Below, piece after piece: positions 1 through 29,452 of a stretch of 29,452 nt of DNA. The translations under genes and the position numbers were made by a program. The notes beneath the pieces are model-generated. The model did no database searches. It was not told the DNA's origin and saw only the letters and a list, made by a program, of their open reading frames with translations. The stretch comes from a virus (taxonomy: Duplodnaviria; Caudoviricetes): positions 1 through 29,452 of IMG/VR virus record IMGVR_UViG_3300025267_000081; one strand, 5' to 3'. Numbering within the stretch: the stretch's first letter is position 1; each line of letters opens with the position of its first letter.

Positions 1-2
1 CC

Positions 3-1643
3 TCCGGGCGGGCCTCCGGGCCCTGGTGGGCCTCCCGGGCCCATCATGGCCTCTGACATCTGTTTCGCCTTGGCGAACATCGTAGCGAGGAGCTCGCCGA
101 AGTAGAACTGCGCGAGGTCTTCCCGGCCCTGCTTCATCGACGCCTGGTAGAGCGACCACAGCCCTGCCTCGGGCAGGGTGCGTTCTGCGATCTGCTCCTT
201 CACGGCGTCTTCGACCTGGTCTGCATCCTGTATGCCCAGAATATTGTCTCGTATCCACAGGTCGGGCAGAAGCGGCGTAGGCCCTTCGCGGGCGATCTGC
301 GCCATGCCGTAGCGGGACATATCGTCCTCGGGCAGTCGGGGGACGACTTTTATCTCAGGATCTCCCCCGTCGCGTATCCGTTCGGGGGTGATCTCCTCTG
401 AGAAGTACATCCTGTAGTTATCTTGCCCCGAGAGCTCCATCGACTTGAAGGACCCGGTCTGGTACTGGACGCAGAGCAAGTTTGCGATCTGCACATACGC
501 ACGCTCCATCGCCTGGACCCTGGGCACCAGCATGGTCTCCACGCCCTGTCTCAGGGTATTGATGGCGAAGCCTGAGAGCTGGAACGGTATCTCGCCGTAG
601 ACCGTGTGTGGAAGCGACCCTCTCTGCATCTCTCCCGAGACGAGCCCCATGAAAGCGCCGGACTCTCTGGCCATCTCGAGCAGCCCGAGGGGCTGTACGT
701 CTTCGCCTTGTCCGAGGGATATCTCCGTGCCTTCATGGTAGGGATCTTCGTCCAGGGTCTTGGTGCCGTCGCGGGAGGTCACTTTGAGCCCTTGCTTGCG
801 GGACCGGGCCGTAAGCTCGAGCATGACGCTCATCATGAAGTTATGGTTCTCGTAGAGGTTGCGGGTAGACTTGAATACTGACTCCCCGAAGTCCTCCAGG
901 GTATCCTCGATCGAGGACCACTCCATGGACTGGATCAGGGGGGAGGCCCCTACGGGTCCCAGGAACACGGGCACCCCTTCTGCGCCGTGGGGAGTCTTGC
1001 GTTTGATGAACCGCCCGGGAACCACGACGATATTGTCTTCGGCGTCGTAGTAGTCATAGACGCTGATACCGTCCCCGTTGCCTCTCAGGTCGCCGAGGCG
1101 CACGTTGTATTGCGCCTCTATCTCGCCCTGGGTCTTATTGACCTTATAGCAGGCCCACGCGAGGCCGTCGCTCCCGACGCCCCAGTAGGTGTGCATCGGG
1201 TCCCACGGGGTGACATCGATCGTGGTGTCGCCGTTGGGGTTTTTCACCAGCATGGCGCGGCCCGCGTACCATCCTCTGAGCGCGATATACCAGGAGAGCT
1301 GGTCTTTGATCGGGGGGGCGAGTCTACGGGAGAGCCGCTCGTTCGCTGCCCGCAGGGCACCTATGATGAAGCGTTCCTTGTCGTTATTGATCTCGCGGGT
1401 ATTCCGCGGGTTGCCATTAGGCGGTATACGGACGACGAGATCTGCCCCGGTCATCCAGGCTATGACCTTGTCCGCGTAGGTCTGTGGCTCGTTCGAGGTA
1501 TAGGACTTATAGCCGTCCCCTGCGTCATAGGGGGTCAGCTTATAGAGCTGGTGGTCCGAGTCCATGCGAGTGCGAAGGGTATGGGTGGACTCGCTATGGT
1601 CTTCCACCTTGTCGATTATGTCTTCGGGTTTTAGTCTTGCCAT
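3..1643 (-). CDS. portal protein (3' end truncated by the window edge)
   Basis: Not in the ORF track. ATG at 1643, just downstream of TerL, reads MARLKPEDIIDKVEDH...LSWYIALRGWYAGRAML...; the same frame at the window edge reads a Pro/Gly-rich tail (MMGPGGPPGPGGPPG), implying >547 aa. Position after TerL and size fit a portal. Confidence 0.8.
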   Translation of the reverse strand, partial: MARLKPEDIIDKVEDHSESTHTLRTRMDSDHQLYKLTPYDAGDGYKSYTSNEPQTYADKVIAWMTGADLVVRIPPNGNPRNTREINNDKERFIIGALRAANERLSRRLAPPIKDQLSWYIALRGWYAGRAMLVKNPNGDTTIDVTPWDPMHTYWGVGSDGLAWACYKVNKTQGEIEAQYNVRLGDLRGNGDGISVYDYYDAEDNIVVVPGRFIKRKTPHGAEGVPVFLGPVGASPLIQSMEWSSIEDTLEDFGESVFKSTRNLYENHNFMMSVMLELTARSRKQGLKVTSRDGTKTLDEDPYHEGTEISLGQGEDVQPLGLLEMARESGAFMGLVSGEMQRGSLPHTVYGEIPFQLSGFAINTLRQGVETMLVPRVQAMERAYVQIANLLCVQYQTGSFKSMELSGQDNYRMYFSEEITPERIRDGGDPEIKVVPRLPEDDMSRYGMAQIAREGPTPLLPDLWIRDNILGIQDADQVEDAVKEQIAERTLPEAGLWSLYQASMKQGREDLAQFYFGELLATMFAKAKQMSEAMMGPGGPPGPGGPPG

Positions 1644-1656
1644 ATCAGATCACCGT

Positions 1657-3027
1657 CTAGGCCGCCCACCGTTTGACCTTGATGAAATCTTTGTTCTGGA
1701 CGTACCCATAGCCAAAGCGGCTAACGAGGCCATATATCATGGCTTTTATGGCATGGTTGTTCTTGTCCTCGGGGGTATTGCCCACTATATTCCCTTCGCG
1801 ATCGGTCTTCCACCGGTAGGCGCGGGTCTGCCCGTCGAACGGGCTGGGAACCACGCCGAACTCCGACAGTATCCCGTCACATTTCGGCGAAAACACCACC
1901 TTGGACTTGTTCGTGATGGGATCTGGCTTGAGGAACCCTTTAAGTCGCTCCGTGCCTTCGTTGATGCGGATTTTCTGAGCGTCGAGGTAGATGCCTGTGC
2001 GTTCCATCCACATCTCTGCGGGCGCGGACATAGCCTGGTGTTGGTATCCTGCGATATCGATAGTGCCGGAGTGGACATCTTTCCACCAGGGCTTGGAGGT
2101 CACTATATCTATGATGGCGTCGGTTGTGAGTCCTTGCTCGTAGACCTCATCGAAGGCACAGATCTGGCCATTTATATCTTGCACGGCCATAACGGCATAG
2201 GCACCGGCGTATCCCGGGTCCATCCAGAGGTAGACTGGTTCTCCCGGCACCCATTCGGCGACTTCATCGAGATGGATATCTGCCCGGAACTCTCCAAACA
2301 CGAGGCCTGCGGGCGGGCAGGGTATGCCCTGGATGCGTTCCATGAAGAACTCATCGGAGGCTTGGGCCCTCAGCTTCTGGATTTCGGGGTCATCGATACC
2401 TTCGGGATACAGGAAGGTATTGGAATAGCTTGGGAGGGAGAAGCTCTGCTCGTCTTCGGAGGCACGTTGCCACGACGCGAAGAGTTGGGGATACCAGCCG
2501 AGGGAGCCCTCGAACGTCCCTGAGAGGAAGAGCCACCCTCTTTTAGGGGCCACTCTTCCCCGAAGCCTATAGAAGGTATCGAGATCTAGCTGTGATGCCT
2601 CGCATCCGAGGATACCGTCGGGGGCTCTCATGGCGAGGGTCCTGGGGTCTTTGGCGCTTTTCGTCTCTATGCGGGTCCCGTCCGCGAGGATAATGCGCCC
2701 CGGATCAACTCGTTTGGTAACTTCTGCAAGAAGTCCCAGGGATGCGAAGTCCTGGGCGAGGTAATCGAACTCTGCCCGTGTGCGTTCGTAGTCTGCCGCC
2801 ACCAGCCAATAGAGCCCATGCTCTTCGGTCTCAAGGAACCTGGACATAAGGTACTTGGATGCGACCATGGACTTCCCGGCCTGCTCACCGCCTGCGACGA
2901 TGGTAAACCGTTTACGGGAGTTGAGGATACTGGCCTGGAAGGGTGTTGGCAGGAAGTCTAGCTTGGAGAATATATACTCCGTGACGGCTGCGGGGTTGGG
3001 CCTTTCAGCCGTCGCGCTGGTTGTCAT
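1657..3027 (-). CDS. terL: terminase large subunit
   Basis: Walker A AGGEQAGKS, Walker B-like ILGCEA, motif III-like SGT, and a C-terminal RNase H-like nuclease region (WMDPG...DKNNHAIKA); 456 aa. Confidence 0.92.
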   Translation of the reverse strand: MTTSATAERPNPAAVTEYIFSKLDFLPTPFQASILNSRKRFTIVAGGEQAGKSMVASKYLMSRFLETEEHGLYWLVAADYERTRAEFDYLAQDFASLGLLAEVTKRVDPGRIILADGTRIETKSAKDPRTLAMRAPDGILGCEASQLDLDTFYRLRGRVAPKRGWLFLSGTFEGSLGWYPQLFASWQRASEDEQSFSLPSYSNTFLYPEGIDDPEIQKLRAQASDEFFMERIQGIPCPPAGLVFGEFRADIHLDEVAEWVPGEPVYLWMDPGYAGAYAVMAVQDINGQICAFDEVYEQGLTTDAIIDIVTSKPWWKDVHSGTIDIAGYQHQAMSAPAEMWMERTGIYLDAQKIRINEGTERLKGFLKPDPITNKSKVVFSPKCDGILSEFGVVPSPFDGQTRAYRWKTDREGNIVGNTPEDKNNHAIKAMIYGLVSRFGYGYVQNKDFIKVKRWAA

Positions 3028-3523
3028 TGGCCTTACGCGCTAGAATTTTCTGCGCCTCAGCTACAGCCTGCTCTCTTTCGGTATCTTGCTCGGACGCATC
3101 ATCGGACCGTGAATCCCTCGCGGCCTTCTTATTTGCCTTGACGAACCTCTTCCACTCGGCCATGACATCCTTGGCTGCGTTGTCCGCGTAATGGGCGTCT
3201 CTCCGATACTTCTCTGGCCAGTGGGCGTTGAGGAGGGTTATAAGCAGGACCGGGTTATCGTTGGGTTTCTGGTTCTTGACCCGATCGACCGCAATATCTT
3301 GGAGATACTCCCTGAAGAGCTCCGTCGCCTCCGTATACCTAGCCTTGAACCCGTGGGTATCCTTCCTGGCCCACGCATCGATGGTCGATCGCGGGATATT
3401 GATAGCCTCCGCGGCGGACCTGACCGTCCCCGAAACGGCAAAGGCGGCCAAAAATGCGTCCTGGTTGATCTTGGTGATCGCGGCCTGCTGGGGGGTAGCT
3501 CCCTTAGCCGTGTCAGACCCCAT
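3005..3523 (-). CDS. terS: terminase small subunit (N-terminal HTH)
   Basis: AFLAAFAVSGTVRSAAEAINIPRSTIDAW HTH pattern; overlaps the TerL start; likely ATG at 3523 after a GGAGAAGGGG RBS. Confidence 0.75.
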   Translation of the reverse strand: MGSDTAKGATPQQAAITKINQDAFLAAFAVSGTVRSAAEAINIPRSTIDAWARKDTHGFKARYTEATELFREYLQDIAVDRVKNQKPNDNPVLLITLLNAHWPEKYRRDAHYADNAAKDVMAEWKRFVKANKKAARDSRSDDASEQDTEREQAVAEAQKILARKANDNQRDG

Positions 3524-3746
3524 GTCCCCTTCTCCTGCCGACCCTATTCGCAACGACCCCTCCGACCCTCCGCGCAATATCGAGCCTCCTCGCGATCATC
3601 CCGACCCTCTGCCTGGTGATCCCATACTCGTTGGCGATCTCCTGATAGGTCCGATCGGGATGCAGGATAATAGCCCTCGCTATATCCTTAGAACGCCTCT
3701 CGATCCTTCCTATCCCGTGCGTGGTGACCAGCGCGTTGTAATCCAT
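3513..3746 (-). CDS. small HTH DNA-binding protein (sigma70 region-4-like)
   Basis: RTYQEIANEYGITRQRVGMIARR motif. Confidence 0.7.
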   Translation of the reverse strand: MDYNALVTTHGIGRIERRSKDIARAIILHPDRTYQEIANEYGITRQRVGMIARRLDIARRVGGVVANRVGRRRGHGV

Positions 3747-3797
3747 GGCCCAAACGTACCGCAATCTCCCTAAATAGTCAATTCTCGTACCGCTAAA

Positions 3798-3995
3798 TCA
3801 GTCTTTGGACCAGTCCCAATCCTCCGGTTTATCCCCAAGGCCCTTATCCCAGCACCTGATACAAAACCCATTTGCCAGTTCCGTATCGACCTGCCGGCAT
3901 ATCCGATAGTTGCGACACGCCCCAAAAGACTCATTAGGATTTCTGTCACCCTCCGGTCCACCTCGAGGCGGGCTCATGGCCATGAATACTAACAT
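3798..3995 (-). CDS. small Cys-rich (putative Zn-binding) protein, first gene of the late arm
   Basis: C-x5-C ... C-x2-C pattern; purine-rich AAAGGGGT directly before the ATG. Confidence 0.55.
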   Translation of the reverse strand: MLVFMAMSPPRGGPEGDRNPNESFGACRNYRICRQVDTELANGFCIRCWDKGLGDKPEDWDWSKD

Positions 3996-4007
3996 ACCCC
4001 TTTCTTA

Positions 4008-4058
4008 CGTTTCCGTTCCGCCGTTCTCACGCCTACCCAGAACAGCAGAATGGAAACG
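4008..4058 (-). promoter_or_regulatory. 20-bp imperfect hairpin in the leader of the first late gene
   Basis: Arms 4008-4027 and 4039-4058 are complementary; on the minus-strand RNA there are two G-U pairs and one mismatch. Confidence 0.5.
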
Positions 4059-4107
4059 CACGGGCGGATTATGCGGATTATGCGAACCAGGACCCCTCTC
4101 TATCGGA

Positions 4108-4199
4108 AAGGGGTTTTGAGGTTTTGATGGTTTTGACTCTAGGTATTCAAGGGGTTTTGAGGATTTTGAGGGTTTTGAGCCTAGGTATTCTTAGGTATT
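4108..4199. repeat. GGTTTTGA / TAGGTATT short-repeat cluster (duplicated ~42-bp unit)
   Basis: GGTTTTGA at 4112, 4120, 4129, 4153 and 4171, with a variant at 4162; TAGGTATT at 4140, 4182 and 4192. Confidence 0.85.
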
Positions 4200-4205
4200 T
4201 TGCCG

Positions 4206-4488
4206 TCGAACCCGTCGAACCCTACCCATGCACCCCTGAAGACAGGCTCGGGGAAGAGAGGAGACCCCTACCTATACACCTTTATTGAAAACAACCTGGG
4301 AAAAGAATACAGCCCTATAACAAGCCATGCAGAGCTCGAGGACAGTTTCCCTTCCGCTTTTCCCAGGACTATGCAGGAAGAGGGAATAGAAATGATTGGT
4401 CGCGTCGAAGGACAGGCCGCAATGCCTCTATGTGTGTGTGTAATACCCCCCGGAAACCTATCGAACCGTTCGAACCCTACCCCTGCAC
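4206..4488. repeat. 28-bp imperfect direct repeat pair (4206-4233 and 4461-4488)
   Basis: TCGAACCCGTCGAACCCTACCCATGCAC versus TCGAACCGTTCGAACCCTACCCCTGCAC, 3 mismatches. Confidence 0.8.
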
Positions 4489-4993
4489 GCCTGTATAGAC
4501 TGCTCTAGCGGTTCTAATACGGTTCTAAAGAAAGAAAGAAAGAAAAAAAAGGGGGGAAAAAAAGAAAGAAAGTAAGAACGCGCACGCGCTATACGCGTTA
4601 CTAGTATATAACTAGCGCGCGCGCCCCCGCGCGAGAGGGTCGTCACACCCTCTGGGGCCTAGGGGCCCCTCGGGCGTAACTCCCAAATCCCTGAAATAAG
4701 CCCATAAAAGATAGAAATATTAGCCGCGCTAGCTACGAAATACCCGCCTACGAATCCCGTTAAATTACATGTAATTACATCGACTTACACTGTAATCACA
4801 TGTAACGCACCGTAATTAGTCCTGCTCACTCCAGGACTGAGTATAGGGCTATTACGATACTCGTGAGGCCAGAGGCGCTTTAGCACTAAATTTCTGGCAC
4901 GGGTATCTATATACCTAGTAAGGAGACTCTAAGCCGTGCCCCCTCGCGCGCTGTTTAGGGTTCCCGTACCTTATACCGCGCGGAGCCCTGGCA

Positions 4994-5034
4994 CCCGCAG
5001 CCCGCAGCCCGCAGCCCGCAGCCCGCAGCCCGCA
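4994..5034. repeat. CCCGCAG heptamer tandem repeat
   Basis: Five perfect copies plus a partial sixth. Confidence 0.95.
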
Positions 5035-5204
5035 TGACGCGTGCTCCGTCTGGCGTGGCGCGCGTCTGGCGCGGTGTCTTTTGCTGGCGAGGACGCGCCG
5101 GTGAATCTCCCAGCCCCACTCCGAGCACCTGCCGCGTCTCCTCACTCCCGTCATGGCGCGCGCCATGTCTCCCAGGACGCCGGAATCAGATACCCAAATA
5201 GGTA

Positions 5205-5233
5205 TTGACAAGCGGCCCGCATTGCTGTATCGT
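5205..5233 (+). promoter_or_regulatory. sigma70-type early promoter
   Basis: TTGACA-N17-TATCGT at the head of the plus-strand arm. Confidence 0.7.
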
Positions 5234-5242
5234 AGCTATGCG

Positions 5243-5470
5243 ATGGCAGTTTCAACGAACAACGGCAAGCTTTACAGGCGGCCGGACAAGAGGGCGCGTG
5301 ACAAGTGGCGTATAGCGGGTGGCCCTGCTATTGCTACCACCCACGCGTCCACTGTTAAGGTCGAACGTAAAGAGGCTGCTCGCCTTGGAATTGCCAAAGC
5401 GCAACGCCAGATTCAATCTGGCAATCGGAAGAACATGAAGCTGGATTGCAAGGTGAAGCCTATACGTTAA
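5243..5470 (+). CDS. basic early protein, probably leaderless
   Basis: MAVSTNNGKLYRRPDK... (75 aa, K/R-rich); ATG 9 nt after the -10 box with no RBS. Confidence 0.55.
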   Translation: MAVSTNNGKLYRRPDKRARDKWRIAGGPAIATTHASTVKVERKEAARLGIAKAQRQIQSGNRKNMKLDCKVKPIR

Positions 5471-5516
5471 CCAGTCACCACATAAATGTCAGCCTCCAGA
5501 CGTTAACAGGTTAGGT

Positions 5517-6310
5517 TTAGCTTGTAGCTAGTGCGTGGCGCGTGTCTTGTCCCTATTTAGGGACAAGGGGGACATCATGGACACCACAATGAAACGTCCA
5601 GTAACCATAGACGCGCAGCACGCTATCACGGCATGGGTAGAAGCTTTCACAGACTTGTACCTTGCGATTAACGAGTTAGGTTTGGGTGAGGAGTGGAAAC
5701 AAACTCCCATATACGGGAGTGTTACCAGTCAAGCGGAAAAGGTTTTCGCATCGTTGACGCGCAAGGGAACGGTCATCAACAATTCGCGCGAAGTGGTTTT
5801 CAATCCGGGCGCGCCAGAATGGAAACGCGCCTTGAAGTCAGACCAAGATAGCCTACTCCTTGCGTACGCTATCGCATGTCTAATTGAAGTATCCCACGTT
5901 GGAAACGATAAGAAAACGCGCGACAAACAGGAAAAGAAGTGGACAGGCGAATTCCAAACAGTCTTAAAACGTAACGGCCTTGTTGTTAAGACGCGCAACC
6001 TTAAGGTGGAAGCAAGCGAGAAGCTAGCCAAACGGGTGCCAGAATTCGCAAAGCAATTGGCAATATTGCGCGATGCTATCAGCGTTGAAACGCCAGAACG
6101 TAAGGCGTCCGACTCTGATAAGCAACGCGTACGCGTTTACTGTCAAGGCGATTGTGATCTATTCCAGAATGTCACAATGACGCGCAAGAACTTTACCGCG
6201 TGGCAAAGCAACGAACGCGGGAAATGTCCAGACCATAACGTCAAAATATCCTTGAAAGTAGTCAAGAACTAACACAATCAGACGCGCGCCACGCATTGGC
6301 TACAAGCTAA
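5517..6310 (+). repeat. 31-bp inverted repeat (5517-5547 and 6280-6310) enclosing one gene
   Basis: TTAGCTTGTAGCTAGTGCGTGGCGCGTGTCT pairs with AGACGCGCGCCACGCATTGGCTACAAGCTAA; 28 Watson-Crick pairs plus 3 G-U pairs on plus-strand RNA. Confidence 0.9.
5577..6272 (+). CDS. early protein, degenerate SprT-like domain plus C-terminal Zn-ribbon
   Basis: LIEVSH...WTGEFQTVLKRNGL resembles SprT-like HExxH...H..F...GL; C-terminal CQGDC...TRK...CPDH; GGGGGA RBS. Confidence 0.55.
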   Translation: MDTTMKRPVTIDAQHAITAWVEAFTDLYLAINELGLGEEWKQTPIYGSVTSQAEKVFASLTRKGTVINNSREVVFNPGAPEWKRALKSDQDSLLLAYAIACLIEVSHVGNDKKTRDKQEKKWTGEFQTVLKRNGLVVKTRNLKVEASEKLAKRVPEFAKQLAILRDAISVETPERKASDSDKQRVRVYCQGDCDLFQNVTMTRKNFTAWQSNERGKCPDHNVKISLKVVKN

Positions 6311-6388
6311 GAACGCCGGACGCATGAGCTGCGGCCCAGGCCCTGGGCCCAGGTACGGGGAAAACCACGGGGAGCTCCGTGCCCAAGC

Positions 6389-6602
6389 TTGTCCCGATTT
6401 CGGGACAAATAGGGCGAAGCCACATATGGGAAATACCGCAACCAGGCTTGTCCCGATTTCGGGACAAAAGTTCTGCGATCGATCACGGGGAATACCGTTA
6501 CATAGCTTGTCCCGAAATCGGGACAAGACTAGAGAGGGGGTGATGCCTATACCAATGCGTCGCGATCGAGGCGTTAGTAAGTCTGTCCCGATTTCGGGAC
6601 AA
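6389..6602. repeat. array of 20-bp palindromes TTGTCCCGA-NN-TCGGGACAA
   Basis: Copies start at 6389, 6448, 6507 and 6583 (spacing 59, 59, 76); a variant CTTGTCCCTATTTAGGGACAAG lies at 5546-5567. Confidence 0.95.
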
Positions 6603-6614
6603 GAGAGGATCGAG

Positions 6615-6737
6615 ATGAAGTCTAAGAAACGTACGCAGCTTTCCAGGGGCGAACTCCTGGAGAGATATAGAGCAAGCGAACTACGCAGAGAAGTGATCGG
6701 GATTATTCACGCCGTACTTGAGGAGGTGAGGACGTGA
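6615..6737 (+). CDS. small hypothetical protein
   Basis: MKSKKRTQLSRGELL... after a GAGAGGA RBS (alternative ATG at 6543); GTGA overlap with the next gene. Confidence 0.5.
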   Translation: MKSKKRTQLSRGELLERYRASELRREVIGIIHAVLEEVRT

Positions 6738-6892
6738 GCTATCGAGAGGCACTACACGAGATCCGGGAACTCGAGACCGCAGGGTATTACGAGGGCGAGG
6801 CAGGGCGGAGAGAAATGCAGGCCGTGACGAGAGAGTGCCGCGAACGGCGGGACATCGGCGAGGTCCTGCGAAAACTGGCGAGAAGCTACTAG
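6734..6892 (+). CDS. small hypothetical protein (52 aa, below the track cut-off)
   Basis: GTG start after GAGGAGGTGAGG; reads SYREALHEIRELE...LARSY. Confidence 0.6.
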   Translation: MSYREALHEIRELETAGYYEGEAGRREMQAVTRECRERRDIGEVLRKLARSY

Positions 6893-6908
6893 CCGAAGGA
6901 GGCTTGAT

Positions 6909-7550
6909 ATGACGATCAAGGACAGGAAGCCAGATACGGATTACCGCTATCGTATCGTGTCAGGACACGACGGGCACCGCCTCACCTGGCACTCGCTGGA
7001 GTGCAACATCGGGCGCAGCGCGAAGTGGTCAAAACGTACGGACTACACGCCGGAATCCCGCAGGGACGCGATAGAGGCCAAACGCGGCCGGAGGCCGTAT
7101 TACACGGATCATATGGCCCGGTGCTGCCTGGACAAACAGGCCGGCGCAGCCAATGCCAGCCCGTCGTTTACGACAAGGCAAGCGGACAAGCTATTGCGCG
7201 AAGCGCATACAGCGGGCTTGCTAGCCGGCAACGACGCCAACCCCACGCCTATGGTGGTAGGCACGCCCACAACCCCGCTGGGGAACGATATCGACCCCGA
7301 AAAGACAACGTACTACGTGAGCGAGGGCGCATGCGGCTTCGCCTGGGTCGTAATCAGACCGGGCAACAGCTCGCTGGCAAGACAGGCCAAGAAGCTAGGC
7401 ATCGGAAGCACCCACTATGGTGGCGGCACAAGCATATGGATAAGCGAACACGGCCAATCGGTCGAACGTAAAGCTAAACATGCCGCCGCGTACGCAAAAG
7501 TCCTACGGGATCGCGGCGTCAACGCTAGTTCTGAATCGCGGATGGACTAA
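6909..7550 (+). CDS. conserved phage hypothetical protein (CGFAWV-type C-terminal domain)
   Basis: AAGGAGG RBS; GACGFAWV...QSVERK...A.VL...G...SRMD pattern recalled from many phage proteins. Confidence 0.75.
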   Translation: MTIKDRKPDTDYRYRIVSGHDGHRLTWHSLECNIGRSAKWSKRTDYTPESRRDAIEAKRGRRPYYTDHMARCCLDKQAGAANASPSFTTRQADKLLREAHTAGLLAGNDANPTPMVVGTPTTPLGNDIDPEKTTYYVSEGACGFAWVVIRPGNSSLARQAKKLGIGSTHYGGGTSIWISEHGQSVERKAKHAAAYAKVLRDRGVNASSESRMD

Positions 7551-7832
7551 ATGGACAGAGAAAGAGGTGAACACGTGAGCGTCACAATGTGCGATCTACG
7601 CCAGGCCCTGAAGAGGCTGATGATAGCCACCGGCCACCGTAAGGATTACTCCCTGGAGGAGTGGGAGGACGAGGATCGATACAGGTTGGTTCGTGACCAC
7701 GGGAGTAGGTGGGTCAGCCAAGGCGGCAGGCTAACTAAAGAGCAACTCTACGAGTGGATAGACGCATACACCGAGGGCGTCTACGCGGGGCTTTGGGTTT
7801 GCCGAGAGGAGGTGATAGATGGATCCCGATAA
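7551..7832 (+). CDS. hypothetical protein
   Basis: Tightly packed in the operon; alternative GTG at 7575 has a GAGGTG RBS. Confidence 0.65.
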   Translation: MDRERGEHVSVTMCDLRQALKRLMIATGHRKDYSLEEWEDEDRYRLVRDHGSRWVSQGGRLTKEQLYEWIDAYTEGVYAGLWVCREEVIDGSR

Positions 7833-8031
7833 CTTAACGACCAGGAACCGCGAGCATGCGTTCGCCGATGCGATCGCGACAGGCGTCCTCACCAGGGAGA
7901 CCGCCCCCATGTACATGTATATGTACACGGATCGCTACCGGGGCGATGCGTTCAAGCACGTAGATACCAGGCGGTACGTCTACAACAACGCTATCAGATA
8001 TAGGCTGGACTACAAGAGGGAGGTGAACTGA
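7819..8031 (+). CDS. hypothetical protein
   Basis: GGAGGTGAT RBS; YMYMYT...DAFKH.DTR.Y motif; coupled to the next gene. Confidence 0.7.
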   Translation: MDPDNLTTRNREHAFADAIATGVLTRETAPMYMYMYTDRYRGDAFKHVDTRRYVYNNAIRYRLDYKREVN

Positions 8032-8771
8032 TGCAGACCCGAGGTCAGCGAGACAAGCTTAGATTTAGCATCGCCAACGCAAAGCTTAAACGCCTCAAGA
8101 AGCGGATGGGAGTAAAGCGGATGTACTCTATCTCGCTTCCGAGTGGCTGGACCTGCCCGGGCGCGACGCTATGCCTGTCCAAGGCGGATCGCATAACCGG
8201 CAAGATAACAGATGGGCCGGACACCATATTCCGGTGCTTTTCCGCCACCTTGGAAGCGATGTCGCCCCAGCTACGTGCGATGGCTTGGCATAACTTCGAT
8301 CTGATCAAGGCCGCAAAAACCCGTGAAGCTATCGCCGCCTTGATCCTCGACTCACTCCCGGTCGATGCTGAGGTATGCCGAATCGACGTAGGCGGCGATA
8401 TGTACTCACTTGCATACATGGCTTCCTGGATAGATGTAGCCAACGCCCGGCCCAACGTCATATTCTACGCCTACACTAAGTCTATCCACCACTGGCAGCG
8501 ACTCGGAGAACTCCCGCCCAACTTAGAATTCACGGCCTCTAAGGGCGGCCTCTTTGACCACTTAATCGCCCAACGTAAATCCGCGACGGTAGTATTCCAC
8601 CCTGATGAGGCGGCCCAGCTCGGCCTTGAGATTGACCACGATGACTCGCACGCCGCCACTGGCAAGGAAAGCTTCGCCCTACTCATACATGGCACGCAGC
8701 CAAAGGGCACCGCCGCCGCCGCCGCCATTAAGAGATTGAAAGCCGAAGAGATCGAATATAGCTACGCATAA
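8031..8771 (+). CDS. gp88-family (radical-SAM-like) protein
   Basis: SLPSGWTCPGA..C...CFSA, RIDVGGD and FYAYTKS motifs match the mycobacteriophage gene product 88 family. Confidence 0.75.
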   Translation: MQTRGQRDKLRFSIANAKLKRLKKRMGVKRMYSISLPSGWTCPGATLCLSKADRITGKITDGPDTIFRCFSATLEAMSPQLRAMAWHNFDLIKAAKTREAIAALILDSLPVDAEVCRIDVGGDMYSLAYMASWIDVANARPNVIFYAYTKSIHHWQRLGELPPNLEFTASKGGLFDHLIAQRKSATVVFHPDEAAQLGLEIDHDDSHAATGKESFALLIHGTQPKGTAAAAAIKRLKAEEIEYSYA

Positions 8772-8863
8772 AAGCACGCCCCCAGCGCAGGCAGGGAGGA
8801 GGTGATCGCTGGCCTGCACAACACTGAGGACGCACGGTAATTATACCCGATAGAGGAGGCGAG

Positions 8864-9190
8864 ATGACACACACCCCAGGACCGTGGGTAATCGACCACC
8901 AGCGGATAGGGCCGCCCGGAGAACCCGTGGCGCTACTTTGCGACACGAACGCGCCGATGACCGGCACCGTGGTTGACTGGCCCAGAGGCAACGACATCGA
9001 TACTGCCATTGACGATACCGAAAATGAGGCCAACGCATGGCTGATCGCCAGTGGGCCCGATCTCCTCGCAGCCCTGAAACAGTGGATTAGCATGGCTCTC
9101 AACTCCGGGCTGGAGGGCTGCGACGAGATCATCGAGACCGCCTCTCTAGCCATAGCCAAGGCCACCACCGGCCAGCGGGAGGAGCTATGA
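8864..9190 (+). CDS. phage hypothetical protein (HTPGPW...ANA.LIA..PDLL family)
   Basis: Characteristic N- and C-terminal motifs; GAGGAGG RBS. Confidence 0.8.
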   Translation: MTHTPGPWVIDHQRIGPPGEPVALLCDTNAPMTGTVVDWPRGNDIDTAIDDTENEANAWLIASGPDLLAALKQWISMALNSGLEGCDEIIETASLAIAKATTGQREEL

Positions 9191-9435
9191 GCGGAGTCAA
9201 CTATCCTGGAGTCGATTGGGAGATCAGACCTGATCAGGCAGCTACGGTATGGAGCGACGAGGTGCTACACGAGATTTGGTGGGATACCCAGGATGCCGGT
9301 AATCCCGGCTACGCCTACCGGACCAGCGGCGACCTGATAAACGAGTCTGGACCACTGGAGGCAACTAGTCTGGCAGAGGCGATCACCGAGTACGAGGAGC
9401 TAGTCGTAGCCAAGGCCGAGGAGGTGACGCGATGA
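9187..9435 (+). CDS. acidic hypothetical protein
   Basis: ATGA overlaps at both ends; strong RBS. Confidence 0.7.
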   Translation: MSGVNYPGVDWEIRPDQAATVWSDEVLHEIWWDTQDAGNPGYAYRTSGDLINESGPLEATSLAEAITEYEELVVAKAEEVTR

Positions 9436-9701
9436 AGTGGACCGTCCACCTCGCAGTGCCTACCGCCGTCCTCGATCAGGATCACAACCTTGTGGTCCAA
9501 GCTCGGACCCCTGGTGAGGCACGCCTGATCGCCAGTGCGTCCGATCTATTGTCCGCGTTGACGGCGCTGGTAGAGTCCATCGAGAACGTAAACTTTGGCG
9601 TCCATGATGACGATGGGCGAACCTACGACGCAATACCGTGGGCGCAAGCCGAAGCCGCAATCGCCAGGGCCACGGGCCAGGGTGAACTCGATGAAATTTG
9701 A
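9432..9701 (+). CDS. paralogue of 8864-9190
   Basis: EARLIASASDLLSAL...AIARATGQ. Confidence 0.75.
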   Translation: MKWTVHLAVPTAVLDQDHNLVVQARTPGEARLIASASDLLSALTALVESIENVNFGVHDDDGRTYDAIPWAQAEAAIARATGQGELDEI

Positions 9702-9912
9702 CCAGAACGGCAACCCCATACATCGGGATGTCCGACAAAATCCCACTGATGGTCTCTGGTACACAAACGTATGGACCGGGCTCCAATACGTCACCAACGT
9801 GAGCCGATACGGCTACCGCACACGGGCCGAGGCACGGGACGGGGATATCTCTGACTTCGACGCGGCTTCCTATCACGAACCCAAGGCCACGGGCCAGGAG
9901 GAGGTGAGATGA
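9691..9912 (+). CDS. hypothetical protein
   Basis: MKFDQNGNPIHRD... from ATG 9691; overlaps both neighbours. Confidence 0.65.
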   Translation: MKFDQNGNPIHRDVRQNPTDGLWYTNVWTGLQYVTNVSRYGYRTRAEARDGDISDFDAASYHEPKATGQEEVR

Positions 9913-10145
9913 CACAGACAGGAAGAGAGCCGATCATCACAGCCGACAGGCCGTGTTGGGAATTCATCGAACCCGTGACCGGTAGGCTGATCACATACAC
10001 ATTGGGATACATAACCAATGACCTAATCCCGTGCATGGCAATGTTCGCCGGCGAGGATAATACTCCGATCCTGGTGCCGGTGGATATCATGGTTCACGCC
10101 ATCGAGATCGCAGCAGCAAAAGAACGCGCCGAGGAGGAGCTATGA
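9909..10145 (+). CDS. hypothetical protein
   Basis: GGAGGTGAG RBS; ATGA overlaps. Confidence 0.65.
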   Translation: MTQTGREPIITADRPCWEFIEPVTGRLITYTLGYITNDLIPCMAMFAGEDNTPILVPVDIMVHAIEIAAAKERAEEEL

Positions 10146-10381
10146 CACACACTTGCACAACCAACTCAGAGTCAGAGTCTAATCCTATCTCGCGTTGTTG
10201 CGGGATAGAAGCTGATGACAACACGCCTCTCACCGTCTGCCCTCGCTGCGGCAAGCTGGCCGCCTGGGAATGTGGCGACTGTGGAATCACAGAGTGGGCG
10301 CACTCGGACCTGTATACCATCGACCTTGCTCACGATATGGGTGAGCGGGACCTCACAAGCCCCTTTGATTGGAGGAAATAA
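10142..10381 (+). CDS. Zn-ribbon protein
   Basis: SRCC...CPRCG...CGDCG. Confidence 0.7.
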   Translation: MTHTCTTNSESESNPISRCCGIEADDNTPLTVCPRCGKLAAWECGDCGITEWAHSDLYTIDLAHDMGERDLTSPFDWRK

Positions 10382-11286
10382 TGTGGCTGCACGTACCGTC
10401 AACGTCCTCAGCATCTGTTCGGGCATCGGAGGACTGGACCTCGGATTGCGAAGTGTCCTCCCTACTAGAACGGTGTGCATGGTGGAACGGGAAATCGGCG
10501 TCGCCTCGATCCTTGCGGCGCGCATGGCAGACGGCTCCATCGATCCGTGCCCTATCTGGTCTGACATTACGTCCTTCAACCCTCAACCGTGGCGTGGCCG
10601 AGTGGATCTCATCGCTGGCTCCCCGCCCTGCCAGCCCTGGTCAACCGCCGGCCAACAACGAGGAGCTGATGACGAACGCAACCTGTGGCCCGCAGTCGCA
10701 CGGATCGCAGAAGGCCTCGGGTATCCAGCTCTCTTTATGGAAAACGTCGCCAGTCGAAAGATGCTCTCCCACTACTACCACACCATCCGGCCCCAGCTTC
10801 TCGGCGTGGGCTACAGCACTCAGGAAGGACTCTTTACTGCGGCAGAAACAGGCGCTCCGCATAAGAGGCAACGACTCTTCTTCCTGGCCTACCGCAACGA
10901 GGCTATGGGGCACGCCGACACAGGACTCGGCGACCATGAGGCAGAACAAGTACGCGCAGGGGGGGAACCCTCTGAGCCTGGAAGCAGCCAACTGGCCCAC
11001 GCCGGCAGCGCGAGATCACAAGCAGTTCGATGGCGCGAAGAAGAAGAAGCCATCACGCCCGAGGGAACTCTACCTCTCTATCCGCCAGGACCAGGCGACC
11101 ACGCCGGATGGGCACGCCTGCTCGCACAAGTGCCTTCGGCTCAACCCGCTGTTTGTGTCCTACCTGATGGGCCTGCCCCCTCAGTGGCCCGACGACTCCG
11201 CGCCCTTGGCAACGCAGTCGTTCCGGCAGTGGGAGGCCTTGCTTGGATCATACTTAGTAGCCAGAAAGGAGGGAATGCTTGACTAA
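10381..11286 (+). CDS. overlapping alternative-frame methyltransferase chain (beta-type: TRD-like repeats and motif IX)
   Basis: 301-aa open frame from ATG 10381 with a GGAGG RBS; WPTA/WGTP/WPTP repeats and LNPLFVSYLMGLPPQW (motif IX-like). Confidence 0.75.
   Translation: MWLHVPSTSSASVRASEDWTSDCEVSSLLERCAWWNGKSASPRSLRRAWQTAPSIRALSGLTLRPSTLNRGVAEWISSLAPRPASPGQPPANNEELMTNATCGPQSHGSQKASGIQLSLWKTSPVERCSPTTTTPSGPSFSAWATALRKDSLLRQKQALRIRGNDSSSWPTATRLWGTPTQDSATMRQNKYAQGGNPLSLEAANWPTPAARDHKQFDGAKKKKPSRPRELYLSIRQDQATTPDGHACSHKCLRLNPLFVSYLMGLPPQWPDDSAPLATQSFRQWEALLGSYLVARKEGMLD
10383..11282 (+). CDS. DNA (cytosine-5) methyltransferase, catalytic (alpha-type) chain
   Basis: Motif I SICSGIGG, IV GSPPCQPWS, VI ENV, VIII HKRQRLF and X RLRALGNAVVP are present; motif IX is absent; GTG start at 10383. 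Confidence 0.9.
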   Translation: MAARTVNVLSICSGIGGLDLGLRSVLPTRTVCMVEREIGVASILAARMADGSIDPCPIWSDITSFNPQPWRGRVDLIAGSPPCQPWSTAGQQRGADDERNLWPAVARIAEGLGYPALFMENVASRKMLSHYYHTIRPQLLGVGYSTQEGLFTAAETGAPHKRQRLFFLAYRNEAMGHADTGLGDHEAEQVRAGGEPSEPGSSQLAHAGSARSQAVRWREEEEAITPEGTLPLYPPGPGDHAGWARLLAQVPSAQPAVCVLPDGPAPSVARRLRALGNAVVPAVGGLAWIILSSQKGGNA

Positions 11287-11307
11287 ACACCTGTAATTAG
11301 CTACAAT
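11279..11307 (+). promoter_or_regulatory. sigma70-type promoter
   Basis: TTGACT-N17-TACAAT in the gap ahead of the next gene block. Confidence 0.75.
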
Positions 11308-11368
11308 GAGGTGTAGTGGGACAGCTAGCGTGTCTCGCCGAGCAGCTATAATAATAGAGGAGGTCAAA

Positions 11369-11779
11369 ATGGCTAAGATGAAGAACATAGGGCGAGCAGA
11401 GTGCAGGATACTCAGTGAGGAACTTGCTGGAGTGATCCAACGGGCCGTGAACAAGTACGGCCTGACGGCATCATATGGCAATGGCAGGTACGGCGGACAT
11501 ACAGCCACCCTCAGTTTCAAGCTAGACGTGCCTGCAATGGCGGAGAAGGTCGCCAACAGGGATGCTGAGTTGCTTGGAGCGAAATTCAACGTGGGTTATA
11601 TATTCAAGTCCAATGGGGACGAGTTCAAAGTTACGGGCTTTAACCTGAGAAGGCGGAAGTATCCCGTCAGCGCTGATAACGTCCTCAGCGGGCAGGGTTA
11701 CAAATTCACGGTAGAGACCATCAACCGCAATATTGAACTAGCTGAGTTGCTCAATCAGAAAGAAAAGGTGACTGCATAA
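11369..11779 (+). CDS. hypothetical protein
   Basis: GAGGAGGT RBS before ATG 11369; C-terminal F...G..RRRKYPV pattern. Confidence 0.75.
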   Translation: MAKMKNIGRAECRILSEELAGVIQRAVNKYGLTASYGNGRYGGHTATLSFKLDVPAMAEKVANRDAELLGAKFNVGYIFKSNGDEFKVTGFNLRRRKYPVSADNVLSGQGYKFTVETINRNIELAELLNQKEKVTA

Positions 11780-12252
11780 TGGATATCACTCTGAAGAACG
11801 TCAGGATCTACGCCGGTCTGTCCCAGGAGACGGTCGCTTTCGCGGCTAGCCTCTACGCTGACGGCAAGAAGGTAGGCGAGACCAGGAACGCAGGTCACGG
11901 GGGCAACAACGATGTGGATGTCCGCAACAAGGAGGGCCGCTGGGATGTAGCTTTACTCGATCGGATGGAAGCCGAGGCGGCAACGCACACTTGGTCCTAC
12001 GAGGGCGAGACACACAACCATAACCTCGACTCGTACATCGGCCAACTGGTGGATGATGTCTTGGAGCAGCGGGACTTGAAAAGGAGGTGCCGAACCCAGA
12101 CGCTCTTTCGCATCCCAGCCGAGACTTACCAGCATAGCGAATACCACTTCCTGAAGCGCAAATACTCTGAGGTCGTGAAAGAACACCTCGTCAAAAAGTA
12201 TGGCCCTGGGGTCGAAATCCTGAACGAGCTGGCCAGAAAGGAGGTGAGATGA
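11779..12252 (+). CDS. conserved phage hypothetical protein
   Basis: SQET.AF.A.LY.DGKKVG...N.GHGG motif; TAATG coupling. Confidence 0.75.
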   Translation: MDITLKNVRIYAGLSQETVAFAASLYADGKKVGETRNAGHGGNNDVDVRNKEGRWDVALLDRMEAEAATHTWSYEGETHNHNLDSYIGQLVDDVLEQRDLKRRCRTQTLFRIPAETYQHSEYHFLKRKYSEVVKEHLVKKYGPGVEILNELARKEVR

Positions 12253-12434
12253 ACGAGGACCCTACGAAGGAGCAGATCGCCGCGCTGCGATGCCCATGGT
12301 GCGCGGACTACGGGCGCATGACGCCGCTCAAGCCCGTGTACACGCGGCCAGGCTGGCTGGTCGGGCGATGCGCGCACTGCCAACACGATCACGCGGCTTG
12401 GAAGCTGCGTCCGTTTCTAAGAACTAAAAGCTAA
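12249..12434 (+). CDS. small Zn-finger protein
   Basis: CPWC...CAHC; AAGGAGGT RBS. Confidence 0.7.
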   Translation: MNEDPTKEQIAALRCPWCADYGRMTPLKPVYTRPGWLVGRCAHCQHDHAAWKLRPFLRTKS

Positions 12435-12448
12435 CGAGGAGGTATGAA

Positions 12449-13150
12449 ATGGCAGCTTGGGTAAAATTCAGGTCAAAGCACACATACGGCGCAGGGAAAA
12501 TCCGCAGGAAACTCGAGCGACTGGGGGCCATGCAAGTCGTGATCCACGGGCCAACCGAGACCCTGGCGTCTTTCTCCAGGCGGCACGCCGCCGGGCCATG
12601 GCTTGAAAAACTAGCGAGCGACCATGGCACCCGGCTCGTGACTCGCAACGCACCGGGGCCCGAGGAAAAGTGGACGCGGCAGACGGCCTGCGGGTTATAC
12701 ATCTGGAACGAAAAGATCGCAACGGCCCTGGGAGCGCACGAGGGATCGTGTAAGCGCTGCATCTCGATCAAAGGGACCCGGAAGCGAGTATACGAGCGAG
12801 GGTCCTACGCAAGCGAGGAGGTAAGCAAAGCCGCTGCGAAGGGCAATGATGCAAATGCCGCCGCGCCGGTACTCGTTACCGCTCCCGCCCCCGGCGAAAC
12901 CCGTGAGGCTGTGGCTACAGTCACGGAAGAGAAACCCGCGCAGCTCGTCGATCGCCTGCGGCAGATGGAGCTCGAGGCCTATAGCCTCGTCGAGCAGGTC
13001 GAGGCGGCCCTGAAGGCGATCCAGGCAATCGTAACCATGGAAGAAACCCTCGTGCGGCTCCAGGCCCAGTGGGCGGAGACTACAAAGCAGCGCGCGTCGC
13101 TGGCTCAAGCCCTAACGGGAGGTAAGCAGCGTGGAAGTCAACTTAACTGA
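12449..13150 (+). CDS. hypothetical protein with Cys/His cluster and C-terminal coiled coil
   Basis: GAGGAGGT RBS; C...H...CKRC; heptad-like C-terminus. Confidence 0.7.
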   Translation: MAAWVKFRSKHTYGAGKIRRKLERLGAMQVVIHGPTETLASFSRRHAAGPWLEKLASDHGTRLVTRNAPGPEEKWTRQTACGLYIWNEKIATALGAHEGSCKRCISIKGTRKRVYERGSYASEEVSKAAAKGNDANAAAPVLVTAPAPGETREAVATVTEEKPAQLVDRLRQMELEAYSLVEQVEAALKAIQAIVTMEETLVRLQAQWAETTKQRASLAQALTGGKQRGSQLN

Positions 13151-13361
13151 AACCGGCTTTCGATCCGGTGATACTGAGTACTGGAAGCTGGAGACGGCTG
13201 CGGCCCTGATTGGGCTGCACCCGCAATCGCTCCAGCGACTGTACCGGTATTCCGGGACGAACGAATATGAGCGCCAAGCGCTGAAGCTAGGGCGGACCCT
13301 GTTCTTCAACTCCCGCCATCTCAGGGAACTCGGCTATCCCATCAAAAAGCAGGAGGAATAG
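13131..13361 (+). CDS. HTH DNA-binding protein (excisionase/MerR-like)
   Basis: LETAAALIGLHPQSLQRLYR...KLGRTLFF. Confidence 0.7.
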   Translation: MEVNLTETGFRSGDTEYWKLETAAALIGLHPQSLQRLYRYSGTNEYERQALKLGRTLFFNSRHLRELGYPIKKQEE

Positions 13362-13362
13362 T

Positions 13363-13890
13363 ATGCCTAAAATCATAGGAACTCTTGATCGGCTGGACCA
13401 GAAGCTGGACTGGCTCACAAAATTTTCCATCCAAGGAGCCGATGGGAAGGTCTGGCTTGGTGCCCGAACCAAGGACCACAAGGCCCTCACGGACGCGCTG
13501 CGGCAGCATGAGTCCCTGCCGCCCGATCAGCGCCCGGTCTGGGATATCGACTACGCCGAGGAAGAGTCCACGGGCAAAAACGGGGTAGTCTACACAAATC
13601 GCTACGTAACCACTGCCAAGACCGTAGAGGCCGGCAGCCCTGCCGCTGCACCGCCTATGGCAGGCAGCAAGGACGCCCAGATCGCCCGGGCCGTCGCCTT
13701 CAAGGGCGCGATAGAGATCGTCAGCGCGTCGGTGACCGGCAAGACCCAGGTCACAAACCTGACCGCCGCTATTGCCCACCTCACCGATGAGTACGAGGCG
13801 ATACTAACCAATAGCTACAGCGAGCCCATTGAAGAGATCATCGAGACGGTTACCGAAGAGCAAGATTCGCTATTTGAGGAGGAGGTCTAA
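13363..13890 (+). CDS. putative ssDNA-binding or annealing protein
   Basis: Directly upstream of the exonuclease; acidic tail EEQDSLFEEEV; IARAVAFKGA motif. Confidence 0.45.
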   Translation: MPKIIGTLDRLDQKLDWLTKFSIQGADGKVWLGARTKDHKALTDALRQHESLPPDQRPVWDIDYAEEESTGKNGVVYTNRYVTTAKTVEAGSPAAAPPMAGSKDAQIARAVAFKGAIEIVSASVTGKTQVTNLTAAIAHLTDEYEAILTNSYSEPIEEIIETVTEEQDSLFEEEV

Positions 13891-14684
13891 TGCCCAAGAT
13901 TCGCTATTTAACGACCGAACGGATACCCCTGAACTCGCTTCAGCGTAGCTGGGAGCTGACGCATATCGATCGAGTGACCAAGCGCAAGGCAAGGCACTAC
14001 GTGGTGAACGGCAAGGAGATGCCGTCGGTCACGACCGTGCTGGGCCGAGTCTGGCCCAAGCCGGCCCTCTATAACTGGTATGCCAAGCGAGGCCGGGAGG
14101 CCATGGCGGAGTATCTCGGCGAGCATCTCGGGGAACCCATCGAACACGGCATCCTAGAGAACGCCGTGGCCGAGGCCAAGCTGCGCCCCAAGACCGACGC
14201 CCAAGAGGCTGCCGATCTCGGGAGCGCAGCCCACGACCTCATCTCGCGAGAGCTGAAGGGCGAGACAGTAGTCGTGCCCGCCGAGCTGAAGGCAGTGATG
14301 GAAGCATATCACAAGTGGTATGCCGAGGAGGATCTTGAGCTCCTCGATACCGAGACGGCTATCTACTCAGAGCAACCTCTCGCTCACGCGGGCACCATCG
14401 ATGCGCTGTTCAAGCGCCCAAATGGCTCGTACCTGCTAGTGGACTTTAAGACATCGAAGGCCATCTACGATGAGGCCGAGGTGCAGGTTCACGCCTACCG
14501 GGAAGCGATTATGAACAGCGTGCCCGGGGACTGCCACATGGACGGCCAGGTGATCAGGCTCGGCAAGGAGGTGCCCGACTTCGAGGTCAGGGATATCGAC
14601 GACCACGAAAGGCGCTTGACTAAGGTGTGGCAGGCTGCGCTGCACTTCTACCATGCACTGGAGGGCCGCAAGAATGGAGTGTAA
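13890..14684 (+). CDS. PD-(D/E)XK exonuclease (RecB-like)
   Basis: PSVTTVLG, GSAAH, AGTIDAL...LVDFKTS and QVHAY motifs. Confidence 0.88.
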   Translation: MPKIRYLTTERIPLNSLQRSWELTHIDRVTKRKARHYVVNGKEMPSVTTVLGRVWPKPALYNWYAKRGREAMAEYLGEHLGEPIEHGILENAVAEAKLRPKTDAQEAADLGSAAHDLISRELKGETVVVPAELKAVMEAYHKWYAEEDLELLDTETAIYSEQPLAHAGTIDALFKRPNGSYLLVDFKTSKAIYDEAEVQVHAYREAIMNSVPGDCHMDGQVIRLGKEVPDFEVRDIDDHERRLTKVWQAALHFYHALEGRKNGV

Positions 14685-14934
14685 CCTCGACTTCCAACAT
14701 ACCACCCTCTGGTGCCAGGCCTGCCACGCGATCGAGCAGGAGGTCCGCAAGGCCTCCGCGCTCGAGGCGCTCGGGGAGAAGCTGGATACGCTCACCCAGG
14801 CCCTCGAACTCGGCGAGGTGGGCATTGGTAATGTTATAGCCCCGCCAAGGCCTGCGCCGAGGCCCCCTGCGCCTCCGTCGCCAACGCCAGCCCCGCCACC
14901 AAATCCTGGGATAGGCTACAAATGGCGACCGTAG
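14674..14934 (+). CDS. small protein with Cys/His N-terminus and Pro-rich tail
   Basis: C...H...CQAC; fills the gap and overlaps both neighbours. Confidence 0.55.
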   Translation: MECNLDFQHTTLWCQACHAIEQEVRKASALEALGEKLDTLTQALELGEVGIGNVIAPPRPAPRPPAPPSPTPAPPPNPGIGYKWRP

Positions 14935-16196
14935 ACTTCAGCCGGATCGGGTCCGGCTATGTATACGTGCAGACTATCGCCGGCCATACAGTGGAAGCCC
15001 ATATCACGCGAGTCAAGGATTCGGGTGACCGCATAAAGGCCGAGATGGCCATCACGGTGGACGGGCACGGCATAGCCCGCAACAGCCCGACCCTGACATC
15101 CGTGTCGGGCCTTGATGCCTGGTGGCGCAAGCTGGCCCGGCGGCTGCCCGTGGCCGACTGGGGCATTGACTGGGAGGCCTACATCGAGGGCCTCGCCGGC
15201 AGAGTGATCGACGCCTACCGAGAGGGCGAGCCCGAGGTGGTCATCAAGGACGTGACGGTTCCGACCAACGTCCGGTGGCTGATCGAGCCAATGCTGCTGG
15301 CAGACCAGCCCAACGTCCTGTTCGGCCCGGGAGGGTCCGGGAAGTCCATGCTCTCGTTGTGGCTGGCTGTCCTTATGGACACTGGCCATGTGGACACGCA
15401 GCACGAGCTGACGATCAACTCGGGCCGGGTGCTATACCTCGACTGGGAGACGGACACACTGGAGATCGCAGGCCGCGTGCGCGACCTCCAGGCGGGCATG
15501 GGCCTCAACGGGCACAAGTCCAACATCGTCTACCGTCGCTGCACCCAGTCACTGGCCAGCGAGGCGGATCTAATTAAAAACCTGGTCGATCGCTATGAGA
15601 TAAGCATGGTTATCGTGGACTCCCTCGGACTGGCCACCGGTGGAGGATTAGACGAGGCTGAATCAGTATTGAACTATTTCCGGGCGCTGCGCTGGGTCGG
15701 GGGCACGTCGCTCACGATCACGCATACCAACAAGGAGGGAAAGATCTTCGGCAGCGTCTATACCCTGAACTGTGGAAGATCGATATGGGAGTGCAAAAAG
15801 TCTGGAGAGGAGGGCGATCAGCGCATAGATGTGGGGATCTGGCACCGCAAGGTCAACCTGGTAGGCAAACAGCGGCCCCGGGCCTTTGGCATCAGGTTCG
15901 ACGAGAACGCCGTCTCCGTCGTGGCGCGAGACCCAATGGAGACCGAGGTAGTCGCAGAGAGCCTCTCCATCTCCGAGCTCGCTTACCAGATCGTGGCACG
16001 GGAGGGCCCGGTGAACCGGGACGCTCTAAGTGGACGGGTGGCCGTGTATCGCAACGAGCCCGCAGAGAAAATCTCTGGCGCTGTTGCCACGGCAATCAGC
16101 CGGCACATAAAGGCCCAGCGTATCGTGGACCTCAACGGAGAGCTGGCGATCCAGCAAAAGATGGACGATCCGGGAGGTGCCGATTGGACGATCTGA
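14922..16196 (+). CDS. RecA-fold AAA ATPase, RepA-like replicative helicase
   Basis: Walker A FGPGGSGKS, VLYLDWE, Walker B MVIVDSL, ITHTNK and FGS. Confidence 0.85.
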   Translation: MATVDFSRIGSGYVYVQTIAGHTVEAHITRVKDSGDRIKAEMAITVDGHGIARNSPTLTSVSGLDAWWRKLARRLPVADWGIDWEAYIEGLAGRVIDAYREGEPEVVIKDVTVPTNVRWLIEPMLLADQPNVLFGPGGSGKSMLSLWLAVLMDTGHVDTQHELTINSGRVLYLDWETDTLEIAGRVRDLQAGMGLNGHKSNIVYRRCTQSLASEADLIKNLVDRYEISMVIVDSLGLATGGGLDEAESVLNYFRALRWVGGTSLTITHTNKEGKIFGSVYTLNCGRSIWECKKSGEEGDQRIDVGIWHRKVNLVGKQRPRAFGIRFDENAVSVVARDPMETEVVAESLSISELAYQIVAREGPVNRDALSGRVAVYRNEPAEKISGAVATAISRHIKAQRIVDLNGELAIQQKMDDPGGADWTI

Positions 16197-16660
16197 AAAT
16201 AGCACAGGCGCGAAGGACGCTCCTCAAGGCGAAGGACATGGGGATCACGCTGAGTGTCCTCGACAACGGCAGGCTCCGGTTGCGAGGCCCCTCCAGCCTG
16301 AAGGGCTCCGATATAGAGGCAGAGCTGCTAACGCACAAAGCGTTGATCGCCCGGCTACTGACGAATCCGTCGCCAGGCATAGCCAACACGGTCGAACGGC
16401 TGCGAAAAGGGCAAGGGCTCTTGCTCAGGATGCAAGAGCGCATGTGGACGGAGGAGGGCAATCCCGCAGGCTCTGAACGCAAAGCAGACCTGTACTGGGA
16501 TTCGATCGTGCGGTGGGACCTGCTAGACATGCTGCTGCGTGGCTATGGCGAGTACGGCGGCGGGTGCCCGATAGGGCCAGAGGGATGTGACCCCGAGAGC
16601 CCAGTGCTGTGCAGGAGCTGCGGAAAGGCTAAGGATGAACCTGATAAGGGAGAGGATTAG
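16184..16660 (+). CDS. protein with TubC-N-like domain and C-terminal Cys cluster
   Basis: TTG at 16184 after GGAGG; GITLSVLDNGRLRLRGP...ELLTHKALIARLL pattern, common beside phage helicases. Confidence 0.6.
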   Translation: MDDLKIAQARRTLLKAKDMGITLSVLDNGRLRLRGPSSLKGSDIEAELLTHKALIARLLTNPSPGIANTVERLRKGQGLLLRMQERMWTEEGNPAGSERKADLYWDSIVRWDLLDMLLRGYGEYGGGCPIGPEGCDPESPVLCRSCGKAKDEPDKGED

Positions 16661-16949
16661 AAACGAACGAGAGTTCACGGATCGGGTGCGGTACGAGGCG
16701 AATCTCGCCGGCTGGGAGAGGGTGTATCATACCTATAACTCCCAGAGATCGACGCCAGGGTTCCCGGACCTCTGCATGGTCAAGGGCGACCGATTGGTAT
16801 TCGCCGAGTTGAAGATGCCCAAGAAGAAGGCGACTGTGGCGCAACAGGAATGGCTCGAGGCGCTGGGTGCCGTGCCGGGCGTAGAGGCCTATCTCTGGAC
16901 GCCTGATGATATAGACGAGATTCTAACATGCCTAGGAGGCGAGATATGA
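16635..16949 (+). CDS. VRR-NUC family nuclease
   Basis: GFPDL...FAELK...QQEWLEAL. Confidence 0.85.
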   Translation: MNLIRERIRNEREFTDRVRYEANLAGWERVYHTYNSQRSTPGFPDLCMVKGDRLVFAELKMPKKKATVAQQEWLEALGAVPGVEAYLWTPDDIDEILTCLGGEI

Positions 16950-17143
16950 TAGTCGGAGCGATGGTACGAATGACCGGGATATGTGAGCATCGGACCAGTG
17001 GCCTGGGGTCTGCCGATGTGCGGGAATGCTTCCACCAGCCAGGGATGGTCAGTCATAAATTCCGGGACGGTGTTAGCTTTTGGGTTCGCAACCGCCATGG
17101 GTTTGCCAGGCGTATCGCATTCGCCAACCTCAAGGCCGCGTAA
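16946..17143 (+). CDS. hypothetical protein, last gene of the early arm
   Basis: AGGAGG RBS; ATGA overlap. Confidence 0.6.
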   Translation: MIVGAMVRMTGICEHRTSGLGSADVRECFHQPGMVSHKFRDGVSFWVRNRHGFARRIAFANLKAA

Positions 17144-17219
17144 GCACTAAGAACAGCAGCGTCAGCCAGACGCCCAGGCAGATCCCGATACCCGCCCATT
17201 GTGACGCACGGTTAAGCAT
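17130..17219 (-). CDS. 29-aa single-TM peptide
   Basis: MLNRASQWAGIGICLGVWLTLLFLVLTRP; overlaps the stop of the holin-like gene. Confidence 0.4.
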   Translation of the reverse strand: MLNRASQWAGIGICLGVWLTLLFLVLTRP

Positions 17220-17382
17220 CGGACTGGAGTACGTCCTTGCTAAGGGCGATTATCCCGGCAATGCACCCGACTCCAATCTCCGTCTGACCAGCCCTGAGAG
17301 CCAGGATTGAAATCGCAATCAGGCCTAGTAAGGCCAGGAATATCTGGGGGCGAAGCTTCCCCAAAAATCTGTCAAGGTTCAT
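17212..17382 (-). CDS. holin-like two-TM protein (56 aa)
   Basis: MNLDRFLGKLRPQIFLALLGLIAISILALRAGQTEIGVGCIAGIIALSKDVLQSDA; AGGA RBS; below the track cut-off. Confidence 0.6.
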   Translation of the reverse strand: MNLDRFLGKLRPQIFLALLGLIAISILALRAGQTEIGVGCIAGIIALSKDVLQSDA

Positions 17383-17383
17383 A

Positions 17384-17518
17384 TCATCTTCCTATACTGT
17401 TGACGTGTATCCGCTGCCGATGCTCTGACTCCACATCCACTAACGCCCGCCGCTCCATCGGGGAGAGATCCCTCTGCCGGTACGCTACAATCCACCGGCA
17501 GACCGCGCACTCATCCAC
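17384..17518 (-). CDS. 44-aa CxxC...H....H protein
   Basis: GTG after GGAGG; DECAVC...EHRQRIH. Confidence 0.45.
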   Translation of the reverse strand: MDECAVCRWIVAYRQRDLSPMERRALVDVESEHRQRIHVNSIGR

Positions 17519-17642
17519 CACGTCGCCTCCAGAGGAGAATCGCCAGTGAGGCCCCCAGGATGGCCGTAGAGGCGCATAGTGCGACCGCCGGGTGGTTATG
17601 TGCCACCCTCTCCGCTCTGAGGGCTATAGCATCGCTCTTCAC
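17511..17642 (-). CDS. 43-aa membrane peptide
   Basis: GTGA coupling with the upstream gene; VALCASTAILGASLAILLWRRR. Confidence 0.45.
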   Translation of the reverse strand: MKSDAIALRAERVAHNHPAVALCASTAILGASLAILLWRRRGG

Positions 17643-18625
17643 GGTGGGCTTATGCTCACTTCCACGTTATCGACGATACTTGCAATCTTGTAAACAGTCG
17701 AGCTTGCCACTACAAACTCCTTTGTGGCGAAGCCATTTCCGGCCCCCACCTCAAGGTACTCCACGTCAATCGTTCCGGCCTTGATACGCGAGAGCTTGCA
17801 AGCGCCGCCCTTCGTGAGGAGATTGGAAAGCCTCAGAACATCGACCTTCCCGTTGACATTTGAGGTCGGAGCGCCGATGACTATCATGTCATAGGTGCCT
17901 CCGCTCGTTATCATCGAGTCGGCCCGATTCCCTCCTCCGATGGCCCTGGCTCTGGGAGTCCCTGCCACTGGGGAGATGCTCTGCCCGTCAGAGGCGTTGT
18001 AGCGGATATTCAAAGTATGCGCCTCGATATCGGTCATGCTGAAGCTGGTACACCGCCACCGGTCAATGATAAGATGCCCCACCTCAAGCCAGGTCGCTGT
18101 GAATCCTGACGACGCCGCAGTCCCTCCCACCGAGATTACGCTGGTATGACCAGATGGGAGCGTCGAGCCGGTGAAGGCTGTCCCTACTGTCACGTTCTCA
18201 ATAGTTAGCTCGCCCACAGCGGTCGAGCCCAGGTCTACCCTCAGCGTATTATCGCCCTCGCTGTAGAATGTAGGGGTATCGAGCGGCGCACTATACACAC
18301 CCGCGTCACCCCTTGAGAACGACCTATCTGCGAATACCTCTGCGGCAGCATAGCCGCCGCCAACCGTGGAGCCAGCCACGAGCAACCCTATCGCCATCTG
18401 AGGATTCAATCCCATCGCCCGAAGAGCGGTATATGGGAGCTTAATAGCCGTCCAGGCTGCCCTCCATTTGGCCGACTCAGAGTGGACGTATTCCACCTTC
18501 GCCACGACCCAGTCTCGGCGGCGGCCCAGCATCTGGTAGAACGCCAGCGGCGAAGCGCGGAGGGCACGACCCTGAGCGCAGAGCCATCCCCAGGGGCGAT
18601 GAAGGATACGGTGTCGCAGCCTCAA
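17639..18625 (-). CDS. membrane-anchored beta-rich protein of unknown function
   Basis: Basic N-terminus, hydrophobic AIGLLVAGSTVGGGYAAA segment, then a G/S/T-rich beta domain; TTGA coupling. Confidence 0.7.
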   Translation of the reverse strand: MRLRHRILHRPWGWLCAQGRALRASPLAFYQMLGRRRDWVVAKVEYVHSESAKWRAAWTAIKLPYTALRAMGLNPQMAIGLLVAGSTVGGGYAAAEVFADRSFSRGDAGVYSAPLDTPTFYSEGDNTLRVDLGSTAVGELTIENVTVGTAFTGSTLPSGHTSVISVGGTAASSGFTATWLEVGHLIIDRWRCTSFSMTDIEAHTLNIRYNASDGQSISPVAGTPRARAIGGGNRADSMITSGGTYDMIVIGAPTSNVNGKVDVLRLSNLLTKGGACKLSRIKAGTIDVEYLEVGAGNGFATKEFVVASSTVYKIASIVDNVEVSISPP

Positions 18626-18855
18626 GACAGCCGAGCCCCCTTCTTCGTTTTATGGGGTTTGCCGAGGATGCGGAGCTGCTTTCCCAGGTGCGCCCATTCT
18701 CCAACAGAGGCTTTGCCGTCAGGCCACCTCATGCTGGCGATATATCGCAGCACGGCATCACGCTCGGCCTGGGTGTCGAGGTCCGCAAACAGAACCTCGC
18801 CTGCCTCGACATACCCCCGTACCCGGCGCGGCAGGAGCGATATCAATAATCTCAT
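18622..18855 (-). CDS. hypothetical protein
   Basis: GAGGAGGA RBS before ATG 18855. Confidence 0.65.
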   Translation of the reverse strand: MRLLISLLPRRVRGYVEAGEVLFADLDTQAERDAVLRYIASMRWPDGKASVGEWAHLGKQLRILGKPHKTKKGARLS

Positions 18856-18868
18856 AGCGTCCTCCTCA

Positions 18869-19030
18869 TTAGATCCCGGCCAGCAGTATCCCAACGATAG
18901 CCGTAAAGCCCACCAGCAGGATCAGAACCTCTGCCACTTGCAGCTTCAGCAGCACCCGCTGGCGTCGGCGCATGTCCCGGATCAACGGCCCAATCACGAG
19001 GGCCAAGTGGTCGTATACCCGGTCCTCCAT
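18869..19030 (-). CDS. small protein with C-terminal TM helix
   Basis: ...VLILLVGFTAIVGILLAGI. Confidence 0.6.
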   Translation of the reverse strand: MEDRVYDHLALVIGPLIRDMRRRQRVLLKLQVAEVLILLVGFTAIVGILLAGI

Positions 19031-19035
19031 AATTG

Positions 19036-19248
19036 CTACGTGGAGCCGTCCCATGCAGTACATGTCGAGCAATCACTCGCATGCTGGAGCGCCGCTGGAA
19101 CCGTCGTGACCGTGGCCAATAGTGAATTCTTGGCCGCTGAGGTCATGTCGCCGTTGTAGATCTGGTAGCGCCTTACGTTGTTGATGGCCGTATTGACTGC
19201 CGCCCTAACTGCCTCCAGATGTGTAATCGTTGCCTCGTTAGTTGCCAT
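19036..19248 (-). CDS. small protein after the tail fibre (possible fibre chaperone)
   Basis: AGGAG RBS; position directly after the fibre gene. Confidence 0.6.
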   Translation of the reverse strand: MATNEATITHLEAVRAAVNTAINNVRRYQIYNGDMTSAAKNSLLATVTTVPAALQHASDCSTCTAWDGST

Positions 19249-19264
19249 ACCTATTCTCCTATGC

Positions 19265-21934
19265 TTACGCTACCGCTATGACCGGCGCGACCTGAAATCC
19301 GTAGTAAATCAAATCCACTTCGGCAATAACTTCAGCCGTCCCAATCGATCCGCCAGCGCCGGGGTTTGTGAGGTCTACCGTGAACGATACCGTCTGAACG
19401 TATTCGCTCGTGTCCGCGGTAGTCATAGTGATTGTGCCAATATCCCTCCTCCCTGTGTTTCCAGCATATGCGACGCCCGATGCCGACTCGGCGATCTCGG
19501 CCACCGCCGAGGAGTTCCCCTGCGCTCCGTCTGTACTCATAGCGCGGGCGAAGTGGGCCTGGAACGACCTCGCAGCTTGGAAGTCGGACGCTGTCGCGTT
19601 GAGTGAATGTCCGACCAAGGCACGGACATGACAGGCATAGCCACCGCCGTCAATATTCCCCAACCCGTCTGTCGTTGTGATAGTAAAGACGGCTGTGGCG
19701 CTATTGTCAGCGATACTCGTCTTCGTCACGACCTGGGAGATATGGTACGTGCCACGGGTGATGTACGAGCCTGTGCTACCAGTGGTCTTGAGGAGCAAAC
19801 CATCGTCCCCGTCAATGGTCAAGATGCCGGCGGAAGTCTTGACGCTGGAGGCGGCGGCAAACGTTAGACTCGATGACGTCCAGTCATTACCAGACGCTCC
19901 GACATTGGTGATGCTGCCCCCTGAGCCCCCTATATCTATTACTGCCGCCCCTGAACCATCATGGGTGATCGTGAAGTCACTATCCACACCCATTCCAAAC
20001 ACCGCACTATCAGACAGTAGTTTGAGATCATCCCCGATGATGGCATCCCCCGCTACTGATAGGCCCCCGCCTGTCTGGAGAGAGCCATCAGTGGTGCTTG
20101 TCGCTGCTGTTGAGTCCTCAGTCTTGAGAATCCCCGTCGCGGTAACCGCACCGCTTAGGTTTATTATGTTCCCACTGATTGTTAGATCAGTACCATCACC
20201 CTCGATCTTCTCTCCATCATCACCAAAGGTGAGCCCAACATCGACAGGGATATTGATGTCATCAGTTGCCTCTAGCTCTATGTCGGCAGCAGAATCTAAG
20301 GTGACAGTAGTGCCTGCCAATTCAGCCGTGCCATCCGCTGTTATCTGAATATTAGCTGCTGCTGCATCGTCATCAGTGGTCACGATGCTCAATGCCCCGT
20401 GTTGGGCCATCGTGATGACAGCCGTGTCACCAGTATCCTGGTCGTCATGTATCGTCAGGGTTGTGTCGTCTACATTGAAGTCAAAGATGGTAGATGTACC
20501 GTCATCCATAGTGACGTTGCCGCCGTCAGCGGAGAGGACTATATCCAGCCCTGCATCCAGCGTTATCCCACCTACATCTGATACGGCTGATATAGAGCCA
20601 GTGCCGGTGCCTTGATCAGCGTGTATCTTAATGGTCTCGCTAGTGCCTGCATTAGCCCTCAAGTAGATAGCTGAAGCGGCATCATCAGAGGAGGTTAGGT
20701 TAACAGTACCCCCGGCAATATCTACGTCCTTGCCTGTAGCGGCATCTATGTCTACGCCACCAGCGTCTGATAGAAGCTGGATGGAACTCTCTGAGGTGCC
20801 TTGGTCTGCATGAACTTTAATAGTCTCACTCGTACCAGCATTGGCCCTAACATAGATAGCCGAAGCCGCATCGTCAGAAGAAGTTAGGTTAACGGTGCCG
20901 CCAGCTATGTCCACATCCTTCCCTGTGGCAGCGTTGATATCGACACCGCCGGCATCTGAGAGAAGTTGTATAGAGCTTTCACTTGTACCTCGGTCGGCAT
21001 GAATCTTGATTGTCTCCGATGTTCCTCCATCAGCAGTTAGCAGGATTGCACTAGCAAGGTTCGCAGTTGACTTAATCCCAATGCCTCCATCATCTGATAG
21101 AAGCTGTATTGATGCAGCCCCTTCAGTAACAGAGGTTCCTTGGTCATTAAAGAGGGTCATGCTAGAGGTGCTACCGCCGTCCACCGTGATGTTTACGGCG
21201 TTGGCCAGGTTGGCGGTACTGCGTACCCCCACGCCACCCGCATCAGAGAGGATAGTTACTGACTCTGCGCCCTCAGCAACGCTGGTTCCTTGGTCGGCAT
21301 GAATTTTGACCGTCCCGCTTGTGCCTGCATTCTCTCGTAGATAAATAGCAGCAGCAGCATCGTTGGTGGATACTAGGTCTATGTCCCCGGAGGATGCGAT
21401 GTCATAGTCTGTGACATCGTAATCAGCGGTGCCATTTACATCTAACGTCGTAGTAACAGCCAGGATTCCCCCCACAGTTACTGTAGACGCCGCCGCATTG
21501 GCCCCGTTGGTGATCGTCAGGTAGTCAATGATCGTGCCCGCACTGGCCTTGTCGGAGCCTATTGCCAGCGTGTCGGAGGCAGATGCCTGTATTCTCCAGC
21601 CATCACCCGCATCGTCGGCCTGGTCGGCAAAGAAATAGAGCGGGGCGGCTGCTCCCTCCACGCCCCGTATCTTCACTGAGGCTGCATCCAGGCCCGTGAC
21701 CGTGATCTCGTCGGACCAGAGGATGTACCTTACGCTAGAGCCCACTGAAATCTTCACATCATATGTGGCATCTAGAGAGGTTTCCGTGAACGACCATTCC
21801 CCGCTAGAGTTTGTAGTAGTGCTGGCTTCCTCCGTCGATGTGCCTGTTTCCAGCAGGGCTACAGTAGCCCCGTTAACGGCGGTGCCCGCATCGGTGAAGA
21901 CCTTACCGGATAGCTTGATGTCAGTTATAGCCAT
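19265..21934 (-). CDS. tail fibre / receptor-binding protein with internal repeats
   Basis: 889 aa, G/A/S/T/D-rich beta repeats (two 50-aa and two-plus 63-aa units); N-terminal transthyretin-like segment. Confidence 0.8.
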   Translation of the reverse strand: MAITDIKLSGKVFTDAGTAVNGATVALLETGTSTEEASTTTNSSGEWSFTETSLDATYDVKISVGSSVRYILWSDEITVTGLDAASVKIRGVEGAAAPLYFFADQADDAGDGWRIQASASDTLAIGSDKASAGTIIDYLTITNGANAAASTVTVGGILAVTTTLDVNGTADYDVTDYDIASSGDIDLVSTNDAAAAIYLRENAGTSGTVKIHADQGTSVAEGAESVTILSDAGGVGVRSTANLANAVNITVDGGSTSSMTLFNDQGTSVTEGAASIQLLSDDGGIGIKSTANLASAILLTADGGTSETIKIHADRGTSESSIQLLSDAGGVDINAATGKDVDIAGGTVNLTSSDDAASAIYVRANAGTSETIKVHADQGTSESSIQLLSDAGGVDIDAATGKDVDIAGGTVNLTSSDDAASAIYLRANAGTSETIKIHADQGTGTGSISAVSDVGGITLDAGLDIVLSADGGNVTMDDGTSTIFDFNVDDTTLTIHDDQDTGDTAVITMAQHGALSIVTTDDDAAAANIQITADGTAELAGTTVTLDSAADIELEATDDINIPVDVGLTFGDDGEKIEGDGTDLTISGNIINLSGAVTATGILKTEDSTAATSTTDGSLQTGGGLSVAGDAIIGDDLKLLSDSAVFGMGVDSDFTITHDGSGAAVIDIGGSGGSITNVGASGNDWTSSSLTFAAASSVKTSAGILTIDGDDGLLLKTTGSTGSYITRGTYHISQVVTKTSIADNSATAVFTITTTDGLGNIDGGGYACHVRALVGHSLNATASDFQAARSFQAHFARAMSTDGAQGNSSAVAEIAESASGVAYAGNTGRRDIGTITMTTADTSEYVQTVSFTVDLTNPGAGGSIGTAEVIAEVDLIYYGFQVAPVIAVA

Positions 21935-21937
21935 GGC

Positions 21938-22321
21938 CTACTCCCAGCTATGGTCCCGATATTGAAGAGCCTCTCGTATGAGCCAGTCGGGATCTTGTAT
22001 TAGCTTGTCATGCTCCAACATTATAAGCGTTATGCCTCGTCCGGCAAGTTGGGCCTTTGCCAGCATGTCCGTTCCCCGAGTCTCGATCCCGCTATGATGG
22101 CTATAAAACGACTCTTGGACCTGCATCGCCAAGTCGGGCGGGTTCGCAAACGTAAAATCAGCCGCGCTGCCTTCCATGCGAGGTGCATAGCTGAAATCCC
22201 TCCTGGGCTCTTTGCCCGCTCGTATCAACGCCTCAAAAGCCCTGTACGCTGCCTCGCTGCCCTGCCAGCCCTCTGGAACCTTAGTCGCGCTAGAAGTATA
22301 AACCTGGTATCCGTTATTCAA
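21938..22321 (-). CDS. DUF559/Vsr-like endonuclease-fold protein (degenerate)
   Basis: ADF...LAMQVQESFYSH...D...L.GRGITLIML pattern; TTG start. Confidence 0.5.
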   Translation of the reverse strand: MNNGYQVYTSSATKVPEGWQGSEAAYRAFEALIRAGKEPRRDFSYAPRMEGSAADFTFANPPDLAMQVQESFYSHHSGIETRGTDMLAKAQLAGRGITLIMLEHDKLIQDPDWLIREALQYRDHSWE

Positions 22322-22323
22322 AG

Positions 22324-22788
22324 CTATCCCTTTCCAGTCCGTCCTCGGGCCGTGCCTTCTGACTTTCGTCCCGAGTGCTCACGGCGTTTCAGGTTGTGGT
22401 CGCGCTTCCCGCTGGACTGCTCGAACAGCTCCTGGCCGACGGGCACCGCCTCGTCGATGGTCTGCTCGAACTCCTCCCCTGATTCGTATTTGCGAAGAAA
22501 CTCTTCGCTCACGAAGAACATTCATATACAGAAGCCGTCACGCTCGATGTCCTCGTGATGCCTCTCGCAGGGACAGATCTTTTTGCGATCCTCCACGGGA
22601 TCGCCGCTGAGAGGCATTCAAGGGCAGTACCGGTAGCCATGGGCCTTTTCGTTCTCGCCCAACCCCTGTTGGACGAGCTTAACCACCTCTGCATCGGGAA
22701 AAAACTCGTAGGGTCCTCGCGCGACGTATCTCTCAGAGAACTTTATGGCGCGCTCCAGCGCCTCCTCCTCGGTCAGCTCTCGGGGCAT
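22324..22788 (-). CDS. ftrC: ferredoxin-thioredoxin reductase catalytic subunit-like selenoprotein with two in-frame UGA (Sec57, Sec89)
   Basis: A single frame reads MPRELTEEEALERAIKFSERYVARGPYEFFPDAEVVKLVQQGLGENEKAHGYRYCP*MPLSGDPVEDRKKICPCERHHEDIERDGFCI*MFFVSEE..., matching FTR CPC...CPC...CHCMLF. The UGA codons are at 22618-22620 and 22522-22524. Confidence 0.9.
22492..22508 (-). promoter_or_regulatory. SECIS-like hairpin 2
   Basis: GCGAAGA-GUU-UCUUCGC beginning at +14 after the second UGA. Confidence 0.75.
22585..22604 (-). promoter_or_regulatory. SECIS-like hairpin 1
   Basis: GCGAUCC-CGUGGA-GGAUCGC beginning at +14 after the first UGA. Confidence 0.75.
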
Positions 22789-22872
22789 AAGACAACTCTT
22801 GTCATTGTCTCTTTCATCGCCGCAGCGCCGGCCCCAGCCTCATCCTCTCGTGCGACTCGCAAGAAGGGTCAT

Positions 22873-23166
22873 TTACCCCTCCAACACCACAGCCCAGCAC
22901 ACTTTGTCCCCGTTAGTGGCCACATCCACATAGATAGACGAGAACTCGATCGAGCCCCCCAGTTCCCTGAAGCTGACTTCGATCTCGTTGCCCGCCGACA
23001 ACTCGTAGCCATTGGTCGCCGTAACGTCGGACACCCCGAGGTAGGCAATGCCCGAGTTCGCCGCAAGCGCCTTGGCCTTGATCCACAGCACCCTGTTGGC
23101 AGTGTTCGATATCCGCTGCTCAGTACCAGCCGTAGAGACGGTTGTAGTGCCTACATCAAGGATCAT
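22873..23166 (-). CDS. small beta-rich virion protein
   Basis: A...NSG..YLG...V....G.EL.AG pattern; ATGA coupling within the tail module. Confidence 0.7.
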   Translation of the reverse strand: MILDVGTTTVSTAGTEQRISNTANRVLWIKAKALAANSGIAYLGVSDVTATNGYELSAGNEIEVSFRELGGSIEFSSIYVDVATNGDKVCWAVVLEG

Positions 23167-25091
23167 GGTTCCACCAAGCTGACCGTAGACTGCCCCCGCT
23201 CGTCGTAGCCCGAAAACTCCAACCCGGTAGCAGAGGTAACGTCCACGTAGAAGTTGCGGTCGCCTCCCGAGTCGTCCCGGAAGGTGAACTCCACCAGCGT
23301 GGTTGACTCGATCGCGGAGAGGAGCGCGGCCCGCAAGTCCTTCGGGCTCTTGCCCTTGTAGTCGTCCTTGCTAAGATCTATCTGAATCTGATGGCCCCAC
23401 TTAGCCGGCAGCTTCTTTCGCCACTCGAGGGTCAGGCTAACCATGTCTGGGGTCAGCTTCTTGTAGTTAGCCGTCGATGTGTTCGTTGTCCGAGCCAGCG
23501 CAACCTTGAACTTGATGGCCCGGAACGTGGTGCCCGCCTTGGAGCCAAACGTGTAGGTGGTGATGCCATCTGAGGTAATAGCCGACCCCGCCGACGTATA
23601 GCTCTCACTGTAATCTGTGGCATACGAGACGGTCACCGTCTCGGTGCTGCTGGCGTCCTGCACCTCGGTCCGCAGCTTGAGTGCCAGCTTATCGACCTCG
23701 CTCTGGCCCGCGTTGAACCAGGGCGTCTCATGTGTTCCGCTGACCCGAAACTCAAAGTCCGACACAAAGGAGGGGTTGATGATGTCCGACGGGATCTTCA
23801 TAAACTTGATCTCGCCGTCGAACCCCCACCAGAGACGGTACTCACTGTAGGCGTCACTGACCAGCATATGCTGAATGCTCTTGCCTACGGTGGTGGCTGC
23901 CCACTTAGTTTCCCAGCCTAGCTCGTTATACCCCAGGATAGATGAGTAGCCTGTGTCCGCATCAATTACCGTAGACCCCTGGTGGCTCTGCCACTGATAC
24001 GGCAAGGAGCTAGAGGATACTATCTTTGCAGCCGTGGAGGAGTCCACGCCAGCGAACAGCTCGTTGTGAGAGCCGCTCATGTACTTGATGGTGCCTCGGT
24101 TGTCGGCTGGGAGCCCGTCATCGCGGTCAGGCCCTGCGATGGTCAGGACGGCCCCGCCAGCCTGGTTGATATACCTGTACAGCCCCAGCCCCGCAGGCAT
24201 GTAGATACTGTCGCGCCATCTGATCGTGCCCCGACCAGCAAAGGGATGATTGGGCAGGGTCAGCTCCGTCTGCACAAACTGAGAGTTTGCGGCATCGTGG
24301 GCAAACAACCCCTTCTTGGTGGCCGCATAGATAATCGGCTCACCGCCAGCGTCTCGGGCCACAAATAGAGCAGTAACAGAGCCAGGAGGCAGGGGCAGCT
24401 TGGCGTCGGTCACCTCGGTGCCAGCTACGATTGAGTACCATAGCTGCCCTGCATAGCTTATGCCCCAGAGACGGTCGTCCCAGACCGCCACATACTGTGT
24501 GTCAAAGGCGTCCTCCGTCCACGTAGAGCCATCAAACCGGGTGTAGCCCGATCCGTTGGTATCGTAGTGGGCGAAGATCAGGAATGTCTCTGAGGCCAAG
24601 GTGCGCCACGTTACGGTATCCGTAACCTGGTCGCTAGGCGTAGCTAGAGCCGAGCCCCAGGCGTCGGACGTATTGTTGTACAGGTATACCTTGGCGTCTT
24701 GGGATATAGAGCCGTTCCAGGCCACATACACAGCATTCGCGTACTCTGCGATAGCGCCTATCGTAGGGCCTGTTAGGCTGGTGGCGGTGCCATTGGCCGC
24801 AGCGTCGTTGTCCAGCCCAGGCAGGATCAGGTGGTTCTTATAGCGTAGCTGGAGGGTACTCCACCACGCACGGTTAACGTCTCCGCCGTGTTCCATGCGG
24901 TTGACGCCTATCCCTCCACGCCAGTCCGACCACGCAATAACGGAGGTGCGGGCCTGGCTGTCCTTGGTGGTGTCGCCTATGACGACCTTGGAGGGGTATA
25001 AGGAAGCGAGTACGCTCTGGACAGGCCTGGCGATAGGGTAGAATACCCCGTTCAGGCTAATCTCGTTAGGGCTCTCTACCTTGGCGGCCAC
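23163..25091 (-). CDS. tail nozzle / stabilisation protein (P22 gp10 or T7 gp12-like)
   Basis: 642 aa, beta-propeller-like W/G/D repeats; follows the adaptor gene. Confidence 0.65.
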   Translation of the reverse strand: MAAKVESPNEISLNGVFYPIARPVQSVLASLYPSKVVIGDTTKDSQARTSVIAWSDWRGGIGVNRMEHGGDVNRAWWSTLQLRYKNHLILPGLDNDAAANGTATSLTGPTIGAIAEYANAVYVAWNGSISQDAKVYLYNNTSDAWGSALATPSDQVTDTVTWRTLASETFLIFAHYDTNGSGYTRFDGSTWTEDAFDTQYVAVWDDRLWGISYAGQLWYSIVAGTEVTDAKLPLPPGSVTALFVARDAGGEPIIYAATKKGLFAHDAANSQFVQTELTLPNHPFAGRGTIRWRDSIYMPAGLGLYRYINQAGGAVLTIAGPDRDDGLPADNRGTIKYMSGSHNELFAGVDSSTAAKIVSSSSLPYQWQSHQGSTVIDADTGYSSILGYNELGWETKWAATTVGKSIQHMLVSDAYSEYRLWWGFDGEIKFMKIPSDIINPSFVSDFEFRVSGTHETPWFNAGQSEVDKLALKLRTEVQDASSTETVTVSYATDYSESYTSAGSAITSDGITTYTFGSKAGTTFRAIKFKVALARTTNTSTANYKKLTPDMVSLTLEWRKKLPAKWGHQIQIDLSKDDYKGKSPKDLRAALLSAIESTTLVEFTFRDDSGGDRNFYVDVTSATGLEFSGYDERGQSTVSLVEP

Positions 25092-26356
25092 TATTCGACC
25101 AGCCGTACATTAGTCAGAAGGGGCAGCGCCCTCTTGGCAGAGTTTGCCATGCCAAACCAGAAGCCCGCCTGGCCGCGTCGTTGGTCTGGGTCCGTGCCCT
25201 GCCCGCCAGAGTTGGCCGCGAAAGCCCTGGCTGTGGCAGCCGCGATCAGGTAACGCTCGCTGATCTCGGAGGTGTCCGAGTCTGCGCTAAGTAGCGCGGG
25301 CTTGTCCCCGCCTACGAGCTTGAGGAGATTGTAGCGGGCCACGCCATGGACGTAGCTATCCATCACAACGTCCTTAGCCTCTTTGTCTATCCACCACAGG
25401 TGACGCGGCAGCTTAATCCATTTAGCCGTATCGTTCTTGACGACGCTGATATCGTCCAGCCAGACGGTGCAGGCCCCGAGGTCGGAGTCGTACTCAAGGC
25501 CTATCGAGATGATCGCGGTATCGCTTTCAGGGTTGGCCAAGGCCACCCGGCAGAATGTCCAAGTATCCGCCGTTAGGGCAGGAACGCTCAGGGTCTCTAG
25601 GGGCGAAGCACAACTGGCCGTGTCGTCAAGGAGTATCTTCAGGTTGCCAGCACTGGTGGCCACCGTACTCCTGGCCCAGAGCTCGATGTAGTCGTACCCG
25701 CTGATATCCTTGCTGCCAAACGAGTCGGTGGCAATGTCGCCAGCACTGGCTCCGCCAGCTATGACAAACTTGTTGCTGGCAGTGCCCTGTTTCTTGATCT
25801 CCGTATCAGCAGTGACCGTGAAGTCCGAGTCCACGGTCTCATCGAATGCGCTGTTGCAGGAGTGAAGCCGGGTAAAGTCCACGCTATTGCGGTAGAAGAG
25901 GTCTCGAACCATAGAGATGCCGGACGGGACATCCAGCCGCAATATGCCCCCATCTGTATGGAAAGCCAGGCTTTCTACCGGGTCCCAGGCGTGACCCGTG
26001 GACTCTATGATCGCCTGGTTGAGGAAGTCGTCGATAACCGCGGGGTTAAACTCAGCATCCCACAGCTCGTAGCTGTCGCTGGTGGCTGGATTGGCGGCCA
26101 GCGCAGGAGACACCTCGAGCTTAGTCGAGCTAGAGGTGTAGTCGCTGACACGGGTAACCTGCCCCGCTGTCCCGCTAGCGTCGTTAAAGACTACCCACTT
26201 GCCGTTGTGGTTGTCGTCCGCGCCTATAAGCGTGTTGTCGGTTATCTCATTCGTGGCAGTGGAATTGTCACTAGCCGACGAGACATATACTGCGCCTAAG
26301 TTGTAGCCAATGCTCCGGCGAAGCTGGGCGCGGGTTCTTCCTTGGATAACTGCCAT
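25091..26356 (-). CDS. head-tail adaptor (tail tubular A-like) with inserted beta domains
   Basis: Helical N- and C-termini (TRAQLRRSI...FLNQAI...YLIAAATARA) around a carbohydrate-binding-like insert; gene order. Confidence 0.6.
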   Translation of the reverse strand: MAVIQGRTRAQLRRSIGYNLGAVYVSSASDNSTATNEITDNTLIGADDNHNGKWVVFNDASGTAGQVTRVSDYTSSSTKLEVSPALAANPATSDSYELWDAEFNPAVIDDFLNQAIIESTGHAWDPVESLAFHTDGGILRLDVPSGISMVRDLFYRNSVDFTRLHSCNSAFDETVDSDFTVTADTEIKKQGTASNKFVIAGGASAGDIATDSFGSKDISGYDYIELWARSTVATSAGNLKILLDDTASCASPLETLSVPALTADTWTFCRVALANPESDTAIISIGLEYDSDLGACTVWLDDISVVKNDTAKWIKLPRHLWWIDKEAKDVVMDSYVHGVARYNLLKLVGGDKPALLSADSDTSEISERYLIAAATARAFAANSGGQGTDPDQRRGQAGFWFGMANSAKRALPLLTNVRLVE

Positions 26357-26375
26357 CCCTGCACCCCATCAAATA

Positions 26376-26483
26376 CTAGTATCCAGACCGGCGTGCCTTC
26401 TTGCGAGTTTTCTTCGCGTAGGCAGCGGCGGCCTGTTTGCCCTTCTTAGTGTACGGGAACTTTTTCTTCCCTACCCTCGGCAT
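26376..26483 (-). CDS. 35-aa highly basic phage peptide
   Basis: MPRVGKKKFPYTKKGKQAAAAYAKKTRKKARRSGY with an AAGGAGG RBS; below the track cut-off. Confidence 0.75.
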   Translation of the reverse strand: MPRVGKKKFPYTKKGKQAAAAYAKKTRKKARRSGY

Positions 26484-26667
26484 CTACAGCCTCCTTACTA
26501 TTCAAGCTGGCAAGCCTGGCTTCAAGATCGTCTATTCTCTGGTTGCGCTCGGTCACTGCCCGGGTCATCGCAACTAGCTGGACTTGCAGGTTCGTAACCT
26601 CGTTAACCTTGAGGCGAAGCACCTCTGACAGGTCGCCTTCCGTTACCTGTATTTCCGTGCCCGCCAT
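26446..26667 (-). CDS. coiled-coil hypothetical protein
   Basis: AAGGGG RBS; heptad pattern. Confidence 0.65.
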   Translation of the reverse strand: MAGTEIQVTEGDLSEVLRLKVNEVTNLQVQLVAMTRAVTERNQRIDDLEARLASLNSKEAVDAEGREEKVPVH

Positions 26668-27037
26668 ACTTAGCCCCCTTCAGTCCAGAGTAGTAGATCT
26701 TGCCGTTGGAACTTTCCTTGCGCTTGATGCGGTTGGTCCTGATCTCGTCCAGGATCTTGCCTATCTCCTTACGCTGCCCAGCATTAGGAGCAGGCTTATG
26801 ATCTTTTTGCCTGATCTCGGTAAGCCAAGTGTCAACGGCCTGGGCAGCCATGTCCTCGAGGTGCGCCTGTGAGGTCTCGTCGTCTGCAAGGACGCAGAAC
26901 TTATGCCTCTTGCCCGTGACAGGGTCGTGTACCCGGAAGATGTGTGACTGTATCTGCCCGCCGGTCTCAGCGTTGTGCCCCGCAGGGGACACGGCGTGAC
27001 TCGTGACCACCTGCGGGGTCCAGAGTTCAGTTACCAC
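26603..27037 (-). CDS. hypothetical late protein
   Basis: Starts 2 nt after the upstream stop; ELWTP N-terminus. Confidence 0.65.
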   Translation of the reverse strand: MVTELWTPQVVTSHAVSPAGHNAETGGQIQSHIFRVHDPVTGKRHKFCVLADDETSQAHLEDMAAQAVDTWLTEIRQKDHKPAPNAGQRKEIGKILDEIRTNRIKRKESSNGKIYYSGLKGAKYGGHGNTGNGRRPVRGASPQG

Positions 27038-27039
27038 TT

Positions 27040-27786
27040 TTAGTACAGGTTCATCAACATTACGGTGTGATACTCGTCGTTCACACCAGCTTTACCATGT
27101 GTCCTAGCAAGAGCAGGAGTCGTATCTGCCCCAACGGCAAGTAACGAACCTGCGTGGTTAGAACTAGCACCAACAAGTGTGCCAACGGCAGGTGTTCCGT
27201 CCATAGCAGCTACACCCATGCCTGCAACCTGTACCCACCCAAAGTAGTCAGCAGCAACCTGACAAACTGACAGACCTACAAAGCGTCCTGCTACAGCAGC
27301 AGGAGCTACTACTATATCTTTATAAGGGCTCTTGATTAGACCCGCTGTCTCTGTTCCGTTAGTAACGGCAATAACTGTAGCATCTGGCTCATCAAGAGTC
27401 AGGGCTAATGTAGCAGAACCGTCAGCTTGAGGATGGCTCTTGATCTTGTAAAAGACCCTTGACCCCGCTGTTGAAAGCGTAGGTAAGTTGAAGAACAGAT
27501 ACCCCTCTGCATATAGATTCTTTGCAGCAGCGGTTGCACCAAGCGTGACGGTAACCGAACTAGAGCCAGCAGCAGTTGTTGCTACCGCTAGGTCTTCATC
27601 ATGGTTACCGGCAGGAGCCTCACTCGCTACAATCATTCCTTCCTCAATAGCAGTGCCGCCATTCTCTACATATCTGTACTTTCTACCATCTGCAAACACC
27701 ATCTCAGCCCCAAGGACTTGCCTCTGTGCTGATGTGGTTTGTTTTTCCCACCCATAACTTCCACTAATTGTTTTTGGAAACGACAT
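27040..27786 (-). CDS. capsid decoration / minor capsid-like protein
   Basis: DGRKYRYV...YFGWVQ..G pattern, close to the MCP; AAGGAGGT RBS before ATG 27786. Confidence 0.6.
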   Translation of the reverse strand: MSFPKTISGSYGWEKQTTSAQRQVLGAEMVFADGRKYRYVENGGTAIEEGMIVASEAPAGNHDEDLAVATTAAGSSSVTVTLGATAAAKNLYAEGYLFFNLPTLSTAGSRVFYKIKSHPQADGSATLALTLDEPDATVIAVTNGTETAGLIKSPYKDIVVAPAAVAGRFVGLSVCQVAADYFGWVQVAGMGVAAMDGTPAVGTLVGASSNHAGSLLAVGADTTPALARTHGKAGVNDEYHTVMLMNLY

Positions 27787-27814
27787 TTCCAAACCTCCTT
27801 TAAGGCTTAAATTT

Positions 27815-27891
27815 ACAGGCTCCTATGTCCTGCGATAGGCCGATATTTGCACTGCCCGAGGGCGGCCTCGGCCTATCGTTACAGCCGCCCC
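27815..27891 (-). ncRNA. candidate cis-acting H-type pseudoknot
   Basis: P1 GGGCGGC/GCCGCCC interleaved with P2 CGAUAGGCCGA/UCGGCCUAUCG, followed by a CAGG/CCUG hairpin. Confidence 0.55.
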
Positions 27892-27903
27892 AAGCATTAA
27901 CCC

Positions 27904-28377
27904 TTAGTGAGTTTTGGCGTGAGCCCTCAGCTTAGACTGAGCCCCCGCACGCGATGCCCCTATAATCTCCGCATTGCAGACCGGGCAATAGACGCTGATC
28001 GAGGGCTTTGCAGGCACAGCCTGCGCCACATCATTGCCAAGCTGGCTACCGACAATCGCGAAAACGCTATCAGCAGCCTGCCTGACGGACGAGTCCGTAG
28101 GCCCGGGGCGCTGCCCGACGCACCACTGGCACTCGCAGCTTGCACCAGGAGCCCAGGGGAATAGTCCGATCTTAGCCTTACGCAACACGTATCCGGGCTC
28201 TCCAGGAACCCCTTTTACCGTAGTGCCAATATCCTCTGACACACTGCCTTCTGCATTGTAGCTAGGCTTGTGCCGATATAGGGTCGCCTTGGGTTGCCAC
28301 TCGTCTATGTACTTTAACGAGAAGCCTGCATTAGCTAGCTCCAGCTTCTGCTGGTTGCGCTCAGTTATCCCTACCAC
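27904..28377 (-). CDS. hypothetical protein with CxCxxC and C-terminal C2H2 Zn finger
   Basis: CECQWC; CPVC...LRAHAKTH. Confidence 0.7.
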   Translation of the reverse strand: MVGITERNQQKLELANAGFSLKYIDEWQPKATLYRHKPSYNAEGSVSEDIGTTVKGVPGEPGYVLRKAKIGLFPWAPGASCECQWCVGQRPGPTDSSVRQAADSVFAIVGSQLGNDVAQAVPAKPSISVYCPVCNAEIIGASRAGAQSKLRAHAKTH

Positions 28378-28400
28378 TACTTACCCTCACTTACTTATGC

Positions 28401-29279
28401 CTACGAGAAGGCAAGGTCGCCAATCTCTGCCCTGAACGCTGCGCCCCGGCTGTCGTCTAGCTCAAACACACCGTAGTCTGCGGTCATTACCAGTTCCGTG
28501 GCCCTGAGAGAGGCGTCGCGCTGTCGCTCAGTCCTCGTGTCTACGCTGGTAAGGGCCGCCATGGCCGTCTTGTCAGCGATAACGCCATATCCCGAGTCCG
28601 TGGTGCCAATCTTTGCGATATTCCCGTCCTCAAAAATGCTGACGCCGTTGATGGGGCGGAGCCCGCTGTAGAAGTTCTGCAACAGATCGACGCTCCAACC
28701 GCTCGTAAGTCCAGCAGCGGCAGCAGTGTCGGCAGTTGTAGCCGATGCCTTAGAAAGTTCCGCAACCGCGTTTGGGTGATGAATTATGTAAAGCTGGCTT
28801 CCAAACTTATTGGCCTTCGCCCTACTTATAGCGGCATGAACATTCGCCGTAGAGAATGTCTGGTTATCCGCAGATAAGATCGTGCCATCATTAAGGTTAG
28901 GCCACAGGGCAATTACGTCCGTGTCTTTTTTTCTCGCCATGCCGTCACCAAGCTGCCTTCCTATCATGGAGAAGACGTTGTCGGCGGCCTGCCGGACCAG
29001 CTTGTCAGTGAGGATAACCTTAGCGCCAACCTCGCTCGCCGTGAGATCAACCGTGGTCATGCCGATGTCTTCCTCGTCAATAATATCTTGGCCGTCTACG
29101 AGGTCAGACATGGACATCTGGCCAACCTTGGGGACGGTGACCTGCTTTGCCCCCTTCGGAAGGCTAAACTGCTCGATCAACGCCAGCGCAGGAGCGTTAT
29201 GCTCCTCCGTATACCTACTTGCCGCAAGAATGATCTTCTGGGCATTTTCCAGATTGCCCGTCGTCGCCGTCTGCGCCAT
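28401..29279 (-). CDS. major capsid protein (HK97 fold)
   Basis: 292 aa; AGGAGG RBS; V.VPK.G, LGDGMARKKD.D, IHHP, GV.IFE and ADYG motifs. Confidence 0.85.
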   Translation of the reverse strand: MAQTATTGNLENAQKIILAASRYTEEHNAPALALIEQFSLPKGAKQVTVPKVGQMSMSDLVDGQDIIDEEDIGMTTVDLTASEVGAKVILTDKLVRQAADNVFSMIGRQLGDGMARKKDTDVIALWPNLNDGTILSADNQTFSTANVHAAISRAKANKFGSQLYIIHHPNAVAELSKASATTADTAAAAGLTSGWSVDLLQNFYSGLRPINGVSIFEDGNIAKIGTTDSGYGVIADKTAMAALTSVDTRTERQRDASLRATELVMTADYGVFELDDSRGAAFRAEIGDLAFS

Positions 29280-29299
29280 CCTAAAGCCTCCTAGCTAGA

Positions 29300-29452
29300 T
29301 TACTGTAGCCCCGTTGCTCGTCTTGCTGCGGCCACCGCGCTAGGCGACCGATCGCCAACATTGTACCTATCTAGCCAGCCCCCCTCATTGGCAGCCACTC
29401 CCGGGTTGCCCTGGCTATTGTCAAGTGCCTGCGGCGGGACGCGAGCCTGCTT
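29300..29452 (-). CDS. C-terminus of probable scaffolding protein (truncated)
   Basis: Open frame KQARVPPQALDNSQG...AARRATGLQ directly upstream of the MCP. Confidence 0.55.
   Translation of the reverse strand, partial: KQARVPPQALDNSQGNPGVAANEGGWLDRYNVGDRSPSAVAAARRATGLQ

Follow-up and report, generated by a model that had tools for sequence, protein, structure and literature searches.

In this study, a 29,452-nt stretch of phage DNA (the window) was analysed, and we observed that it carries a 572-bp fragment that is likely a piece of a Dehalococcoidia chromosome, recently captured and holding a complete ftrB gene for a double selenoprotein of the ferredoxin-thioredoxin reductase (FTR) family. 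The reading that we favour, with some reservation, is that the captured gene is intact, is likely read through at both of its UGA codons by the selenocysteine (Sec) machinery of the host, and is likely carried as a passenger. It comprises the 3' end of a host gene, an entire ftrB with two UGA codons and a SECIS hairpin after each, and the first ten codons of the host gene that follows. The kind of enzyme is already known and its phage-borne member is new; what this study adds is a documented capture with both alleles and with a chimeric start for the phage gene g127. The exact insertion site is seen both empty and filled, the filled form still bearing host stubs, and a host-type locus of 92% identity is available for comparison; such a before-and-after view is rare, and it makes it possible to measure what first becomes of a prospective auxiliary metabolic gene (AMG).

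Gene frame and selenocysteine codons

The initial annotation had described a 154-codon frame broken only by two UGA codons, and this was found on the minus strand, where 22788..22324 runs from ATG to TAG with in-frame TGA at codons 57 and 89 only and the product displays the motifs C55-P-U57, C72-P-C74 and C87-I-U89-M-F-F. Translation and homologue alignment agree with the further claim that the four cluster cysteines are intact and that UGA stands at exactly the two redox positions. The gene and its putative decoding signals are as follows.

22324..22788, minus strand: ftrB double-selenoprotein gene, 154 codons; C55, C72, C74 and C87 are predicted cluster ligands, U57 and U89 the predicted redox pair
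22618..22620, minus strand: putative Sec-UGA codon 57, read from the sequence; TGA in 96/96 distinct host sequences
22522..22524, minus strand: putative Sec-UGA codon 89, read from the sequence; TGA in 96/96 distinct host sequences
22585..22604, minus strand: SECIS hairpin 1, with a 7-bp stem and a loop of 6 nt whose second base is G, spaced 20 nt from the codon-57 UGA
22492..22508, minus strand: SECIS hairpin 2, with a 7-bp stem and a GUU loop, 20 nt after the codon-89 UGA

The TGA codons are not an assembly error. The gene is identical letter for letter in two IMG/VR contigs, a metagenome locus of 10.5 kb (L124) is 99.9% identical to the window with ftrB included, and single contigs of sequencing runs X2 and X13 cover the whole insert with 0 differences from the window. 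Random nonsense mutation had been called implausible, and the retention of both TGAs bears this out, as they are present in 17/17 genome loci (all Dehalococcoidia), in 80/80 metagenome loci (the best 80 of 344, one of which is this phage) and in all 31 over-cut-off matches among 301 genomes of the class. Ordinary gene calling misses or mistranslates such UGA-bearing cargo.

The SECIS hairpins were compared across 108 loci in which codons 14-102 are covered, and these gave 96 distinct host sequences. Hairpin 1 keeps 7/7 pairs in 82 of these sequences and 6/7 in the other 14, hairpin 2 keeps 7/7 pairs in 94, with one pair changed on both sides in four sequences, and the phage copy has 7/7 pairs in each hairpin. 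Synonymous sites within the hairpins are nearly invariant across the 96 host sequences; at conserved degenerate codons the majority-codon share is 0.89 within the hairpins (13 codons) and 0.55 elsewhere (47 codons; p 4e-6, which is optimistic since the sequences compared are related). The bSECIS model, as given in the accessible part of a 2026 review (PMC13188914), has a loop of 3-9 nt, a stem of 4-16 bp, G in the first two loop positions and a spacing of 16-37 nt, and both ftrB hairpins agree with it: the loops measure 6 and 3 nt, each stem has 7 bp and the spacing is 20 nt. The window contains 813 TGA triplets; a 7-bp Watson-Crick hairpin with G at the first or second loop position comes after 8 of them, and the two ftrB TGAs belong to these 8. 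Whole-region folding z-scores ranged from -2.3 to -0.06 and are unconvincing alone; it is conservation that carries the SECIS case. Moreover, selA, selB and tRNA-Sec were detected above cut-off in all five FtrB-bearing genomes; ARAGORN and Rfam searches of the window returned no tRNA and no Rfam match. By this sequence evidence, the two UGAs of the family are almost certainly read as Sec.

Classification of the enzyme

As judged from profiles, the ftrB product is a member of the FTR-beta/FDR family. It scored 76.8 bits against Pfam PF02943 with Sec read as Cys, and 229.5 bits (cut-off 160) over model positions 1-121 of the NCBIfam equivalog NF041072, 'FtrB family double-selenoprotein', so that the profile check proposed in the initial annotation turned out positive. 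A reading of the protein as a new enzyme did not survive: besides the equivalog score above cut-off, an FTR with two predicted Sec at both redox cysteines was described by Zhang and Gladyshev in 2008 (PMC2398784, in the part of that paper available to us), and the accessible part of PMC13188914 enters the family as 'CxU, 2 Sec'. No PHROGs family matched the ftrB protein, which is 71-92% identical to cellular members of its family. A profile search gave 149 proteins, of which 124 have all three motifs and 25 do not, many of the latter being fragments. The canonical CHC third motif of oxygenic FTRs is replaced by C-I-U here; Ile is present as had been noted, and the suggestion that a conserved His was lost did not stand, for His occurs at this position in only 40/124 motif-bearing homologues, which makes its absence ordinary, and Ile in 99% of 96 FtrB double-selenoprotein sequences.

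The structure predicted from an 88-row alignment, with Sec modelled as Cys, was confident over about residues 1-100 (pLDDT about 98 for residues 11-100). A fold search with it returned 12 FTR/FDR chains as its sole matches with E below 3, the best being 7pwe, a glutaredoxin/FDR fusion (rmsd 2.1 over 94 columns), followed by 4tpu, with 1dj7 also matched; the best sequence matches come in the reverse order, 4tpu and then 7pwe. These two FDRs, from Desulfotalea psychrophila (7pwe) and Methanosarcina acetivorans (4tpu), share with ftrB an equal spacing of the three motifs and a third motif without His, but in ftrB Sec replaces Cys at both redox sites and no glutaredoxin or rubredoxin is fused; where 7pwe fuses its glutaredoxin, the host of ftrB has a separate, neighbouring glutaredoxin selenoprotein. 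With the catalytic chain of the oxygenic-phototroph FTR (1dj7, 7bzk), ftrB shares the fold and six motif positions, but it has CIU for CHC and four additional residues ahead of the third motif, and no gene for the variable subunit of that enzyme was seen in the phage insert. The closest likeness is to the two-Sec FTR of NF041072, which has the same two Sec positions and SECIS elements (PMC2398784, available part), except that phage ftrB alone lies in a phage genome and is detached from its glutaredoxin neighbour. All other family members found have flanks, many of them short, without matches to the proteins of this phage.

Thioredoxin, for which the initial annotation proposed a reduction assay, is probably not the partner, since the best fold matches are glutaredoxin/ferredoxin disulfide reductases and the conserved gene neighbour encodes a glutaredoxin-like selenoprotein. 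Gene order and the 7pwe fusion point to the host glutaredoxin-like selenoprotein with a UGPC site as the likely substrate. The product would hold a [4Fe-4S] cluster through C55, C72, C74 and C87 and take electrons from host ferredoxin, and the U57-U89 pair would then reduce this UGPC protein, whose gene the phage did not take. Such a catalytic scheme draws on what is known of the family, including the available part of PMC2398784, and on the structures. The predicted diselenide beside an Fe-S cluster is a question for the known family and not for this phage. As a separate observation, many FTR-like matches with one TGA each and scores below the NF041072 cut-off (e.g. in G126, G108, G027 and G276) were noticed in genomes of the Dehalococcoidia class, and they possibly constitute a separate single-Sec FTR subfamily.

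Origin of the insert

The insert can be divided into ftrB and three other host-derived pieces, as listed here with the metagenome contig L125 for comparison.

22292..22863, minus strand: putative captured host-chromosome fragment, 572 bp, spanning the insert in full; the left end is known to within 1 base
22814..22863, minus strand: dead 3' remnant of the host upstream 133-aa gene; 1 difference in 51 nt from L125
22789..22813, minus strand: spacer of host origin that probably contains the ribosome-binding region of ftrB; 8/25 differences from L125
22292..22321, minus strand: opening 10 codons, with TTG start, of the glutaredoxin-like selenoprotein that has the UGPC site in the host; differs from L125 at 1 of 29 nt

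The host-type contig L125 shows 91.8% DNA identity to the insert over 572 nt, past both ends of ftrB, and its FtrB protein is 92% identical to that of the phage. Its gene order is tRNA-Val, 133-aa gene, ftrB and glutaredoxin (PF00462, U-G-P-C site), which is not that of a phage and is the same as in the named Dehalococcoidia loci L003 and L019; as the L125 record names no taxon, this contig is assigned to its host from gene order and tree position. In the tree, phage ftrB and L125 form a pair (support 100/94) nested among host sequences. The 133-aa gene lies upstream of ftrB in 79 of the 89 host loci with enough flank. The UGPC glutaredoxin was found within 450 nt downstream of ftrB in 62/82 host loci, all 62 with TGA, and about 1.1 kb upstream in 10/82, and it was not found in the remaining 10/82. 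From these data the insert is likely a piece of a Dehalococcoidia chromosome, of hosts that we take to be SAR202; among 251 genomes of the order no closer named donor was detected, the best being 81%. The glutaredoxin stub ends two codons before its own UGA and is fused in frame to phage g127, hence the glutaredoxin active site was left behind in the host. The captured ftrB duplicates an existing host gene.

The host UGPC glutaredoxin is itself worth recording. At L125:1128-1370 and at 61 other loci it falls below the cut-off of every NCBIfam model matched, its best scores being 67.3 against 88.55 for TIGR02196 and 43.3 against 66 for the UXX-star model NF041212, and the term 'UGPC' does not occur in the accessible part of PMC13188914. 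By sequence, ftrB and this glutaredoxin may represent a conserved three-Sec redox pair, perhaps one that is without a curated model. An apparent integrated element with repeated DNA-binding and HNH-like ORFs, recognised by eye, lies at L019:6957-11400, just past the glutaredoxin and tRNA-Asp.

Insertion site and distribution

The insert interrupts g127, close to its boundary with g97; both are conserved phage genes.

22873..23166, minus strand: phage gene g97, conserved, left flank of the slot, from sister-phage comparison
21938..22321, minus strand: phage gene g127, conserved and now chimeric; adjoins g97 in viral loci
22864..22872, minus strand: orphaned first three codons of g127 with its native ATG, now the beginning of a 10-codon dead frame

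The genes g97 and g127 abut in sister phages: among the 18 sister loci listed, the g127 start lies 3-5 bases beyond the final g97 codon in 14 and 7-31 bases beyond it in three (in L095 with GTG at 7, in L034 at 31). The insert sits three codons into g127 with 0-1 base shared at its joints, and the rest of g127 continues in frame with the captured TTG, which lies two bases past the ftrB stop; this in-frame start is what would have allowed the insert to be tolerated. No Pfam, PHROG or NCBIfam match was found for g127, which resembles DUF559/very-short-patch-repair endonucleases by language-model features only (Atlas features 0.94 to DUF559 clusters). Entry would have been by illegitimate recombination during infection, into a block of virion genes. 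No target-site duplication was seen at the insert. Aberrant excision from the tRNAs that flank the host operon is not supported, since no exact att-like match of at least 13 bases exists between those tRNAs and the phage.

Of 72 viral loci with both g97 and g127, ftrB occupies the slot in four (two contigs, this phage) and an unrelated 172-aa gene in three, the rest being empty; counted as distinct slot sequences, ftrB is in 1/43 and absent from 42/43. The 172-aa gene, which has no Pfam match, lies at L214:3111-3629 (also in L215 and L216) in another sister phage, and its presence indicates that the g97/g127 slot tolerates insertions. No ftrB-like match was obtained in the INPHARED set of 50,697 phage records, and two IMG/VR scans gave the same two ftrB contigs only. 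Recurrence across phage lineages was thus not seen and ftrB is known from one phage only, in viral searches that used short peptide patterns and may therefore miss distant phage-borne FTRs.

Both states of the slot occur in sequencing runs, 24 of which were found and 8 examined, all as assembled contigs, which drop rare variants. The gene is absent from near-identical phage elsewhere: in X15, X16, X19 and X20 (2015-2025, four studies) the phage flanks are present, partly at 100% identity, and in 4/4 of these runs a contig joins 22291 to 22864, skipping exactly the 572 bases. This empty-site joint has one shared base, three of the four runs also show a variant joint, and ftrB has no depth in them except for one bin in X20. 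The filled site is the only allele assembled in the three 2017 DNA runs X2, X10 and X13, with no empty joint there. One contig of X2 (2201 nt) and one of X13 (1450 nt) run across both joints at even depth and without a single difference, and X10 bridges each joint. In 14 runs, 87% or more of the sampled words are present; these are all marine metagenomes of 2017, probably from one campaign, and 12 of them bear a possible-source flag.

Phage context and host range

The surroundings of ftrB agree with the initial claim that the gene is carried by a phage, as PHROGs matches in the window include the terminase large and small subunits, the major head protein, an exonuclease and an endonuclease. 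Two of these are given here as context.

28401..29279, minus strand: major capsid protein, PF25209 and phrog_544
1657..3027, minus strand: terminase large subunit, phrog_2; 51% identical to a prophage gene in genome G114

At least 596 capsid relatives were confirmed in IMG/VR. A syntenic prophage of this phage family occurs in G114, a genome of the Dehalococcoidia class, at about 797000-816000 of its 1.36-Mb contig C4 (L204, L205), with identities of 49% for the capsid, 51% for the terminase, 47% for the structural-block gene g642 and 40% for g127. Relatives of g642 were also found in 9/251 genomes of the donor's order at 39-45% identity, and selA is present in 5/5 tested genomes with prophage or g642 relatives. 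No capsid match occurred in five FtrB-bearing genomes. The prophage-bearing genomes (39-51% identity) differ from those with close ftrB; Dehalococcoidia is likely the host of the phage, judging from matches to a capsid that was searched within this class. A large uncultured marine phage family is thereby linked to selenium-using Dehalococcoidia.

Recency of the capture

Between the phage and L125, ftrB differs at 24% of synonymous sites, but in the functionless 51-nt remnant a single position differs, with no effect on the amino acid in the host reading frame; at a rate of 0.2 the binomial p is 1.6e-4. Other hosts show no more than 78-83% identity in this stretch, so it is not intrinsically invariant. 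That the host fragments are undecayed indicates a recent capture, by the time of which the host lineages had already accumulated almost all of the divergence; the low core pN/pS of 0.054 is therefore silent on selection in the phage, and the pN/pS of 0.14 for ftrB against L125 reflects host history, the phage copies being identical to one another. To regard the gene as phage-adapted is at odds with a very recent host-chromosome capture in one strain lineage that near-identical phage lack.

Auxiliary metabolic genes, or morons, are host metabolic genes carried within phage genomes. Phage ftrB resembles them in being host-derived with viral genes on both sides; it differs as a single recent capture that is polymorphic in one phage and has not yet lost its host stubs. 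Of an AMG one would expect recurrence and selection. Viral members of the RNR, plastocyanin and SOD families are named in the accessible part of PMC9402790, which gives few or no viral sequences for other families in GOS. No paper on a phage-borne FtrB or a bacteriophage selenoprotein was found in the literature searched, which mostly left subscription journals outside its scope.

Competing explanations

The same capture may already be a selected AMG, in which an extra FtrB with both Sec would raise electron flow from ferredoxin to glutaredoxin, for dNTP supply or redox protection, and bring local dominance; we hold this to be possible but rather unlikely. The whole gene, both SECIS and the start region are intact, the filled allele is the only one assembled in X2, X10 and X13, and insert-bearing phage is held by 14 runs. 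An FDR feeding a ribonucleotide reductase is reportedly on record (Wei et al. 2015, cited in PMC11846895). In RNA run X24, one 159-nt contig (share 0.04) matches ftrB with 1 difference; it is a weak sign, since phage and host copies are indistinguishable in it and it could be a host copy or DNA, and it may be the transcript of the true donor. The predominance of the filled allele in three DNA runs speaks against a passenger and could reflect selection rather than drift. However, recency alone predicts intactness, and the gene belongs to a single lineage (the two IMG/VR contigs, 0 in INPHARED, one of the distinct slots) and is missing from the same phage in four other studies. Its partner gene was cut off, it stands among virion and not replication genes, and no reductase, thioredoxin or ferredoxin gene was detected among the scanned ORFs or in a crude motif scan covering about 33.7 kb of the 37.6-kb phage contig. 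The passenger reading is therefore preferred, in which ftrB would be co-transcribed with the virion-gene block and decoded by SelB and tRNA-Sec of the host. An improbable alternative is that no full selenoprotein is made during infection, through poor transcription or termination at UGA, and that the capture matters only for the start codon from which g127 now begins. Near ftrB, neither a promoter nor a terminator signal rose above chance, with no sigma-70-like promoter in the scanned 1.5 kb upstream, the current host is likely rather than certain, and two Sec codons lower the full-length yield; but ftrB lies on the same strand as the virion block, tightly packed within it, its host start region and both SECIS are perfect in pairing, and candidate hosts have selA.

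Two technical readings carry far less weight. A phage/host chimera from assembly or amplification is highly improbable. The joints share almost no bases and the evidence consists of contigs from holders that are perhaps all of one campaign, yet identical joints recur in separate runs, with single X2 and X13 contigs across both and X10 across each, three further assemblies have the same joints, and the right joint is in frame with g127. The reading of TGA as Trp (code 4), or of ftrB as a pseudogene, was rejected and we give it practically no credence. Nine database homologues (P0002-P0010) are written with Trp at both Sec positions; these entries are best read as gene-caller artefacts, likely from code 4 calls. 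Against it, TGA terminates 14/36 hand-picked phage genes of the window, which indicates a standard code, Cys stands at both redox positions in 117/124 motif-bearing homologues, the SECIS hairpins are present, and the core pN/pS reveals strong constraint past both TGAs, so that the decay of homologues beyond UGA feared in the initial annotation is not seen.

Additionally, the start of g127 might be translationally coupled to ftrB, the protein being made only once ribosomes have passed two Sec codons. The ribosome-binding site of g127 lies inside the last codons of ftrB and the host operon is laid out alike, which suggests coupling, a proposal that we consider unlikely. If true, a late phage gene would be under the control of the selenium supply of the host, and the phage would also make a diselenide Fe-S reductase. 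In that case ftrB would be an AMG observed at its very origin, of which natural samples contain both alleles.

Other features of the phage genome

Three further features of the window were noticed. A 305-aa ORF (10369-11286) covers nearly all of a DNA cytosine methyltransferase ORF (PF00145, 10215-11282), both being on the plus strand in different frames. The gene g250 (27040-27792, minus strand) stands apart with a GC3 of 0.37 where most genes are near 0.7; it shares 34-91% identity with sister phages, values that do not follow those of the capsid, and is likely a swapped module. Finally, the 889-aa gene g889 contains at 20606-21016 an internal repeat of about 190 bp, the copies of which are 74% identical.
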